Positions 1 to 39,985 of a stretch of 39,985 nucleotides of DNA are shown here, in pieces (within the stretch, counting starts at the first letter, position 1; the number at the start of each line of letters is the position of its first letter). The notes under the pieces were generated by a model. The model was not told the origin of the DNA, ran no database searches, and saw only the letters and a list, made by a program, of their open reading frames with translations. The stretch lies in the IMG/VR virus record IMGVR_UViG_2925939204_000007, positions 1 to 39,985 of that record; one strand, given 5' to 3'. Both the position numbers and the translations under genes were made by a program. The stretch is from a virus (Duplodnaviria > Heunggongvirae > Uroviricota > Caudoviricetes).

Positions 1-549
1 TCAGCTAGCTGGAAACTTTTTATACAGAGTTGAGAGCCCTACTCCATACGTTTTTGATACGCTTTGTCGTGATTCACCGGTTGCCATCCGCTCCCCCATT
101 TCCCGCCATTGCTCATCCGTGAACTTAGGCCTGCGACCACCAACTCGCCCTTTTGCCCTGGCTACGGCCAGCCCTGCTAAGGTACGTTCGCTATTAAGAT
201 CAGATTCATATTGTGCTGCGGAAAGGATGTTACGAAAGTTATAGCGGCCGCTGGCTGTTTTGAGATCCACGCCATCGGTAATACTGCGGAAGTTGATACC
301 CTTTTCCTGTAACTGCTGGAACATCAACAGCGCATGCAGAACGTTGCGGCCTATCCTGTCCAGCTTCCAGACCACCAGTTCATCCCCCGGCTGCATAGTG
401 GCGATCAGCCGTTTTAGAACCGGCCGATTCGATTTCCTCCCGCTGGCATGCTCTTCAAAAATTTTCTCACAACCCGCTGACTTGAGCGCCGTTAGTTGCA
501 ATTCAGTGTCCTGGTGGTTTGTTGATACTCGGGCATAACCGTAAATCAT
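1..549 (-). CDS. DNA invertase, serine recombinase of the Hin/Gin/Pin family
   Basis: ATG at 549 (the listed ORF start at 594 is an upstream extension); N-terminal MIYGYARVSTNHQ resolvase catalytic motif; C-terminal HTH (GESRQSVSKTYGVGLSTLYKKF); about 182 aa; stop TGA at 1-3; adjacent to an invertible tail-fibre segment. Confidence 0.9.
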   Translation of the reverse strand: MIYGYARVSTNHQDTELQLTALKSAGCEKIFEEHASGRKSNRPVLKRLIATMQPGDELVVWKLDRIGRNVLHALLMFQQLQEKGINFRSITDGVDLKTASGRYNFRNILSAAQYESDLNSERTLAGLAVARAKGRVGGRRPKFTDEQWREMGERMATGESRQSVSKTYGVGLSTLYKKFPAS

Positions 550-554
550 GGGAT

Positions 555-580
555 TTCTCCTGTTATGAAAACAGGAGAAA
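555..580 (-). promoter_or_regulatory. Perfect 10-bp inverted repeat (tttctcctgt / acaggagaaa) that includes the invertase Shine-Dalgarno; candidate RBS-sequestering hairpin
   Basis: Read directly: 555-564 tttctcctgt, loop tatgaa, 571-580 acaggagaaa; the AGGAGAAA SD for the ATG at 549 forms one arm; no T-run, so not a terminator. Confidence 0.4.
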
Positions 581-601
581 CGGCGAAGCATCACCAGATT
601 T

Positions 602-1090
602 TTGATGGTTATAAAAAAGGTTGGTTTGGGAGAAACGATAAATAAAGCCTCCGGAGCTATGCAGAAATCGGCTAATGGAGCTGATATTTCTGATGTATCA
701 GCCTTCCGAAATGCGCTCCAGTTAGGGACCGCCGCAACACGAGATGTTGGAGCAGATAATGCCTCGAAGTTACTGGATTTAGACAGCTTCAGGTCAATGA
801 TGTCAGGGAATGGCTACATCTACATTCCATGCATTGCGACGACAGGAAACCCGGTGAAACTTATGTTGCAGTGGGGAACGGTGGCAACACAAAAGGGAGC
901 TGATGCTGGATATGCCTTACCATTTGCTTTTCCCTATGCAGGCTTATTTGCGACCGGAAACCGTGGAACATCTGGCTACAATGCCGCGATGAATGTGCGT
1001 ATTGCCAGCAGAACGCATATCAGTATTCAGAACTGGTCGCCATCCGGAGAGGGCACCGAAGATTGTTGTTTTATCGCGCTGGGGTATTAA
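602..1090 (+). CDS. Alternative (silent-orientation) tail-fibre C-terminal variable segment
   Basis: Ends ...FIALGY like the expressed fibre (...FEAIGY); contains NALQLGTAATRDVGADN similar to ENLQLGEAAKRDVGTGN of the expressed fibre; begins at the inversion site so would fuse in frame to the fibre N-terminus after inversion; probably not independently expressed. Confidence 0.6.
   Translation: MMVIKKVGLGETINKASGAMQKSANGADISDVSAFRNALQLGTAATRDVGADNASKLLDLDSFRSMMSGNGYIYIPCIATTGNPVKLMLQWGTVATQKGADAGYALPFAFPYAGLFATGNRGTSGYNAAMNVRIASRTHISIQNWSPSGEGTEDCCFIALGY
609..634. repeat. Left recombination site of invertible segment (hix/gix-like 26 bp: TTATAAAAAAGG-TT-GGTTTGGGAGAA)
   Basis: Imperfect palindrome with 12-bp half-sites around a 2-bp core; reverse complement of the right half (TTCTCCCAAACC) matches the left half of the partner site at 2143-2168 over TTCTCCCAA; sits at the 5' end of the silent fibre segment. 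Confidence 0.6.
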
Positions 1091-1092
1091 GA

Positions 1093-1503
1093 ATGAATAA
1101 ATTTTATAAAGGCTCTTTCTATCCGAAAGCACTAAAAGAGGTATATATCAGCGCCGATTCATGGCCTGAAAATGGCGTTGATGTTGATGATGAAACAATG
1201 GCAATTTACACAGGCGTAGCGCCACAAGGCAAAACGCTGGGGGCTGATAAAAATGGTAATCCTGCGTGGATTGATATCCCGCCACTCTCCGCTGAACAAC
1301 AGATTATTCAGGCTGAACAGAAAAGAACGGTATTGCGTTCTATGGCTGATAAGGAAATAGCCTGGAGACAGGATGCTTTTGATGCGGAAATCGCGACGGC
1401 AGAAGAAACCGCCGCGTTATCTGAATGGAAAAAATACCGGGTCTTGCTGATGCGCGTTGATACAGCAAAACCCGTATGGCCTGTCAATCCGCAGGATATT
1501 TAA
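1093..1503 (+). CDS. Tail fibre assembly protein (Tfa), alternative orientation
   Basis: 136 aa; C-terminal EWKKYRVLLMRVDTAKPVWPVNP is the conserved Tfa C-terminal signature; follows the alternative fibre segment. Confidence 0.65.
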   Translation: MNKFYKGSFYPKALKEVYISADSWPENGVDVDDETMAIYTGVAPQGKTLGADKNGNPAWIDIPPLSAEQQIIQAEQKRTVLRSMADKEIAWRQDAFDAEIATAEETAALSEWKKYRVLLMRVDTAKPVWPVNPQDI

Positions 1504-1717
1504 CGGGGGCGTTGTAGGTGGTGACATATTCAAGCAGTTCTGTTGGATATGTCACCGTTGCTGCATCTCGCTCTACGTTAAATGTATCCGCTCCCCAGAT
1601 AACACACTCCCTCAAAAATGCCTCCACCTCTGGCGAGACTTCAACCGCATCATCAGGTCGCTCTTGTTCAGAAACATAAAAACCAACGGTCGTTGGGCTG
1701 AAATAGATATTCTCCAT
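1484..1717 (-). CDS. Small protein after the expressed tail-fibre gene (possible short tail-fibre chaperone)
   Basis: 77 aa, ATG at 1717 three nt after the fibre stop; AGGA upstream; lacks the conserved Tfa C-terminus, so function is uncertain; 3' end overlaps the convergent Tfa gene by 20 nt. Confidence 0.4.
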   Translation of the reverse strand: MENIYFSPTTVGFYVSEQERPDDAVEVSPEVEAFLRECVIWGADTFNVERDAATVTYPTELLEYVTTYNAPVKYPAD

Positions 1718-1719
1718 AT

Positions 1720-2493
1720 TTAGTATCCTATTGCTTCAAAATGCAGTGTCGGTGTTTCGCCGAGATTGGGTGTCGTATACGCCACAGTGAATCGCGTTCT
1801 TGATACGTCAGTGCCAGAATCAGTATCGCGATGCGTTGCCAGTGATTTTCCGGCCATTGTTGCCTGGGTCGAATAGCTGTAACTCGCTAGTGTTGCCAGC
1901 GTTGCTATTTGTGCATTTGGGAATTGTCTGGGGAAATTAACCCTGTAGTAATGGGTGTAGTACGTCACCCCACCAAGCACCTGCGCGTTGAAGCTACCAA
2001 CTGGTGTCAGTGTCACAGTGCCAGCCTGTCGAATCATACCATTTGGGAGAATATCCCAGGCAGTTTGTCCGTTTCGCGACATACCAAATGCGGACATGTC
2101 CGGGAGTTGATTATTACCGGTTCCGACATCCCGTTTTGCCGCTTCTCCCAATTGAAGGTTTTCGAGAGCCGTTTTCACCGTGCCATCCGATTTGATATCG
2201 CCAAACGGATTCTTGCGGCTCAGATATTCAACAGCAAACCCCGATCCCAGCAATTCAACAAAACCGGGCAGATCACCATTATCAAGCACATCCCGTTGCG
2301 TTTTATCACTTACAAACTGGGCCAGAGCTGCAGCAATAAAGCTGGCCTGCCGAATAACCTTATTGACTTGCGCACTGGATGCTTTCCCTGCTGTAAATCC
2401 GGATATAAGCGCGGGCAACGCTTCCCATTCCTCCTGCGATATAACATTGGCATTTCGATCCGTTGCAAACGCTTTAAAGTCATTTTTCGCCAT
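1720..2493 (-). CDS. Tail fibre protein (expressed orientation; constant N-terminus + invertible C-terminus)
   Basis: ATG at 2493 overlaps the upstream stop (ATGA); inversion site lies at the codons for ENLQLGE; glycine-rich variable C-terminus ending FEAIGY. Confidence 0.7.
   Translation of the reverse strand: MAKNDFKAFATDRNANVISQEEWEALPALISGFTAGKASSAQVNKVIRQASFIAAALAQFVSDKTQRDVLDNGDLPGFVELLGSGFAVEYLSRKNPFGDIKSDGTVKTALENLQLGEAAKRDVGTGNNQLPDMSAFGMSRNGQTAWDILPNGMIRQAGTVTLTPVGSFNAQVLGGVTYYTHYYRVNFPRQFPNAQIATLATLASYSYSTQATMAGKSLATHRDTDSGTDVSRTRFTVAYTTPNLGETPTLHFEAIGY
2143..2168. repeat. Right recombination site of invertible segment (TTCTCCCAATTG-AA-GGTTTTCGAGAG on + strand), inside the tail-fibre gene
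   Basis: Inverted relative to the 609-634 site; both sites sit in the same codon phase of their ORFs, so inversion gives an in-frame fusion. Confidence 0.6.
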
Positions 2494-3173
2494 CAGAGTA
2501 ATACTCCCCATGCTCCTACATCAAAACCACTGATGTATTCGTTATCAATATCAAACCCAAAGAATTTTGAGCCTTCGGACGGTGTTTCTACCGAAGGCGT
2601 TTCAACACCACCGGCCCATACACCAGCAGCTTTAACGGTGAGATAACCCTGTTTGATAGCGGCTATCAGTTCGAGTGACACATCAGAAATATCAGTCTCG
2701 GGAAAAACCCAGACCGATATCGTCATGTCCTGGTTATCGACGATCTGCATCTTCAGTCCAGAGCCTGCGGTAGCAGCGTCAAGGATGGGAGGCAGAGAGT
2801 CGTTCCGACCATCCCAGTTGTTGATAGCGATTTTCGCTTTCAGAATGATGCGGTACGTCTCATCACTCAGCGTCGTATAACCCGAATCCGGGTCATACGG
2901 CCCCTGCCAGACGCCCTGGTCATATCCGAGCCCGTCAGTGTCCCAGCTAAAATACACCCCGCTTATCGGCTGGCTGACGATGCGGCTTCGCCCAATCCAC
3001 AGGCCGAGGGTATCGAGTTGCACGCCAACCGCCGTATCGATATCGAAGGCTGTTACAAGCCCTGACATAGTGCTGGACACATCAATCAGCGGGCGGGTGC
3101 TCAGATCTATATGGTCAAAAAAGAGTGGCTTGGTAGCATGGTAGTTAGTGATCAGTTCGGTGTATTTGCTCAT
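2493..3173 (-). CDS. Baseplate/tail protein (Mu gp48-like position)
   Basis: 227 aa; ATG at 3173 overlaps the upstream stop (ATGA); sits between the J-like baseplate gene and the tail fibre. Confidence 0.5.
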   Translation of the reverse strand: MSKYTELITNYHATKPLFFDHIDLSTRPLIDVSSTMSGLVTAFDIDTAVGVQLDTLGLWIGRSRIVSQPISGVYFSWDTDGLGYDQGVWQGPYDPDSGYTTLSDETYRIILKAKIAINNWDGRNDSLPPILDAATAGSGLKMQIVDNQDMTISVWVFPETDISDVSLELIAAIKQGYLTVKAAGVWAGGVETPSVETPSEGSKFFGFDIDNEYISGFDVGAWGVLL

Positions 3174-4369
3174 GAGGTCACCGTGATAGTGACGTGACTC
3201 GCAACGCATGACGCAGATTCGTCATAAGCAATATCGATATTTCCGCTTGCGACTGAGTCAGAGGATTTGCCGATGAGCAGCTCCTGAATGTCGTAATAGC
3301 GAGCACTGCCTCCGCTTACCACGCCAAGGTTTGCCGGGGAATAAATACGACTCAGCAGAACGTCATCGCCAATTGCCAGGCCATTTATATAATCGGCAAC
3401 AGCCTGTTTAATCTGCTCGCCGATTTGAGAGGTATAGCCGGTAAAAACTTTCAGGGTAATGGCTACGAAAATTGGCACATCGGTAGAGCGCGAAAAACTG
3501 ATGACGTGTGGATTACCGTAAGTATCCGGCACCGTGACAGAAGTTTTACCGTAAGTTGCGGTTCCCTGCCCTTTACTCCCCCGGATTGTTTGGGCTATCT
3601 CGGTAACATCCCCTCCATCGACGATGGCGGAAATAGAGTGTGGCGGCAGCCCGTTGCTGTCGGTTGCCCCAGTGTCGTTCTCATATAGTTTGTGACGTGT
3701 CACGCCAGCAACATTAGCGATAGCACCGTCGACACCTTCAAACGGTGTGATCGATGGTAGCGCGACGCTTTGCCCCTGCCGAATGCGCAGCTCTGCGTCG
3801 GTTTCTGCTGGTGAACCGACAGTAGCCGCAGCCGGGTTGGTTACCGACACCCAGCCGCGAGTCGGTGTGTTAATGGTGGTGATAGTCCCGGCCATCGCCG
3901 CAACCGAACCGCTATTCGCACATGTGGCCGTCACCAGCACAGTACCATCAACGCCGATCGCTACACTTGCGGGAAAATTCCAGATAATGCCGTTTTTATC
4001 CCGTGCGGAGCCATTCGTGATAGTCGTGCCTGCCGTACCGGTTAACAGAAGGTCAGCAGTAGAGTTTGTCGCTACTTTTCGCGTGATCCCGTTAATTTTC
4101 ACATTGCTGCTAAGCGCTGCGGCCTGCGCTGTCGTCGGTGAAAACGAGTTGTAGATCTCGATAGCGGTATTGTTAGCATCATGCACAGCCAGAGCCACCA
4201 GCGCGACCATTTGCCCATCTTTGCTGTCTGGTTCGAGGTAGGCATCACTACCGTAAATCTGCCTGAAATAGCTGGTCAGTGTATCTAGGATTGTCTGGTA
4301 ATCAGGCGCACTAATCCCCTGGGCGGTTACCGTTGCCGATAGCCCCAGCGTGTCGAGGTTCAAAGCCAT
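3170..4369 (-). CDS. Baseplate J-like protein (Mu gp47-like)
   Basis: 399 aa; position and size typical of baseplate J family; abuts neighbouring genes without gaps. Confidence 0.7.
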   Translation of the reverse strand: MALNLDTLGLSATVTAQGISAPDYQTILDTLTSYFRQIYGSDAYLEPDSKDGQMVALVALAVHDANNTAIEIYNSFSPTTAQAAALSSNVKINGITRKVATNSTADLLLTGTAGTTITNGSARDKNGIIWNFPASVAIGVDGTVLVTATCANSGSVAAMAGTITTINTPTRGWVSVTNPAAATVGSPAETDAELRIRQGQSVALPSITPFEGVDGAIANVAGVTRHKLYENDTGATDSNGLPPHSISAIVDGGDVTEIAQTIRGSKGQGTATYGKTSVTVPDTYGNPHVISFSRSTDVPIFVAITLKVFTGYTSQIGEQIKQAVADYINGLAIGDDVLLSRIYSPANLGVVSGGSARYYDIQELLIGKSSDSVASGNIDIAYDESASCVASHVTITVTS

Positions 4370-4723
4370 TTATGCCTCGCTTGTTACAGTCGTCTGGCCG
4401 TAGATTGTGTCAATGGAGGAAGTGAAGGTGACGCGACGGCTGGTGCCGTCATAATTGGTATCGAAGGAAAGAATCGACAGAACGCCCGGTGTGTCCTGTA
4501 TGCGTTCACGTATAGCCAGGATGTAGACGTCAGATCGCTGTTTACCAAGCACCGACTGAACATACGGCGTGCCTTCCGTCAGATCGAGAAACCACTGACC
4601 GCGCCACAGCTCGAAGCGGGTTTTTACTGCCTGGGCGACACATTCCGGACTGTCGATAAGGAAAGTATCGTCACCCTGCCCGAAAGTGTAATCACCGTCG
4701 GCGTCTTCACGTCTGTATCGCAT
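4370..4723 (-). CDS. Baseplate protein (Mu gp46 / GPW-gp25-like)
   Basis: 117 aa, directly upstream of the J-like gene, as in Mu-like baseplate modules. Confidence 0.55.
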   Translation of the reverse strand: MRYRREDADGDYTFGQGDDTFLIDSPECVAQAVKTRFELWRGQWFLDLTEGTPYVQSVLGKQRSDVYILAIRERIQDTPGVLSILSFDTNYDGTSRRVTFTSSIDTIYGQTTVTSEA

Positions 4724-4726
4724 AAA

Positions 4727-4825
4727 TCACCACCAGCGTATAGCGCTAATAACGCTTGACAGACCGAATAAAAAGAACACGGCCCAGATGAGGAAGAATT
4801 TCCAGTTGGGTAGTTTTTCGCCCAT
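4727..4825 (-). CDS. Small hydrophobic peptide (32 aa, single predicted TM helix)
   Basis: Not in the ORF track (under 60 aa); ATG at 4825 with GGGAG 9 nt upstream; MGEKLPNWKFFLIWAVFFLFGLSSVISAIRWW; stop 4 nt before the next gene start. Confidence 0.3.
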   Translation of the reverse strand: MGEKLPNWKFFLIWAVFFLFGLSSVISAIRWW

Positions 4826-4896
4826 GACTCGCAACTCCCGTATCAGTTTGCTAAAATTAATCACATATTCTCCCTTGCTATCCTCAAGGTGCAGAA

Positions 4897-4943
4897 AGTA
4901 AAAAGCCCCGAAGTGTTAGCGCACCCGGGGCTTTTGTCTGTTT
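4897..4943. terminator. Bidirectional Rho-independent terminator-like hairpin between the spike gene and downstream baseplate genes
   Basis: GCCCCG ... CGGGGC stem (4905-4910 / 4926-4931) preceded by an A-run and followed by a T-run on the + strand. Confidence 0.5.
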
Positions 4944-4951
4944 GGTAGTTT

Positions 4952-5692
4952 TTAATTAGGCGCGGTAGTATTCCCGCTGCCATTCTGCACACCGCCATGG
5001 GTATGCTGGATGAGGCTCTTACCTCCAGCCTTCACATCGTTAGTCACCGTCACCGGCCCAAGCATCGTCGCAGTACCGCCACTTTCGCCCATTCCCTGAG
5101 ACAGATTGCCATTAATCGTTACGTTGCCGTTCAGCGTGATAGTCGGGGATGTGATTGTCGTTCCACCTTCAGCCGTAGCCGTGAGCTGGCCCGGTGTTTG
5201 AACGGTGATGTTATGTCCTGCGGCAACCTCTACGAACGCCGCACCATCATCGGTTCGCAGCTGCGCGGCGCTGGTACTGATACCGCTGATTTTCTGTGCT
5301 TGCGACTGCGGGCCAACGATGGCGAACGCATCAGATAAGTCATGCTGTCGCGGATCGACGGTCTCCTGAACGCCGCCGCTCTGCCACCAGAAATCGATGC
5401 AACGGTCGGCAAAGATCAGTAGGCACTCGTCGCCTTCTTTTACCGGAAAGGTCAGCGTGCAACCGCCGCCGCGCGGGAAGATAACCGGCACATCCACCAG
5501 CGGTTTTAATTCGGTGGAGCCATCGCCAACAATACCGCGAAGCGCTACCTCTACTGTGCAGGTAACAGTGTCAGGATCGAACGACTGAATGATGCCGGGC
5601 ATCGCTACGCGCATCTGGGTAGACACCGAATCGACAATGGCCTGCGCGGTCTGCTGCTCACCGCCGATCTGTGATTGAGTTGGAATTGGCAT
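4952..5692 (-). CDS. Baseplate central spike (gpV / Mu gp45-like)
   Basis: 246 aa; Gly/Thr-rich C-terminal region typical of spike beta-helix; GGAG RBS 7 nt upstream of the ATG at 5692. Confidence 0.7.
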   Translation of the reverse strand: MPIPTQSQIGGEQQTAQAIVDSVSTQMRVAMPGIIQSFDPDTVTCTVEVALRGIVGDGSTELKPLVDVPVIFPRGGGCTLTFPVKEGDECLLIFADRCIDFWWQSGGVQETVDPRQHDLSDAFAIVGPQSQAQKISGISTSAAQLRTDDGAAFVEVAAGHNITVQTPGQLTATAEGGTTITSPTITLNGNVTINGNLSQGMGESGGTATMLGPVTVTNDVKAGGKSLIQHTHGGVQNGSGNTTAPN

Positions 5693-5703
5693 AAAAACTC
5701 CAT

Positions 5704-5725
5704 AAAAAACCCACCGGATGGTGGG
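5704..5725 (-). terminator. Rho-independent terminator after the lipoprotein gene
   Basis: Stem CCCACC/GGTGGG (5710-5715 / 5720-5725), loop GGAT, followed on the - strand by a U6 run (A-run 5704-5709 on +). Confidence 0.5.
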
Positions 5726-5756
5726 TCTATAAAACAGAATATGAAACTGATACGGT

Positions 5757-6881
5757 TCAGTTCATACCAGCTCCTTTATAATTCTTACACGGTACAGCTA
5801 CAGTCACCATTTCTACGTATCCGTCATTGCCTTGTTTTTTACACATTGCGTTATGCATTACTGCAAGCCTAGCGGCATGATCAAAATCGATATAATTATT
5901 ACCAAATGAAGCCTCGCCGAGAGCTGCAACTTTCGTCATGTCTGGTGTGTTGGGGTCTTTTACCATTTTAGCAAAATTGCTTAGACCCCTACCAACCTGA
6001 TCAAAGCACTGAGCTTCTATATCGTAGCCTGAGTATGCTGAGATACGCTGACATTCAGATAGGTGTTCTTTTACTGATAAATTTATTCGATATAAAGTCA
6101 GGTAAGATTTCCCAACGTGTATATAAACTTTCATGGGGTTATTGGTATTGGGTGACCTTGTTACAAATGAAAGCTTACTATACGCATCCCTAAGAGACCG
6201 TGCTTTTTTACTGGAAAAAACATCACCAAGCCCTACAACTGGCACCTCTGGGTTTGCTTTATCCTGCGCGATGGCTTTTTCTTTTTCAATCTGACTTGAC
6301 TTAGATATAATTTGCGCTCTCATAGAGCTTATTTTGATTACGACTTCATTCCTTATTTTATATAAATCACTAACTGACTGTTTAAAGTCTTGCTCGCTAA
6401 TGCTGTTGAGGCCAAAATACTCACGTTCTTTTAAAAAGTCGCTATACACTTTAGAAACATGGTTAGGATCTGATAACGCACTAGATCCAAAGATAATTGA
6501 GTAGTTATTCAAAATATCAGCAACGGTTGAGTATCTAACAGATTTATCTTCTATTTTATAAGTCGATGGTGGATGCCCTACATAATCATGAATTGACAGA
6601 TAAAGCGCAGTTATACCAATTGGACTAGTATTGGCCTTTTCAACCACATCTTGAAATGTACAACCTTTAGGGCATAGTGATTCACCACCCTCATTCGCAG
6701 TTAATTTATCGTCCTCTAGAACGTAATTAATGGCCTGCACCCCAGCTTTAGAATGTATAATTTCAGTTTTCTGCTTTTGATACTCATTATTTAGTTGAGT
6801 TCTCTGAGCTAAACCACACCCTGAAATAAAGCTACAAACCATCCATATAAAAAAATATTTCTTAAATGTCATGTATTTCAT
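5757..6881 (-). CDS. Lipoprotein of unknown function (moron inside the baseplate operon)
   Basis: 374 aa; N-terminal signal peptide with lipobox (MKYMTFKKYFFIWMVCSFISGC); ATG overlaps the hub-gene stop (ATGA); markedly AT-rich (17 G/C in 60 nt at 6301-6360); followed by its own terminator. Confidence 0.75.
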   Translation of the reverse strand: MKYMTFKKYFFIWMVCSFISGCGLAQRTQLNNEYQKQKTEIIHSKAGVQAINYVLEDDKLTANEGGESLCPKGCTFQDVVEKANTSPIGITALYLSIHDYVGHPPSTYKIEDKSVRYSTVADILNNYSIIFGSSALSDPNHVSKVYSDFLKEREYFGLNSISEQDFKQSVSDLYKIRNEVVIKISSMRAQIISKSSQIEKEKAIAQDKANPEVPVVGLGDVFSSKKARSLRDAYSKLSFVTRSPNTNNPMKVYIHVGKSYLTLYRINLSVKEHLSECQRISAYSGYDIEAQCFDQVGRGLSNFAKMVKDPNTPDMTKVAALGEASFGNNYIDFDHAARLAVMHNAMCKKQGNDGYVEMVTVAVPCKNYKGAGMN

Positions 6882-7969
6882 CCGGTCCGATTAATAGTCG
6901 AGATACTTTGTAAATCTCGCGCCCCACGAGCAAAGCACATCAAATCCATGTACCACGCCTGACCTCTGGTGTCGCCAGTATAGTCGATAGCTTTGACGAT
7001 ATAAAAGCCATCCGTCGCAATGCTGGCTGGTTGACTGACAGTGCCGTTAACGACGAGATTACCATTCATGTCGCTCTCTTGCAGCTTTGGTGAGGGTATG
7101 ATATTTCCATTCTCGTCGTATTTGACCGCACGAAGATCTTCATTGTTTAACTGCGTTCGGTACACCGAAGCCTGATCGAGCTGGATAAGACCATTAATGC
7201 GGATGTTCGGGTTTATCAGGCACCGCACGTTTACGCCGCCGCCCATTGTCTGTTGCGGCATACCGATCAGGCCAGTATCGGCATTCAGCACGATGGCTTC
7301 GTGAATATATTTATCCTCCGGCACCATCTGGACCTGACCATCAACCAGTTGCCATGTCGCTTTGCACTGCGCAGCAATATTATCCATCACGTTACGGGTG
7401 GATGAGTAAATCGCACGGCCACGAGGAAACACGGTATCAGGAAAATCGCCGGTAATGCCCTGTGTCACGCCGAACGCGTTGAAATCCTGCATCGTCGCCC
7501 GGTGCAGGTCCGCAACGGTATAACCAGCGGCAAGCGTGGTGATGGTAGTCGCGTAGAGGAACGCTTCGTGGTTACTGATGGCCTGAATCAGCACCCAGGA
7601 ATCGGTGATGTTGTCCTTCCCGGTGACGGTGAAGCGAATATCACCGTCAAATATCAGGCCGTAGTTCTGACCGTTCACCTGCCCTACCTGGTCTGGTGAA
7701 ATCTCCCGGGCGACACCAACCTGGCTCGCATCAACATCCGGCGCAATACCGTCATACCCGGCAATGATGCGAATTTTTGCAAACTCCTGCCCCAGTATCT
7801 TGTTCGTGGTATCGGTCGAAAGGTTGTAAATTTTCACGTTCGCCACGCGTGGCCAGCGTGTGTCTGCCCACTCGATCTGGAACGTGACCTTAAAGTCAGA
7901 CAGGGAAACGCCCTGCCCGTTCTGGTCCAACAGTTGCAGCTCAAAATGGCGCATCCAGTTAAGAGACAT
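6878..7969 (-). CDS. Baseplate hub protein (Mu gp44 / P2 gpD-like)
   Basis: 363 aa; position between the tape-measure-proximal genes and the spike. Confidence 0.65.
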   Translation of the reverse strand: MSLNWMRHFELQLLDQNGQGVSLSDFKVTFQIEWADTRWPRVANVKIYNLSTDTTNKILGQEFAKIRIIAGYDGIAPDVDASQVGVAREISPDQVGQVNGQNYGLIFDGDIRFTVTGKDNITDSWVLIQAISNHEAFLYATTITTLAAGYTVADLHRATMQDFNAFGVTQGITGDFPDTVFPRGRAIYSSTRNVMDNIAAQCKATWQLVDGQVQMVPEDKYIHEAIVLNADTGLIGMPQQTMGGGVNVRCLINPNIRINGLIQLDQASVYRTQLNNEDLRAVKYDENGNIIPSPKLQESDMNGNLVVNGTVSQPASIATDGFYIVKAIDYTGDTRGQAWYMDLMCFARGARDLQSISTINRTG

Positions 7970-7971
7970 TT

Positions 7972-8277
7972 CTACTCCTGTACGAAAATGAGGTGGCTGT
8001 ATGTGCCGAGGTTGGTTTTGGTGGGCTCGTCTGGTGCGCCCTTATCGGTCGCCACCACCAGCGCGCCATCAATGCCAAGCTGTGGATATTGTCGTAAAAG
8101 GTTTACGCCGGTCAGTAGAGGTACGCCAGAGAGAAGCGCGGCACCGCCGCTATCCATCACGTCCATAATCCAGCCAGCCGCATCACGCCAGATGATCCTG
8201 AGTGTATACGTGGTATTGCCCAGCAAAACGCGGAACTGCTGATTGTCAGGAGAAAGCGGTATTTCGTTAAACTGCAT
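7972..8277 (-). CDS. Tail/baseplate assembly protein, function unassigned
   Basis: 101 aa, tightly packed within the tail operon. Confidence 0.4.
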   Translation of the reverse strand: MQFNEIPLSPDNQQFRVLLGNTTYTLRIIWRDAAGWIMDVMDSGGAALLSGVPLLTGVNLLRQYPQLGIDGALVVATDKGAPDEPTKTNLGTYSHLIFVQE

Positions 8278-8278
8278 A

Positions 8279-8881
8279 TCATCCCCCGAATGCTGATGTA
8301 ACGCTTCCGCCCAGCTGGCTCAGCAAGGATTCGTTTGGCGGTGTAGTGGATTTCATCCCGGAATTCTGCACCGCCGATGTGCTGACGCCATCCTGCATAT
8401 CTGATTTATCTGCAACGCTAACGCTCTGCGTCTGCGACATGATCACTTCACGCAGGGTAAGCGTGCAGTTCAGCACGTTCTCGCTGGTTTTATCCGTTGT
8501 CACCTCGATGGCTCGCACCAGCATATTGCTGTAAACCCGCTTTCCGGTCACTACATCGAACGGCACCCGAGAGGACTGGAGATCCAGTAGTTGCTGATAG
8601 GTCTCTTTCGGGCTAAGTCCGGCGCTGAGGCCGATTGACGATGTATCAATGAAGTCCAGCAACGAACCGCCACCTGCGAAGCCGCATTCCATCGTGACTT
8701 CGCTGGGGCGCTTATACGCATGATCGGCGATGAAACCCGACGCGCTATTCGTTGTTGGCTTCTCCACCGGGTGCTCAGTAATTTCGAGCGCATCAGAATG
8801 CTTTTCGGAAACGACCACGCTGGGGATCAGCAGGCCAATTCGCCGGGATTGCTGGCGAAAAATCGCTGATAAAATATCCAT
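8279..8881 (-). CDS. Tail protein immediately after the tape measure, function unassigned
   Basis: 200 aa; start overlaps the tape-measure stop (TAATG). Confidence 0.4.
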   Translation of the reverse strand: MDILSAIFRQQSRRIGLLIPSVVVSEKHSDALEITEHPVEKPTTNSASGFIADHAYKRPSEVTMECGFAGGGSLLDFIDTSSIGLSAGLSPKETYQQLLDLQSSRVPFDVVTGKRVYSNMLVRAIEVTTDKTSENVLNCTLTLREVIMSQTQSVSVADKSDMQDGVSTSAVQNSGMKSTTPPNESLLSQLGGSVTSAFGG

Positions 8882-10896
8882 TATCTCGGTCCTGCGGGGA
8901 GTTGCTGGGTTAACTGTGAATTCACGCCCTTTTGACGGTCAACAGTCAAACGGGCAGCCTCGCGCGGATCGGAAACGCCGTGGATGTTAATGTTCGTTTC
9001 CTGCTGAATCACCGGGGCGCTGGTGGGCATATTGCTCATCACTTTCGGAATGTAGTTGCGCGTTTCCTGCGGCATTAGCCCCATTCCATAACGCTTAACA
9101 TTCCCGATCCCCCAGTTATATGATGCCAGTGCTTTGCTAAGGTCTCCGCCGTTCTGCCGCAACAGCTGGCTGAGGTACTTAGCGGCTGCCTGAGCTGACT
9201 TTTCCGGGTCGAATACATCATTCCCACGCAGGCCCATGTCGCGCGCCGTGCCATCCATAAACTGAAACAGTCCTTTCGCGCCTGCGCCGGATATGGCGAA
9301 CTGGTTACCGCCCGATTCCGTTATGGCCACGCTGCGCAATAACCCCTCCGGAAGCCGGTAGAGCTGTTCCAGGTTGGTAAACATCGGCTGCATCCATCCC
9401 AGCAGTTCAGAGCCTGCTTTGGTTGGCTGTGGCCGCTTAACTGACTGGCCGAGCTGTTCAGGCTCATCATCACCGAACCAGCCGCGCACCGTTCGGCCCA
9501 CGCTGCGAGGATCGAATCCCCAGTGCTCTTTAATCCAGTCGGCGGTACCGTTGGCGCTGTCTGTTACCATCGGCATCGCTGACGGATTTTCGCTGCCCTG
9601 ATTAAGCATCTGTTTGCCGATGCTGGCGGCATCAGCCCAGCGGCCATCTTTAATGGCGTTGAGCAGGTCGGCGATCATGTTCAGCATTTTGCTGAACTCA
9701 CCCATCTGGTCAATGAAGTTGCTAAAATCCCACTTTAGGGACCATGACTTGGGGTCAATACCGAGCAACTTAGCCAGCGCTTTTGTCAGGTCCGTAACAG
9801 TCTTTTTCAGGTCACCAATCATTTTGACGGCCTGATCAATTTCAGTCTTCCATTTCCCCCAGTCAATCAGGCTTTTGCCACCTTCTTTCCACGTCTGGTA
9901 ATCATCCAAGAGCAGACCAAGTGCAATAATAAGCGTCGTTATCATGCCCAAGGGTGATGACATGAAAGCGGTATTTAGCAGCCGCCATGCAACCAACAGC
10001 CCACTGAACAATGCGATAAGCTGCTGCGTGGCTGGGTTCAGCTTTTTGAACCAGGCGATCACACCCTCAACAGCTTGCCCAGTTCGCCATAACACGCGGG
10101 TAATCGCGTCACCTGCCCAGAGAATTCCTTTGATGATCTTCGTTATGACCGCTTCAATCTTCGGCCAGTTGTCGAGTATCTGCCTGCGGAAGTTATCAAT
10201 ACTGCCAGCAAGGCCACCAGCTAGGTTAGAGCCAATCTTGTCTTTCGCCTGTCCAAGCGTCATCGTCAGATTACGCATGGAGGTCATGAAAATATTGGAC
10301 TGTTTAGCCGCTGACTCAGCATTAAAACCAATACGCTTTGCCGTCAACGCGTACTCAGAACTGAGCTGCCCCATCCCTCTGCGCATCGCCATCAGCGTGT
10401 TTTCATCGATGCCAAGCATCTGCGCGTATTGTTTCGCGCGGTAATACGGCATGTTGTTGAGCTTTTGCCCAACGCCAGTAAAGATGGCCGCAGTATCACG
10501 CATCTTTCCGCTGGCATCGCGGGTCTGTACGCCCAGACGGTTCAGGAACCCTTCCGCCCCCGGATTGCTACGCATGAAACCAGCCAACCCTTCAAGAGAG
10601 GACATGGCCGACTCGGCGCTGGCACCGGTTTGCGATGCGGCATAGCCCAGCGCTTTGATGCCCTGGACGCTGGCCCCCGTCCGCTGGGATGCCCAGTAAA
10701 TTTTATCCAGACCATTCGCGATCTGGGTGGTAAATCCGACAATGCTAAGCGCTGAGCCTTTCACCACCGCGCCGACCTTCAGAACGTTCGCGGTAACGCC
10801 TTTCAGCACGGCTTCAAACTTATTAGCGCCAGCCTGATCGATATCGAATCCCAGCGAAACAAGGAAATCTTTAATCGTATCTGCGTTACCGCTCAT
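8881..10896 (-). CDS. Tail tape measure protein with C-terminal lytic transglycosylase (SLT) domain
   Basis: 671 aa; hydrophobic central segment; SLT-like region (...ESGGNQFAISGAGAKGLFQFMDGTARDMGL...). Confidence 0.85.
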   Translation of the reverse strand: MSGNADTIKDFLVSLGFDIDQAGANKFEAVLKGVTANVLKVGAVVKGSALSIVGFTTQIANGLDKIYWASQRTGASVQGIKALGYAASQTGASAESAMSSLEGLAGFMRSNPGAEGFLNRLGVQTRDASGKMRDTAAIFTGVGQKLNNMPYYRAKQYAQMLGIDENTLMAMRRGMGQLSSEYALTAKRIGFNAESAAKQSNIFMTSMRNLTMTLGQAKDKIGSNLAGGLAGSIDNFRRQILDNWPKIEAVITKIIKGILWAGDAITRVLWRTGQAVEGVIAWFKKLNPATQQLIALFSGLLVAWRLLNTAFMSSPLGMITTLIIALGLLLDDYQTWKEGGKSLIDWGKWKTEIDQAVKMIGDLKKTVTDLTKALAKLLGIDPKSWSLKWDFSNFIDQMGEFSKMLNMIADLLNAIKDGRWADAASIGKQMLNQGSENPSAMPMVTDSANGTADWIKEHWGFDPRSVGRTVRGWFGDDEPEQLGQSVKRPQPTKAGSELLGWMQPMFTNLEQLYRLPEGLLRSVAITESGGNQFAISGAGAKGLFQFMDGTARDMGLRGNDVFDPEKSAQAAAKYLSQLLRQNGGDLSKALASYNWGIGNVKRYGMGLMPQETRNYIPKVMSNMPTSAPVIQQETNINIHGVSDPREAARLTVDRQKGVNSQLTQQLPAGPR

Positions 10897-11073
10897 TGGC
10901 CGCTCTCCATTTATCTACCCGGGCGTCGTTATCCTCGCGCATGTCGAGGTAGTCATTGAGAAGCGCGATACGGCAGAGGTCTACCGCACCGCTGTTAAGG
11001 TCTTTCTGGTCAATATGGAAGGCAAGCGCCGGACGAAGAATAAAGTCTTCACCGCCCGGCAGGCTGTTGAAGG

Positions 11074-11499
11074 TTATTCCGCTGGCGGGGTGGGCGTCTC
11101 GCTGGTAGGGAGTCCTTGCAAAAAATTTCCCAGAGAGTCGGCGACCACCCGCGCCACCAGTTGCAGCATGGTCAGCAGGTCGATATCGTCAAACGCCATT
11201 TCGCCATGCTGGCAGACCGGCACCCAGCCTTTCATGTGCTCGCGTGAAACAACGGAAAGGCAGGGGAACAGGATAGCGTCCACGTCGCCATCACTCAGAT
11301 CGGACACAGCATTGGCAATCTTTGGCAGGATGGTAGCCATCGCGCCTTCGGTGTCTTTGCTGCTGATCTTCTCCTGAACGCTCCGGAAGTCCGAAACCAT
11401 CCCGGCCAGAACCGGCAACAGCTTGCGGGACACCTTCAGCTGTTCGAAAACGCTGAGCTTTGCGGTGCGATATTTCACGCCTTTAATTTCGAATTCCAT
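11074..11499 (-). CDS. Tail assembly chaperone (gpG-like; frameshift-extended form would end at 10886)
   Basis: 141 aa between tail tube and tape measure; contains the slippery site. Confidence 0.6.
   Translation of the reverse strand: MEFEIKGVKYRTAKLSVFEQLKVSRKLLPVLAGMVSDFRSVQEKISSKDTEGAMATILPKIANAVSDLSDGDVDAILFPCLSVVSREHMKGWVPVCQHGEMAFDDIDLLTMLQLVARVVADSLGNFLQGLPTSETPTPPAE
11122..11128 (-). other. Programmed -1 ribosomal frameshift slippery heptamer A_AAT_TTT in the tail assembly chaperone gene
   Basis: Heptamer is in X_XXY_YYZ phase at codons G124-N125-F126; the -1 frame is open for 81 codons to a TAA at 10886-10888, just past the tape-measure start (lambda G/GT-like). Confidence 0.6.
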
Positions 11500-11502
11500 G
11501 CG

Positions 11503-11943
11503 TTAAAACTCCCCGAGAAGCTGGTCAATCTTGCCGCAGTCGAATACCCAGGCGACGGTTCCGCCCTCTTTAGCGTTATTGAAATCAGGCTGTTTCTGGA
11601 ATGCACACGAACGCGCAGTAGAAATATCACCCGATGCCGTGTTGCGAATGACGATCACGTTATTGCCCCAGGTGGCAGAGGACTGGCTTTGCGCGTTATA
11701 CGCCAGAGACAGCTTTTTATTCACCGGGGAGGTTTTGAGTAGCGTCACCGTAATGGTGCCTGACTTATCGGCGTGCAGGCTGTGCATCACCTCGCCATCG
11801 GCACCGATGGTCATGGTGTTTTTGTTGCCGCCCATGGTCTGGGTGATACCTTCCTCAGAGTTCGCAGAACCCTGACCAAGATCGATAACGCCGGTCGGCC
11901 CGGTGAGCGACGCGGTTACATCGAGAAAAGAATAAGTTGCCAT
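11503..11943 (-). CDS. Tail tube protein
   Basis: 146 aa directly downstream of the sheath gene. Confidence 0.6.
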   Translation of the reverse strand: MATYSFLDVTASLTGPTGVIDLGQGSANSEEGITQTMGGNKNTMTIGADGEVMHSLHADKSGTITVTLLKTSPVNKKLSLAYNAQSQSSATWGNNVIVIRNTASGDISTARSCAFQKQPDFNNAKEGGTVAWVFDCGKIDQLLGEF

Positions 11944-11953
11944 TTATCGCTCC

Positions 11954-13114
11954 TTAGCGAACCACGTTGATCTGCACATCGGCATAATGAACTGCGCCAG
12001 CCAGCTTACAGGCCACCTGGATTAACGGTGCTTTGCGCGCTTCGCGGTCGGCCTGCGCCTGTTCGGACAGCGGTTGCGCATACACGTAATAGCCTTTGGT
12101 CAGCGTATCGCCGGAATTCAGCTGTCCGATAGGGCCACCATTCCACACGCCAGCAGCTACCAGACCGTTCGTGACGGACTGATCCATGGACTGTTCAACG
12201 TTGGAAAGCAGACGGGTCACACCGGCATCAGTCTGCGGAATTTTGGTGGTGCTGGTGTAAAGCAGGTTATAGAGGTTGGTCTGAACGTAGTTCTGCAACC
12301 AGTCGAGCCCGTGGCGCTCGTCGAAGAAGTCACCGTTCGCCATGACACCCTGTTGCAGGATCGCCGTGTCGTTGGCGTAGTACACGAACACGTTCGCATT
12401 CTTCGTATCCACCGCAGCCGCCTGGCCTACCGTCAACGTTTCGTAGGTTACGCTTGGTTCCTGTTTGAACTTCAGGGTAATGGTGGTATTGCTGCCGTTG
12501 AAATTGACAGTAAACGCACGACCGAAAGCAGAAACCGCTGCGTAAGGGCTGCTGGTGGAATACTGAATAAAGGTACGGGCATACTTGCCAGCCTTTAATT
12601 TCGACGCAACATCGGTCGTCGAAGTCGTGCTGATAATCTCGGCGTCGGCAGAGGTCACACCAAAGATACGGCTAAGGCTGGACGCTTCAATAAGTTTGGC
12701 GACCTCAATCACGTCATCAGCATCAAGCACATCGCCACCAGCGACAACATCATCAGCGACAACCAGCCCATACCAGTTGGTATATTGCAGGCAGGCATTA
12801 ACGGCTTGCACGATAGTTTCAGTATCTCCACTCTCGGAAGAACTCAGCGTCTTCGCCCAGCGACCAACATAAACCTGTGTCGGCTTCGGTGACTGGCTGA
12901 AGAAAACCTGCGCTGCTTTATATTCCGGGCTGTCGACACCGAAGTCTTCGCCAATGTCCTCAACGGAAGCATATAGGCGAGTACGTTCTGTCACCGGAAT
13001 GACAGTGGAAGAGCCAAGGATTAGCAATGCGCCGAAGTTACGACCAGTAGCCGCTTTCGGCGAGATGATCACATCAACGTTTACAACTTTGGATACAGGT
13101 AAGCCCTGCGTCAT
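11954..13114 (-). CDS. Contractile tail sheath protein
   Basis: 386 aa; position upstream of tube/chaperone/tape measure. Confidence 0.7.
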
Positions 13115-13117
13115 AGT

Positions 13118-13681
13118 TTATTCTCCAAAAAAGGTGACTGGCGCTTCCACCAGCGATTTAATACCGTACTCGCGCACAACCTTCCGGCGCAGGCGCACCG
13201 TCATGTCGTAGCGGCGAACCCATTGCTGGTTGATAAGTTCGGGGAAAGGGGTCAGACCGGTATAGTCGCCCAGAGACAAACCAAGCGCGTTCAGCTCAGC
13301 ATTGTTTTGCGGGACAGATATGCCATCGCGAAAACGGGACGCATAAGACATACCAGCCGGGCCATAGAACGACGCCATGCACTCGAACGTTTCATGCCGC
13401 CAGAGCTGAGCGCCCTCGTCGGTCTGATTGGTGAATGCAGGGTTGTTATCAATGAGCAACCCGGTAATGCCAAACGCGCACCAGTTCGTTTCAACGGGTG
13501 GCAGTGGCGGCTGATTTTTCTGCCAGCGCGGACGAACCATTCCAGACGGCAAGCCGGAAACATTGCGCATCCACTGGCTTAGCAGCCTGTCGAGCGCTTC
13601 GTCATAAGCCGGATCGCCGCTGGTGGGTGTCAGCCAGCCGCGCTCTGTGCTGGTGTTATTGCTCAATGGGAGTTCCCCCAT
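13118..13681 (-). CDS. Neck / tail completion protein (putative)
   Basis: Start placed at the internal ATG 13681 to limit overlap with the upstream gene; position between head and sheath genes. Confidence 0.4.
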   Translation of the reverse strand: MGELPLSNNTSTERGWLTPTSGDPAYDEALDRLLSQWMRNVSGLPSGMVRPRWQKNQPPLPPVETNWCAFGITGLLIDNNPAFTNQTDEGAQLWRHETFECMASFYGPAGMSYASRFRDGISVPQNNAELNALGLSLGDYTGLTPFPELINQQWVRRYDMTVRLRRKVVREYGIKSLVEAPVTFFGE

Positions 13682-14045
13682 CAAACGGCAGTAATTCACA
13701 ATGAGCCTGGACGAAGCCAGCACCGTAAGCCGTATACGGGTCGACGAATGTCACGCGATAATCACGGTTCTGATACGTCACGATATCGGCATCACGGCCA
13801 GTCTGCCCCTGCGTCAGCCGCTCAGTTGTCACGATGAGAATCGCGCCGCTGATAACCTGCCCGGCCTGCATGCGGCGGTTTTCCAGGGAGCGGTCAACAG
13901 TAACAACCCCGGCAAACTGCGTTTTAACTTCGCTGTCGCTGCCGATCCCGTCCTCGTCCACCGTTTGCGCGCGACGCGTTACCCACAGGTTGAAGTCGCA
14001 AAAATCGGGGTCAAAAAGTACGTCCGTCACATCAAGAGTCGGCAT
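13656..14045 (-). CDS. Head-tail joining protein (putative)
   Basis: 129 aa; overlapping start/stop with neighbours in the morphogenesis operon. Confidence 0.4.
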   Translation of the reverse strand: MPTLDVTDVLFDPDFCDFNLWVTRRAQTVDEDGIGSDSEVKTQFAGVVTVDRSLENRRMQAGQVISGAILIVTTERLTQGQTGRDADIVTYQNRDYRVTFVDPYTAYGAGFVQAHCELLPFDGGTPIEQ

Positions 14046-14586
14046 CTTTATCCCTCACAACATGGGTAATGGCTCTGCGATATTGCCCGGTGTCAATTAG
14101 CGGTTTCACCAGGTCGGTTCCGGGAGACTCGCCAGCAGCGCGCCGCGCAAGTTCCGCTTTTGCCCCTTTGCGGCCACGGCGTGCACGGGCTTCAACGGTG
14201 CTATCAGCAAGCGGTGTAAAGCCGGTAATGGTCATGTAACGCCTGACGCCATTGGCGGCCAGCGTTCCGGCGCGGTTTAGCGCTCTTTCTGCACCCGCCG
14301 CATTACCATCAAGCGCAGCCTGCGCCGCTGCTTTAAGCTGCGGCACTGTCTGTTCCTCTACCGATTTAACGCCGGGGATCAGGTGCGGGCGTGGGGGGAT
14401 ATTTTGCGCCGGTGAGCCGTATTCATTGACGTAGCCGATCCCCGCATTACCAAACGGAACATCCTCACGCTCGCTGTCTTCTTCCGGGATGCCCACCAGC
14501 ACATCCTTTTTGGTTAGCGACCGTAGCGCATCCAGAATGGCCTGAGCGTTATCCACCCTCGTTGTTACACCACTTTTGAAACTCAT
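14032..14586 (-). CDS. Head-tail connector / virion morphogenesis protein (putative)
   Basis: 184 aa; ATGA overlap with the upstream gene. Confidence 0.4.
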
Positions 14587-14990
14587 AGCTGGCGACCGCC
14601 CGCACCGAACATCGTGATCAGCTGATAAAATTCAGCGCCATATCGGGTGTTATTCCAGAAGCCTGCGTCAGGGTTTAGCGTCGCGCTGGTGTCATAGCTG
14701 ACGCTTACCTTGTCAACGGACTTGGAGGACTGAACACCATTGGTTGAGCCACCCGGGCCGCCGACGAGCATTGCCCGGCTATCTGCCGCCCAGAGCGTCA
14801 TGTAGTGAGCCACGAACAACTCGACAAAGTACGGAAACAACTCTTTGCCGGTGACGTTTTCGCTCAGCAGCACATCAGCCAGATTCAGACGAAACTGGAT
14901 TTGTGCTTCGGGATATTTGGCAGGGTCAGCAAACTGTGGAAAGTCGCGCCGAAAATCACTTACTGTTGGCAGGCTTTGATTCTTTGGCAT
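14583..14990 (-). CDS. Head completion protein (putative)
   Basis: Start placed at ATG 14990 (the ORF-track extension would overlap the upstream gene extensively). Confidence 0.4.
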
Positions 14991-15345
14991 CTTTCGCCCC
15001 ATTACCGCCAGTCTGGGCGGCAGCAATCTGCGCTTGCAGGCTGTCGTTCTGCTCTTGCAGCTTGAGCAGCGCTTCTCGCAGATCGGCAATCAACTGATCT
15101 TTATCGATAATCTGCTTATCTTTGTCGGCAATCTGAGCTTGCAGGCTGTCGATAATGGGTTGCAGATCATCGGTGTCGCTAATCACGCTTTCGGAAAGCT
15201 CGGAGTGCGCCTGGGTGAACCAGTGCGACGCGACCTCTTCCGGTACGTTATGCCGTCCCCGGCCAAACTCCCTTTTTGACTGATCGCCGAGCGTCAGCGT
15301 AAACGGGGTGTGAACATGGATGGTAACCAGCTTTTCTTTCGCCAT
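14956..15345 (-). CDS. Coiled-coil protein in head module, unknown function
   Basis: 129 aa; heptad-like region [46 protein letters not shown]. Confidence 0.45.
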
Positions 15346-15386
15346 TTTCAGTTCCCTTCTGGCCCCTTTCGGGGCCGTTCTGGTTA

Positions 15387-16328
15387 TCAGATACCGTCCA
15401 CGTAGGACAGGGTTTCTTTGTACACTGGCTCAACCGCACCGAGCTTGCCGTAGTAGGTCGCAATCTGATACAGACCGCGATACTGGACAGGAACGCTCTG
15501 CAACGGCACCAGCGGATAGCGCACGTATTTCTTGTCGTTGGTGTAGGCGATCATACGGTCTTTACCGCCAACCCCACGCCCTTTCAGCCATTTGACCGCT
15601 TTGATTTCAAGCGGAACGCCGTTCTGGTGGAAAGCGATAGTGTTCACAGCCAGATAGGTCAGCAGTGACTGGTTACCCGCTTCGGAAACCTTACGGCTCG
15701 CCAGCAGTGAATACTGCTCTGGCGGAATGCGCAGATCAGAAGGCACGATGGAATAACCGGATGCTGCCCAGGCATTAGACAGAATGCTGTTCACGCTATC
15801 GAGGATCTCGTCGTTGGTTGAGTTCGCCCAGGTCTTCGGCGCGTTGTTCAGCGTCACACCGACGAGGTTTGCCAGACCTTTCAGGCCGAGTGCGTCATCA
15901 CCGATGTAAACCTGCTCGTCGTTGTCCATCTGCCATTTGAGCTGCATCCCGTCGTACTTCTGGGTATCAATCGGGCGGCCTACCTGCTGAGCAGCTGCCA
16001 GCTCTACAACGGTCCAGCCCAGTTCCATACCCCAGAGGTTCAGTGGATTGCCGTCTTTGCTGATATCCACGTTCACGCCAGCAATAGCGGTGGAGTCTTT
16101 GCCTACCCAGTTTTTACCATTCGGATTTGCACCAGTACCCGCAGCGGCGAAGCTGGTATTCGTCCAGCTGGAAATGTCATCTGCGATAGACACGTCTTCA
16201 CGCAGTTGAATATCTCGGGTCCAGGTGTACCCCACCAGAGGCAGGTTCAGCGTCTGGTCGAGTCGCTCCAGCTCCCCGATGAGAAAGGCACCGGAGCTAT
16301 CTACGGTTGCCTGATCAAAAGTAATCAT
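15387..16328 (-). CDS. Major capsid protein (putative)
   Basis: 313 aa; follows scaffold-like and small head genes; assignment by position and size. Confidence 0.55.
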   Translation of the reverse strand: MITFDQATVDSSGAFLIGELERLDQTLNLPLVGYTWTRDIQLREDVSIADDISSWTNTSFAAAGTGANPNGKNWVGKDSTAIAGVNVDISKDGNPLNLWGMELGWTVVELAAAQQVGRPIDTQKYDGMQLKWQMDNDEQVYIGDDALGLKGLANLVGVTLNNAPKTWANSTNDEILDSVNSILSNAWAASGYSIVPSDLRIPPEQYSLLASRKVSEAGNQSLLTYLAVNTIAFHQNGVPLEIKAVKWLKGRGVGGKDRMIAYTNDKKYVRYPLVPLQSVPVQYRGLYQIATYYGKLGAVEPVYKETLSYVDGI

Positions 16329-16339
16329 TTGTCTGTTCC

Positions 16340-16843
16340 TTAAATCTTCCAGGAGATTTCTACATTGCCGTTAGCGTCACCGGCCCCTGTGAATTCGGCG
16401 TTGGTCAGCGCCACGTTTTTGCCACTGACGGACGTGGACATGAAGCCGCCCAGCGGCACTTTTATGGATTCATCAGTGGAGACGACAACGTATACCGGGT
16501 CGCCTTTTTTGATGGTGCTGGCATCAAAATCAGAACCGAGATTAACGGTCATGTAGCCACGCTTCATGGCGTCACCCGGGAAGTTCTTATCCGTCCCCAC
16601 CTGGCGAACCATGTCTGGCTGCGATGTGGTCGGATACGGACGAACGTAGATCCCCTTCACCTTGTCGGCGGTGTCACCGTCCGCCAGCGGCACGAAAAAG
16701 CCGTCAGCGTCATATTTGCCAGCCAGACCATAGGCAGCGAAGGCGTTAGCGGATTTAAGGATCACCGGTTCGACGGTTAAGTCCTGCGGGCGAGAGATAG
16801 CCCCGGCAATGCCAACAGGCATCCGGTACAGATATGCAGTCAT
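16340..16843 (-). CDS. Head structural/decoration protein (putative)
   Basis: 167 aa between the scaffold-like gene and the capsid gene. Confidence 0.4.
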   Translation of the reverse strand: MTAYLYRMPVGIAGAISRPQDLTVEPVILKSANAFAAYGLAGKYDADGFFVPLADGDTADKVKGIYVRPYPTTSQPDMVRQVGTDKNFPGDAMKRGYMTVNLGSDFDASTIKKGDPVYVVVSTDESIKVPLGGFMSTSVSGKNVALTNAEFTGAGDANGNVEISWKI

Positions 16844-16847
16844 TGGA

Positions 16848-18080
16848 TTATCCTTTGCGGTTAGACCAGAAGTCGGCGTTTTGTTTGTTCAGGGAAGCGA
16901 TGCTGGTCATGCCCATATTTGGACGTTGTGCATCGCCCGTGGTGCTGCGGGTGTTTCGCCCTTTGGCAATCTCTGACACGGCGTTAAACGCCATATCGAC
17001 CGATTGCTTGGGCAATTTGCGGATATCTGCATCACCGACAACCTGGCGAACCAGTGTTTTGTCAGCGGCGGACAGCACATCACGTTTGAACGCGGTCGGT
17101 TTCACCTTACGGCTCAGATCGATACCCGGAACGATAACTTCGGCACGATAAGCAGCGTCACCGGTAATCGTGGTTTCCTCTTCGTCGTCCTCACCGTCGC
17201 CGGTAGGGTCTTTGTTATCTTTGCCGTCAGGCTTATCGTCGTTATCGCCCGTTGCAGTACCTTCCAGCTTAGCCAGCAGGGCTTTGAGCAAGGTTTTGAT
17301 ATCGTCCTCGCCGTCGCCGGTTGGCTCTCCGCCCATTTCCGGCTTTTTGTCCGGCAATGGTTGCTGCGGTGAAAGGTTAATGTTGAGGTTAACGCTGCTC
17401 GGCAGATCCCCTTCGTCACCCGTTACCGCCGCTGGCGCAGAGTCCAGCAGTTCGTTCATGGTGTCAGCGTCACCCGTTTTGATGGCCGTGCGCATGCGGG
17501 TCCACCAGCTTTTCTTTTGATTTGCCATTGTGTCTCTGTCTCCAATTGCACAACGATTTCCGGCTCTGCCTTTAGGGACAAGAGCCACATGGTTTCCGGT
17601 GATATCGACCTGCTCGGCTTTTCCGGGTTCGGTCTGCTCGTACTCAGCGTCATAGCCGCACGACACTTCGCGCAGACCATCTTCGATCAGCTGAATGGCG
17701 CTTTCGTCTTTGACGATAAGGTCAGCCAGCATCCAATCAGACTGATCACCTGTCCCGCGCCGAACGTTCTGAAGATGCCCGACCGCAAGCTCTTTCCAGT
17801 TCTCGGGGTTGACCAGCCGCACATTCCCGTTTTCATCTTCAGGATGCAGGATCGTGATGCTCATCCCTTCGAATGAGGCGAGCGTGGCCGGATGGAATAC
17901 CTGCTCAGGAGAACGCGTGACGACTATTTCACCGAACTTATCGGGTTTCAGTTTTGGCAGGTCATCAGCACCATAGAGCTGCTTACCTGTTCGTCCTATC
18001 GGCACGTCTTTGCACAGCAACGAGCCGTCAGCCAGCTGATAGCGGGTTTCCCCCAGCCGGGTATTGAAAAAATATTTCAT
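16848..18080 (-). CDS. Head scaffold/protease-like protein (putative)
   Basis: 410 aa; acidic low-complexity central region (GDGEDD..., DDEEE); position after the MuF-like gene. Confidence 0.5.
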   Translation of the reverse strand: MKYFFNTRLGETRYQLADGSLLCKDVPIGRTGKQLYGADDLPKLKPDKFGEIVVTRSPEQVFHPATLASFEGMSITILHPEDENGNVRLVNPENWKELAVGHLQNVRRGTGDQSDWMLADLIVKDESAIQLIEDGLREVSCGYDAEYEQTEPGKAEQVDITGNHVALVPKGRAGNRCAIGDRDTMANQKKSWWTRMRTAIKTGDADTMNELLDSAPAAVTGDEGDLPSSVNLNINLSPQQPLPDKKPEMGGEPTGDGEDDIKTLLKALLAKLEGTATGDNDDKPDGKDNKDPTGDGEDDEEETTITGDAAYRAEVIVPGIDLSRKVKPTAFKRDVLSAADKTLVRQVVGDADIRKLPKQSVDMAFNAVSEIAKGRNTRSTTGDAQRPNMGMTSIASLNKQNADFWSNRKG

Positions 18081-18094
18081 GGTTTACCTGCGAT

Positions 18095-18868
18095 TCAGGC
18101 GAGATAAGAATGAGGGTTGGGGAAGACGATTTCTTTGTAACAGCGGCAGTTCGGGAGCTCGCCAGCGTGACCGGTCATGCCGTCAAGCGTTGGAGGTCGG
18201 CCCCATTCGACAAACTTCCCTTCCATCTCTCGATGAGAATGCCGGACGTCGCCATCTTCGGCTGTACGCCAGATATAACCATTCGAGCCGATTGACAGCG
18301 CACGCGCCTGATCCAGTGCACCGGTTGCGCGCCCAAGCTCAGTCCGGGCGATAAGGTTCGCTCGTGAGCGTGACACGTCACCGGAAGCAGCTATCTCTTT
18401 CGCGAATGGCTCAGCGCGGCCACCAGTTACTACAGCCTCGATGGCCTTGTTCTGAATGTCATACACCCGATCGGCGGCCTCAAGAGGCAGAGATTTGATG
18501 TACTTAATTTGCTCGGCGACGATGGATTTCATCACCTGGCCTACCGGGGCGCGGTCGACCATGTTGCGTAGTTCTGCGCTGATGTTCCGACTGTGCTGAC
18601 GCCACTGCTTTTCATTCTGGCGCGCAATGTCGGCGGTGAAGCTCTCAGCAACCTTAGTCGCCCAGGGGGTGATGATTTCGCTGTAGCGCTCCAGCGCATC
18701 CATTATTTCGGTGACGCTATCGTTTGAACCATCGTAGCGACCATTTACGATATCCCCGACCGCCCGCGCTATCTGCCGTAGGCTCGTTCGATATCGGATC
18801 TCCGCCTGGCGACTCTGGCGGTTTGTCGCCAAGTTCGCCGATGCCTGGCGGCGCTTCGTCTTCGGCAT
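18095..18868 (-). CDS. Head morphogenesis protein, Mu F-like
   Basis: C-terminal HAGELPNCRCY motif typical of MuF/SPP1 gp7 family; start uncertain: ATG 18868 overlaps the portal by 152 nt, alternative ATG at 18703. Confidence 0.6.
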   Translation of the reverse strand: MPKTKRRQASANLATNRQSRQAEIRYRTSLRQIARAVGDIVNGRYDGSNDSVTEIMDALERYSEIITPWATKVAESFTADIARQNEKQWRQHSRNISAELRNMVDRAPVGQVMKSIVAEQIKYIKSLPLEAADRVYDIQNKAIEAVVTGGRAEPFAKEIAASGDVSRSRANLIARTELGRATGALDQARALSIGSNGYIWRTAEDGDVRHSHREMEGKFVEWGRPPTLDGMTGHAGELPNCRCYKEIVFPNPHSYLA

Positions 18869-20186
18869 TCTCTATGTCCTCGTCGGTAATGGATGCCCCG
18901 ATGCCGGTTACGTCAGAATTTTCGCGCAAATCGGTCATAGCGGCTTTCAGTGTCATCAGACCATCACCCAGCGCCGTACTGATTGCGTTGGTAGTGTTTA
19001 ACGCCACCGTTGAGCGATCGACATCAGACATTTGCCAGAGCGGGTTAAACTCAAACGTGAAATCGTCCGGCAGCGGCTTACCGAGTTCCGAGCGGTGCAT
19101 AATGTCCAGTATCCGGCGCATCGGCATCCGTAAGCGGCGCTCCTGCAATGAGCTCACCCGGTCGTAATAGTTGGCGAGGTCTGCGTCACCAGTAGAGAAG
19201 CCTTTCGGGGATTGACCGAACAGTCGCACCAGCGGGATACCAACAGCACCGCTGATCTGCTCAGCGAACTGCGAAAGAATGTCATCCAGACCGCTGAAGC
19301 TGTACTGGTGGGTTTCGAACTTATCCCGCGAGTCCATGAGCGTCATACCTTCATTGCTCTGGAACTGGCGGATCAGGTCGATGTTCTTCAGCAACGCTTC
19401 GAACGCCGGGCCTCCAAGCGCGATAAGCTCGCGCAACTTCTCCACGCTATAGGTACGCAGATGCGCTTTATAGACCAGCTGCGCCGCGCCGACAGTAGCG
19501 CTATCGAACGCAGTAAGCCGATCCCAGATACGCTCTACAACCGACATTCCCCATTCGTTTTCGGTCATTTTCTGCTGGAATGGTAGCGTGACGCCATCGA
19601 AGCGAATCAGGCGGCTGTGATGGATGCGCCAGGCCGGGATGCCCGTTGCAGTGGTCACCACGTCGTAAAACTCAGGTTTGCCGAGATCTGGCCCCATCTC
19701 TTTAATGCGGCGGGTCAGGACCGGGTTAATCATCCAGCGGTCGAGCGGGAGAATGCCCTTAAACTTGCCTTCTCCAATGGTTTCGAGCCGCAGCGGGGTC
19801 ATTGGTGCCTGCCCCTCGATCATGATGAAGCCGACCGCGCCGCCGTAGAGGCGAGACCACTTCAGCACGTCGTTCAGCGCATCCCAGATCTGCAACTCAT
19901 CCAGCTGCGCTTCCAGGGTGCCACGGTCTTTGGCGTCAATCTCCGAAGTGATGCGAATGCCTTTCCGGGTCATATCGTCCGGGATAGCGTCGACCGCTTC
20001 GCCGATAACCCACGATCCGCGATATGACCATTCCACCAGCATGCGGTTGCGGCTGGTGAAGTTCGCCCGGTAGGTCGATGCTGAATGCTGGTTAGGCGTC
20101 TGCATCCCCACGCGGGCGACAAAGTTTTCATAGCCATCAGCGGTGGCCTGCGCCGTTCGCTGAGAGGCTTGCTTGTTTCGTGCCAT
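18717..20186 (-). CDS. Portal protein
   Basis: 489 aa; ATGA overlap with the terminase stop; acidic C-terminus. Confidence 0.85.
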   Translation of the reverse strand: MARNKQASQRTAQATADGYENFVARVGMQTPNQHSASTYRANFTSRNRMLVEWSYRGSWVIGEAVDAIPDDMTRKGIRITSEIDAKDRGTLEAQLDELQIWDALNDVLKWSRLYGGAVGFIMIEGQAPMTPLRLETIGEGKFKGILPLDRWMINPVLTRRIKEMGPDLGKPEFYDVVTTATGIPAWRIHHSRLIRFDGVTLPFQQKMTENEWGMSVVERIWDRLTAFDSATVGAAQLVYKAHLRTYSVEKLRELIALGGPAFEALLKNIDLIRQFQSNEGMTLMDSRDKFETHQYSFSGLDDILSQFAEQISGAVGIPLVRLFGQSPKGFSTGDADLANYYDRVSSLQERRLRMPMRRILDIMHRSELGKPLPDDFTFEFNPLWQMSDVDRSTVALNTTNAISTALGDGLMTLKAAMTDLRENSDVTGIGASITDEDIENAEDEAPPGIGELGDKPPESPGGDPISNEPTADSAGGRGYRKWSLRWFKR

Positions 20187-21808
20187 CAGGCCTGTCTCCC
20201 TAGCAGCTCCCAGATGTTCAGGGCTGAATTCATTGGCGCGTAGCTGATCATCACCGAGTCGGCGAGGTTCGGCGACTTGGTGCCGTCAGGCTGTTTATCA
20301 ACAACGATTTTCCCCACACCGTTAATGGAATAGGTCGGTTGCGACAGCTCGATGATGAGTTTGTCTTTGCTCGCCATGGCGCTGCTGATTGAGATAATTT
20401 CGTCCGGGTTGTAGGCCATTCCCTCAACCACGGCGCGATAGGTGTTCTGGAAAAGCTTGCGTAATTGCCACCAGCTCTGGGCCTTGGCGTTAGCAAAGAA
20501 GTCCTTGTTCAGGCGGGCGGCCTGTCCGTTGTCGCCGCGCACCGCTTCGTCGTCCGGATCAAACACCGCGCCGCTACCGCGAAACGGTGTGGCGAGTATT
20601 GACGGTCGGCGCGCAGCGTTACGCAGTTCGTTGATGGCGCGTGCATCGCCGCGAACGCCAGCGCCCAGGCCGTCCTCGTCGAAGCGAAATTCTTCGAGGT
20701 TGTCCTGTTCGCAAAAGCCGAAGACCTTCTCAACGGACTGGTAAATGTCGCTGCCCACGCCGGACCATTCCCGCACGTTCTCCAGGAGGAAGCCGTGACG
20801 GGTCGAAAAGGCGTTTTTGTCCCGGCCTTCGTCGGCGACGTCCATCGCGCCCAGTCGCTTGCCCGTTGGCTGAATACCAAGTTTGATATGCGCGTCGACG
20901 GCAGCCTGTACCCAGTCGGACGGGATCAGGACGCCTTCCGCAGATGCGCTGTAGTTCAGGTCAAGTTCCTGCGCCACCACCACCGGATTGTCGATTTTCT
21001 CGCACTCCCTGCGATACCACTCTTCATCCTTGCGCGGGTCATCTCGCCAGTGGAACGTGAATACTGGTATTTTTCCGCCGTGGCGCTTCTGCGCGAACGG
21101 GTTCGCCATGCCATTAACCGAGCTCAGGTCAATACGGCAACGGGTGGTTTGCGACAGCGCCGCATCAATCAACAGAGGACGCTGGAGGAATGCAGCTTCA
21201 TCCACCAGGTAGAGCGTGGTACGGTCACCACGTCCGATATTGTCGCCAGCCTCGCCTTTGATAACCGCGCCAGTATCGGGAAACTCAACGCGCATGTACG
21301 GCGCGTGCTTCTTCTCGTCCCACGAACCGCGAAACTCGACGGGCAGCGTTTCCACGAACTTGCGCGCCTTCCAGAACAGCGCCTTCGGGTCTCCGGTGCT
21401 GTCGACGTATTCCTCTTTACGGGAGCCGAAGCCGATGACCATTTCTTTGTTGAAGAGGCAGAGCGAACAGGCCAGCCCGATCGCCGTCCAGCTGAGCCCC
21501 ATTTCGCGGCTCTTTTCGGTGATGCCGTTCTCCAGCCGTTCGCGCCGCTCCATGATCCAGTGAATCCACTCTTCCTGTTTCGGAAACAGCAGAAAAGGGA
21601 TGGTGACCGGCAGGCCATAATCGATGTTACGCGGGTCAGTAGTCATCCCCCAGTCGATGATGAACTGTGCCGGGTTGGTGCGGTAAAACTGCTTTAGCGC
21701 TGGCAGCATTTCAGGGTTCTGGCGAATGCGCTGTAAGCGCTCCATCCGCCATTCAAAAACCATCTGGTAATCAGGGTTTCTGAAATCGAATTCAAACGGG
21801 AGAGGCAT
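20186..21808 (-). CDS. Terminase large subunit
   Basis: ATG at 21808, 2 nt after the small-subunit stop; about 540 aa; upstream of the portal. Confidence 0.85.
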
Positions 21809-21810
21809 GA

Positions 21811-22284
21811 TCACCCCATCATCTTGCGGTAAATCTCTGCGGCCTGATCTGCAGTGAGATTGGTCGTCTCGGTCTTGATCGGGCCGCCATCCTTGCCGGT
21901 GCTCTCAACCTTCAGCTTATTGGTGTAAGCGTCGCCAACCTCTTTCGCGGCCTGTTCAATCAGCTGCGCCGTCAGGGAGAAGTTTTTCATCCCCTCGGTT
22001 TTGGTTGCCATGCGGTCAAGCACGCGGAGGCGATAGGATTTGTTCGCGATCGGAATGTCGCTGGTTTCGGTCAGGAACCGTTCGCGCGTCGCGTGGAACA
22101 TCTCGATCCACTTTTTGGCGAGCGTCTTACCGCTGGCCTTCGTGGGGTCGTGAGATTCAGCCTGCTGGCGGGTGATCTTGATCCCAAATTCTTTTTGGAC
22201 AGCCTCGACCACCTGCGATGGCGTGTCATAGCACGCAAGCGACTGAATGATGAAGGCTTTCACATCAGGTTTTAATGCAGCCAT
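21811..22284 (-). CDS. Terminase small subunit (putative)
   Basis: 157 aa immediately upstream of the large subunit. Confidence 0.5.
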
Positions 22285-22315
22285 AAATCACCATTCGTCT
22301 TATACAGTCCAGTAT

Positions 22316-22936
22316 TTAAGCCAGTCGCAGCATGCACGTCCCGCACGCTCTGGCAATATCGAGATGAGCAACCTCCGCTGGCTGATTCGCCGCATCAATC
22401 ATTTCCTGCACGTCCCGGCTTGCACCGTAACGGCGAACCACGCCCACAAACTCTTCCACGTCATGACCGCGCAGCTTCAGCTTTGGCTGCCCTTCCTGCG
22501 TGAACTTCGGCGCGCCAAATTCATCTGTCGCCTGGCAGATGTGATAAAGCTCGTGCTCTATCAGCGCGCAGAACTCCAGATCGGAACATTGCGAACAGTA
22601 ATCGGCGGCGAGCGTGATGATGAAATGCGGCACCCTGCCGAACCATTCATACATCTGCTGCTCCATCCGCGCTTTCTGCCAGCCTCCGGCACGCATTGCC
22701 ACTTCTTCCGCCTGCCCCAGCACGGAACGCCCTTTCTTCTCGAAAGCGTTCGACGCCCAGAGAAAGCACAGATCCGCTTCAAGCAAATGCTGGTGGTCAG
22801 GGTTGTAGAGGTCACCCTCATCGCTCAGGATGTGCTGATTCAGCCACTCGCCAACGTCATTAGCGGGCATAATGCTGATGTACGGCTTCGGGTCAGGTGG
22901 CATCGTAAAATGCGCTGGTGGGTGTGGTCTGTTCAT
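22316..22936 (-). CDS. Putative zinc metallopeptidase-like protein (HExxH motif)
   Basis: 206 aa; ALIEHELYHI contains HELYH; several Cys near the C-terminus; located between lysis and packaging genes. Confidence 0.55.
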   Translation of the reverse strand: MNRPHPPAHFTMPPDPKPYISIMPANDVGEWLNQHILSDEGDLYNPDHQHLLEADLCFLWASNAFEKKGRSVLGQAEEVAMRAGGWQKARMEQQMYEWFGRVPHFIITLAADYCSQCSDLEFCALIEHELYHICQATDEFGAPKFTQEGQPKLKLRGHDVEEFVGVVRRYGASRDVQEMIDAANQPAEVAHLDIARACGTCMLRLA

Positions 22937-22990
22937 GAATAATTCCAGTGCTCCATTATCGAAGCCCCTCAGTGAAGGGCTTCTGTAATG

Positions 22991-23176
22991 TCAGTCCCGG
23001 ACGAACGTAACCTTTGTGGTTATCATTCGCCGCACAAGGCGCGCCACTTCGCGTTGCATTTCATCAATTACTTTTGGCGTCAGTGGTTGATGCGCATATT
23101 TACGCTCAATCTCTGCAAAAATCCCGTTCAGCGCCTCGCTGCTTGGCGGGATAACTTCAACGTTTAATCGTGCCAT
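22991..23176 (-). CDS. Hypothetical small protein
   Basis: 61 aa ORF with ATG start between the spanin and the HExxH gene. Confidence 0.35.
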   Translation of the reverse strand: MARLNVEVIPPSSEALNGIFAEIERKYAHQPLTPKVIDEMQREVARLVRRMITTKVTFVRD

Positions 23177-23435
23177 CGGTTTGTCCTGCCCTGTTGTTCT
23201 CGAAAGTCCTGATATCAGCCTTATCCCTGTTGCACTGTGCTAACGCTGACAACAACGCAACATTCAGGTTAAGGCTTGCTCCCCACGTAAACGGATCGGG
23301 TAAATCTGGCTGGGGTGTTTCAGCCGTCAGGTTGGCTGGTAACGGAACCACCGGAACTGGAACGTAGACCGTTCGCGTAGTCGTGCAGCCGCTTAACTGC
23401 GCCAGAAGGCACAAAACGAACAGCACAATCATCAT
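23157..23435 (-). CDS. o-spanin (Rz1-like outer-membrane lipoprotein), overlapped with Rz
   Basis: Internal start MMIVLFVLCLLAQLSGC (lipobox LSGC) in the +1 frame of Rz; proline-rich mature part; extends past the Rz stop. Confidence 0.6.
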   Translation of the reverse strand: MMIVLFVLCLLAQLSGCTTTRTVYVPVPVVPLPANLTAETPQPDLPDPFTWGASLNLNVALLSALAQCNRDKADIRTFENNRAGQTDGTIKR

Positions 23436-23712
23436 CCGCAACAGCCACTTTGATATCTTCCTCGGTTCTCTGTGACTCCAGTGCGATCTGCTGCCTGGCA
23501 TATTGATTTGTCTCCAGAATGATGTTCGTTATTGCTACGGTGCGCAGGACATTCGCGGTGATGGTCTCAAAGGAATCAGCGCGCTGTTCTGCATCGTCAG
23601 CGCGCCGCTGTTCCTCCAGAAACTTTCCATGGTAATGATTCGCTGACCAGACAAGACCACCAGCAATACAAGCAATAAACGTTAAAATGAGCGCCCAATA
23701 ACTCATCTTCAT
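23320..23712 (-). CDS. i-spanin (Rz-like)
   Basis: 130 aa; N-terminal TM helix then charged coiled-coil-like region; start overlaps the endolysin stop. Confidence 0.65.
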   Translation of the reverse strand: MKMSYWALILTFIACIAGGLVWSANHYHGKFLEEQRRADDAEQRADSFETITANVLRTVAITNIILETNQYARQQIALESQRTEEDIKVAVADDDCAVRFVPSGAVKRLHDYANGLRSSSGGSVTSQPDG

Positions 23713-24323
23713 ACCAGCAGCGCCGCCCGCGCCTTGTTGTATCGGACCTTACGATCCTCAATACCGTTCAGACCGCCGTTAATGATGCGAGTAACACGAT
23801 TAATATCGGCACCGTAGATCATGCAGCCTTTAGAGGTGTAGAACCATGCAGCTGAGCGCGCAGCCTGTAGTTCCTGTTCCAGTTGTTCAGGTGAAGTCAC
23901 CAAATCTAACTTCAGAGCAGCCCCGCAGGTGCGATAATTGTCGAGGCCAGTGATTTGAATTAACCCTCTGCCGCGATATTTCCAGCCGTCGCCGGGCGCT
24001 TTGTTACCCAGGCGGTTGCTATACACCAGATTGGCAATAGCATCCTGACGAGCTGCATGTCCGGATGTTCTGCCAAGGGCATCAGCCTGCTGCTGTGTGA
24101 TCCTCTTTCCGAACGTCGCCACCAGCGCAGATGGTGTGTAGTTCAAATTTTCAACTACAGCGCTAAAGCCACCAGACTCATGACCTACCTGAGCGATGAA
24201 CATGGCCTGATCCGCGGGTGCTGTAATGCCGAATTCTTTCATCGCTGCATCTACTGGTTGAAACCAGCGCACAGCCAGTCCGGCGCTGATACCAGCCGCC
24301 TTTTGAAATAATTGTTGGTTCAT
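23709..24323 (-). CDS. Endolysin, glycoside hydrolase family 19 (chitinase-like lysozyme)
   Basis: 204 aa; motifs AQVGHESGGF... and YRGRGLIQITGLDNY typical of GH19 phage endolysins. Confidence 0.8.
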   Translation of the reverse strand: MNQQLFQKAAGISAGLAVRWFQPVDAAMKEFGITAPADQAMFIAQVGHESGGFSAVVENLNYTPSALVATFGKRITQQQADALGRTSGHAARQDAIANLVYSNRLGNKAPGDGWKYRGRGLIQITGLDNYRTCGAALKLDLVTSPEQLEQELQAARSAAWFYTSKGCMIYGADINRVTRIINGGLNGIEDRKVRYNKARAALLV

Positions 24324-24604
24324 TAGTGCCTCAGATGATCAACCAGGCGTGCAACGTTGCCTCTGACGGCCACCAGCACGGAAAGAAAAATAGTATTCGC
24401 CACGATAATGGGCCATGAGGAATGGGGATAAATCCCACAGAGATAGGCCAACGGAACAGCACTGTATGTAACAGTAATCAGCCAGGCTAAACGTGAAACC
24501 CAAGGACGATGCCGCGAATCACCACGACGATAAAACATCAGAGTAATAACAACACAAGCACATAACAGCGCGTTTATAGTTGCTGTCGGGTCATTTAGCT
24601 CCAC
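24323..24604 (-). CDS. Holin (putative)
   Basis: 93 aa, GTG start with GGGGAGG RBS; multiple hydrophobic helices; immediately upstream of the endolysin. Confidence 0.6.
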   Translation of the reverse strand: MELNDPTATINALLCACVVITLMFYRRGDSRHRPWVSRLAWLITVTYSAVPLAYLCGIYPHSSWPIIVANTIFLSVLVAVRGNVARLVDHLRH

Positions 24605-24977
24605 CTGAACCTCCCCGGCGCGTTATGAGCGCCACCAGCGACCCGATATCCTGATTATTCAGGAACGTCAGGATCTTAACGGCTAAAGCAGATACGATTA
24701 CGGCACCAATGGCATCCAGAGGTTTATCACTGTATCCGGTCAAGCTTGCCAGCTTGGAGCCAACCAACCCAGAGCAAAGGATCCCGGCAATATACGACAC
24801 GATAAAATATGCCAGTCGGCGCGATGCGCTCAGATCCGCTGCTGTTGCTATGTAGAATACAGCCCCTGCAAATGCGCCAAATACAACGCCGTAATCAGTT
24901 CCGGTCAGCAGTCCATAAACACTGGCACCCGTCAGGGCACCACCAGCCAGCCCAGTACCGGAAATTGGATCGGACAT
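24591..24977 (-). CDS. Holin-like membrane protein (holin or antiholin partner)
   Basis: 128 aa; Gly/Ala-rich TM segments; AGAGGGGG RBS; first gene of the lysis cassette. Confidence 0.55.
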   Translation of the reverse strand: MSDPISGTGLAGGALTGASVYGLLTGTDYGVVFGAFAGAVFYIATAADLSASRRLAYFIVSYIAGILCSGLVGSKLASLTGYSDKPLDAIGAVIVSALAVKILTFLNNQDIGSLVALITRRGGSGGAK

Positions 24978-25090
24978 TTAGCCCCCTCTTAATTGCTGTG
25001 AGTCCTCTCAGGTATGAGGGGAAATAGGCTCAGGCTTCACGGGTTGGATTTATCAACAAAGCACGTAGCGGATGATTACCGTGAGCCGGA

Positions 25091-25119
25091 AATAAAAAAG
25101 CCCCAGCGGGTGCCGGGGC
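25091..25119 (-). terminator. Rho-independent terminator-like hairpin upstream of the lysis cassette
   Basis: GCCCC...GGGGC stem followed on the - strand by UUUUUUAUUU. Confidence 0.45.
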
Positions 25120-25211
25120 GAGTTATAGATAAGTGCATGCTCTAGCAGCAAATCACTGTATTTGATATCGTTAAATCGCCAAAAATAACCCTATCAAACA
25201 TGGAGAATTAT

Positions 25212-25364
25212 ATGAGTGAATCAAACAAACCATCTGGAGAAAATAAGCCTCAACCCGCACCACAGCCTAAACCGGCTCCACAGCCAGCCGAAAGAAATCT
25301 GAGGACAGGTTATACCTTTGTTGCCGATTCTGCTGAAAACATCAGAAAAAAAGGTAAGTAAGTA
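25212..25364 (+). CDS. Small proline-rich protein (50 aa), hypothetical
   Basis: Not in the ORF track; GGAGAA 6 nt before ATG; MSESNKPSGENKPQPAPQPKPAPQPAERNLRTGYTFVADSAENIRKKGK; convergent with, and overlapping the 3' end of, the membrane-protein gene. Confidence 0.3.
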
Positions 25365-25911
25365 CTGAGATTACAAGTGCACAAACAGGGGTGAGGATTG
25401 TAGCGATCCTTACCCTTTCTAGTTCTCGGCCTATTCTGGCATTCTCTTTTTTACTCATTTCAGCCATTCTGGTTAAATCCGCAAGCCGGTAGCGCCGCAA
25501 GACGTTCAATGTTGAACGCTTTCCTGAAAATCCTTTCGACTCAAAACCAGTGTAATCATCTTCAGTAAACCCTTTATAGTCATCATGGTAAAGCGCATAG
25601 GGTGTCGATGACACGAGAGCTCGTGACCTTACAACGAGGACGCAGCGAACAAGATAAGCCGCACACATTGCCCAGTAGACTAAAAAAACAGACATTCCAG
25701 CGGTGAGGTAATCAAAACCTGTACGTTGCGTTAATAACAAAAATGACGAGCCCACGCCAGCAATGAGTATACTCAATAACTTCTGGCCATTTTCTTTGTT
25801 TAGTGCGTTGGACTGGTGAATTTCGCGTATACAATCCTCGCCCTGCTTCTCCAGAAAAGCAACGAGTTCGTCGTCCGCATCCAAAAAGTAATCATCGGGT
25901 AGATTATTCAT
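25342..25911 (-). CDS. Membrane protein of unknown function (moron between Q and lysis genes)
   Basis: 189 aa; 2-3 predicted TM helices; relatively AT-rich; flanked by terminator-like hairpins. Confidence 0.6.
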   Translation of the reverse strand: MNNLPDDYFLDADDELVAFLEKQGEDCIREIHQSNALNKENGQKLLSILIAGVGSSFLLLTQRTGFDYLTAGMSVFLVYWAMCAAYLVRCVLVVRSRALVSSTPYALYHDDYKGFTEDDYTGFESKGFSGKRSTLNVLRRYRLADLTRMAEMSKKENARIGRELERVRIATILTPVCALVISVLTYLFF

Positions 25912-25988
25912 TCCCCAACCTCACATCCTGTAATGCATCAATTTTACCTGAATGTCTCGAACCTTGGTATTGCTGTCTCCAGAAACGC

Positions 25989-26016
25989 AAAAAACCCCAC
26001 GGTGTTATCCGCAGGG
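25989..26016 (-). terminator. tR'-like terminator downstream of Q
   Basis: On - strand CCCUGCGG-AUAACA-CCGUGGGG (8-bp stem with two G-U pairs) followed by U6. Confidence 0.45.
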
Positions 26017-26115
26017 CTTGAAACGAAGGCATTAACCCATCGTTGGGACAAAATTAACACAGATTCGGGAAAAGTAAATAGCCCAAGACAAAATCATAGG
26101 CTATCGCTATAGGCG

Positions 26116-26898
26116 TTACCGCGTTATCTGCTTAAGCTGTTTTTCGGCCCAGGACTCTTCGATATCAAATTTCGTGATCAGCAGGTCGTAGAATGGCTTA
26201 ACAGACTTTTTCCAGGTGTCCAGGCTAATGGCGTCAGTAATCTGGCATACAGCAGCATAGGCTTCAGTCGACGGAAGTCGTTCATACCCACGCCCTCCGC
26301 AGCGCTTACAGTCAGCCAGAACAGGAACGCCCTGTTTCTCAGTAAGAGCCTGGTTCACTGCCTTGCCGCGCCCATGGCAATCACTGCAAGAAGCACTAAC
26401 CACACCAGAGCCATTACACTTTTTGCATAGCACTTTGATGGATTCTTTGACCTTCACCATCCCGGACACGGTCATTTTCCCTTCTGGCTTACGGAATTTA
26501 TTGGTAAACACGTCAGCCTCAATGAAGCCCTGACCGTCACAACAATCGCACTGCTTCACGCTGGCAGCGCTGCGGGAATAGTCCTCAAAAGCGAAGGTGG
26601 CCAACTGGTGCATCACCTGAGGTTTAACCGCGGCACCGAGCTTACGCAGTGCGGCAACCTTGTCGCATTTTGTCATCGCGTACTCAGCCAGCAGACCGAT
26701 CGCCCGATCCCGGTCGTTATTGCTTATGCCCATCTTGCCGAGGAAGGCGCTGTAACCCATTGCGGCGCGTTCCTGCGTCATGCCCATGGCAGCCATTATG
26801 TCGGTACCGGTCAGTGAATCGGAGGCGGTAGCGCGCGGAGAATCGCTAATCAGTGTGGATTTAGCGAAGTGGTATTTCACTGTGTTTTCAAGGTTCAT
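26116..26898 (-). CDS. Late-gene antitermination protein Q-like
   Basis: 260 aa; multiple CxxC zinc-finger-like pairs; position downstream of rusA and upstream of the lysis cassette. Confidence 0.75.
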   Translation of the reverse strand: MNLENTVKYHFAKSTLISDSPRATASDSLTGTDIMAAMGMTQERAAMGYSAFLGKMGISNNDRDRAIGLLAEYAMTKCDKVAALRKLGAAVKPQVMHQLATFAFEDYSRSAASVKQCDCCDGQGFIEADVFTNKFRKPEGKMTVSGMVKVKESIKVLCKKCNGSGVVSASCSDCHGRGKAVNQALTEKQGVPVLADCKRCGGRGYERLPSTEAYAAVCQITDAISLDTWKKSVKPFYDLLITKFDIEESWAEKQLKQITR

Positions 26899-27031
26899 AG
26901 CGCTTCTCCAGCATAAGTTTTCACGTAATTCTTCAGTATCTGGTAGTCCGTTAGCACAGAGCCGGGAAAGTGGTATAAGCGAAGCCGCTGCCAGCGAACG
27001 CGGAGGTGATCGGAAAAACAGGATTCAAATG

Positions 27032-27394
27032 TCATACGGCCTCCAGCCCGGTGATTGTCAGTTCCAGCTTTCCACCTTTGGTAACGGGCATCTTCACAAC
27101 GCGATAATCAACGACCTGAGCATCGTCCAGCCAGAAACCTGCTTTGGTGAGTGCGTCAAAAGCGGCCTTTTGCAGATTATCCAGGTCACGGCGACGGCGA
27201 TCCGGCATGTGGCACTCAATGCGGATTTTCACAGGCATAGCCAGACCGATATCCAGCATTGCGTTTTTAATGATTCGGGCGACGTTATCGCGGTATGCCT
27301 GCCCTTCTGCGCTGATGTGCGTGCGCCCGCGATTATGGCGGTAGTAGCGGTTATTGCTCGGCGGCCAGGGCAATGTGATGTTGTAAGTATTCAC
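27032..27394 (-). CDS. rusA: Holliday junction resolvase RusA
   Basis: GTG start at 27394 overlapping the upstream stop (GTGA) with GAGGGGG RBS; [25 protein letters not shown]... matches E. coli RusA as recalled. Confidence 0.9.
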
Positions 27395-27681
27395 GCCTTG
27401 ATTACCCCCTCTTTCAGCCAGATAACCTGCGTTCTCGCCATACCTTCCAGCGCGCATTCTTTAGCATACTCAGCATCGACAAAATGTGTACGGCGGTCGA
27501 TCTCGTCGTGACAGGCAGAGCATGCAATGGTGGCAATCAGATCAGGCGGTTTGATTCCGGTGCCACATAACCCGGCCAGGCGAATGTGCGCCAGTACAGA
27601 CGTTTCCGGGTTACCGTTGCAGACGCCGGGAATTCGAACCTGACAATCACGACCACGAGCCTCTTTGCGTAAATTTGCCAT
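27391..27681 (-). CDS. DUF1364-family protein (YbcO-like)
   Basis: ATG at 27681 with GGGGTGAG RBS; [28 protein letters not shown]...[11 protein letters not shown] with conserved Cys cluster. Confidence 0.7.
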
Positions 27682-27683
27682 GC

Positions 27684-27890
27684 TCACCCCCACGCCTTGC
27701 TTTGCCATACCCGGCTCGGGCGAGGCGCGTTGTCGCCTTCCGGCAATTGCGCGCTGACGGTCCAGGTGATGTTGTCGCGATTCAGGCTGCGCTCTGTCTT
27801 TACACCGCGCGCCCGGTATTTCTCCACCAGCTCGTCGGCCTGTTCGGTGGTGCATTCGTGATGGTGGAACCAGGAAAATTTCATCGCCAT
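27684..27890 (-). CDS. Small nin-region protein, hypothetical
   Basis: ATG at 27890 overlapping the upstream stop (ATGA); 68 aa. Confidence 0.4.
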   Translation of the reverse strand: MAMKFSWFHHHECTTEQADELVEKYRARGVKTERSLNRDNITWTVSAQLPEGDNAPRPSRVWQSKAWG

Positions 27891-28489
27891 CACCCCGCAA
27901 AGCTCATCAGCTGGGCGGCGGCGTTTTCTGCCTCTTCACAACTGCGAAATGATCGGGAGAGTATCCATCGCCACAGAACATCGAGCGCGGCTTTGTACAG
28001 CTGCTGGAACTCGGTTTCGTCCATGTTAGCGAAGGCAATACTGCGGGGATGTTTGCGAAGTGTTCCGTCAGGAAGCTGAATAGCGTCATAGTGACCAGAC
28101 TCGACGATCACCCAGGCGCGATAAGCATCATAGGATTTGCAGATGCTGATGCTACCGGCGCGCTTATCGGCGATGCGGTCCAGATATTGCTCGGCAGCAT
28201 CCAGCAGTGCGCCTTCGTTTCCACCAAATGCCGCGAGGAATTTAGCATAACCATTTACGAGCTTACGCTCATTGCTGGATATCGCCCCTCCAGTAGGTTC
28301 CCAGTATTCAAACCCGAGATTCAGGAGCGCAAAAAAACGGCGATGGAATGCGGGATTCCTCACCTGGCGAAATTCGGCTACCAGCACGGCGCCGAGTTTG
28401 ATTTTTGATTGCAGAATATCGCTGGTCTCCGGCGTCGCGGGGATCAGGATTCCTGATGACTGCTTGATGAGTTGTAGTTCGTGCGCCAT
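27890..28489 (-). CDS. DUF1367-like nin-region protein
   Basis: 199 aa; position in the nin region. Confidence 0.5.
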   Translation of the reverse strand: MAHELQLIKQSSGILIPATPETSDILQSKIKLGAVLVAEFRQVRNPAFHRRFFALLNLGFEYWEPTGGAISSNERKLVNGYAKFLAAFGGNEGALLDAAEQYLDRIADKRAGSISICKSYDAYRAWVIVESGHYDAIQLPDGTLRKHPRSIAFANMDETEFQQLYKAALDVLWRWILSRSFRSCEEAENAAAQLMSFAG

Positions 28490-28523
28490 GGTTTCTCTCC
28501 GTGGCGCAGTAGGTTACGGTTGT

Positions 28524-28772
28524 TCAGACCGTTGATTTCATATTATCAGAAGGTGGGGTTACCCGGTAGCCGAGACGGTGAATAAACTGCATAAAACCAT
28601 TAGGAGTAAAGACCTCTTCATCATCCAGCAAAGGCCGCATAGAAACCATGCCATTGACGCGATAAATTAGATGCCTGCCCGATGAAGGAAAGCTAAACAC
28701 CACGCAGCCGTCAGACCTTCTTACAATGTCATACCAGTTGTCATCTGACGTTTGCAAAGCTGAATCACTCAC
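28524..28772 (-). CDS. Hypothetical protein downstream of the DinI-like gene (candidate SOS-induced effector)
   Basis: 82 aa; GTG start with AGGGAGAA RBS. Confidence 0.45.
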   Translation of the reverse strand: MSDSALQTSDDNWYDIVRRSDGCVVFSFPSSGRHLIYRVNGMVSMRPLLDDEEVFTPNGFMQFIHRLGYRVTPPSDNMKSTV

Positions 28773-28889
28773 ATTTATGTTCTCCCTTCGAGCGACTAAC
28801 AGACGCGATTAAAGATTGTCGGCAGCAGCATCAGAGGGTTACGCAAATTGCGGTATTCTGATAAATGCGCGCCAGCCTTAAGCGCAATT

Positions 28890-29123
28890 CTAATAAAACC
28901 AGTCGTCAGCGCTTTCCCAGGTTTCCTGGAGGATGGATTCGATTTTCTTTTTATCGTCCTTGTCTCCACCGAAAACACTTAACCCATCGGACCCGGCACG
29001 GCGGATTGTGAGCCTGCAATTGTCATAGTGATCATTCAGGCGCTTAAGCAATTCTTTCTCCAGTGCTGGTACCGCGCCTTTAGGAAGTTCTTTCATGCGA
29101 TCAATGGTTAATTCAACTTTCAT
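28890..29123 (-). CDS. DinI-like DNA-damage-inducible protein
   Basis: 77 aa from ATG 29123; C-terminal KKKIESILQETWESADDWFY matches the DinI signature (ISEILQETWESADDWF). Confidence 0.8.
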   Translation of the reverse strand: MKVELTIDRMKELPKGAVPALEKELLKRLNDHYDNCRLTIRRAGSDGLSVFGGDKDDKKKIESILQETWESADDWFY

Positions 29124-29141
29124 AATGGCCCCCATTGCATT

Positions 29142-29161
29142 TACTGTGTTTTTATACAGTA
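29142..29161 (-). promoter_or_regulatory. LexA (SOS) box TACTGTGTTTTTATACAGTA
   Basis: Perfect CTG-N10-CAG with TACTGT/ACAGTA arms; 18 nt upstream of the DinI-like start codon. Confidence 0.75.
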
Positions 29162-29221
29162 TACCTATGCGCGGAAATGATCAACGCTTTAAGAGCACAA
29201 ATTGTTAATTTTCTGTCAGTA

Positions 29222-29251
29222 GTAAAAAAAGAAAACCCGCCGTAGCGGGTT
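29222..29251 (-). terminator. Rho-independent terminator ending the replication-gene transcript
   Basis: Stem AACCCGC/GCGGGTT (29234-29240 / 29245-29251), loop CGTA, followed on the - strand by a U-rich run. Confidence 0.5.
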
Positions 29252-29268
29252 GAATTAGCGATGTTTTA

Positions 29269-29509
29269 TTACGCCGCTATTTGTTTCTGCTGACAAAGCT
29301 CCGGTAAATTAGCCCTCACCAGTGCCTCGGCGAATGGCGGCGGAACTGCGTTGCCACAACGCGCAACCTGCTTGTCCTTCGCGTACTTCTGCCCCCGATA
29401 GTCCTGATCGATGATGTACCACTCCGGGAAGCCCTGCCAGTTTGGCGTTGTTCAACCCTGGGTTGTTGCGCAGGGCTGCCAGCACCTGCTCACGGATTGT
29501 TATGTTCAT
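29269..29509 (-). pseudogene. Possible remnant of a DNA C5-cytosine methyltransferase 3' end (frameshifted), or small unknown ORF
   Basis: 66-codon ORF from ATG 29509; an alternative frame over 29269-29430 encodes ...GFPEWYIIDQDYRGQKYAKDKQVARCGNAVPPPFAEALV, resembling the C-terminal motif IX-X region of C5-MTases; no intact N-terminal gene. Confidence 0.25.
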
Positions 29510-29510
29510 G

Positions 29511-30200
29511 TCACACCATCCCGTTCGACTTGTTGCGGTTGTACTTGGCCAGCAGCAGCTGGATCGGCGTCGGCCCTTGCTCGGCAGCTGGTGCGGCAAT
29601 AGCCCGGCGTACCGGCGGCACTGGCTTACCCTCGGTGACGCGCCTTTCCCACATGTCCAGCAGATCGCCTGCCTCGCGTGCCAGTTCACCATGCGTTAAC
29701 TGGCGCTCGGTGCTGCGGTGGCGCAATTCTACGCAAATGTGGTACATGACCGGCTGCGACCATGGAAATTGCTCGCTGGAGATGAATTCGAACGAGCGGT
29801 TACGCCAGTCCCAGTATTCGGCGATCACCTGGTCAACGTTGACGCCCAGCGCGCCGCCGCTCTGCTTGCACCAGGCGACAAACTGGCCCGGCGACGGCAG
29901 GAATGGGCGCTCCTGGCGGCGGGCAATGCGCATGCCGGCATCGACCTGAGCCATGGTGTGGATCCCGTTCTCCTGAAACGCCAGCAGCCACTGACGGCGG
30001 AATTCGTTCAGGTCTTCCTGGGTGCGGAAGTTCGCCATGCTGGCCGGGAACGCGGCGCGCAGCTCGTTGAACAGCTTGTTGAATACCTGCGCCACCTGCT
30101 CGACCGGCGCGCACTCCTGGTACTGCTCTGGCAGGTTATGGGCCATGCGGCTCATCTGCTCGCGGTCGTGGTTACGCATCTGCTCTGCAAGAGATTTCAT
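29511..30200 (-). CDS. P: Replication protein P-like (helicase loader)
   Basis: 229 aa; MKSLAEQMRNHDREQMSRMAHNLPEQY... and RRQERPFLPSPGQFVAWC match lambda P as recalled; ATGA overlap with O. Confidence 0.85.
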   Translation of the reverse strand: MKSLAEQMRNHDREQMSRMAHNLPEQYQECAPVEQVAQVFNKLFNELRAAFPASMANFRTQEDLNEFRRQWLLAFQENGIHTMAQVDAGMRIARRQERPFLPSPGQFVAWCKQSGGALGVNVDQVIAEYWDWRNRSFEFISSEQFPWSQPVMYHICVELRHRSTERQLTHGELAREAGDLLDMWERRVTEGKPVPPVRRAIAAPAAEQGPTPIQLLLAKYNRNKSNGMV

Positions 30201-31105
30201 CGGATCACCCCATAGGCCCAGTCAGTGTTGTTGAAGTCCAGATCTGGCTTGACAGCGCGCTGCTCACCTCCGGCGTTACGCTGCATTGTCAGCTTGTCCC
30301 ACTGCTTACGCAGGCTTTCGGGACTCAGGATGTTGGTCTGCCAGAAGTGGTGTTTGCTAGCCCAGTCATACAGCGCGCAGATGTCCTGGTGCGACCGGTT
30401 GTCTATCTGGCGCATCAGGCGAACAGTGTTAGACCAGGAGGTCATGTCCGGGGCTTTGCAGGTTGGGTTAATCAGCTTCACCCTGGAGGAAATCCACTTA
30501 GCTGTCTCGAGGTCTTCAGCAGAGCCCCACTTCGCACCGGATGGTGTGTAGACCGCAGCTTCAGGATGAGTTGATAAAAATTTCTTCAGACGTGCGTCAG
30601 AGGATTCGTCAGAATTCTCGGACGAAGATCTTTTAATACTGTTCTTGTTCTTGTATTGGGTGTCTACCGTTTTCGGGAAGGTTATTCCTGATTTCGGGAA
30701 GGATTTTCCCGTTTTCGGGAATTTTCTTCCCGTTTCCGGTTTGTCTAAAATCCATGCTGAAAGGTCAGTGTTTACACCGACGATTTTCATCATGCCCTGC
30801 TTCTGTGAAAAGATGATTTTGCGTTCTGCGAGAGACTTAAGCGCGTCCGATACATGCGTATCGCTCAGGCCCGTAAGCTCGGCAATAACCGTATTTGTCA
30901 CGCGGTCCTGTTTCTTGTTCCAGCCGTAGGTAAGCCAGATCACCGCCTCAAAACATTGCCATTCCCGGCCTGACAGTCTCAGGCGAGGCTTAAGCTGTTG
31001 GATCTCGTTAGCGACCTTGGTATACCCGTTCGACAGGTCGGCCATACGACCTCCCGGTTGTTCGGTTTTATTTGGGAAATTGAATATTTCAGCGGTATTT
31101 GACAT
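30197..31105 (-). CDS. O: Replication initiator O-like, containing ori iterons
   Basis: ATG at 31105 with GGAGAA RBS; N-terminus MSNTAEIFNFPNK resembles lambda O; repeated FPK(T/S)G peptide encoded by the iterons. Confidence 0.85.
   Translation of the reverse strand: MSNTAEIFNFPNKTEQPGGRMADLSNGYTKVANEIQQLKPRLRLSGREWQCFEAVIWLTYGWNKKQDRVTNTVIAELTGLSDTHVSDALKSLAERKIIFSQKQGMMKIVGVNTDLSAWILDKPETGRKFPKTGKSFPKSGITFPKTVDTQYKNKNSIKRSSSENSDESSDARLKKFLSTHPEAAVYTPSGAKWGSAEDLETAKWISSRVKLINPTCKAPDMTSWSNTVRLMRQIDNRSHQDICALYDWASKHHFWQTNILSPESLRKQWDKLTMQRNAGGEQRAVKPDLDFNNTDWAYGVIR
30625..30745. repeat. Phage replication origin: four iterons (core TTTCGGGAA at 30671, 30692, 30713; TTTCCGG at 30733) at about 21-bp spacing, plus adjacent AT-rich region (30628-30659)
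   Basis: Direct repeats read from the sequence inside the O-like gene; same layout as lambda ori. Confidence 0.65.
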
Positions 31106-31189
31106 ACTGTTCTCCGCAATTACGCACAGTTTTTGCACCTGAAAGCCGTTGGTGTTCGAGCACCGCGGCTTTCGCCATTTCTGAGCCCG

Positions 31190-31747
31190 TCATAGCGCAC
31201 CACCCAGCATCGTTGTAACCATCGCCATAATGGGCGCCACAGAATCAGGTCCGTCCAGGTAGAGCTTGGCTACGATGCTCTCGCTGATTTCCTTCATCCG
31301 TTCGTGTCTGGGGGCTTTGAGGACGACAGCCTGTATCGCCTCAGCGTCTTCTTTCACCGACCTGGCGACACGAACCGCAAAGCAGTCGTGCTTAATCACG
31401 CGATCCCGGTACGCCAGCGGCAGAACCGAAATTATTACCGGCGCCAGCTGCTCGACGTTCGCCCGGTAGGCCGGTGATTTCTCGTGGTTGTCCAGCCAGC
31501 GAAACAGCTTCACGTTCCACACATCGGCGCTGCCGGTCATGTCAATGCTGTCAAGCTCGGCCTGTTCGGCAGCCTCTTTAATCGCCAGAGCGACCGCCAC
31601 GCGGCCCTCTGCCGCCGCCCAGGCGCGGACGGCAGAACAGATAGCCCGGTGATCGACCGGCTGGCCTTCAGCCTCACTGTGTTGATACTGGAATTTCAGG
31701 TGCTCTGATGGCGCTCTGTTATTCTGTTGAAAAGAAAGTGTTTGCAT
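31190..31747 (-). CDS. CII-like / YdaT-family early regulatory protein (putative)
   Basis: 185 aa; AGGAG RBS; position between the cro-like gene and O. Confidence 0.45.
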   Translation of the reverse strand: MQTLSFQQNNRAPSEHLKFQYQHSEAEGQPVDHRAICSAVRAWAAAEGRVAVALAIKEAAEQAELDSIDMTGSADVWNVKLFRWLDNHEKSPAYRANVEQLAPVIISVLPLAYRDRVIKHDCFAVRVARSVKEDAEAIQAVVLKAPRHERMKEISESIVAKLYLDGPDSVAPIMAMVTTMLGGAL

Positions 31748-31758
31748 TGTCAGTGCTC

Positions 31759-31977
31759 CTACTTTGGTAATCCGTCAGTGGGATTTGGATAGAGATCAGG
31801 GCGCAGCTCGTGGGGGGTTACGCCTGTCATTTTGAAAATCGGGAAGATATAGCTTGGCGGGACGATCCCTTGGTCACGATTCTTCCAATGACTTACAGAC
31901 ATACTCGTCACACCAAGCGCGATGCTGAGCTTTCTGGCAGAGCCAGCGGCTTTAATTGCTTTATCGAGTGCGGACAT
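31759..31977 (-). CDS. Cro-like HTH regulator (YdaS/Cro family)
   Basis: 72 aa; HTH (GSARKLSIALGVTSMSVSHWKNR); divergent from the repressor; AGGAGAAG RBS. Confidence 0.7.
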   Translation of the reverse strand: MSALDKAIKAAGSARKLSIALGVTSMSVSHWKNRDQGIVPPSYIFPIFKMTGVTPHELRPDLYPNPTDGLPK

Positions 31978-32035
31978 GTGCTTCTCCTGCTTATTGATAG
32001 CAGAAGTAAACCACAGATTTATACTTCATGCAAAC

Positions 32036-32063
32036 TTTGGATTTATTGCGTGCATAAACCAAA
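32036..32063. promoter_or_regulatory. Candidate operator palindrome in the divergent switch region (TTTGGATTTATTGCGTGCATAAACCAAA)
   Basis: Imperfect inverted repeat; overlaps a PRM-like promoter (-35 TTGCGT 32046-32051, -10 TACAAT 32068-32073) that would give a leaderless repressor mRNA; ATAAACCA recurs in the spacer of the promoter at 33518. Confidence 0.35.
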
Positions 32064-32079
32064 TATTTACAATGACCAT

Positions 32080-32469
32080 ATGAGAAAAGAAGAACCCAAC
32101 CTCGTTCTGGTGGAGCGCCTTACTGAGATCACTGATCGCGGCGTTACCAAAGCAGACATGGCAAGAATAGCTGGAGTCACCCCTCAGGCCGTAAACGGCT
32201 GGTTCAAAAAAGGCGTGATTAGTAAGAAATCGGCACTGGCCATAGCCGACGCTGTTGGTATTTCTGTCGCCTGGCTACTCGGTGAAGACGTTGGGGAGAA
32301 AGACGGTCTCAAACCGGACGAACAGCGTTTGCTCGAGCTCTACCGCCAGTTACCGGAAGAAGAGCAGCAGAACATGCTCCGCATTTTTGCGCTTCGCCTG
32401 AAAGAGTTAGATGAGCTGTACGAGAAGTACATGAAGGGTCGGATTCGATCGCAAGGTGAGCAAACCTAA
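32080..32469 (+). CDS. Prophage repressor, short XRE-family HTH protein without peptidase domain
   Basis: 129 aa; HTH (VTKADMARIAGVTPQAVNGWFKKG); no S24 autoprotease C-terminal domain; divergent from the cro-like gene. Confidence 0.75.
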   Translation: MRKEEPNLVLVERLTEITDRGVTKADMARIAGVTPQAVNGWFKKGVISKKSALAIADAVGISVAWLLGEDVGEKDGLKPDEQRLLELYRQLPEEEQQNMLRIFALRLKELDELYEKYMKGRIRSQGEQT

Positions 32470-32533
32470 ACCAGTAGTATCTAATTCCATGTAATAAAAA
32501 TATTTCAAGATTTAATATCTTCTGGAGGATTCG

Positions 32534-32815
32534 GTGTCTAAAGAAACAACCGTCGAACTTATGCATCTTAATGATGTAATCGAAGCGAAAAATTTCATCG
32601 AGACCAATGCTGACGGTGTCGTAACAATCGGCACACAAAATGCCGGTTACGAAGTTTACAATTTTGTGTTCCTGAATAGCAGCCCGATCATCGGTACGGA
32701 TAATGCGGATATAGTCGTCAAGGGCATGCAGCGAACCAAAGTTGTGTCTGTGACTTTAAGCAAACAAAAGGCTTATGATTTTTATCAATCCTTAAAAAGT
32801 ATGTTTGAGGAATAA
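32534..32815 (+). CDS. Hypothetical protein, first gene of AT-rich cassette downstream of the repressor
   Basis: 93 aa; GTG start with GGAGG RBS 5 nt upstream; no terminator between the repressor stop and this gene; 14 G/C in 60 nt at 32761-32820. Confidence 0.6.
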   Translation: MSKETTVELMHLNDVIEAKNFIETNADGVVTIGTQNAGYEVYNFVFLNSSPIIGTDNADIVVKGMQRTKVVSVTLSKQKAYDFYQSLKSMFEE

Positions 32816-32821
32816 TAATTG

Positions 32822-33343
32822 ATGGATGCGGCTCAATCATCTCTTGGTGAAGGGAAGTTATTGATTGCATATTCAGACCATAGCGGAGCTACAGTAGGCT
32901 TAGAGTTTTCATCAGTAGCTTCGAGCCAAGCAACCTTCCTTATGGGTGCTTGTAGTTTTGCCGCTTCGGATAAACAAAAACGGATTGTCACATCAGTTGC
33001 TATGGATGATACTGAAATCATTCATACGTCAACTGAAGATGGAGGTGACGACATGGAAAAGAGATTGGCTATTCTTGAGGTTGAAGTTGCCCACATCAAG
33101 AAAGATGTTGCCGAGATAAAAAACACAGTTTCAAAAGTTGATACGACAGTGAATTCACTGGACAAAAATATGGCTGTAGTTTTGGAGAGGCTGTCTAGTA
33201 TCAAAGAGTCTGTAGACAAAAAGCCCTCATCAGACACAGTGGACAAGAAAATCTCTGATGCTAAATTGGCGATTCTCTTAGGTGTCCCTGCGATTATCGC
33301 CATTGGTACAGGGCTGTACAAAGCTTTTATGCACTTCTTTTAG
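32822..33343 (+). CDS. Coiled-coil protein with C-terminal transmembrane anchor (XhlA-like architecture), second gene of cassette
   Basis: 173 aa; start 6 nt after the gene-1 stop; coiled-coil region (EKRLAILEVEVAHIKKDVAEIKNTVSKVDTTVNSLDKNMAVVLERLSSIKESV) then hydrophobic tail LAILLGVPAIIAIGTGLYKAFMHFF; followed by a strong terminator. Confidence 0.65.
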   Translation: MDAAQSSLGEGKLLIAYSDHSGATVGLEFSSVASSQATFLMGACSFAASDKQKRIVTSVAMDDTEIIHTSTEDGGDDMEKRLAILEVEVAHIKKDVAEIKNTVSKVDTTVNSLDKNMAVVLERLSSIKESVDKKPSSDTVDKKISDAKLAILLGVPAIIAIGTGLYKAFMHFF

Positions 33344-33416
33344 TCAGATTTGGTCAATACGCCTGAGTTATAAGGCTCTCAGCTACTAACTCTGTCGCCT
33401 TCCCCGAACCTTCTCA

Positions 33417-33443
33417 TCCCGACCACGCGTCGGGATTTTTTTT
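33417..33443 (+). terminator. Rho-independent terminator ending the repressor-cassette transcript
   Basis: Stem TCCCGAC/GTCGGGA with loop CACGC, followed by T8. Confidence 0.7.
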
Positions 33444-33517
33444 GCCTGCGATTCTGCAGACGTGTCACAAAACCCAGCCACATAAACCTCAGATTTACAA
33501 TTAACACCAACCTTAAG

Positions 33518-33546
33518 TTGACATGTATATAAACCAGTGATTTAAT
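33518..33546 (+). promoter_or_regulatory. Sigma70-like promoter for the rightward early operon (-35 TTGACA, 17-nt spacer, -10 TTTAAT)
   Basis: Consensus -35 hexamer at 33518-33523; spacer contains ATAAACCA, also present in the switch region; about 250-nt leader before the first gene. Confidence 0.5.
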
Positions 33547-33798
33547 CTAACTCACCAAGACGCACCACGAACCACCCAGGCATGGAGCCCACGAAGTAGC
33601 CGTCCGGGGCATACGAAAACCGGAATGAGGTGGTGATATTAACGCGCAGTAGGTTTGAAACGTTCCGCCAGCCTGGCGACAAGGGCAAACACAGAAGTGA
33701 GCTTCGCGGTGGTGAATTGCAGAGTTAAAACGCTCAACTGTGAAGATCAGCGTCACGGCACCACCAGCGAAGTTCACTCAGCAATAGTGGAGAACATC

Positions 33799-34005
33799 AT
33801 GGTTCATCAGCACTACGGTACACAGACAGTAAACCGCGGCGCAGTTCAGCCGGGGATGCTTGTAAAACACAAAGACTCAACCTGGACCGCATCTGCTAAC
33901 GCACGCGGTCGCCTGTATCTTCACCGTGGCATCGAACGTACCTACACCAAAGATTTGCTGGTTGAGGTTTATCTAAACGGTTTAGGACATGGCCTTAGCC
34001 ATTAA
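33799..34005 (+). CDS. Hypothetical small early protein
   Basis: 68 aa from ATG 33799 (GGAG 5 nt upstream); the ORF track extends the frame to a TTG at 33655. Confidence 0.45.
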   Translation: MVHQHYGTQTVNRGAVQPGMLVKHKDSTWTASANARGRLYLHRGIERTYTKDLLVEVYLNGLGHGLSH

Positions 34006-34016
34006 CGGAGTGAGTT

Positions 34017-34178
34017 ATGCAGGAGAAAAAATGCGCGTACTGCCGCAAGCCGATCAAGCAAGGGAAGGAAGTTAAAAACGAACTGCTCTTTATCCACGGC
34101 ACGCAGTTGAAACGCGAGCAACGTGATTACTGTTCAGTACGTTGCGCTTCGTTCGACCAGATGGCCCACGAAGCATAA
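34017..34178 (+). CDS. Small zinc-ribbon-like protein (53 aa)
   Basis: Not in the ORF track; GGAGTGAG RBS; MQEKKCAYCRKPIKQGKEVKNELLFIHGTQLKREQRDYCSVRCASFDQMAHEA with CxxC...CxxxC. Confidence 0.4.
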   Translation: MQEKKCAYCRKPIKQGKEVKNELLFIHGTQLKREQRDYCSVRCASFDQMAHEA

Positions 34179-34316
34179 CGAAAACCCCGCGCAAGGCGGG
34201 ATTCACGTCCGGTGCCACCGACCAAAGTTACACCGGAATTTATACCAAACCAAAAAACATCCAATGGGCGCTATCTCTGGCCCGGGGATTCTAACACTCA
34301 AAAAAGAGGATCTCAC

Positions 34317-37151
34317 ATGGAATTTTTCCATCTGATAAAAGCCAGTCAGAAGTCTGGCAAGAAAGATGCAGTGATTTGGTTCACTGCGAAAAGTGTAGCG
34401 CGCGCCAATCTCCAACTCGATGTGGCACTGGAAGAAGCCGGAATTGAAGAAACTGGCCGCGGTAAAGATTATGCCAAACCAATCCGCACCGATTTCCCGG
34501 TATATGACGACCTGCCGGAAGAAGGCGCAGTGGATTACACCTGGTGCAAACGCTACGAACTGCAGAACGATGACCGCACCTGGCTGCCAAAAGTCACAGC
34601 TGAAAACTCTGACGAGAAAACGGCTCAGACCGTTGATAGTCACATAACTACTGAGTCAACGCTGCCAGAAACCGCTGGCATCACGCTGGACGAACACGAC
34701 GACGACTCAACCCTCTACCCGGTAGTGCAGATGCCGTTTCGTAAGCAACTGCTTTCCCAGTTCACCGCCGACGAACTGCGCCACCACGTAACCCGCGAAG
34801 AGTACGAAGCTATCGGCGCGCTGGAGATGGACACTGATAACAGTTACGTCCAGAACTTGCTGTTAGCTGCTGAGAACTGCCCGGAAGTGAAGGGTTACGA
34901 CACCAAAGACCTGTGGCGCTACACCGATGCCATTCGCAAAGTGTTCAGCCAGGACAAGCGTCACGAACTCGCGCTGGTACTCCGTTTCACCAGAATGTGG
35001 GCGGCGACTGATTACATTGACCGTGGCATCCTGGCGCGTGAATGGGCTGCCGGTAATCACATCAGTAGTGTTCAGCGCACTGACGCAGGTACCAATGCCG
35101 ATGGTGGATATGTCACCGACCGCGGCGAAGGTGCGCATCACACGCTGGACACACTGGATCTGGAGATCGCCTGTGCCCTGCTGCCGATGGATTTCAACCA
35201 CCTTGAGATCCCGGGCAGCATTCACCGTCGCGCCAAAGAAATCGTGGCGAAAAAAGAAGAGCCCTGGAAATCATGGAGCGCCCTTCTGCGTAACCAGCCT
35301 GGCGTTCTGTCGGTAAACCGTGCGGCCATTTTCAACCTGGTACGGATCGCACCGGAAAACATTCATCGTACGCCGGCGGCCCATCTGGAGTTCGTTAACC
35401 AGACCATGACCGCTGAGTTTAACGCCGCAACTGAACTGATGCCCCTGCGCGCGTCCGCGGTTCAGACGCAAGTAGAGGTTGAGGAACCAACAGCTCAGCC
35501 GCAGGTCGCGAACCTCGGCGGTGGCATGTTCTCCATCAATGGCCTGTTGAGTGGAAATACTAACCCGGTCATCAATATTCCCTCAAATGAAGCAGAAAAA
35601 CCGGAAACCGTAGTGGAGACCACCAGCGATGTGCAGATGGAAGCGACTCAGCCAGAGAAAGACAAAACTGTTGATACGGTACCACCAGGCGAAAGCGCTG
35701 ATGCAACTGATCCGCAAACAGATACCCTGAACCCGGCTGAGGTGCTCTCCGCCGCGGCGCCGGAGCTGGCGAACGCCACTACGCAGGAATTGACCACCGA
35801 AGCATCAGAGGAGAAAGCGAGCGCGCCGGAAGAGCAACCTTCACAACCGGTCCCGGAATACCCGGCGTACTTCGAACCGGGCCGCTATGAAGGCGTGCCG
35901 AATGACGTTTATCACGCGGCGAACGGGATCAGTTCCACCCAGGTGAAGGATGCCAGGGTCAGCCTGATGTACTTCAACGCGCGCCACGTCGCCAAAACTA
36001 TCCCGCGGGCCCCTTCCAAGGTGCTGGACATGGGTAATCTGGTTCACGCCCTGGCGCTGCAGCCTGAAAACCTTGAGGCAGAGTTCAGCGTGGAGCCGGA
36101 GATCCCGGAAGATGCTTTTACTACCACCGCCACCCTGCGCGAGTTCATCGATTCGCACAACGCCACCCTGCCGGCACTGCTGAGCACTGACGATATCAAA
36201 GCGCTGCTTGAAGAGCACAACGCCACCCTGCCCGCGCAGCTGCCGCTGGGCGCCAGCCTGGAGGAAACGGCCCAGAGCTATATGGCTTTGCCGGCAGAGT
36301 ACCAGCGCATCGAGCCAGACCAGAAGCAGACCGCAGCAGCTATGAAAGCCTGCATCAAAGAGTACAACGCCACCCTGCCCGCGCCGGTTAAAACCAGCGG
36401 CAGCCGCGATGCGCTGCTTGAACAGCTGGCAATCATCAACCCTGACCTGGTGGAGCAGGAAGCCCAGAAGCCGGCACCGCTTAAGGTGTCCGGCAGCAAA
36501 GCGGAAATGATCCAAGCGATTAAGTCGGTTAAACCCGATGCCGTATTCGCCGACGAGCTGCTGGACGCCTGGCGAGAAAATCCGGGCGACAAGATTCTGG
36601 TGACGCGCCAGCAGCTGGTGACCGCCCAGGCCATCCAGTCGGCCCTGCTGGCACACCCGACCGCAGGCATGCTGCTAACCCACCCGAGCCGCGCCGTTGA
36701 GGTGAGCTACTTTGGCTTTGACGAGGAGACGGGACTGGAAGTTCGTGTGCGCCCTGACCTTGAGATCGACCTAGACGGCGTGCGTATCGGTGCTGACCTG
36801 AAAACCATCAGCATGTGGAATGTTAAGCAGGAAAGCCTGCGCGCCAGGCTACACCGGGAAATTATTGAACGTGATTATCACCTGAGCGCGGCTATGTACT
36901 GCGAAACCGCAGCGCTGGATCAGTTCTTCTGGATTTTCGTCAACAAAGACGAGAACTACCACTGGATCGCCATCATCGAGGCATCCGCTGAACTACTGGA
37001 GCTGGGTATGCTCGAGTACCGCAAAGCGATGCGCAATATCGCAACCGGATTCGACACAGGTGAATGGCCAGCGCCAATCACTGCTGACTACACCGACGAA
37101 CTGAACGACTTCGACCTGCGCCGCCTTGAAGCGCTGCGTACTCAGGCATAA
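34317..37151 (+). CDS. RecE-like exonuclease (exonuclease VIII family; C-terminal PD-(D/E)xK-like nuclease domain)
   Basis: 944 aa from ATG 34317 (AAGAGGA RBS); long acidic N-terminal region; C-terminal ...RPDLEIDLDGVRIGADLKTIS...; immediately followed by a RecT/Bet-family gene. Confidence 0.7.
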   Translation: MEFFHLIKASQKSGKKDAVIWFTAKSVARANLQLDVALEEAGIEETGRGKDYAKPIRTDFPVYDDLPEEGAVDYTWCKRYELQNDDRTWLPKVTAENSDEKTAQTVDSHITTESTLPETAGITLDEHDDDSTLYPVVQMPFRKQLLSQFTADELRHHVTREEYEAIGALEMDTDNSYVQNLLLAAENCPEVKGYDTKDLWRYTDAIRKVFSQDKRHELALVLRFTRMWAATDYIDRGILAREWAAGNHISSVQRTDAGTNADGGYVTDRGEGAHHTLDTLDLEIACALLPMDFNHLEIPGSIHRRAKEIVAKKEEPWKSWSALLRNQPGVLSVNRAAIFNLVRIAPENIHRTPAAHLEFVNQTMTAEFNAATELMPLRASAVQTQVEVEEPTAQPQVANLGGGMFSINGLLSGNTNPVINIPSNEAEKPETVVETTSDVQMEATQPEKDKTVDTVPPGESADATDPQTDTLNPAEVLSAAAPELANATTQELTTEASEEKASAPEEQPSQPVPEYPAYFEPGRYEGVPNDVYHAANGISSTQVKDARVSLMYFNARHVAKTIPRAPSKVLDMGNLVHALALQPENLEAEFSVEPEIPEDAFTTTATLREFIDSHNATLPALLSTDDIKALLEEHNATLPAQLPLGASLEETAQSYMALPAEYQRIEPDQKQTAAAMKACIKEYNATLPAPVKTSGSRDALLEQLAIINPDLVEQEAQKPAPLKVSGSKAEMIQAIKSVKPDAVFADELLDAWRENPGDKILVTRQQLVTAQAIQSALLAHPTAGMLLTHPSRAVEVSYFGFDEETGLEVRVRPDLEIDLDGVRIGADLKTISMWNVKQESLRARLHREIIERDYHLSAAMYCETAALDQFFWIFVNKDENYHWIAIIEASAELLELGMLEYRKAMRNIATGFDTGEWPAPITADYTDELNDFDLRRLEALRTQA

Positions 37152-37156
37152 GGGGA

Positions 37157-38275
37157 ATGATGATGGAAAACACGAATATCGTAACCGCTGAACAGCAGAC
37201 TCCAAACACGATCTCAGCCAGCAATGCCATTTTCAACGTGCAGGCTTTAACCCAGCTTCAGTCTGTCGCCGGGTTGATGGCACAGGCAGCCGTAACGGTG
37301 CCTGAGCACCTCCGCGGCAATCCGGCAGACTGCATGGCCATCATCATGCAGGCGATGCAGTGGGGTATGAACCCTTACGCCGTGGCGCAAAAGACGCACC
37401 TGGTTAACGGTGTCCTGGGATACGAAGCGCAACTGGTTAATGCGGTGATCTCCAGCTCAAACGCCATCGTTGGCCGCTTTCACTATGAGTACGAGGGCGA
37501 CTGGTCGAAATGTGCCAGCAGCCGCGAGATAACCGTTAAAAAGCCTGCGAAAGGTGGCGGGACGTACGACAAGAAAGAAATGGTACGCGGTTGGGAAAGT
37601 GCTGATGAACAAGGACTGTCGGTACGGGTAGGTGCCGTTATTCGCGGTGAAAGTGATATCACCTGGGGAGAGCCTGTTTTCCTCTCCAGCGTAATCACAC
37701 GTAATTCTCCACTTTGGGTATCAAACCCGAAACAGCAGATCGCTTATCTGGCACTCAAATACTGGGCGCGCCTGTATTGCCCTGCAGTTGTTCTTGGTGT
37801 GTACACCCCTGATGAGATTGAACAGCGCACAGAAAAAGAGATCAACCCAACGCCGCAACGCGTTAGCCTGGCTGATATCTCAGGTGACACCGTCACAACC
37901 ACGCAAAGCGCACAGGAATCGTCGGTAAATGTCGGCTCTCTTGCCGATGATTTCCGCGAACGCATCGAATCTGCTCAGGACGTGGATAGCGCCAAATCGC
38001 TGCGTGCCGACATTGAAACGGCGAAAGCTACGCTGGGATCCGCACTATTCACCGAGCTGAAAAACAAAGCCGTAAAGCGTTATTACCTAGTGGATGCACG
38101 CAACAAGGTTGAGGAGGCTATTAAATCCCTGCCCCAGCCCGACGAGCCGCATGCAGCCGAACGGTTCGCTGAAGCCGAGCGCATGCTTGCATCTTCAAAG
38201 CGTCACTTAGGCGATGAACTGCACGATCAATTCAGCATCACCCTGGCGGATATGAAACCGGAATACGTGGCCTGA
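37157..38275 (+). CDS. Single-strand annealing protein of the RecT/Red-beta family
   Basis: 372 aa; IIMQAMQWGMNPYAVAQKTHLVNGVLGY resembles the Red-beta/RecT core; 5 nt after the exonuclease stop. Confidence 0.7.
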   Translation: MMMENTNIVTAEQQTPNTISASNAIFNVQALTQLQSVAGLMAQAAVTVPEHLRGNPADCMAIIMQAMQWGMNPYAVAQKTHLVNGVLGYEAQLVNAVISSSNAIVGRFHYEYEGDWSKCASSREITVKKPAKGGGTYDKKEMVRGWESADEQGLSVRVGAVIRGESDITWGEPVFLSSVITRNSPLWVSNPKQQIAYLALKYWARLYCPAVVLGVYTPDEIEQRTEKEINPTPQRVSLADISGDTVTTTQSAQESSVNVGSLADDFRERIESAQDVDSAKSLRADIETAKATLGSALFTELKNKAVKRYYLVDARNKVEEAIKSLPQPDEPHAAERFAEAERMLASSKRHLGDELHDQFSITLADMKPEYVA

Positions 38276-38313
38276 CGAGACCGGGAGGGGTAACCCTCCC
38301 TCAAGGAGATTAT

Positions 38314-38556
38314 ATGCGACTGATCAATCGAGGAAGTAAGCAATCACCTTTAGCTCGCCAAGCATGCGACATCGCGCTGGCAGCTCACTTGCAAACATAT
38401 GGCGACTATGGGCGAAGCAAGATGAAAGAGACTTATACGGTGAAGGTTGAAGGCGTGAAAGTCTGGGTGGAGGTGGTGAACCGAAAGGCGAGCTACGTGG
38501 CCACAGCGATGACCGGCATGCGCCGTCTCCGCTCCCTGCCCGGGCAGGTTGGTTGA
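38314..38556 (+). CDS. Hypothetical protein
   Basis: 80 aa; GGAG RBS 5 nt upstream of ATG. Confidence 0.4.
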   Translation: MRLINRGSKQSPLARQACDIALAAHLQTYGDYGRSKMKETYTVKVEGVKVWVEVVNRKASYVATAMTGMRRLRSLPGQVG

Positions 38557-38597
38557 AAAAGATTTTGAATGGCCCGAACGGGCAACTGGAGAGAGCT

Positions 38598-38795
38598 ATG
38601 GATGATATTTTGGTAACGTCAGACCTGACCAGTCGCTACAAAATTTCACGCAAAACCCTTTGGTCATGGCAAAGTGCAGACACAATGCCTCGGGGCTTCG
38701 TATGCCCGTTCCCACCCCCTGACTGGCCCGGCAACCCTAACCGCTGGCGCTCTGAGTCAATCAAAGAGTGGGAGGATAAAAAGAAGATAAATTAA
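38598..38795 (+). CDS. Excisionase / AlpA-family DNA-binding protein
   Basis: 65 aa from ATG 38598 (GGAGAG RBS); [15 protein letters not shown]...[21 protein letters not shown] fits the AlpA/Xis pattern; adjacent to the integrase. Confidence 0.65.
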
Positions 38796-39985
38796 CTGAA
38801 GGGCTCTCCGATGATCTCTTCAAGATGGCTCTGCCAAACGCGGAGCCAGTGTTTCTGATCATCGATATAGTCATGAAGGTTGTAATGCGCCATAACCCCC
38901 ACCATCTGATGCCCGAGCAGCTTTTCAATTACGTGCGGCGGGCAACCTAACTCAGAGAGATTTGTGGCTATCGTCCGCCTCATATCATGAAGCGACCACT
39001 CTGCCATACCTGTTCCATTCCAAATAGAACGGGCGTAATTGGATGCCACAGGTGAATGAACGGGCGAATCTTTGATCCCGCCATCAATTTTACGTTGTGA
39101 AGTCACCAGGTGATTGGTGTTTATTTTCTTGAGGTGATTTCTGACCAAGTTAACGGCGGCGTCTGAGAGCCCCCTTCTAATATGTACCCGAGTTTTATAA
39201 CTGCCCGCAGGCACGACCCACTCATTATCATCCAATCGAAACCATGATCTCTCACTAAGTCGAATCTCAGCCGTACGGCATCCGGTAAGCATAATAAATT
39301 TCACCAGGAAAACGGACTCTATCGACATATGGCTTTTCAACCACTGATAGATTTTGCGCAGATCGTCATCGTCCATCCTGCGAGTTCTCTTTTTAGGCTT
39401 TTGCCCGACATCAGATGGCAGTAATCCCTCGAGTGGGTTTGAGGCGATCACACTTCTGTTAACGCAGAACCTAAACGCCCGTTTGCACAGCGAAAGCATG
39501 TAATGAGCCATCACCCTGCTTTCTATAGAATCGAAGACGTTGATCCAGTGCATTTTCGCTGTGTTATCGACTTTGACATTCTTCATCGGTTCGGCGATAT
39601 GTTTCTCAAACACCTGGCGATAGTAATCGACTTTAACTAGCCCGTTAGCGATACAGTGCCTTTCAATCCAGTAATTGAACGCTTCGGCAACGGACATCGC
39701 TTCCTGTCGGGTCTGCTTATCCAGCTTCACCTGCTCTCGCGGATCCAGTCCCTCAGTTAACCAGTTTCTGAATTGTTGGCGACGCTCTCTTGCCTGGGTG
39801 ATACTCATTGCAGGATAATCACCAACATTGAGTTTTACCGCTTTACCGGCCCAGCGATACCGATAGAAAAATGATATTTTTCCGGCCTGGCTGATTCTGG
39901 CGTTGAGCCCGTGCGAATCAGAAATAATCTCGATATCATCTCTTTTCTTGCCGAGCGCCTTCCTGAGCTTTGTGTCGGTGATCAT
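38792..39985 (-). CDS. Tyrosine integrase (phage integrase family)
   Basis: 397 aa; C-terminal catalytic region with R...HDMRRT...LLGH...Y; ATG exactly at the window edge, so the true N-terminus may lie beyond 39985. Confidence 0.9.

Follow-up and report, generated by a model that had tools for sequence, protein, structure and literature searches.

A probable Din-type invertible tail-fibre segment at the end of an Escherichia coli prophage

Background

DNA segments that flip and thereby exchange the tip of a tail fibre are a textbook route by which phages change their host range. One of them is the G segment of phage Mu, which spans 3 kb and adjoins the gene of its invertase, Gin. In this system, a constant fibre N-terminus is followed by one of two alternative C-termini, each with a convergent assembly gene, and the 26-bp crossover site lies inside the fibre ORF (gix; TTATCCAAAACC TC GGTTTACAGGAA). 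The P segment of e14, a cryptic remnant carried by E. coli K-12, is organized in the order invertase (PinE), site, silent tip with its Tfa, convergent Tfa and expressed tip. Phages phi80 and HK225 have an invertase of another type (PinL in phi80) that is accompanied by a solitary site only, beyond which lie pseudogene fragments or unrelated genes. Finally, fibre segments also occur in P2-like prophages of E. coli: their inversion has been shown experimentally in EPEC, and inversion of the fibre segments of e14 and P2-like prophages has been reported in growing E. coli cultures (PMC4272514).

Here, we describe a related locus found in a stretch of 39,985 nt, referred to below as the window, which corresponds to IMG/VR record IMGVR_UViG_2925939204_000007. 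A first-pass annotation had likened this locus to Mu G, P1 C and e14 P, and the likeness to Mu G and e14 P was confirmed on the records of these two elements.

Results and discussion

Overall organization of the locus

The window holds an E. coli prophage with lambdoid regulation and a contractile tail of the DUF2612/baseplate-J kind. Its gene set looks complete (terminase, head, sheath/tube, baseplate, lysis, Q, replication, RecET and integrase), unlike that of e14. At one end of this ca. 40-kb prophage lies what is probably a 1.5-kb invertible tail-fibre segment of the Din family (Hin/Gin/Cin/Pin-type). As such, it adds one more ordinary member to a known family of fibre switches and leaves the current understanding of DNA inversion systems unchanged. 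Its anatomy, the codon phase of its sites, the kinship of sites and enzyme, and the natural occurrence of each component in two orientations in other prophages are established by the data below. The features concerned are as follows.

1..549, minus strand: serine DNA invertase of the phi80 PinL/HK225 type, 182 aa (Pfam Resolvase 3.6e-39 and HTH_7 1.5e-9)
555..580, minus strand: 12-bp hairpin predicted by RNA folding in the invertase mRNA leader, pairing the Shine-Dalgarno AGGAG
609..634, plus strand: left crossover site (invertase side), TTATAAAAAAGG TT GGTTTGGGAGAA, core 621-622
605..1090, plus strand: silent alternative fibre C-terminus, Gp53-like_C (Pfam PF21882 1.5e-8), used part 623-1090 (155 aa)
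621..2156, no strand: invertible segment from core to core, 1536 bp
1093..1503, plus strand: canonical tail-fibre assembly protein (Tfa) serving the alternative C-terminus, 136 aa (Pfam Caudo_TAP 3.4e-30)
1484..1717, minus strand: protein of 77 aa encoded at the chaperone position of the fibre expressed at present, a probable fibre-specific minimal chaperone
1720..2493, minus strand: tail fibre as now assembled, 257 aa (PHROG 11303 tail fibre 8.6e-65; Pfam Gp53-like_C), with a constant N-terminus (2157-2493) and a variable C-terminus (1720-2154)
2143..2168, minus strand: right crossover site, lying within the fibre gene; minus-strand sequence CTCTCGAAAACC TT CAATTGGGAGAA, core 2155-2156

The arrangement follows that of Mu G and has the same gene order as e14 P. 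The first-pass annotation had described a segment of ca. 1.5 kb adjoining an invertase gene, and both the intact Gin-like gene and the distance between the cores bear this out. The segment is half as long as that of Mu and its fibre is much shorter (257 aa, or 268 aa after inversion). The cassette genes of K-12 (stfP, tfaP, tfaE and stfE) are unrelated in DNA to those of the window. P2-like prophages carry the same cassette at 99.5-99.7% identity, and the homology to them stops at 616/621 on one side and at 2161/2167 on the other. These prophages have another invertase, other outer half-sites and a much longer constant fibre part (ca. 350 aa, Phage_tail_fib).

The invertase and its leader

Judged from its sequence, the invertase gene is intact, Gin-like and under purifying selection. 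The product matches the Gin structure 3UJ3 over its full length (residues 1-181, E=1.4e-56), keeps the catalytic Ser9 motif YxRVST in the form YARVST, and has more than 70 invariant columns in common with PinE, Gin and the invertase of P2-like prophages, to which it is 52-55% identical (55% for PinE and 54% for the P2-like enzyme). It is far closer to the enzymes of phi80 and HK225, with 99.8% nucleotide identity to the HK225 gene and only 18 synonymous and 1 non-synonymous differences from phi80 pinL. This similarity extends over window positions 1-632/637, which include the invertase gene, the leader hairpin and the left site and are 99.8% identical to HK225 and 93% identical to phi80; moreover, in E. 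coli AR_0118 (GCF_002055635.1), a lysogen of this prophage, the prophage adjoins yciI, the phi80/HK225 attachment locus. In phi80, however, pinL contains a premature stop, and only in the window, not in either phage, does the module adjoin a complete invertible cassette together with a fibre gene of the myovirus type.

The start of the invertase gene is separated from the left site by 60 bp (55 bp for the equivalent gap in e14). The RNA folded from positions 530-640 (minus strand) reached -28 kcal/mol (z=-5.45), and none of 200 shuffled sequences was as stable. The hairpin repeat, which carries the annotation IR3 in the phi80 record, probably dampens translation of the invertase, as suggested by its pairing with the Shine-Dalgarno.

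In known Din systems, a Fis-bound recombinational enhancer is located in cis within the invertase gene, in its 5' portion, and Fis and an enhancer may also take part in the switch described here. A loose pair of G-N13-C motifs, which we take to be Fis-like, occurs in gin, pinE and the P2-like invertase gene, one motif at gene position 29 and the other 49 bp further on, at position 78, whereas the invertase type of the window keeps only that at position 29; the motif is degenerate and this half conservation carries little weight.

Crossover sites

Two 26-bp sites with a hix/gix-like architecture had been proposed in inverted orientation at 609-634 and 2143-2168. A generic inverted-repeat search returned this pair as the longest of 153 (28 nt, 71% match), a result that is unconvincing as proof on its own, and a 12-nt half-site matrix was used instead, built from independent sites only, namely Mu gix (AF083977) and the e14 sites of K-12. 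When the whole 40-kb window was scanned on both strands, the right site ranked first (21.6 bits) and the left site second (21.4 bits), the third-best match having 10.0 bits. In 200 shuffled sequences, the best score averaged 12.0 bits and the second best never exceeded 16.0. The proposed sites are therefore the top two matrix matches, albeit with weak palindromy (12 of 26 self-complementary positions at each site) and with half-sites of unequal quality, one good and one poor per site (4.8/16.6 and 7.4/14.3 bits); the poor match of the left site is its outer half-site.

The two sites are identical at 17 of 26 positions and have the central TT in common. Closely related to them are the e14 sites of K-12, which also have a TT core and share with the window both the outer half-site on the fibre side (CTCTCGAAAACC) and the inner half of the left site (GGTTTGGGAGAA), without any difference. 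The right site together with the adjoining constant region of the fibre gene is 92% identical to e14 over 88 bp, and all 26 positions of the right site are identical in the fibre-side site of an e14-like prophage (L019). The difference from e14 resides in the outer half-site on the invertase side, which is TTATAAAAAAGG in the window and TTTTCATAAACG in e14. Mu gix matches the left site at 17 of 26 positions, with a TC core where the window has TT.

Direct reading of the codons indicated that both sites occur in the same phase. The right site falls on the codons L-E-N-L-Q-L-G-E of the fibre gene and the left one on I-K-K-V-G-L-G-E, at the start of the ORF at 602/605-1090, in agreement with the first-pass annotation, which had put the right site at ENLQLGE and the left site at the beginning of the alternative C-terminus.

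Two fibre tips in a common reading frame

The start of the fibre gene overlaps the stop of the DUF2612 baseplate gene, and its constant part, from position 2142 onward, is 96% identical to that of vB_EcoM-611R5, a backbone relative which carries a different, e14-like cassette. Gp53-like_C tips are present on both strands of the segment. No similarity was detected when the two tips were compared with each other, and each aligned only to fibres bearing its own tip. The alternative C-terminus had been described as promoterless; indeed, a promoter scan gave no convincing candidate pointing into 605-1090, a single 9/12 match (522-549, plus strand) being fewer than expected from shuffled sequences, and there was no sign of independent expression of the silent cassette.

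Exchange at the central dinucleotides was simulated in silico and produced an uninterrupted, in-frame fibre of 268 aa (...TALENL/GLGETINK...IALGY, stop), followed by the Tfa gene. The flipped-state junctions predicted for the window prophage are GGTTATAAAAAAGGTTCAATTGGGAGAAGCGGC and CGTTTCTCCCAAACCAAGGTTTTCGAGAGCC, the left junction being GGTTATAAAAAAGGTTCAATTGGGAGAAGCGGCAAAACGG and the right one TTTATCGTTTCTCCCAAACCAAGGTTTTCGAGAGCCGTTTTCACC. Natural P2-like prophages carry exactly the predicted fusion to the alternative C-terminus, which in one of them (L001) corresponds, at 96% identity, to residues 346-505 of an annotated tail protein of 505 aa. The proposal that inversion swaps the fibre C-terminus in frame and brings the Tfa gene into register is thus matched both by the simulated ORF and by a fusion found in nature.

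On this basis, the invertase would bind both 26-bp sites and cut the central TT/AA dinucleotides at 621-622 and 2155-2156, and rotation and rejoining of the DNA would flip the 1.5 kb between them. In the present orientation, the late operon would run from the baseplate genes through the constant part of the fibre and C-terminus A (1720-2154) to the 77-aa partner. Inversion would fuse this constant part, which ends in ...TALENL, in frame to C-terminus B (623-1090), with the canonical Tfa (1093-1503) following. Since the two operon arrangements would alternate, the phage population would display two tips for receptor binding, either of them paired with a separate assembly factor, and the two states would presumably differ in host range.

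Partner genes of the two tips

Each variable tip is followed by a gene of its own, Tfa after tip B and the 77-aa gene after tip A, and these two genes are convergent with an overlap of 20 bp. The C-terminal half of the Tfa aligns to residues 107-175 of Mu U (5YVQ_B, E=1.1e-9). The 77-aa protein, in contrast to Mu U and to the assembly proteins of e14 P, is non-canonical: it ends at residue 77 and lacks the conserved C-terminal helical domain of Tfa (ca. 107-175 in Mu U). It had no Pfam match, including no match to Caudo_TAP (PF02413) at E<=0.01, and only its residues 1-31 matched PHROG 188 (Tfa; E=9e-5), so that the absence of a Tfa C-terminus noted by the first-pass annotation is upheld. Alignment by hhalign to the window Tfa and to Mu U gave probabilities of 1% or less.

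The 77-aa gene is real. Homologues of 75-96 aa are found in several enterobacterial genera, the dN/dS is 0.08-0.10, and the AF2 model has a pLDDT of 90. In three non-invertible P2-like prophages having the same fibre tip (L013, L015 and L016), a homologue is the sole gene between fibre and sheath. The conservation of length across genera, the low dN/dS and the sole occupancy of the chaperone slot rule out a truncated Tfa pseudogene. A structural homology with the N-domain of Mu U was also considered and is unsupported, the best Foldseek hit against viral models having an E-value of 0.025. A profile search of 1.84 billion representatives returned only 17 proteins; a 192-aa protein containing a Phage_tail_APC domain gave one weak motif match.

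Because it lacks the conserved C-terminal domain of Tfa, the 77-aa protein may be a minimal, fibre-specific chaperone. The first-pass annotation had suggested that chaperone requirements may differ between orientations, and this fits the pairing of one tip with a canonical Tfa and of the other with a protein that has no Tfa C-terminal domain and occupies the slot alone elsewhere. It is conceivable, although we hold this only tentatively, that the protein founds an unannotated family of minimal fibre chaperones devoid of the Tfa oligomerisation domain and that the switch toggles two mechanistically different assembly routes together with the tip. If the 77-aa partner suffices as a chaperone, no smaller helper of this kind would be available for the retargeting of fibres or tailocins.

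Orientation of the segment in other genomes

The window cassette was found in both orientations in sequenced genomes of P2-like prophages. Two of these (L001 and L002) are collinear at 99.8% on both flanks but have the 1539-bp cassette inverted, with breakpoints that correspond to window positions 618-637 and 2155-2156. Among 5,426 complete E. coli genomes, the P2-like constant part was fused to the tip of 623-1090 in 19 and to that of 1720-2154 in 37. For e14-like prophages, which share their right site with the window at every position, the predicted flipped junction was present in 3 genomes and the unflipped one in 9.

In IMG/VR contigs, other cassettes that adjoin the invertase type of the window and an identical left outer half-site likewise occur in two orientations. 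In one pair (L051 and L046), positions 1-635, comprising the invertase and the left outer half-site, are 100% identical and positions 621-2491 are inverted; in another (L055 and L040), the flanks are collinear on both sides and the middle is inverted. These loci were recovered with a second search pattern, a first all-against-all comparison having given no inverted pairs with a pattern that could not match the flipped state.

The window prophage itself has been seen only unflipped, in 2-7 genomes. When window positions 1-2600 were flipped in silico and compared with the 5,426 E. coli genomes, none matched with at least 80% coverage, a search without power because the native arrangement itself was present in only 2. 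Likewise, matches running from the cassette into the invertase numbered 0 for the flipped query and 7 for the native one (H1-H7, starting at query position 1, 413 or 443). An exact-pattern scan of one-genome-per-species contigs for either left junction yielded 0 matches, and scans of metagenomes and IMG/VR did not find the left junction of the window but many other cassettes adjoining the same invertase type. We infer that the window prophage flips at the present day.

Alternative explanations

It is unlikely that the locus is instead the descendant of a Din switch that no longer inverts at a useful rate, whether because the left half-site is poor, the enhancer lacking or the invertase under strong repression, so that only the present fibre and its 77-aa partner are made. 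Such a loss would be consistent with the 4.8 bits of the left outer half-site, the missing second Fis-like motif (a degenerate one), the sequestered Shine-Dalgarno and the single arrangement seen for this invertase-cassette combination. Relatives point the same way: two backbone relatives with a fixed fibre (L004 and L005) retain a solitary site in the fibre gene without an invertase, the invertase adjacent in L018 is a truncated pseudogene, and phi80 and HK225 keep the invertase type with a solitary site only. Here, however, the invertase is full length, with nearly all of its differences from phi80 pinL synonymous, and cassettes next to the same enzyme type and left outer half-site are found in either orientation. 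In addition, the silent C-terminus and its Tfa are intact ORFs, near-identical to copies expressed elsewhere, and seven non-independent genomes are too few to reveal a bias given a background ratio of 37:19.

Even less probable is that the segment inverts mainly in defence of the lysogen, one orientation giving a fibre fusion that masks the receptor and blocks superinfecting phages. This role was reported for the P segment of e14, in which PinQ-driven inversion yields StfE2 (PMC12529663), and the window is tied to e14 by the 88 bp around its right site and by e14-like elements of other strains that bear the window cassette itself. Yet the window prophage looks complete, which the cryptic e14 does not, and a virion function of the fibre is therefore the simpler reading.

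A chance inverted repeat, in which LGLGE would merely be a conserved fibre peptide and the site similarity would have no recombination function, can be dismissed: the motif does occur in non-invertible fibres (...LGLGDAAKR... in L015; also L004 and L005) and the generic search gave just 71% over 28 nt, but none of the 200 shuffled sequences had two sites scoring above 21 bits, and chance would not be expected to supply a neighbouring invertase, tips on opposite strands, breakpoints of homology at the cores and natural inversions.

Distribution of the cassette

The query 1-2600, which spans the cassette, had at least a partial match in 2145 of the 5,426 complete E. coli genomes. Tail backbones of at least five kinds were found to carry the full cassette, in each case joined at the crossover sites; the cassette is therefore a receptor-binding module that nature plugs into different tails. 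Its crossover sites may act as portable junctions at which whole tip-plus-chaperone cassettes are swapped among unrelated phages (P2-like, e14-like, lambdoid side-fibre and the myovirus of the window), through invertase- or RecET-mediated recombination.

Recognition of the switch explains differences in the fibre gene between prophages that are otherwise near-identical. In RefSeq, the genes concerned are labelled "recombinase family protein", "gp53-like domain-containing protein" and "hypothetical protein", and the stand-alone 161-aa "gene" at 605-1090 is in reality the silent C-terminal cassette.

Organization of the probable invertible tail-fibre module

In silico analyses support the interpretation of the left end of the window as an invertible tail-fibre switch of an already known kind, with e14 P/Pin and Mu G/Gin as the nearest counterparts. 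This particular instance is new in combining a PinL-type invertase and a DUF2612-type myovirus fibre with a widely shared cassette. The genes concerned are listed below; the fibre gene follows a baseplate-J gene and then the DUF2612 baseplate gene.

Genes of the proposed switch
1-549, minus strand: serine recombinase (invertase) of 182 aa; the window begins at its stop codon
602/605-1090, plus strand: ORF with a Gp53-like_C fibre tip (silent)
1093-1503, plus strand: canonical tail-fibre assembly gene, Tfa (Caudo_TAP, E=3.4e-30)
1484-1717, minus strand: 77-aa ORF, convergent to Tfa, with no Pfam match
1720-2493, minus strand: tail-fibre gene (Gp53-like_C); its start overlaps the stop of the DUF2612 baseplate gene

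A RefSeq locus of the E. coli genome AR_0118 displays 99.9% identity to the window over 1-2600 and belongs to a complete prophage of ~40 kb, located between yciI and kch, in which lambdoid early genes (Q, O/P-like replication, RecET, integrase) are associated with a contractile tail module. This position fits with phages HK225 and phi80, in which the invertase gene adjoins the attP for yciI. Several IMG/VR viral contigs (L035, L037, L040, L042 and L051) also start exactly at the invertase stop codon, the site pattern being found at 611-636; since prophage boundary calls stop at a gene end, the att site beside yciI would lie just outside the window.

Crossover sites and reading frame

The two sites are mutually inverted and have a central TT in common: the left one (609-634) reads TTATAAAAAAGG TT GGTTTGGGAGAA and the right one (2143-2168, minus strand) CTCTCGAAAACC TT CAATTGGGAGAA. 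Because a generic repeat finder was uninformative, ranking this pair no better than many others, a 12-nt half-site matrix was built from sites of other records, namely Mu gix (annotated G-segment boundaries, AF083977) and two e14 sites located in K-12 (record L007, 3779-3804 and 5606-5631). When the whole window was scanned on both strands, the proposed sites ranked first and second with 21.6 and 21.4 bits, the third match reaching 10.0; over 200 shuffled sequences, top scores had a mean of 12.0 ± 2.2 and no runner-up went above 16.0. The proposed sites are confirmed, at exactly the coordinates given in the first-pass annotation, but their description as 26-bp imperfect palindromes is generous because in each of them a strong half-site is paired with a weak one. 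A weak point is the left outer half-site, which fits the matrix poorly.

The right site reads ...L E N L Q L G E A A K R... in the fibre frame and the left one ...I K K V G L G E T I N K... in that of the silent ORF, with the core TT at codon positions 2-3 in both, which bears out the matching codon phase noted earlier. Exchange in silico at the cores yields a 268-aa fibre (...KTALENL-GLGETINKASG...FIALGY*) with the Tfa gene starting two bases after it, as anticipated if inversion swaps the fibre C-terminus in frame and brings Tfa (1093-1503) into register. The alternative C-terminus had also been called promoterless, and a promoter scan revealed no convincing promoter pointing into the silent ORF (602/605-1090).

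Inversion in related elements

The cassette (616/621-2161/2167) is 99.5-99.7% identical to that of P2-like prophages having unrelated flanks. On either flank two of these (L001 and L002) align collinearly at 99.8%, and the 1539 bp in between are inverted; the breakpoints map to window positions 618-637 and 2155-2156, and the four junction sites correspond to the expected pairings of each of the two outer half-sites with each of the two inner ones around TT. Junction-spanning queries detected the P2-like fibre joined to the tip of window 623-1090 in 19 genomes and to that of 1720-2154 in 37. The cassette also occurs in e14-like prophages, the fibre-side site of which is identical (26/26) to the right site of the window; when one of them (L019) was flipped in silico, the predicted junction was present in 3 genomes, at 97.5-97.7% over the full 600 bp, the unflipped junction being found in 9.

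A search for exact patterns in IMG/VR and metagenome contigs identified, beside the invertase, a tip starting with GE-A... at 28 loci and with GE-G... at 11. Between contigs L051 and L046, identity is 100% over 1-635 and 621-2491 is inverted core to core; L055 and L040 have collinear flanks on both sides of an inverted middle. Three loci have a left site that is exactly TTATAAAAAAGG TT CAATTGGGAGAA GC, the hybrid to be expected after flipping of the window. Together, the P2-like, e14-like and invertase-type or left-half-site data indicate that recombinant forms have been observed for every component of the switch. The arrangement of the window itself was encountered only unflipped; 2 genomes contain the whole module and 7 the left junction, a sample too small to conclude. 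Segments of e14 and of P2-like prophages invert in growing cultures (PMC4272514).

Mosaic structure and solitary sites

A query spanning the cassette (1-2600) has at least a partial match in 2145 of the 5426 complete E. coli genomes. Three unrelated phage groups share homology with successive parts of this region, and the change from one group to the next falls exactly at the two crossover sites.

Segments of distinct homology
1-632/637: HK225/phi80 invertase module
616/621-2161/2167: cassette, also in P2-like, e14-like and lambdoid side-fibre contexts
2142 onward (compared to 2600): backbone of vB_EcoM-611R5, which itself carries another, e14-type cassette

Two prophages related by the backbone (L004 and L005) have neither invertase nor cassette, and a perfect e14-type 26-bp site, TTCTCCCAAACC AA GGTTTTCGAGAG, occurs alone in their fixed fibre gene (4487-4512 in both). 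A single site is therefore not in itself a sign of a switch, and these solitary sites, together with the homology changes, suggest that crossover sites act as junctions for the exchange of a tip-plus-chaperone cassette, an idea with a long history in the Din and tail-fibre fields. Such exchange might proceed by site-specific or by short-homology recombination.

The 77-aa partner

The product of 1484-1717 is the only part of the switch that might be new biology. Its homologues, of 75-96 aa and down to 59% identity with 21 invariant columns, occur in Escherichia, Citrobacter, Enterobacter and Phytobacter. In three non-invertible P2-like prophages (L013, L015 and L016), whose fibre tips are 53-58% identical to the expressed tip of the window, the homologue is the only gene between the fibre and sheath genes, i.e. 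in the gpG slot. A decayed Tfa was rejected on the basis of this sole occupancy, of the length conserved across genera and of a dN/dS of 0.08-0.10 (versus the L015 and L016 copies). As first described, the protein lacks the conserved Tfa C-terminal domain, which the canonical Tfa of the window shares with Mu U; in Tfa, trimerisation has been attributed to this domain and fibre binding to the variable N-domain (PMC9608196). Its link to Tfa proteins is weak: residues 1-31 match PHROG 188 (E=9e-5), a motif matches a 192-aa Phage_tail_APC protein, a 60-aa 'Tfa' from Pantoea phage LIMEzero comes up in Foldseek at E=0.044, and hhalign against Tfa and Mu U was negative. The AF2 model is confident (pLDDT 90), with no significant neighbour in the PDB. 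Given its position, the way it co-varies with the fibre tip and the purifying selection on its gene, the protein is best regarded as a putative fibre-specific minimal chaperone or adaptor.

Invertase and its putative control

The invertase gives a full-length alignment to Gin (PDB 3UJ3, E=1.4e-56), has 52-55% identity to Gin, PinE and the P2-like prophage invertase, and retains the catalytic serine of YxRVST. The nucleotide sequence of 1-632 shows 99.8% identity to HK225 and 93% to phi80 pinL, the latter gene differing by 18 synonymous and 1 non-synonymous changes. In phi80 (L012), a premature stop at codon 173 removes the last 10 HTH residues of PinL, and phi80 and HK225 (L011, 4109-4134) each carry only a solitary crossover site beside the invertase, so that the module of these two siphoviruses has the appearance of a remnant.

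The minus-strand RNA of 555-580, a stretch located between the start of the invertase gene and the left site, contains a perfect 12-bp hairpin, UUUCUCCUGUU-UUCAU-AACAGGAGAAA, which pairs the invertase Shine-Dalgarno sequence and corresponds to the repeat annotated as IR3 in phi80. The 530-640 region (minus strand) folds at -28 kcal/mol (z=-5.45), and the hairpin may keep invertase translation low, or inversion rare.

The gin, pinE and P2-like invertase genes have two Fis-like G-N13-C motifs with centres 49 bp apart (gene positions 29 and 78), of which the window/HK225 type keeps only the first, the motif being a degenerate one.

Fis-like motif positions in the window invertase
514-528, minus strand: first position (gene 22-36)
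465-479, minus strand: second position, motif not kept (gene 71-85)

Scanning the invertase gene for this motif gave no confirmation of a Fis enhancer; that of this subtype may be different or elsewhere.

Finally, a 374-aa ORF (5757-6881, minus strand) with a lipoprotein-like signal (...FISGC) and no Pfam match lies within the baseplate gene cluster, with a GC content of 37-38% versus about 52% in its surroundings. The match to AR_0118 over 2157-5700 comes in 2 pieces that cover 93% of this stretch, so that the two sequences differ at some point within it, and AR_0118 has a slightly shorter hypothetical gene annotated at the position equivalent to the 374-aa ORF, which looks like a moron or cargo gene.

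What the first reader, a model, noticed from the sequence alone, without database searches (positions are those of the whole stretch)
5693..6881. Foreign lipoprotein gene translationally coupled into the baseplate operon, with its own terminator
Between the baseplate hub gene and the spike gene sits a 374-aa ORF with a textbook lipoprotein signal peptide (lipobox ISGC) and an AT content unlike the flanking tail genes (17 G/C in 60 nt at 6301-6360). Its ATG overlaps the hub stop (ATGA), so it is translated with the tail operon, yet it is followed by a hairpin plus U-run terminator (5704-5725) before the spike gene, which has its own GGAG RBS. This is the signature of a moron. Phage-encoded lipoproteins in tail regions (T5 Llp, phi80/N15 Cor) block the phage's own receptor to exclude superinfection; this protein is much larger and has no motif I recognise, so it may be a new envelope-acting exclusion or defence factor, or a virion-associated enzyme.
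Basis: partly seen in the sequence, partly recalled or inferred. Interest (0 to 1): 0.7.

Follow-up and report, generated by a model that had tools for sequence, protein, structure and literature searches.

The report
Prophage outer-membrane lipoprotein in hub–spike slot
An E. coli prophage carries, between two tail-tip genes, an AT-rich add-on gene for a previously undescribed outer-membrane lipoprotein; it is a rare version of a swap-in slot that always encodes an exported protein and probably helps block infection by other phages, though this is untested.

Summary
Window 5757-6881 (- strand) encodes a 374-aa protein with a canonical lipobox (ISG|C22). It has the lowest GC of any tile in the window (0.37 vs 0.53). 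It abuts the hub stop codon (ATGA) and is followed by a hairpin plus T-run just before the spike RBS.

The gene is an accessory cassette (about 5710-6910). Bordetella and Ralstonia relatives have hub and spike overlapping directly. In 72 of 72 close enterobacterial relatives the slot is filled and ends with a terminator, so the terminator belongs to the slot, not to this gene.

The first gene after the hub encodes an exported protein in 71 of those 72. In 66 it is a small "class B" protein (phrog_3443) and in 5 a short "class A" lipoprotein.

The window protein is a rare long class A form. It joins a helical N-domain, shared with long class B lipoproteins (hhalign 98%), to a conserved four-cysteine C-domain.

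The family is tiny: 40 clusters among 1.84 billion representatives. It has no Pfam, PHROG, PADLOC, NCBIfam or PDB match, and it evolves under purifying selection (dN/dS 0.17). Members lie next to the hub gene or in satellite-like elements.

Most likely it is a periplasm-facing envelope exclusion factor. That function is inferred, not shown.

The parts
5757..6881 (-). CDS of the 374-aa lipoprotein (long class A). The alternative, annotated start at 6872 gives 371 aa (WP_080028393.1, 'hypothetical protein').
   Evidence: dN/dS is 0.17 against the Salmonella houtenae orthologue.
6816..6881 (-). Signal peptide and lipobox (residues 1-22; ISG|C22; +2 Gly).
   Evidence: A lipobox was found in 46 of 57 family members by regex, and most of the rest are fragments or near-misses. 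None has Asp at +2.
6336..6815 (-). Helical N-terminal domain (about residues 23-182; Cys70/Cys74; motif ...ALYLSIHDY...). It is shared with long class B lipoproteins.
   Evidence: AF2 pLDDT mostly above 85. hhalign A2 vs A4: probability 98.3%, E 1.8e-14, over residues 1-182 only.
5760..6269 (-). Conserved C-terminal class A domain (about residues 205-374). Invariant Cys277, Cys292, Cys347 and Cys365; motif F-x-H-A-A-R-L-x-x-M-H. A long helix (residues 177-209) links it to the N-domain.
6878..6881 (-). ATGA overlap of the hub stop codon and the first lipoprotein ATG.
   Evidence: Equally tight junctions (overlap to 7 nt) occur in relatives.
5704..5728 (-). Intrinsic-terminator-like hairpin plus T6, immediately upstream of the spike RBS.
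   Evidence: The position is conserved in 72 of 72 relatives and in SEN34-like phages with other cargo. It is absent from cargo-less relatives.
5698..5701 (-). GGAG ribosome-binding site of the spike gene (ATG at 5692).
5710..6910 (-). Variable cassette. Homology with close relatives carrying other cargo breaks at about 6885-6915 (last codons of hub) and resumes at about 5709-5732 (terminator).
6878..7969 (-). Baseplate hub gene (context).
   Evidence: phrog_196 E 1e-83; PF22759 weak
4952..5692 (-). Membrane-puncturing spike gene, gpV-like with Apex motif (context).
6977..7005 (-). Promoter-like TTTATA-N17-TATACT inside the hub 3' end, about 95 nt upstream of the lipoprotein start. Status unknown.
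   Evidence: It lies in conserved hub codons (VYIVK..DYTGD), so its conservation is uninformative.
26116..26898 (-). Q-type antitermination protein gene of the prophage. It would let late transcription read through the slot terminator (context, inferred).
   Evidence: RefSeq annotation

Best explanation
What it is (well supported): an accessory cassette in a variable slot between the hub and spike genes of a lambdoid-regulated temperate myovirus with an E217/SEN34-type tail, integrated in E. coli AR_0119.

The cassette encodes a member of a small, undescribed family of outer-membrane lipoproteins. The protein has four parts: a signal peptide with lipobox, a helical N-domain, a long linker helix, and a conserved four-cysteine C-domain.

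What it does (inferred):
- After Sec export, lipidation and Lol sorting, it sits on the periplasmic face of the outer membrane.
- There its C-domain blocks infection at the envelope. This is superinfection exclusion for the lysogen and protection of progeny from wasteful injection into sister cells or debris.
- I favour interference with the step after fibre binding, meaning tail-tip penetration or DNA delivery through the periplasm, over masking of the fibre's receptor.
- The N-domain would be an optional anchoring or docking module, because short forms lack it and it is also fused to an unrelated C-domain.

Expression (inferred): the gene is co-translated with the hub during late, Q-antiterminated transcription. 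It may also be made in the lysogen from terminator-sensitive transcription that the slot terminator stops before the spike gene.
For: Identity as an accessory cassette:
- Cargo-less relatives exist.
- Cassette boundaries are defined against 8 relatives.
- GC is 0.34-0.40 in every host, against 0.42-0.56 for the hub.
- Only 2 of the 42 complete E. coli genomes with this hub have this gene.

Exported lipoprotein:
- Lipobox in the window protein and in nearly all of 56 relatives, none with Asp at +2.
- Four invariant Cys.

Real, selected gene: dN/dS is 0.17, the same as the hub at 0.16.

The slot is dedicated to envelope proteins:
- In 71 of 72 relatives the first gene after the hub encodes a Sec- or lipoprotein-type exported protein of class A or B.
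- Further cargo includes membrane proteins and Phd/Doc-like pairs.

Domain shuffling: the N-domain is shared between long class A and long class B forms.

Accessory or defence-type contexts elsewhere: distant members lie in satellite-like elements, beside an integrase, a TumE toxin-antitoxin pair and a DUF927 primase.

Linkage to the tail tip rather than the fibre:
- 100%-identical lipoproteins travel with hubs and spikes that are 92-100% identical.
- The same lipoproteins travel with fibre tips that are unrelated or only 33-54% identical.
- One distant member sits at plug|hub instead of hub|spike.

The terminator is present only where cargo is present. This argues for transcription that needs stopping.

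Established precedents (own knowledge, plus papers listed and the reference list seen): T5 Llp, Cor, HK97 gp15, T4 Spackle and TP-J34 Ltp.
Against: - No experiment and no homology links the protein to exclusion.
- PADLOC, PHROGs, Pfam and NCBIfam gave nothing.
- Fold searches found only generic helical matches.
- No promoter could be shown, so expression in the lysogen is unproven.
- Linkage to hub and spike may simply reflect a permissive insertion point.
- Carriers L010 and L011 have tape-measure proteins without an SLT domain, so the specific idea of inhibiting the incoming phage's transglycosylase is not supported.
- An exported protein in 71 of 72 enterobacterial relatives could equally mean a lytic-cycle role.
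Confidence: 0.4

Rival explanations
1. Llp/Cor-type receptor plug. The lipoprotein binds the periplasmic face of an outer-membrane protein that the phage uses as receptor and locks it in a form that cannot bind phage.
For: It has the same cellular address and the same tail-module location as T5 Llp and phi80/N15 Cor (own knowledge; papers listed). It is an outer-membrane lipoprotein with disulfides.
Against: Identical lipoproteins accompany different fibre tips. These phages have invertible gp53-like fibres, typical of LPS binders, and a relative binds LPS (PMC10269795, title); LPS cannot be masked from the periplasm. The protein is 4-6 times larger than Llp or Cor and shows no sequence or fold similarity to anything in Pfam, PHROGs or the PDB.
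Confidence: 0.15
2. Host-benefit moron with no role in phage exclusion. It would act like lambda Bor or TraT, as an envelope lipoprotein that improves lysogen fitness through serum or complement resistance, envelope stress tolerance, or immunity to peptidoglycan-targeting toxins.
Confidence: 0.15
3. Late-cycle helper for the phage. It would be made only with the tail genes and act on the envelope at the end of infection, for example in lysis timing, outer-membrane weakening or release.
For: Tight coupling to the hub stop with no room for a promoter. Q antiterminator in the prophage. An exported protein follows the hub in nearly all enterobacterial relatives.
Against: The prophage already has holins, an endolysin and an Rz1-type LysC. 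Bordetella and Ralstonia relatives do without any slot gene. Two unrelated C-domains alternate at the site. Family members in satellite-like elements are not linked to tail genes.
Confidence: 0.1
4. Structural baseplate or virion component, or an assembly factor.
For: Its position inside the baseplate gene block and its coupling to the hub.
Against: The lipoprotein export signal removes it from the cytoplasm, where tails assemble. It is replaced by unrelated proteins in phages whose hubs are 97-98% identical and is absent from distant relatives. Its composition is atypical.
Confidence: 0.03
5. Decaying passenger DNA without function.
For: A rare allele with no known domain.
Against: The ORF is intact in many genera: the 90% cluster spans E. 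coli, Salmonella, Citrobacter, Klebsiella and Enterobacter. dN/dS is 0.17. There are 22 invariant residues across 32-93% identical homologues, and the AF2 models are confident.
Confidence: 0.03

Closest known systems
Phage T5 Llp (and BF23 Llp)
   Same: A phage-encoded outer-membrane lipoprotein facing the periplasm. Its gene sits in the tail/host-recognition region. It protects the infected cell and the progeny by blocking infection at the envelope.
   Different: Mature Llp is about 61 aa, is made early from its own promoter, binds FhuA and matches the phage's receptor-binding protein. The protein here is 352 aa mature, helical, two-domain, coupled to a late gene, independent of fibre type, and shows no sequence or fold similarity to any known family.
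Cor of phi80 / N15 / HK022 / T1
   Same: A prophage lipoprotein encoded at the edge of the tail genes that excludes superinfecting phages.
   Different: Cor is small and FhuA-specific. No similarity to any family in Pfam or PHROGs was detected.
T4 Spackle (Sp)
   Same: A periplasmic, helical, disulfide-containing phage protein that blocks the tail tip after adsorption, by inhibiting the gp5 lysozyme. This is the kind of mechanism I favour here.
   Different: Spackle is a soluble protein of about 10 kDa, not a lipoprotein. Only 1 of 22 family members touched PF25676, at E 0.031, which is noise. Two carriers lack an SLT domain in their tape-measure protein.
HK97 gp15 moron
   Same: An exclusion gene embedded in the tail operon, next to the gene of the virion protein involved in DNA entry.
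   Different: gp15 is an inner-membrane protein with its own transcription signals. It is unrelated in sequence.
Class B slot proteins (phrog_3443, function unknown)
   Same: They occupy the same position right after the hub, have the same low GC and are also exported. Their long forms carry the same lipoprotein N-domain (hhalign 98.3%).
   Different: The C-domain is unrelated (two Cys; motif QPGRWVG...NAQWLQ). They are far commoner: 66 of 72 relatives against 5 of 72 for class A.
Lambda Bor / Lom
   Same: Morons in or near late genes that encode outer-membrane proteins.
   Different: They are expressed from their own promoters in the lysogen and act on host-serum or host-cell interactions. 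They are unrelated in sequence.

Membership tests
Bacterial lipoprotein (signal peptidase II substrate) | N-terminal positive n-region, hydrophobic h-region, and a lipobox [LVI][ASTVI][GAS]C with the Cys within about 15-35 residues of the start. | tested here: met
   MKYMTFKKYFFIWMVCSFISG|C22. A lipobox was found in 46 of 57 relatives by regex.
Bacterial lipoprotein (signal peptidase II substrate) | Actual diacylglyceryl modification and globomycin-sensitive processing. | not testable with these tools
   Needs labelling or mass spectrometry.
Outer-membrane (Lol-sorted) lipoprotein of Enterobacterales | No Asp at position +2 after the lipidated Cys. | tested here: met
   +2 is Gly here. No family member has Asp at +2.
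Moron (Hendrix/Juhala sense) | Present in one phage but absent at the same junction in related phages. | tested here: met
   Hub and spike overlap directly in L100 and L101. Other cargo sits in close relatives.
Moron (Hendrix/Juhala sense) | Base composition unlike the flanking genes. | tested here: met
   GC 0.37 against 0.52-0.57, and the lowest tile in the window.
Moron (Hendrix/Juhala sense) | Own promoter. | tested here: inconclusive
   There is no intergenic space. Promoter-like sites are not enriched (6 found against 5.6 expected). The one candidate lies in conserved hub codons.
Moron (Hendrix/Juhala sense) | Own terminator. | tested here: met
   A terminator is present. It is a feature of the slot in 72 of 72 relatives, not of this gene.
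Moron (Hendrix/Juhala sense) | Expressed from the repressed prophage. | not testable with these tools
   No transcriptome was available. ST64B data (PMC7067206) do not apply, because ST64B has a Mu-type tail.
Llp / Cor superinfection-exclusion lipoproteins | Sequence or profile similarity to the family. | tested here: not met
   No family of any kind was hit in Pfam-A or PHROGs.
Llp / Cor superinfection-exclusion lipoproteins | Blocks an outer-membrane receptor of its own phage; specificity follows the receptor-binding protein. | tested here: not met
   100%-identical lipoproteins travel with different fibre tips. The binding itself cannot be tested here.
T4 Spackle (PF25676) | Profile match above the Pfam gathering score. 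| tested here: not met
   1 of 22 members at E 0.031. No Spackle chain appeared in the PDB sequence or fold searches.
Known anti-phage defence systems (PADLOC-DB) | Match to any of the 5027 models. | tested here: not met
   No hits at E up to 1.
Baseplate structural component of E217/SEN34-type tails | Conserved presence and matching composition across relatives. | tested here: not met

The most novel reading that the evidence does not exclude
The exported proteins encoded right after the hub gene (class A and class B, with or without the shared lipoprotein N-domain) could form a lineage-wide, allelically diversifying 'periplasmic immunity' system. An outer-membrane-tethered protein would recognise the incoming tail-tip complex (spike, hub or tape-measure) of phages with this baseplate and abort penetration, independently of the fibre's receptor. 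The alleles would be exchanged as cassettes between the last hub codons and a fixed terminator. That would be a new exclusion principle for contractile-tailed temperate phages of Enterobacterales, carried on a new protein fold and borrowed by satellite-like elements.
Probability: 0.2. Interest if true: 0.75.

Novelty: new variant of a known kind. Interest (0 to 1): 0.52.

Why it matters
Prophage-encoded envelope proteins decide which phages can infect a lysogen. That matters for phage therapy against Enterobacterales and for understanding competition between prophages.

This locus offers three things:
- An undescribed lipoprotein family with no known fold, present in clinical E. coli, Klebsiella, Citrobacter, Enterobacter, Salmonella and Serratia.
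- A precisely bounded cassette slot that carries an exported protein in 71 of 72 close relatives, which makes it a natural allele-swap system for experiments.
- A shared N-terminal lipoprotein module fused to two unrelated C-domains, which suggests a common docking site with interchangeable effectors.

If exclusion is confirmed, the slot could be mined for further envelope-acting anti-phage proteins. If not, the finding remains a well-described accessory gene of unknown function.

Tried and rejected
Searches that found nothing:
- Pfam-A, PHROGs, PADLOC and NCBIfam found no family for the protein or its relatives.
- A PDB sequence-profile search found nothing.
- tblastn against 50,697 deposited phage genomes gave no hit for the window protein or for P0017. 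Only a partial distant match to Hafnia phage yong1 gp67 appeared, using P0039 and P0044.
- Rfam and tRNA scans of the window were empty.

Structure searches:
- Foldseek against the PDB gave a best E of 0.44.
- BFVD gave one unnamed viral protein, H9C1A6, at E 9e-6, which I could not identify.
- afdb50 was not available.

Ideas considered and dropped:
- Inhibitor of the tape-measure protein's SLT transglycosylase, like Spackle. I weakened this because carriers L010 and L011 have no SLT domain and the single Spackle Pfam hit is noise.
- An embedded promoter at 7005-6977. Its conservation is explained by conserved hub codons, so it could not be judged.
- ST64B transcriptome data as a proxy for lysogenic expression. 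ST64B has a Mu-type tail and is not a relative.
- Mapping cassette boundaries against the Salmonella houtenae locus. This was uninformative because it is the same phage lineage, 92% identical throughout.
Full report
**1. The observation**

The - strand ORF 5757-6881 encodes 374 aa. It begins MKYMTFKKYFFIWMVCSFISG|CGLAQ. That gives two lysines, an 11-residue hydrophobic core, the lipobox I-S-G-C with Cys22, and Gly at +2.

The first ATG shares two bases with the stop codon of the upstream gene (GG-ATG-A, 6878-6881). RefSeq and all homologues start at the second ATG, 9 nt further on.

The upstream gene (6878-7969) is the baseplate hub (phrog_196 E 1e-83; weak PF22759). The downstream gene (4952-5692) is a gpV-type spike with the Apex motif.

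GC of the ORF is 0.372 (GC3 0.31), against 0.52/0.62 for hub and 0.57/0.61 for spike. It is the most AT-rich of 1555 tiles of that length in the window, and 6301-6360 holds exactly 17 G+C.

Between the stop codon and the spike start lies a hairpin (5728-5707) with a T6 run (5709-5704). The 71-nt stretch containing it folds at -20.2 kcal/mol, z -3.8. It is followed by GGAG and then the spike ATG.

**2. Where the window comes from**

The window is 100% identical to a prophage of E. coli AR_0119, between tonB/yciI and kch.

The prophage has lambdoid early genes: a CI-like repressor, O/P-like replication genes, RusA and a Q-type antiterminator at window 26116-26898. It has a lysis cassette with holins, a GH19 endolysin and an Rz1-like LysC. 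Its head and contractile tail are of the E217/SEN34 (Brunovirus-like) type, and it has an invertible tail-fibre module.

**3. It is an accessory cassette in a fixed slot**

Citrobacter phage Omnitron is about 90% identical in the flanks. It has 822 nt of different DNA, with two other ORFs, in place of window 5710-6910.

Against eight IMG/VR relatives, homology always breaks at 6885-6915, in the last codons of the hub. It resumes at 5709-5732, in the terminator.

Of 5,426 complete E. coli genomes, 42 carry this hub. Two have this gene and one has a short homologue.

In the more distant Bordetella phage vB_BaM-IFTN9 and Ralstonia phage PY059YO380, the hub and spike genes overlap directly, with no terminator. 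So the ancestral arrangement lacks the insert.

**4. The slot is never empty in the enterobacterial branch, and the terminator belongs to the slot**

I examined 72 IMG/VR relatives with both flanks (hub at least 79% identical). The hub-spike gap is 426-2476 nt.

The first gene after the hub falls into these groups:
- 57 encode a class B short protein of 112-126 aa; 56 of these have a Sec-type signal. The family is phrog_3443, function unknown.
- 9 encode a class B long protein of 296-299 aa. Six have a lipobox and three have the lipobox Cys changed to Gly.
- 5 encode a class A short lipoprotein of 240-242 aa.
- 1 was unclassified.

All 72 have a hairpin plus T-run just upstream of the spike start. 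The stems differ, while the T-run and spike RBS are backbone sequence.

Further cargo behind the first gene includes a DUF4236 membrane protein, Phd/Doc-like pairs, a secreted 128-aa protein and others, all of low GC. SEN34 itself has two hypothetical genes there.

**5. The protein family**

A search of 5.8 billion proteins found 21 relatives. A profile search of 1.84 billion representatives found 40 clusters.

The conserved core is the C-terminal domain of about 170 aa. Its features are invariant Cys277, Cys292, Cys347 and Cys365 and the motif F-x-H-A-A-R-L-x-x-M-H. A distant subgroup has S-H-W-A-G-M-A-R-V-Y instead.

Short members (225-246 aa) consist of signal peptide, helix and this domain. 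Long members (354-379 aa) add a helical N-domain.

Nearly all full-length members have a lipobox and none has Asp at +2.

The N-domain is homologous to the N-domain of the long class B lipoproteins: hhalign probability 98.3%, E 1.8e-14, over residues 1-182 only. The C-domains do not align. So a shared lipoprotein module is fused to either of two unrelated C-domains.

The AF2 models are confident: full length pLDDT 85, and C-domain pLDDT 86.6 with pTM 0.81. They are mainly helical.

They match nothing convincingly:
- Foldseek against the PDB: best E 0.44.
- BFVD: one unnamed viral protein at E 9e-6.
- Pfam, PHROGs, PADLOC, NCBIfam and PDB sequence searches: negative.
- No deposited phage genome encodes a close homologue.

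The gene is under purifying selection: dN/dS is 0.17 against the Salmonella houtenae orthologue, compared with 0.16 for the hub. Its 90% cluster spans E. coli, Salmonella, Citrobacter, Klebsiella and Enterobacter, always annotated 'hypothetical'.

**6. Genomic contexts of relatives**

Relatives found directly after the hub gene and before the spike:
- Serratia sp. PL17
- three Salmonella loci
- three S. marcescens loci
- a Budviciaceae genome
- Kluyvera
- E. coli M172-1
- S. houtenae
- a metagenomic contig (L103), where it follows the hub but no spike gene is present

Their GC is 0.34-0.40 whatever the phage backbone.

A distant member (P0044) sits one junction upstream, between plug and hub, in a phage whose hub and spike overlap.

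Two other distant members (P0039, P0040) lie in satellite-like integrative elements, next to an integrase, a TumE toxin-antitoxin pair or a Zn-ribbon/Toprim/DUF927 primase. One member is chromosomal.

Identical lipoproteins accompany hubs and spikes that are 92-100% identical, but fibre tips that are unrelated or only 33-54% identical.

**7. Mechanism**

Shown by sequence:
- an export and lipidation signal
- an outer-membrane sorting residue
- conserved cysteines
- tight coupling to a late gene
- a terminator after the cargo
- a Q antiterminator in the prophage

The slot's dedication to exported proteins, the allelic turnover, the AT-rich composition, the domain shuffling and the family's presence in satellite-like elements all point the same way. 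This is how genes involved in competition between phages behave, more than structural or housekeeping genes.

I therefore favour envelope-level exclusion, protecting both the lysogen and the progeny. Because the protein is independent of fibre type and is linked to the hub at two different junctions, I favour a block after adsorption over receptor masking.

The presence of a terminator only where cargo exists suggests that some terminator-sensitive transcription, not modified by Q, crosses the cargo. I could not show a promoter: the only candidate (7005-6977) lies in conserved hub codons.

The specific idea that the protein inhibits the tape-measure protein's SLT domain is weakened, because two carriers lack SLT. 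A single weak Spackle Pfam hit is noise.

One circumstantial note of little weight: lysogens of the cargo-less Bordetella relatives remain open to superinfection (PMC10269795).

**8. Comparison with known systems, and verdict**

In working principle, the closest systems are T5 Llp, Cor, T4 Spackle and HK97 gp15. The protein is a member of none of them: similarity was tested and not found, and the Llp-type link to the receptor-binding protein is not seen.

It meets the composition, absence-in-relatives and terminator criteria of a moron. The promoter criterion is unresolved.

I rate it a new variant of a known kind: a new lipoprotein family with a new slot architecture, in the established category of prophage accessory envelope proteins.

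The function remains untested.

Noticed in passing
window 4724-4951 (- strand): A second small cassette lies between the spike and the sheath-initiator gene. A hairpin plus T-run follows the spike stop, and then comes a 32-45-aa single-pass membrane ORF (MGEKLPNWKFFLIWAVFFLFGLSSVISAIRWW). The ORF matches phrog_6632 and is a homologue of SEN34_23. The cassette is absent in phage Omnitron and in some E. coli relatives.
   Followed up: partly
window about 32350-33400 (+ strand): This is the only other long low-GC stretch in the window (below 0.42). It lies just downstream of the CI-like repressor gene and holds two hypothetical ORFs (84 and 173 aa). The position is typical of cargo expressed in the lysogen.
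   Followed up: no
window 1-2511: An invertible host-range module. A recombinase gene (1-594, - strand) is flanked by gp53-like fibre and fibre-assembly genes in opposite orientations (602-1503 on + and 1720-2511 on -).
   Followed up: no
window 4963-5244 and 7063-7182: The C-terminal half of the spike and a segment of the hub are mosaic among otherwise 90-98% identical relatives. Identity drops to 38-70%, or the match is lost.
   Followed up: partly
IMG/VR loci L024, L025, L030 (about 5069-5959): Three of nine long class B lipoproteins have the lipobox cysteine replaced by glycine (LSGG instead of LSGC) in otherwise intact ORFs. They may have lost lipid anchoring.
   Followed up: no
L094 5069-5968; L034/L036/L041/L049/L050 5069-5959; P0047, P0055: Long class B proteins carry the same lipoprotein N-domain as the window protein but an unrelated C-domain (phrog_3443). 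This shows domain shuffling within the slot.
   Followed up: yes
L104 3848-6071; L108/L109 1371-6125: Distant family members (C-terminal motif SHWAGMARVY) are cargo of satellite-like integrative elements. They sit beside a TumE/HVO_A0114 toxin-antitoxin pair, or directly after a Zn-ribbon/Toprim/DUF927 primase.
   Followed up: partly
L105 5001-7023: In one distant phage the lipoprotein gene sits between the plug and hub genes, while hub and spike overlap. This is an independent placement next to the hub.
   Followed up: partly
L007 9322-9915; L099 4639-5205: Additional slot cargo in Serratia and Klebsiella relatives includes a protein of about 190 aa with an HEAGHW motif, which may be a metallopeptidase.
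   Followed up: no
L097 4122-4532 (Hafnia phage yong1 gp67): The only deposited phage with any match to the family. As annotated it is a 136-aa distant class A C-domain without a signal peptide, so it may be truncated or mis-started.
   Followed up: no

Follow-up and report, generated by a model that had tools for sequence, protein, structure and literature searches.

What lies between the antiterminator gene Q and the lysis genes of this phage, and does it serve lysis at all? In lambdoid phages, Shiga toxin (stx) and other cargo reside at the Q-to-lysis junction, and genes placed there are massively expressed on induction. In the 39,985-nucleotide stretch of DNA that we analysed (positions 1 to 39,985 of IMG/VR record IMGVR_UViG_2925939204_000007, a virus of the Caudoviricetes; hereafter the window, to which all coordinates refer), the original prediction placed at this junction a membrane-protein gene and a convergent micro-ORF. 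Read comparatively, the Q-to-holin interval of the window is the phage's own pR'-tR' region followed by a mobile, low-GC accessory cassette (moron) of ~877 bp in which two genes converge. The cassette is accessory cargo and not lysis machinery, because no lysis homology was found, because a phage with the same lysis cassette, Citrobacter phage Chris1, lacks the pair, and because remote relatives lie beside cI. The original prediction did not note that the membrane-protein gene and its small partner form an obligate and conserved pair, apparently coupled through antisense transcription.

The late promoter and its terminator

The antiterminator gene (26116..26898, minus strand) encodes a 260-residue protein of the lambda-Q type (Pfam PF03589, E=2e-45; PHROG 127) that shares 37% identity with lambda Q along its entire length (tblastn). 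The late promoter pR' (26039..26078, minus strand) consists of the −35 hexamer TTTACT (26078..26073) and the −10 hexamer TAATTT (26056..26051), separated by a 16-nt spacer. These hexamers had been put forward as a weak candidate, with the remark that the late promoter could not be placed with confidence. It can now be placed, and the candidate is a real promoter: it lies in a block that is invariant in an alignment of the window, KL53, HK225 and mEp237, it aligns with lambda pR' (CAACGATGGGTTAAT is identical in both), and it is the top PWM match of the Q-to-holin interval. Within the initial transcribed region lies a −10-like element, AACGAT (26044..26039, minus strand), which, from its established role in lambda pR', we take to be a sigma70-dependent pause signal.

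The terminator tR' (25986..26019, minus strand), recovered by a terminator scan, would end a short pR' leader of ~60 nt; its hairpin of 11 pairs and its T-run occupy positions 26019-25992. It is native to the phage and lies outside the insert, being kept in relatives whatever their cargo and also in those without cargo, and the HK225 annotation lists it as a rho-independent terminator. With a sigma70 promoter directly after Q, a pause-like element and an intrinsic terminator, the region has the layout of a lambda-type late region. Two hairpin and U-run terminators had been described as bracketing the insert. Both are present, but the bracketing is wrong, for the Q-proximal terminator is the native tR', and the cassette contributes just the distal one. 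Terminator-like sites as such are not enriched in the region (6, versus 3.1 +/- 2.0 in shuffles); the two named here are its strongest, and the position of both is conserved in related phages. An Rfam scan of the interval and of related 'empty' sites returned no RNA family.

An accessory cassette at a polymorphic site

The cassette (25100..25976) is delimited by alignment break points and by base composition. Relatives align through TTTCTGGAG (25985..25977), diverge directly beyond it and align again from the distal terminator's T-run onwards, and the GC content is 44.4% in the cassette versus 52.7-52.8% in both flanks. Among 80 E. coli genomes with the same flanks, five carry the cassette. 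E. coli strains WEM25, CH468, LR-33 and GPEC60-12-649 contain this very cassette. HK225, mEp237 and KL53 have different content at the same site, and related phages carry other cargo or no ORF there. The expectation that the interval holds inserted cargo is thus borne out, the site being polymorphic among close relatives and the composition foreign.

The cassette's own late-strand terminator (25090..25119, minus strand; GCCCCGGCACCCGCTGGGGC plus TTTTTTATTT), likewise recovered by the terminator scan, has a stem of 8 pairs, 7 of them GC, at 25119-25100, followed by TTTTTTATTT. Its stem differs with each alternative cargo, its T-run and the downstream sequence are common to all, and in most other phages a terminator moves with the cassette. 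Presence or absence between conserved flanks, deviant GC and a downstream terminator of its own are the marks of an accessory moron. In the flank, outside the cassette and upstream of the holin, lies a conserved non-coding block (25021..25095, minus strand) that is nearly invariant in four phages differing in cargo and holin and is present also in Citrobacter phage Chris1; it contains a possible long-range stem, GGCTCACGG/CCGTGAAGCC, and the fold z-score of 24975-25125 is −2.35.

A DNA search detects a member of the family in 241 or more of 5,426 complete E. coli genomes. The family is spread across Enterobacterales, where many prophages carry the pair. The cassette is thus common in E. coli, yet it is annotated merely as two hypothetical proteins. 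Literature searches did not find the protein accessions or PHROG ids, and a topic search returned no description of the pair.

The 189-residue membrane protein

The larger gene of the cassette (25342..25911, minus strand) encodes a 189-residue inner-membrane protein. The original description of it as a multi-pass membrane protein without a lysis-gene signature stands: the ORF is confirmed, hydropathy supports two strong transmembrane segments (residues ~69-94 and 168-189) and a weaker one (44-61), there is no match in Pfam, NCBIfam or PADLOC, and the only PHROG match is 11870 (E=6e-84), for which no function is annotated. The AF2 model has three long helices (pLDDT 79). Predicted periplasmic exposure is almost nil, comprising a 6-residue loop and the C-terminus, the cytoplasmic region would span residues ~95-167, and the first hydrophobic helix is rich in small residues (GxGSSF). 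Nearly all of the 115 homologues are exactly 189 residues long, and a dN/dS of 0.09 points to purifying selection.

Fold searches with the protein returned generic long-helix (BAR-like) matches only and no solved-structure homology; a Pfam scan of ten remote relatives gave no match, and no defence family in PADLOC-DB 2.0 matches either protein of the cassette at E <= 1. Homology to the exclusion protein SieB was rejected (hhalign probability 0.05%, no Pfam SieB match), as was homology to RexB (hhalign probability 0.75%).

The gene has a candidate promoter of its own, whose −10 hexamer TAAAAT (25941..25946, minus strand) is part of the conserved CATTCAGGTAAAAT and precedes the ATG by 35 nt. When 58 distinct upstream regions are compared, most retain this hexamer at 34-41 nt from the ATG, while its surroundings diverge. 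In the window the −35 is poor, and the promoter scores below the shuffle median (PWM 5.1 versus 5.8).

The convergent small gene and the antisense hairpin

The second gene (25212..25361, plus strand; PHROG 14506) converges on the first and overlaps its 3' end by 20 nt. Judged from its conservation, the small ORF is a real gene, because a convergent ORF is present at every intact locus and because its dN/dS is 0.39, which, with the third codon position the most variable, indicates purifying selection. The proposal of a micro-ORF here was therefore right in substance, and wrong in its end (25364) and its length (50 aa): the stop codon is 25359-25361, so that the product has 49 aa if translation begins at the ATG at 25212 and 53 aa if it begins at an in-frame ATG further upstream, at 25200. 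RefSeq annotates the product as WP_162842358.1. The sequence GGAG stands 6 nt upstream of the ATG at 25212, and this ribosome binding site is conserved among cassettes. The protein is hydrophilic and proline-rich, has no match in Pfam, NCBIfam or PADLOC, and carries the conserved C-terminal motif x-R-x-x-V-G/A-D-S-A-D/E-x-x-R-K-K.

The pairing of the two genes is strict. Across ~85 loci from three bacterial orders, with homologues down to 35-55% identity, every intact copy of the 189-aa gene faces a convergent ORF of 34-79 aa (mostly 47-56 aa), and the two overlap by 17-35 nt at all loci. None of the loci read combines an intact 189-aa gene with a missing or broken small gene. In Leclercia the membrane-protein gene is frameshifted and the small gene is intact. 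An apparent orphan small gene in NCTC9041 was rejected as such, since it is a deletion remnant only.

The small gene is preceded by an extended −10 promoter (25163..25171, plus strand), composed of TG at 25163-25164, one nucleotide, and TATCGT at 25166-25171, with an inferred start near 25178. The TG and positions T-12, A-11 and T-7 are invariant or nearly so across 30 diverse cassettes, the position is the recurrent best PWM match, and at the corresponding position Gallibacterium shows a canonical TTGCCA-17-TATAAT. Readings by eye as a sigma32, sigmaE, sigma28 or sigma54 promoter were dropped in favour of the extended −10, because the latter explains exactly which columns are invariant. Pairing of the conserved 5' UTR of the small gene with the 5' UTR or ribosome binding site of the 189-aa mRNA was also considered and rejected (mean z versus shuffles 0.03).

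How far does transcription from this promoter extend? Inside the 189-aa coding sequence, at 25388..25416, a conserved RNA hairpin of 11 bp with a 7-nt loop folds on the plus strand, that is, on the strand of the small gene. Of its alignment cells, 96.6% are paired, and 4 pairs show compensatory double changes (44 cells), a result that none of 500 shuffles reaches. Pairing is 96.6% on the plus strand versus 80.3% on the minus strand, owing to 68 G.U cells. The hairpin is present in every cassette folded, and the same geometry recurs in Vitreoscilla. Because the hairpin covaries and is strand-specific, it shows, on evolutionary grounds, that the small-gene strand is transcribed into the 189-aa gene and thus antisense to it; the antisense transcript would reach at least 55-75 nt inside the coding sequence. 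The hairpin is probably the 3' end or terminator of the small-gene transcript. Since the U-tract 3' of it is weak (mean 3.4 T in 9 nt), it may be a stabiliser rather than a terminator. The predicted small-gene RNA would therefore begin at ~25178, end shortly after the hairpin at ~25424 and measure ~245 nt; it would be complementary to the whole 3' UTR of the 189-aa gene and to the final ~80 nt of its coding sequence. The hairpin is also a clean example of an RNA structure that constrains a protein-coding sequence on the opposite strand.

A model of cassette function and its alternatives

What would such a pair do for the phage? The best explanation of the whole, which we advance tentatively and with a little less than even confidence, is that the cassette is a mobile moron that supplies a lytic-phase membrane effector and, as its lysogeny brake, an antisense small gene. 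In the lysogen, pR' transcripts would end at tR', the small gene would be on, and the membrane-protein gene would be at most weakly expressed from its own poor promoter, its mRNA being opposed by the antisense RNA and possibly also by the small protein. Upon induction, Q-modified polymerase would cross tR', the cassette and the cassette terminator into the lysis genes, and this late read-through would both yield the membrane protein in quantity and silence the converging small-gene promoter. For the membrane protein itself, our best guess is an effector that acts in the lytic phase and may be harmful under some conditions, in the manner of exclusion or abortive-infection proteins; the small gene would hold it back during lysogeny. 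The conserved TAAAAT could be a functional promoter that expresses the 189-aa gene in lysogens; if it is active there, the 'lytic-phase only' part of the model is weakened.

The position of the pair raises the question of whether the 189-aa protein is instead a lysis accessory: an antiholin, a lysis-timing regulator or an extra holin. Its gene is directly upstream, on the late strand, of the first lysis-cassette gene (24591..24977, minus strand), which encodes a PF16931 holin and is followed by a PF05449 holin, a GH19 endolysin and Rz/Rz1, and a multi-pass protein with a first hydrophobic helix so rich in small residues would suit the role. However, searches of Pfam, NCBIfam and PHROG found no homology to a known holin, antiholin or lysis accessory that would place the protein in the lysis cassette, and the pair keeps company with at least three unrelated holin/endolysin sets (PF16931/PF05449/GH19, lambda S with GH104 or GH24, and others). 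Conversely, the isolated Citrobacter phage Chris1 has the same lysis cassette with other cargo in place of the pair. Remote relatives in Gallibacterium and Vitreoscilla prophages adjoin cI in the early-left region, co-oriented with cI and far from the lysis genes, and again carry a convergent small ORF. These three observations speak against the lysis regulator that the original prediction had listed as an option, and we regard any lysis-accessory role as very improbable. In both contexts the membrane-protein gene points the same way as the lytic operon beside it, and the small gene points the opposite way.

The cI-proximal relatives lie where lambda keeps rexAB, and so bear on a second alternative, lysogenic conversion, in which the 189-aa protein would be made constitutively from its own promoter and act in superinfection exclusion at the inner membrane by blocking DNA entry, the small gene being a second, independent or modulatory cargo. 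The −10 TAAAAT at its fixed distance from the ATG, the foreign GC and the known cargo site agree with such a role, and the cassette's own terminator would insulate the holin. That promoter nevertheless scores poorly in the window, the protein is almost without periplasmic exposure, and neither SieB or RexB similarity nor a PADLOC match was found; the strict 3'-overlap pairing and the antisense hairpin argue for functional coupling and not for independence. We consider lysogenic conversion rather unlikely. A third alternative is a toxin-antitoxin or addiction module, in which the membrane protein would be the toxin and the small gene, as RNA, protein or both, the antitoxin, and which would serve mainly to stabilise the prophage or to abort infection by other phages. 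The convergent 3' overlap resembles, by analogy, that of the prophage type I systems TxpA/RatA and BsrG/SR4, and both the constant presence of an intact small gene beside an intact 189-aa gene and the Leclercia frameshift are as such a module would have it. Against it, the putative toxin has 189 aa and is not a peptide of <60 aa, a conserved protein is encoded by what would be the antitoxin RNA, and the steady co-orientation with strong lytic operons suggests that the membrane protein is made during lytic growth; we find a dedicated addiction module distinctly unlikely. The toxin-antitoxin reading overlaps the lytic-effector model, and the chief difference between them is one of purpose.

The model of a braked lytic-phase effector can be carried further. 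The small-gene transcript may be a dual-function RNA, at once the message for a ~49-aa protein and a cis-antisense regulator, and the pair may be a previously undescribed prophage 'lysogeny lock' module that moves, in Enterobacterales, Pasteurellales and Neisseriales, between the Q-holin junction and the region next to cI; we hold this extension to be possible but on balance doubtful. If true, such a lock on a membrane effector of the lytic phase could represent either a novel type of toxin-antitoxin or a novel system of exclusion or abortive infection. An obligate antisense-coupled pair is, moreover, a concrete and testable unit: it may be a new prophage-encoded effector at the membrane that carries its own switch between lysogeny and lysis, or else a new means of exclusion or abortive infection.

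Comparison with known systems

The late region that precedes the cassette follows the pR'-qut-tR' plan of lambda. The −35, the −10 and their spacing are similar, the first 15 transcribed nucleotides are identical, AACGAT included, a terminator follows, and Q is homologous. Both promoter hexamers, −10 and −35, are weaker than in lambda (PWM 7.3 versus 12.9), and the leader is ~60 nt long where lambda has the ~194-nt 6S RNA. The cassette itself resembles the late-operon morons of lambdoid phages, such as stx and the cargo of HK225 and mEp237, in its location between pR'-tR' and the holin, in its presence/absence polymorphism, foreign GC and own terminator, and in that it could be read either independently or by Q-antiterminated late transcription. 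While the usual moron is a single promoter-gene-terminator unit for a toxin or surface protein, the cargo of the window is a convergent, antisense-coupled pair.

Convergent pairs with a 3' overlap are known from B. subtilis, where TxpA/RatA of skin and BsrG/SR4 of SPbeta are prophage type I toxin-antitoxin systems. Like these, the pair described here is phage-borne and combines a membrane-targeted protein with a convergent partner transcript over its 3' end. Type I systems, however, pair a small hydrophobic peptide as toxin with a non-coding RNA as antitoxin, whereas the membrane protein of the window has 189 aa with long cytoplasmic helices, and its putative antisense transcript encodes a conserved ~49-aa protein under purifying selection. 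Among exclusion proteins, lambda SieB (184 aa) is also a membrane protein of similar size, and P22 and lambda SieB and lambda RexAB are encoded in the immunity or early-left region, as the remote, cI-proximal relatives of the 189-aa protein are. Homology to SieB or RexB is not detectable and the gene arrangement differs. Ranade and Poteete reportedly described control of the exclusion gene sieB by an antisense RNA (sas), a precedent for regulation of the kind proposed here.

Finally, the two-gene prophage moron Tai/Ati of phi80 (orf63/orf64) has one gene that is expressed in the lysogen and a partner under Q-dependent late transcription (PMC11364771). Tai and Ati are soluble proteins that act on tail assembly, their genes lie upstream of the packaging module (PMC11364771), they have no sequence relation to the pair of the window, and they show no antisense overlap. 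The likeness that we propose is one of logic: in both pairs, the two phases of the phage life cycle would see different products.

Results

The late genes of the window lie on the minus strand in the order Q, a 1.1-kb interval, two holin-family genes, a GH19 endolysin and Rz/Rz1. Downstream of the antiterminator Q (26116-26898; PF03589, PHROG 127) are a strong hairpin with T-run (26019-25992), the 189-aa membrane-protein gene (25342-25911; PHROG 11870), a second strong hairpin with T-run, here called the cassette terminator (25119-25100), and then the holin-family genes (24591-24977, PF16931; 24323-24604, PF05449) and the endolysin (23709-24323). A small ORF on the plus strand converges with the 189-aa gene; it has 49 aa counted from ATG 25212, which is preceded by GGAG 6 nt 5', and belongs to PHROG 14506. 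Since all of these ORFs and both hairpins were located in the window, the original prediction described the interval correctly, except that the small ORF is present but ends at 25361 and not 3 nt later at 25364. Directly downstream of Rz/Rz1 we also observed a 206-aa ORF (22316-22936, minus strand; "putative metallopeptidase" in RefSeq) and a 61-aa ORF (22991-23176, minus strand) ahead of a DUF2280 gene; the two may represent more accessory cargo, here lying between lysis and packaging genes.

Phages HK225 and mEp237 and an E. coli KL53 prophage have the same sequences flanking this interval. When the interval is aligned with these three relatives, about 110 nt downstream of the Q stop are essentially invariant, and divergence begins exactly past TTTCTGGAG (25985..25977). 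The invariant block aligns with the lambda late promoter pR', with TTTACT at −35 (lambda TTGACT) and TAATTT at −10 (lambda TAAATT), and contains CAACGATGGGTTAAT, a 15-nt stretch identical to the lambda pR' region that includes AACGAT, lambda's −10-like pause element. Over its full length, Q of the window shares 37% identity with lambda Q. Because of this alignment and homology, the hairpin at 26019-25992 is tR', the phage's own terminator ending a leader of about 60 nt, and the HK225 depositors annotated a terminator at the equivalent element. The pR'-tR' context is lambda-like. The promoter candidate originally named was the right one, and its position, which could not then be placed with confidence, is fixed by the invariant block; the idea that two terminators bracket the insertion does not hold, since the Q-proximal hairpin is native.

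Conservation resumes at the T-run of the cassette terminator: the terminator stems are unlike among the four phages, and all share the TTTTTTATTTC(A/C)GG tail and a block of about 75 nt upstream of the holin. The insert, delimited by these two boundaries, extends from about 25100 to 25976, with a GC content of 44.4% as against 52.7% in both flanks. In place of this insert, HK225 has a 136-aa ORF on the opposite strand, mEp237 a 213-aa ORF, and KL53 about 250 bp without an annotated gene (about 2700-2940 of its fetched locus, after tR'); the window cargo is present in 5 of 80 complete E. coli genomes with matching flanks. Such presence and absence, judged by sequence comparison, is the classic pattern of a moron (accessory prophage cargo) at a classic cargo site, as had been supposed.

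Two stretches beside the insert deserve mention. The KL53 site is not in fact empty, as much of its ~250 bp is shared with mEp237, 5' of the mEp237 cargo; an Rfam scan of this post-tR' stretch in KL53 and mEp237 gave no match. The non-coding block directly upstream of the first holin (25021-25095, minus strand) is nearly invariant in phages that differ in both cargo and holin type, occurs in Citrobacter phage Chris1 as well, and has a possible long-range stem, GGCTCACGG/CCGTGAAGCC; it may serve as a recombination linker or as an RNA element in the late transcript.

A conserved convergent gene pair

Neither protein matched Pfam, NCBIfam or PADLOC, their PHROGs are families of unknown function, and no paper in the searched library mentions either. 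There are 115 homologues of the 189-aa protein across Enterobacterales, all named "hypothetical"; with few exceptions their length is exactly 189 aa. Among the fetched loci (7 genomic and 80 viral), every one with an intact homologue has a convergent ORF that overlaps its 3' end by 20-35 nt. Most of these ORFs encode 47-56 aa, and one group reaches 79 aa. The pairing persists at identities of only about 50% between the large proteins and about 35% between the small ones: the two genes form a conserved, obligate pair. The small proteins share an MSxxNKP start, a Pro/Gln-rich stretch and the C-terminal motif R-x-x-V-(G/A)-D-S-A-(D/E)-x-x-R-K-K. The small gene has a median pairwise dN/dS of 0.39 and the large gene one of 0.09, and codon-position variability follows a coding pattern in both; conservation and coding signal together argue firmly that the proline-rich ORF is a real gene, as first proposed. 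An in-frame ATG at 25200, 12 nt 5' of the conserved start, would give 53 aa; it overlaps the RBS and most other cassettes do not keep it as a start, which makes ATG 25212 the likelier start codon.

The 30 nt 5' of the small ORF are more conserved than the coding sequence, and their (nearly) invariant columns are exactly TG-n-T-A-T-n-n-T. This column pattern identifies a predicted extended −10 promoter of the small gene (plus strand; TG 25163-25164, TATCGT 25166-25171), which places the predicted transcription start near 25178. A remote relative in Gallibacterium has a canonical TTGCCA-17-TATAAT at the equivalent position. For the 189-aa gene, TAAAAT lies 34-41 nt upstream of the ATG in most cassettes and is a candidate weak promoter; in the window its −35 is poor and its score falls short of the shuffle median. 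The discriminator and first ~20 nt of the predicted small-gene 5' UTR (25172-25199, plus strand; TAAATCGCCAAAAxTAACC) are likewise conserved beyond the coding sequence, which the promoter does not account for; base pairing with the 189-aa mRNA at its 5' end was ruled out as the cause. Many cassettes (e.g., L008, L074 and L065 among the fetched loci) also carry a second hairpin about 70-100 nt 5' of the small ORF, GCCAGA-loop-TCTGGC, with CCAGT/ACTGG and GCCGC/GCGGC as variants. It lies between the cassette terminator and the promoter of the small gene and overlaps the −35 region. It is weak in the window (25135-25150), and the covariation it seems to show was judged by eye only.

An antisense hairpin within the 189-aa coding sequence

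Every cassette contains a hairpin of 11 bp with a 7-nt loop (25388-25416, plus strand), 27-55 nt past the small-ORF stop and inside the 189-aa coding sequence. Among the 37 distinct sequences compared, 96.6% of cells are paired and compensatory double changes occur at 4 pairs (44 cells), a level of pairing and covariation reached by 0 of 500 shuffles. Because 68 cells are G.U, pairing is higher on the small-gene strand than on the 189-aa strand (96.6% versus 80.3%), which argues that selection acts on RNA made from the small-gene strand. The small-gene transcript is accordingly predicted to enter the 189-aa gene, antisense to its last ~80 coding nt and its entire 3' UTR. Since the U-tract that follows is weak, the hairpin may be a 3' stabiliser and not an efficient terminator. 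Its arms encode RVRI and ILTP, which may be why RAR is often found with ILAP: at residues 166-176 of the protein alignment the stretches encoded by the two arms tend to change together, RVR..ILTP against RAR..ILAP, with exceptions. Opposite-strand RNA structure may be shaping the protein sequence.

Predicted structure of the two proteins

The AF2 model of the 189-aa protein (pLDDT 79) has long helices at 14-62, 68-92 and 134-188, with 97-133 poorly defined. Hydrophobic segments at ~44-61 (weaker), 69-94 and 168-189 agree with the multi-pass membrane protein first described; the N-terminal 43 residues are acidic, region 95-167 has 15 K/R residues, and the topology is likely N-in/C-out, the two soluble parts lying in the cytoplasm. 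Only generic helical-bundle matches came from structure searches, and a PDB sequence search gave none. Identity with SieB or RexB was rejected on homology comparison. For the small protein, mostly disorder is predicted, with a short helix at the C-terminus.

Genomic contexts

The pair occurs downstream of lambda-type Q and of a 181-aa DUF1133/"Q" protein, and upstream of PF16931/PF05449/GH19 sets, of lambda S with GH104 or GH24, and of other lysis sets. Chris1 has the lysis cassette and upstream block of the window with a different cargo, a uspF-like gene. When 1.84 billion representatives were searched with a profile, 97 clusters were found. Remote members in Gallibacterium and Vitreoscilla prophages lie just downstream of the cI repressor, co-oriented with early-left genes; small ORFs with related C-termini (45 and 34 aa, respectively) converge over their 3' ends, and the Vitreoscilla locus has a hairpin of the same geometry as that at 25388-25416. 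In the Q-holin and cI settings alike, the membrane gene runs in the direction of a strong lytic operon and the small gene against it. In the Vitreoscilla sp. C1 prophage (L095 4174-4500), the relative is two genes downstream of a member of the Acb2/Tad1-hairpin family, an anti-defence sponge family, which suggests an accessory or counter-defence neighbourhood.

Among 5,426 complete E. coli genomes, a DNA search detected the family in at least 241. Most of these members are in a prophage with trkG adjoining the lysis genes, and there they lie between DUF1133 and a lambda-family holin. This is the commonest E. coli variant (vB_EcoS-673R7, NCTC9041; L093 5820-7295, L102 1-417). NCTC9041 has lost Q and the 189-aa gene by deletion and keeps only the promoter and the 5' end of the small gene.

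Discussion

What does the cassette do? We consider the feature real, neither an artefact nor already explained. We propose that in a lysogen pR' transcripts would end at tR' while the small gene is transcribed, and that any 189-aa mRNA would be opposed by convergent transcription, antisense pairing and possibly the small protein. Q-modified polymerase of lambda ignores terminators; upon induction such polymerase would pass tR' and the cassette terminator, transcribing the membrane gene heavily and silencing the opposing small-gene promoter. Given its cargo status, its position at sites of exclusion or defence genes in prophages, and this gated expression, we favour the reading that the 189-aa protein is a membrane effector of the exclusion or abortive-infection type, acting in the lytic phase or harmful under some conditions.

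A superinfection-exclusion protein expressed constitutively would suit the same site and is a possibility we hold at about one chance in four, the predicted gating speaking for the effector. A toxin-antitoxin-type addiction module, to which the convergent layout lends some plausibility, appears somewhat less probable still. Least likely, and improbable by our estimate, is a regulator of lysis, an option raised at the outset: the pair accompanies several lysis sets, the Chris1 lysis cassette lacks it, and remote relatives lie beside cI. The membrane protein, as first noted, has no lysis-gene signature, and these contexts indicate that the pair is not lysis machinery.

The cassette is an uncharacterised, widespread two-gene cargo whose antisense coupling is unusual, and it occupies a well-known cargo site. 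Three of the four features of a lambdoid moron are found in it; as to the fourth, an own promoter, the small gene has its conserved extended −10 and the 189-aa gene a TAAAAT with a poor −35. In architecture the cassette resembles type I toxin-antitoxin pairs with 3' overlap, but its large membrane protein and coding antisense RNA place it outside that definition. Finally, the functional analogy is with Tai/Ati, in which two cargo genes are split between lysogenic and Q-dependent expression (PMC11364771).

Follow-up and report, generated by a model that had tools for sequence, protein, structure and literature searches.

A predicted LexA-controlled operon with a GfoA-type antirepressor gene suggests a Gifsy-type induction switch in a lambdoid prophage

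The DNA analysed here, termed the window throughout, is a stretch of 39,985 bp corresponding to the IMG/VR virus record IMGVR_UViG_2925939204_000007 (Caudoviricetes). This lambdoid element encodes, among others, an integrase, RecET, the replication proteins O and P, the antiterminator Q, and lysis, terminase and structural proteins. All genes of its early-right region lie on the minus strand. Divergently from the repressor gene, which occupies 32080..32469 of the plus strand, this region begins with a cro-like gene of the YdaS family (31759..31977; PF15943, E 1.4e-13; phrog_35), followed by a cII-like gene of the YdaT family (31190-31747), the replication genes O (30197-31138) and P (29511-30200), both assigned by Pfam and PHROGs, and the C-terminal remnant of a cytosine methylase gene (about 29270-29440), which was recognized from the sequence and from the annotation of a near-identical E. 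coli prophage. Beyond an intrinsic terminator and a LexA box lie a dinI homologue (28890..29123), a spacer of 117 nt (28773..28889), an ORF of 82 codons (28524..28772) and an irsA homologue that encodes a DUF1367 protein of 199 residues (27890..28489; PF07105, E 3.4e-92). Three small nin-type genes and then rusA extend to 27032, as judged from the gene list and the annotation of the near-identical prophage, and the gene for antiterminator Q (26116..26898; PF03589, E 2.2e-45) lies downstream in the same orientation.

The SOS control region is compact. The LexA box TACTGTGTTTTTATACAGTA at 29142-29161 has a perfect CTGT-N8-ACAG core with TA flanks and is the sole zero-mismatch occurrence of TACTGT-N8-ACAGTA in the window. 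Three further matches were found in the window, all with two mismatches and each with a broken core half-site, compared with a mean of 0.61 matches at two or fewer mismatches in shuffled sequence; by simple arithmetic, a perfect palindrome of 12 specified bases is expected about 0.002 times per 40 kb. Read on the minus strand, in the direction of the genes, the box is TACTGTATAAAAACACAGTA, and its end is separated from the ATG of dinI by 18 nt. Directly upstream of the SOS promoter, the intrinsic terminator (29224..29251, minus strand) consists of the stem AACCCGCTACGGCGGGTT at 29251-29234, with 7 pairs of which 5 are G-C, and the subsequent T-run TTCTTTTTTT (minus strand), and it closes the replication-gene transcript. 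A putative sigma-70 promoter, the equivalent of PdinI-gfoA, can be read from the sequence at 29156..29184 (minus strand). It comprises a -35 hexamer TTGATC (29184-29179), a 17-nt spacer and a -10 hexamer TACTGT (29161-29156), with TATACT (29163-29158) as an alternative -10, so that the LexA box starts on the most plausible -10 hexamer. This assignment was inferred by comparison with the Gifsy-2 promoter, which has the same geometry and the -35 hexamer TTGAAT, and with p95 of phage 186, whose annotated -10 starts at the same base as the LexA site. A scan with a strict sigma-70 consensus found no promoter between 25.8 and 32.6 kb, and the hexamers of the PdinI equivalent are weak and below consensus.

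Downstream of this control region, no minus-strand intrinsic terminator was found in a scan from 29234 to 26019, beyond Q, Rho-dependent termination being invisible to such a scan. From the 82-aa ORF to Q the genes overlap or are separated by gaps of at most 34 nt. A sequence-only reading of this DNA had pointed to a perfect LexA box just upstream of a DinI-like gene, a terminator ahead of it and no terminator-like hairpin between the DinI-like gene and Q; all of these were borne out, the box being in addition unique in the window.

The dinI homologue, which would be the first gene of a LexA-controlled operon, encodes 77 residues and belongs to the DinI family, with a match to PF06183 (E 1.7e-26) that covers positions 1-63 of the 63-position profile; it also falls in phrog_189. 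At 91.8 bits it does not reach the NCBIfam equivalog cut-off of 111 bits set for chromosomal DinI, and a phage paralogue is expected to score below it. The 117-nt spacer between dinI and the 82-aa ORF carries the Shine-Dalgarno sequence of the latter and is about 90% identical to the spacer of Gifsy-1 and Gifsy-2. Given the conservation with Gifsy-2, the spacer was checked for RNA structure. A structured RNA or attenuator was rejected, since the fold energy did not improve on that of shuffles (z -0.28), no Rfam family matched and the spacer is absent in three related phages.

The 82-aa ORF starts with GTG at 28772-28770, preceded 8 nt upstream by the Shine-Dalgarno sequence GGGAGA. Primer mapping and homology identify it as a GfoA-type antirepressor gene. 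The protein matched no Pfam or NCBIfam family, the PHROG that it does match, phrog_340, is described as of "unknown function", and the RefSeq label is "hypothetical protein". Its AlphaFold model, of modest confidence (pLDDT 68), contains four strands and one helix; a Foldseek search of the model against the PDB returned nothing with E below 1, and a PDB search with the sequence gave no match. Across the family, identity to the window protein falls to about 37-41%, and the invariant residues include Tyr14, Asp21, Pro29, Leu35, Tyr37, Ser44 and the pair Gly68-Tyr69. Eight of nine distinct homologues have a non-canonical start, GTG or TTG. We considered whether an ATG-TGA start-stop that overlaps the GTG (28772-28776) has a conserved role in translation. 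Phage mEp237 has it, SEN34 and the gfoR-linked contigs described below, which have TTG starts, lack it, and the idea was dropped.

The repressor consists of 129 residues, and Pfam matched only HTH families in it, with no match to Peptidase_S24. In the AlphaFold model (pLDDT 84.5), five helices make up the HTH domain (residues 8-66), and a linker connects it to a C-terminal helical module (79-127) formed by the helix pair 79-89 and 93-127. Structural matches to the DNA-binding domains of the P22 c2 and 434 repressors are confined to the HTH part. Repeated short matches of residues 71-93 to polyubiquitin PDB sequences were treated as artefacts. The repressor fits the GfoR/GfhR/GtgR (DicA/RacR) group of short HTH proteins and shows weak full-length resemblance to DicA, a resemblance that has been stated for this repressor family (Lemire et al. 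2011, PMC3121763). A self-cleaving repressor of the lambda CI/LexA type was rejected, given the lack of an S24 match and a model composed of the HTH and two helices only. A second, S24-containing repressor or an antirepressor of the Ant/KilA type was also sought and rejected: no such family appeared in the protein-by-protein scan of ORFs beside the repressor, and the near-identical E. coli prophage has none in its annotation. In the intergenic region between repressor and cro, candidate operators lie within 32007..32069, namely TAAACCACAGATTTA at 32007-32021 and TAAACCAAATATTTA at 32055-32069; they are imperfect palindromes and belong to one family of 15-nt direct repeats.

This arrangement is known from the Gifsy prophages of Salmonella. 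In Gifsy-1, -2 and -3, the replication genes are followed by a LexA box that adjoins a dinI homologue (Lemire, Figueroa-Bossi and Bossi 2011, PLoS Genet, PMC3121763). According to the same study, a terminator-like palindrome precedes the box in all three prophages, and the antirepressor (GfoA, GfhA or GftA) is the product of a small ORF that is flanked by dinI and irsA and has a non-canonical start codon; the repressors GfoR, GfhR and GtgR are short and are not cleaved. GfoA of Gifsy-1 was shown experimentally to bind GfoR and to release it from DNA, and the antirepressor-repressor complex is an A2B2 assembly (PMC3121763). Expression of gfoA alone under PBAD induces Gifsy-1 and Gifsy-3, and lexA3 blocks induction (PMC3121763). 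GfoR and GfhR are only 66.4% similar and recognize different operators, yet both are inactivated by GfoA, while GtgR is insensitive to it (PMC3121763). Two further studies bear on the promoter: nalidixic acid raises the Gifsy dinI genes, whose boxes are 19 bp from the ATG, by 14-23 fold (PMC8072944), and S. Typhimurium D23580 fails to produce Gifsy-1 owing to one SNP in the -10 of PdinI-gfoA, the repair of which restores the phage (PMC5322425). Homologues of gfoR/gtgR and of the dinI-irsA region had already been noted in E. coli, Citrobacter, Klebsiella and Enterobacter (PMC3121763).

As a test of orthology, oligonucleotides from the text and Table S1 of Lemire et al. were mapped onto the window, where the Gifsy primers fell in register. 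The gfoA start primer maps to 28772-28749 with 3 mismatches in 24 positions, one of which is the engineered ATG, and the gfoA end primer to 28581-28542 with 5 in 40. The Gifsy-1 irsA start primer maps to 28496-28457 (4/40 mismatches), the dinI end primer, from the 3' end of Gifsy-2 dinI, to 28932-28893 (3/40) and the gfoR end primer to 32420-32460 (8/41). The published gfoA 3' primers end in GATATA, at a point where GATAAT is found in the window and on the viral contigs; the GfoA tested in those experiments may therefore differ by a few residues at its very C-terminus.

To obtain authentic sequences, IMG/VR was searched with the gfoR start primer. Seven of the ten contigs retrieved match both gfoR primers exactly, which yields a GfoR sequence of 131 residues. 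Two gfoR contigs carry a linked TTG-initiated ORF, which is 91% identical over 82 aa to the window ORF, and on these contigs the LexA box lies 392 nt upstream of the antirepressor ORF versus 389 nt in the window. By sequence, then, the 82-aa ORF is an orthologue of GfoA. With GfoR, the window repressor shares 62% identity and 84% similarity (E 2e-54) as well as the C-terminus (...EKYMKGRIR...). This similarity is comparable to that between GfoR and GfhR, which plausibly places the window repressor within the known range of the antirepressor. Gifsy-1 and Gifsy-3 present the same layout as the window, that is, a terminator, a LexA box over the -10, dinI, an antirepressor gene with a non-AUG start and irsA, and in both cases the operon follows the replication genes, precedes the nin genes and Q and lies outside the immunity region. 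The differences are that the HTH domain of the window repressor is only about 52% identical to that of GfoR, which implies a different immunity specificity, that the antirepressor starts with GTG instead of TTG, and that the host background differs, the closest relatives of the window being the E. coli phage mEp237 and E. coli prophages.

Other known systems resemble the window to various degrees. The dinI-gftA operon of Gifsy-2, with its repressor GtgR, and that of Fels-1, with FsoA, have the same operon layout and LexA box position as the window, and the end of Gifsy-2 dinI together with the dinI-antirepressor spacer is about 90% identical to the window at the DNA level. In contrast, GtgR is only 26% identical to the window repressor. 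BLASTP did not align GftA with the 82-aa ORF, hhalign matched their profiles weakly in a collinear stretch of 64 columns (probability 46%, E 2e-4), and the two belong to different PHROGs, the 82-aa ORF to 340 and GftA to 4847. Coliphage 186, a P2-like phage as opposed to the lambdoid element studied here, has a promoter that LexA represses from a box beginning at the -10 and that drives an antirepressor against a non-cleavable repressor, as proposed here. Its antirepressor Tum blocks DNA binding by the repressor, and a DinI-like sequence is part of the unit, with the antirepressor and DinI-like parts fused and the antirepressor half first; in the window the genes are separate and dinI comes first. 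Homology between the 82-aa ORF and the antirepressor half of Tum was rejected (hhalign probability 0.3%). Lambda CI and P22 C2 share with the proposed system an SOS- and RecA-dependent induction, but they are proteins of 216-237 aa that are inactivated by cleavage, whereas the 129-aa window repressor has neither an S24 peptidase nor an oligomerisation domain and would be inactivated by sequestration.

The closest phage is E. coli mEp237, with 96.9% DNA identity over the module, followed by Salmonella SEN34 with 85%. A tblastn search with the antirepressor retrieved 17 phage records, 15 of which are among the 36 records with a repressor homologue. We compared ten loci, namely the window, mEp237, LT2 Gifsy-1, Gifsy-2, SEN34, Klebsiella ST974-OXA48phi18.2, E. 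coli PHB10, Citrobacter Chris1, Salmonella SPN3UB and Aeromonas pAEv1818. The gene order dinI, small ORF, DUF1367 is kept in all ten, pAEv1818 included, and each has a LexA box at a distance of 35-40 nt ahead of the true dinI ATG. Most of the ten also have a hairpin and T-run before the box, in the form of the motif AACCCGCnnCGGCGGGTT or an equivalent (e.g. in pAEv1818). Among 5,426 complete E. coli genomes, 50 hold the module at 95% identity or more, and every record listed of those 50 is annotated "hypothetical protein | DinI family protein".

We also compared how antirepressor and repressor, whose contact surface Lemire et al. left unmapped (PMC3121763), vary together. Thirteen repressor/antirepressor pairs gave 78 pairwise comparisons; as the genomes are related and mosaic, the statistics are to be read as indicative. 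Antirepressor identity correlated with identity of the repressor C-terminal module with a Pearson r of 0.83 (Mantel p 5e-5) and with that of the HTH domain with an r of 0.60 (Mantel p 0.0013). The partial correlation with the C-terminal module was 0.72 when the HTH domain was controlled for, and that with the HTH domain was -0.07 when the C-terminal module was controlled for. Individual genomes follow the same pattern. The Klebsiella phage Kp4865-4 is a natural domain swap, in which the HTH domain is window-like (77% identity), and Chris1 and pAEv1818 have the most similar type of both C-terminal module and antirepressor. The opposite combination occurs in the E. coli prophage of GPEC60-12-649 and on the contigs that carry GfoR, where identity to the window is only about 52% for the HTH domain but 78-80% for the C-terminal module and 91-99% for the antirepressor. 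These comparisons indicate that the type of antirepressor follows the C-terminal helical module of the repressor and not its HTH domain. The covariation would fit docking of the antirepressor on the C-terminal module, which, if true, would explain how GfoA acts on heteroimmune repressors, and it suggests that partners in cross-talk are predictable from sequence. It is a small addition to the published Gifsy work.

Taken together, these data make it very likely that the locus induces the prophage through a LexA-gated antirepressor switch of the Gifsy type. In the proposed model, host LexA bound to the box overlapping the -10 would keep the dinI, antirepressor and irsA operon silent in the lysogen, and the terminator before the promoter would insulate the operon from the replication-gene transcript. 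Upon DNA damage, activated RecA would promote self-cleavage of LexA and the operon would be transcribed. The GfoA-type protein, translated from a weak GTG start, would bind the 129-aa HTH repressor, probably in a 2:2 complex and probably via the C-terminal helical module. The repressor would then leave the operators between the repressor and cro genes, allowing lytic transcription. The antirepressor could also act in trans on heteroimmune prophages whose repressors have a common C-terminal module. As the repressor would be sequestered and not cleaved, the switch would in principle be reversible. For this prophage, LexA binding and SOS induction, as well as antirepressor-repressor binding and the specificity of the pairing, are inferred by homology. 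The sequence-only reading had described a short HTH repressor devoid of an S24 domain and proposed that the LexA-controlled transcript supplies an antirepressor against this non-cleavable protein, as in Gifsy and 186-type phages. The 129-aa length and the HTH-only matches agree with the former point, and the 91% identity of the 82-aa ORF to a GfoA-type protein, a repressor of the GfoR/GfhR family and the published layout support the latter.

That reading had left the DinI-like protein and the 82-aa ORF as joint candidates for the antirepressor. Only the 82-aa ORF holds up, since non-polar deletions of dinI, like those of irsA, leave Gifsy induction unaffected (PMC3121763). To judge from these deletions, dinI and irsA are dispensable for induction in Gifsy, though they are universally co-conserved with the antirepressor. 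A reading in which the DinI homologue is itself the SOS effector, acting on RecA filaments or on the repressor, with the small ORF incidental, could appeal to the position of dinI as the first gene after the LexA box, to its being the best conserved, and to the DinI-like half of 186 Tum. We nevertheless consider it extremely improbable. Besides the deletions, mapping in Gifsy placed the minimal inducing segment in the interval that separates dinI from irsA, induction was lost when the small ORF carried a frameshift, and expression of gftA or gfoA from PBAD sufficed on its own (PMC3121763); the identity of the 82-aa ORF to a GfoA-type protein also argues against DinI as the effector. A further reading holds that the prophage is defective and the module a remnant that has decayed or lost its function, conserved only by recent descent, with induction failing or taking another route. 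All parts of the module are intact, however, including the perfect LexA box, the open reading frames and the Shine-Dalgarno sequences; the window carries the full range of genes from integrase and recET to terminase and structural genes; and the module is kept across genera despite diverged sequences, which argues for selection. A truncated methylase gene does adjoin the module, and a single promoter SNP silences the equivalent module in Salmonella D23580 (PMC5322425), but on balance decay seems very improbable.

The path toward Q deserves separate consideration. The LexA promoter might mainly provide a repressor-independent route via the nin region to Q and lysis, with the antirepressor secondary: intrinsic terminators were not detected on the minus strand from 29234 to the end of Q, the gaps do not exceed 34 nt, and the strong terminator upstream of the SOS promoter would block pR transcripts. 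Yet GfoA supplied in trans leads to lysis and high titres in Gifsy-1 and Gifsy-3 without DNA damage, so Q can be expressed there without cleavage of LexA, and Gifsy needs no read-through into Q to produce phage; in addition, the operon given by Lemire et al. consists of dinI, antirepressor and irsA (PMC3121763). We thus regard this route as improbable in the role of main pathway. The same features, a terminator upstream, no intrinsic terminator before Q and short gaps, leave room for read-through into Q, and the SOS promoter transcript could also run through the nin genes as a second, repressor-independent SOS input alongside the antirepressor switch. This addition appears rather unlikely, though less so; if true, it would affect the timing of lysis or the commitment to it.

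In summary, the antirepressor switch proposed for this prophage follows a mechanism that is already known and has been dissected in Gifsy, and the window represents a further member, a rediscovery. Since no Pfam or NCBIfam model exists for the antirepressor family and its members are labelled hypothetical, annotation fails to reveal prophage inducibility and cross-induction; this is an annotation gap and not a discovery. It is established that many lambdoid enterobacterial prophages are induced by LexA-controlled antirepressors and not by repressor cleavage, and induction of this kind is reversible and lets one prophage induce others.

Repressor and antirepressor sequences were compared in 13 phage pairs, with the window repressor (32080-32469) and antirepressor (28524-28772) set against the compared loci L001, L002, L004-L010, L012, L022, L024-L030 and L032-L033. 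In the 13 pairs, identity of the C-terminal helical module of the repressor tracks antirepressor identity (Pearson r 0.83, Mantel p 5e-5, partial r 0.72), whereas that of the HTH domain does not (partial r -0.07). Moreover, the repressor of Klebsiella phage Kp4865-4 represents a natural domain swap. Covariation with the module rather than with the HTH domain, together with this swap, suggests that the C-terminal module is the docking site of the antirepressor, a contact that was not mapped on the repressor in the 2011 Gifsy study (PMC3121763).

The repressor locus itself varies among relatives. The window has a single HTH gene at this locus, in contrast to the two adjoining HTH genes in both E. 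coli phage mEp237 (gp38 and gp39; L001:1784-2663) and Salmonella phage SEN34 (SEN34_42 and SEN34_43; L024). Both mEp237 proteins are GfoR-like; their HTH domains differ, and they have the conserved C-terminal module in common. In the window, a GTG in frame with the repressor ATG is found 30 nt before it (32050-32079), and many database homologues are annotated with a length of 137-139 residues. The possible N-terminal extension, within which the candidate operator 32055-32069 falls, is reminiscent of GfhR*, the N-terminally extended form of the Gifsy-3 repressor that appears on induction. An E. coli prophage that is 99% identical elsewhere does not share window 32469-34200, downstream of the repressor, in the segment compared with it (L010:13465-15900). 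In the window this stretch contains one ORF of 93 residues, one of 174 residues that encodes a coiled coil, and one that is Kil-like (33655-34005). The prophage has another repressor there, together with genes for a YoaK-like peptide and the HicAB toxin-antitoxin system. Such a difference is typical immunity-region mosaicism.

Mosaicism is also seen at the antirepressor gene. The end of dinI and the following 117-nt spacer, which together span 28773-28935, are about 90% identical to Gifsy-1 and Gifsy-2 DNA, and the antirepressor genes beyond them show no relatedness by BLAST, which, on sequence grounds, places a mosaic recombination joint exactly at the antirepressor start. The spacer, which gave no RNA-structure signal (z -0.28), is missing in Chris1, SPN3UB and pAEv1818. 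Elsewhere, on the minus strand, the remains of a DNA cytosine-5 methyltransferase gene (about 29270-29440) separate replication gene P from the terminator. They comprise the C-terminal end without the N-terminal part, and the annotation of the near-identical E. coli prophage lists their counterpart as a pseudogene.

Of the nine distinct antirepressor genes of the GfoA/GftA family, eight have GTG or TTG as start codon (window 28770-28772; L002:5158, L004:1501, L005:1501, L006:1477, L007:1468 and L009:1498 in the compared loci), SPN3UB being the sole ATG-start case. A weak start codon looks like a conserved trait of these genes, and may serve to keep the basal antirepressor level low. An ATG-TGA start-stop mini-ORF (28772-28776, minus strand, ATGTG) overlaps the antirepressor GTG by one base and shares its Shine-Dalgarno sequence. 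The mini-ORF also occurs in mEp237 and is probably incidental, because it is absent from SEN34 and the gfoR-linked viral contigs.

At the other end of the gene, the two gfoA 3' primers of the 2011 study, le163 and pp867, both have the terminal ...TCTGATATA, whereas ...TCTGATAATATG... stands at this place in the window (28542-28547), in SEN34 and in the gfoR-linked viral contigs; the primer comparison included locus L012. Because of this difference, GfoA of strain 14028, as tested, may end a few residues sooner (...PPSDI). If so, the last ~5 residues of the 82-residue protein would be dispensable.

Follow-up and report, generated by a model that had tools for sequence, protein, structure and literature searches.

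The two small genes A and B, which follow the repressor gene of a prophage of Escherichia coli, are best explained as a mobile accessory ("moron") cassette occupying a cargo slot of the immunity region. With regard to their function, we tentatively favor, at a little under even probability, an exclusion or abortive-infection module that is expressed in the lysogen; the mechanism outlined below is considered less probable than this role. The window analysed, i.e. the whole stretch of 39,985 nt from whose first letter all coordinates are counted, was assigned to an E. coli Rac-like/lambdoid prophage by profile matches and RefSeq annotation. The features of the immunity region are compiled in Table 1.

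Table 1. Positions of immunity-region features in the window.
Feature	Positions	Strand	Description or basis
YdaT/CII-like gene	31190-31747	minus	
Cro/YdaS-type gene	31759-31977	minus	
Putative OR-type operator pair	32007-32021, 32055-32069		between divergent cro/YdaS-like gene and repressor gene; 15-nt repeat TAAACCnnnnATTTA
Repressor gene, HTH only, 129 aa	32080-32469 (from ATG 32080)	plus	Pfam, PHROG, RefSeq
AT-rich spacer, 64 nt, 28% GC	32470-32533	plus	Shine-Dalgarno GGAGGA 32524-32529
Gene A, 93-aa acidic soluble protein	32534-32815	plus	GTG start, 4 nt past GGAGGA; phrog_12039
Gene B, 173 aa	32822-33343	plus	phrog_12602
B N-terminal domain, residues 1-73	32822-33040	plus	predicted beta hairpin plus helix, then acidic disordered linker ending GGDD
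B coiled coil, residues 78-133	33053-33220	plus	heptad reading
B C-terminal tail anchor, residues ~147-168	33260-33343	plus	LAILLGVPAIIAIGTGLY, 5-residue tail and stop codon
Terminator (intrinsic)	33416-33443	plus	closes repressor-A-B unit; 8-bp stem 33416-33436, then T8
Putative OL-type operator pair	33483-33497, 33530-33544		just past terminator; repeat TAAACCnnnnATTTA
Putative PL-like promoter	33518-33523 (TTGACA), 33541-33546 (TTTAAT)		17-nt spacer; overlapped by last operator copy; read from sequence

The repressor stop codon and the boundaries of A and B proposed in an earlier sequence-only reading of the window were confirmed by ORF calls. The repressor was identified by matches to Pfam HTH_3 (E 1.5e-6) and Phage_CI_repr (E 8.6e-4) and to the repressor families phrog_8 and phrog_4; PGAP places its start at GTG 32050, so that the gene would overlap with the second operator copy. 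Gene A matched phrog_12039 over its full length (E 1.6e-47, residues 1-93/93), and gene B matched phrog_12602 (E 2.7e-54, 1-147/183), with its C-terminal half additionally matching phrog_3556 (E 3.2e-28). Thus, full-length profile matches together with conserved homologues identify A and B as real genes; phrog_12039 and phrog_12602 are families of no assigned function. The two genes are separated by 6 nt, and the Shine-Dalgarno sequence of gene B lies within the 3' end of gene A. The AT-richness reported for the cassette was reproduced, with exactly 14 G/C in 32761-32820 and a GC content of 40.0% in 32470-33343 versus 52.7% in the window, where only 2% of equal-sized segments are as AT-rich.

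The 15-nt repeat was found by repeat search (family D1) in four copies that are 87-100% identical. By their position, these repeats would be operators. Since two operator-like copies on each side bracket the repressor gene together with A and B, the two genes lie within the immunity region at the place of lambda rexAB. The rexAB-like position previously ascribed to them therefore stands, and the pairs of phage HK544 and prophage Sp15 described below are also located at the rexAB place. The replication genes O and P are encoded on the minus strand, as is the Cro/YdaS-type gene. The PL-like promoter, probably a working one judging by its position, points at kilR, ydaE, recE, and recT; it is absent from the promoter-scan listing. 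The strong terminator claimed to follow gene B was recovered (8-bp stem and T8) and occupies the place equivalent to lambda Timm. As had been stated, the 64 nt that separate the repressor gene from gene A contain no terminator, and scans of this gap gave neither a consensus-promoter-like match nor an unusual fold. Rfam and tRNA scans of the window yielded no matches.

Megablast comparison with related prophages defined the borders of the cassette. The prophage of strain ET881 is 99.8% identical to the window up to position 32453 and again from 33427, that of strain AR_0118 98.6% identical up to 32435 and again from 33427. The exchanged segment (approximately 32454-33426) extends from the very 3' end of the repressor coding sequence into the terminator hairpin and coincides almost exactly with the A+B cassette. 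In its place, ET881 carries a gene for a 467-aa protein (phrog_5990), and AR_0118 an HTH gene, YoaK, HicA/HicB, and a hypothetical gene. A more distant prophage of strain 210205630 (flanks ~82%, repressor region 92% identical) contains PDC-M63A/B, a PADLOC candidate defence system (E 9e-40 and 9e-44), and phage PHB10 (flanks ~81% identical) contains three hypothetical genes. The presence of the cassette thus varies among related prophages; of the 5426 complete E. coli genomes, 12-14 contain the window-type pair. The interval between cI and N is a published hotspot of mosaic diversity, and the defences validated in this slot comprise RexAB, BstA, and HigBAC (PMC8585504, PMC7067206, bioRxiv 10.1101/2024.02.24.581848).

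Homologous pairs were identified well beyond the window. Close homologues occur in Citrobacter, Enterobacter, and Cronobacter, and an exhaustive profile search retrieved distant A relatives with 25-35% identity. In all 15 contexts examined, representing 11 distinct pairs, the A-type gene follows the repressor gene and precedes the B-type gene, after which the early-left operon comes next. The A-to-B spacing ranges from -4 to +6 nt, with the single exception of L027, whose ORFs overlap by 11 nt. The repressors upstream are of three types (short HTH-only, several S24/LexA-like CI, and lambda-immunity cI), and the recombination modules downstream comprise RecET, Bet/Exo, ERF, and Rad52.

Two of these pairs, ECs2991/ECs2992 of the Stx1 prophage Sp15 (VT1-Sakai, H0053) of O157:H7 and HK544c104/c103 of phage HK544, lie between cI and N, at the lambda rexA-rexB place. 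They share with A/B the gene order, the 6-nt gap, the terminator, and the place after the repressor. Identity to the Sp15 proteins amounts to 75% for A (versus ECs2991) and 55% for B (versus ECs2992), the latter rising to 57/73 residues (78%) over the first 73 residues; the C-terminal half of ECs2992 is of another anchor type (VKVWMLGVLL...INLYLKK) than that of B. HK544 and Sp15 are N-dependent lambda-like phages, whereas the window is a Rac-like RecET prophage. In the GenBank immunity-region record of HK544, the order is pRM, cI, two "conserved hypothetical" genes, Timm, oL, and pL. The pair is located next to cI in the Stx1 prophage of both O157:H7 Sakai and EDL933, and pairs of the ECs2991/ECs2992 type were present in 101 of 5426 E. 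coli genomes. The earlier description of the pair as undescribed holds for its function, for which no report was found, but not for the genes themselves, which already appear as conserved hypothetical genes in the VT1-Sakai and HK544 records.

Gene product A is acidic (8 K/R versus 12 D/E) and, as proposed, soluble, with no hydrophobic segment (Kyte-Doolittle maximum 1.0). Its predicted fold consists of three long beta strands and a helix at the C-terminus (AlphaFold model, pLDDT 83.5), and the protein is probably dimeric. A fold search with this beta-meander plus helix gave no RHH, HTH, or AbrB match; the sole significant BFVD match was an unnamed 93-aa viral protein that is probably a member of the A family. 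A may resemble dimer folds of beta sheet and helix such as PC4, Pur-alpha, and COMM-like proteins; the putative resemblance to PC4/Pur-alpha raised the question of DNA binding, which was judged unlikely since A is acidic, and no DNA-binding signature was present among its Pfam matches. No significant match of A to RexA or to other Pfam, PADLOC, or NCBIfam models was obtained.

The pair could also modulate induction of the prophage or its own switch between lysis and lysogeny, e.g. if it bound the repressor or Cro or held a factor at the membrane. Location in the repressor operon would fit such a role, as would the behaviour of lambda RexA, which according to published work biases the bistable switch and is antagonised by RexB. 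However, the same A-B pair follows unrelated repressors of the HTH-only, S24/LexA-like CI, and lambda-immunity cI types, which makes specific repressor contacts unlikely, and the acidic A has no signature of DNA binding. A switch modulator is therefore regarded as quite unlikely.

For gene product B, the proposed succession of N-terminal domain, acidic linker, coiled coil, and single C-terminal anchor was verified. Residues 1-76 are acidic (4 K/R versus 11 D/E). Eight heptads run without interruption through residues 78-131, with L V V V V M L V at the a positions and M L I I V L V I at the d positions. Beta-branched residues at both a and d favor coiled-coil oligomers above the dimer; by these coiled-coil rules, the B sequence suggests an oligomer larger than a dimer. 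A KKPS motif precedes the anchor, with K134, P135, and S136 invariant in 28 sequences, and the only hydrophobic segment comprises residues 147-165 (Kyte-Doolittle 19-residue mean 1.96). The monomer model of B was of low confidence (pLDDT 55; hairpin plus helix, disordered linker, and long helices) and too poor to be used in a fold search. As B has no signal peptide and approximately 5 residues past its C-terminal helix, it is expected to be almost wholly cytoplasmic. For the same reasons, a Sie-type protein that blocks injection is unlikely; a spanin or holin was rejected because both topology and location are wrong.

The sequence-only reading had likened B to XhlA-type membrane-active phage proteins, and B could accordingly be a lysis accessory of the XhlA/holin-associated type that serves the phage's own lytic cycle. 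B shares with the XhlA "hemolysin" and SlyX families the short length and the heptad-rich helix, and a membrane segment at the C-terminus is present in XhlA as well. Residues 77-133 of B gave weak matches (E 1.4e-5 to 0.07) to a holin family and to two "hemolysin" families of PHROG, 937 and 1193. However, even the best of these (phrog_937, E 1.4e-5) covers the coiled coil only, and XhlA was not among the Pfam matches at E<=1, so that the likeness to XhlA did not hold. XhlA sits in a lysis cassette, whereas gene B belongs to the immunity region, probably as part of the repressor transcript, and is distant from the endolysin/holin-like ORFs at 23709-24977 of the window (~23.7-25.0 kb); moreover, constitutive lytic activity is incompatible with expression in the lysogen. 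A lysis accessory is thus highly improbable.

Coiled-coil-type similarity also accounts for the remaining matches of B: those to SlyX and FlaC (Pfam) were weak, SlyX scoring 24.5 bits versus a curated cut-off of 30, and those to LmuB, DruC, and JetA in PADLOC-DB v2 reached E 9e-4 to 0.016 (12-16 bits), while A had no match in this database. Pfam revealed no RexB match for B. Overall, sequence searches of Pfam, PHROGs, PADLOC, NCBIfam, and PDB returned only PHROGs of unassigned function and coiled-coil noise. Searches by accession, locus tag, and phage name, with Degnan et al. 2007 and Brenes & Laub 2025 outside their scope, gave no reported function for the pair, and the accessions of the A/B proteins were not among the entries of the DefensePredictor supplements. 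Tai (tail assembly inhibition) was compared by text only; according to a text search, the respective paper mentions neither a repressor nor a transmembrane segment nor a coiled coil. The tools and literature searched gave no indication of a phenotype of the pair in defence, toxicity, or membrane function.

A motif K-Q-x-(K/R)-(V/I)-V-(S/T)-S-V had been reported in both proteins and taken as a hint at a shared domain. It was present in B only; the corresponding segment of A, MQRTKVVSV, shares 4/9 residues. The best ungapped A-B segment lies outside the motif and was equalled by 12-13% of shuffles, and hhalign comparison of the family alignments gave probabilities of 0.07% and 0.2%. The shared domain was accordingly rejected.

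Comparison of the B-type proteins pointed to a modular architecture. The C-module starts at a GGD(D/N)M hinge and exists in three anchor types. Type 1, found in the window, is accompanied by its own conserved terminator hairpin. It is likewise part of 122-148-aa proteins whose N-termini differ, and the genes for these are invariably located in the same slot. The partners encoded upstream of these proteins are unrelated to A and have 87 aa (phrog_4231) or 144-148 aa (phrog_5893); remote homology of the 87-aa partner to A was not adopted, with the hhalign result (probability 14%, P 0.002) taken as a hint only. Among ten non-redundant A-B pairs (HK544 was left out as a duplicate of Sp15), A identity correlated with B N-domain identity (Spearman coefficient 0.72) but not with C-module identity (0.04); the effect size counts here rather than a p-value because pairwise identities are not independent. 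We infer that A joins the B N-domain in a single functional unit, probably a complex, and that the coiled-coil anchor serves as exchangeable output module. The swapping of N-domain, partner, and anchor looks like conflict-driven diversification rather than housekeeping.

The coevolution of A with the B N-domain would also suit an addiction (toxin-antitoxin-like) module that stabilises the prophage, with B as membrane toxin, A as labile neutraliser, and no sensing of phages. Such a module would be consistent with the small gene in first position, the 6-nt gap, and the tight translational coupling with the Shine-Dalgarno sequence for B inside the end of A, and HicAB, a toxin-antitoxin system, occupies the same slot in a sister prophage. 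On the other hand, neither A nor B contains a toxin-antitoxin domain according to Pfam, NCBIfam, and PADLOC, likeness to known toxin-antitoxin families is missing, and A has no DNA-binding domain as is usual in type II antitoxins. Pure addiction is considered very unlikely; it overlaps with the exclusion reading since many prophage toxin-antitoxin systems act as abortive-infection defences.

Expression of A and B in the lysogen is supported indirectly by the proteomic detection of ECs2991, by the gap that contains no terminator, and by the terminator after B. By iTRAQ, only 394 proteins were identified in uninduced cells of O157:H7 strain 86-24 (stationary, anaerobic rumen-fluid, and LB cultures), and both ECs2991 (10 kDa) and YqjD are on this list (PMC3936929); strain 86-24 carries the homologous pair. 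In the VT1-Sakai and HK544 records, the depositors annotated the equivalent terminators as the end of the pRM transcript. Co-transcription of the repressor gene, A, and B in the lysogen is therefore probable.

Detection of the A homologue under these culture conditions alongside YqjD would also be expected of a lysogenic-conversion factor for host physiology, in which an ElaB/YqjD-like tail-anchored B with A as cofactor contributes to stress tolerance or membrane homeostasis. The architectures are alike, with a cytoplasmic helical part and a single C-terminal transmembrane helix, and morons expressed in lysogens often aid host fitness, as described for lom and bor in published work. However, B shows no match to Pfam DUF883 (at E<=1) or other sequence similarity to such proteins. 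Further arguments against a host factor, which we regard as unlikely, are that the pair is strictly bound to the repressor slot, that N-domain, partner, and anchor are swapped, and that toxin-antitoxin or candidate defence genes replace the pair in sister prophages.

The exclusion or abortive-infection reading is favored for several reasons: the slot houses validated defences, the cassette is AT-rich and strictly tied to the repressor, partners, sensor-like domains, and anchors are rapidly shuffled, sister prophages carry toxin-antitoxin and candidate defence cargo at this site, and a soluble protein is combined with a membrane protein. In the mechanism proposed, B would be a tail-anchored inner-membrane protein whose long parallel coiled coil bundles several copies of the single transmembrane helix. 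Its small cytoplasmic N-domain would bind the acidic, probably dimeric A, and the two would act as a specificity or control unit by which the anchor bundle is kept inactive. On infection, this unit would be upset by some product of the incoming phage, and the released bundle may then damage or depolarise the membrane, by which phage growth would stop. A-B binding, oligomerisation, membrane damage, and an anti-phage effect are thus all putative.

Known systems of the same slot resemble A/B in position but not in their proteins. Lambda RexAB is likewise encoded downstream of the repressor inside the immunity region, with a Timm-type terminator before OL/PL and the gene for a soluble protein preceding that for an inner-membrane protein. 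In lambda lysogens, rexAB is transcribed from PRM, and its products exclude T4 rII. However, RexA is a 31-kDa two-domain DNA-binding dimer, whereas A is a 10-kDa acidic protein with a predicted beta sheet, and RexB is a 16-kDa membrane protein with four transmembrane helices, whereas B is a single-pass tail-anchored coiled coil with a cytoplasmic domain. As RexA/RexB homology is lacking and B has one transmembrane helix instead of four, A/B does not belong to the RexAB family. BstA of Salmonella BTP1 and HigBAC of the E. coli NT1F31 prophage occupy the same slot, presumably use the repressor promoter, and are abortive-infection-type defences expressed in lysogens; both are unrelated to A/B, BstA being a single large DNA-associated protein and HigBAC a toxin-antitoxin-chaperone system. 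In actinobacteriophages, prophage-expressed Rex-like pairs of a soluble and a membrane protein (e.g. Sbash gp30/gp31) exclude other phages; Sbash gp30 and CarolAnn gp44 are RexA homologues, whereas A is not.

Taken together, it is possible, if on balance doubtful, that the pair founds a modular prophage defence family restricted to the repressor-downstream slot of enterobacterial lambdoid/Rac-like phages. Such a family would be built on a conserved tail-anchored coiled-coil "KKPS" membrane effector with three interchangeable anchor types. Exchangeable cytoplasmic sensor domains would be attached to this effector via a Gly-rich hinge, every one of them having a small co-evolving partner (A, the 87-aa, or the 144-148-aa protein), and one member would reside in the Stx1 prophage of O157:H7. 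The idea of exclusion based on position is what a specialist would expect; worth is added by the modular family, the presence in the Stx1 prophage, and HK544 as a test system.

The slot now has exact borders, one in the terminal ~15-35 nt of the repressor gene and the other halfway through the terminator hairpin, and it can be mined systematically even if the function of A+B differs from exclusion. If the pair excludes phages, it would represent a defence family to which none of the known systems is detectably related and a compact design of 266 residues, in which a sensor is combined with a membrane effector and the parts are shuffled in nature. As the homologous pair replaces rexAB in the plaque-forming lambda-immunity phage HK544 and adjoins cI in the Stx1 prophage, the function is amenable to a direct test by standard genetics. 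The answer bears on which phages are able to superinfect, or can be used against, Shiga-toxin-producing E. coli.

Comparison of window 29429-35434 with locus L001 shows a mosaic relationship between the window and the ECCWS199 prophage. The two share 97% identity across approximately 6 kb around the immunity region, and outside this segment the flanking sequences are either unrelated or 83-94% identical. The window lacks the 92-nt tRNA-Ile present in strain ECCWS199 (L001 3437-3528).

Four copies of TAAACCnnnnATTTA were found in the window, two at the operator-type repeat pair OR (32007-32069) and two at OL (33483-33546), with a copy spacing of 48 nt at OR and 47 nt at OL. Because the TACAAT hexamer at 32068-32073 lies 7 nt upstream of the repressor ATG (32080), the repressor mRNA may have no leader, similar to the leaderless mRNA of lambda cI. 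The repressor start annotated by PGAP (GTG 32050) would overlap an operator. Between the PL-like promoter and kilR, approximately 250 nt (33547-33798) are untranslated and gave no Rfam match; in N-dependent relatives the equivalent interval contains nutL, whereas for this Rac-like phage no N gene lies in the window. Many related loci carry a small opposite-strand gene (63-74 aa) directly 3' of the B-type gene and before PL, a counterpart of which is absent from window 33344-33798. When compared by eye, the encoded proteins look mutually related.

The window has a second AT-rich island (5757-6881, minus strand, GC 0.33-0.41). It codes for a protein of 374 aa that carries a lipoprotein-like signal (…SFISGC) and has no Pfam match. 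Its gene is inserted between a spike gene with a GpV apex motif (4952-5692) and a baseplate-hub-like gene (6878-7969), and is likely a tail-region moron. A further accessory-gene slot may be present in a mildly AT-rich stretch, where a 189-aa ORF is flanked by lysis-type genes (23709-24977) on one side and on the other by a gene (26116-26898) whose 260-aa product contains four zinc-finger repeats of the CxxCxGxG type.

Coordinates of features in the window and in related loci (L numbers).
Feature	Position	Strand	Remark
189-aa ORF	window 25342-25911	-	hydrophobic segments; GC of the AT-rich stretch 0.43-0.45
PL-like promoter	window TTGACA 33518-33523 / TTTAAT 33541-33546		overlapped by last TAAACCnnnnATTTA copy
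Small opposite-strand gene	L004 5552-5749	-	phrog_3975
Small opposite-strand gene	L007 6025-6234	-	
Small opposite-strand gene	L013 5769-5975	-	
Small opposite-strand gene	L015 5794-5985	-	
Small opposite-strand gene	L030 4411-4614	-	
Shorter cassettes	L009 4725-4988; L030 3565-3999; L033 3568-4014		
Alternative cargo in A-B slot	L003 5590-6992; L034 3984-5811; L002 5507-6910; L035 4039-5165		

The shorter cassettes have the coiled-coil/KKPS/anchor module in common with B but pair it with other partner genes, encoding proteins of 87 aa (phrog_4231) or 144-148 aa (phrog_5893). An hhalign comparison of the A family with the 87-aa partner (probability 14%, P 0.002, 69 columns) suggests a possible, very remote relationship.

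Other relatives carry different cargo in the A-B slot. Among close sister prophages, AR_0118 contains an HTH gene, YoaK, HicA/HicB and one hypothetical gene, and ET881 a gene for a 467-aa phrog_5990 protein. In more distant relatives (approximately 81-82% flank identity), the slot is occupied by the PADLOC candidate PDC-M63A/B (strain 210205630) or, in phage PHB10, by three hypothetical genes. Any of this cargo that is uncharacterised provides candidates for testing as good as A-B.
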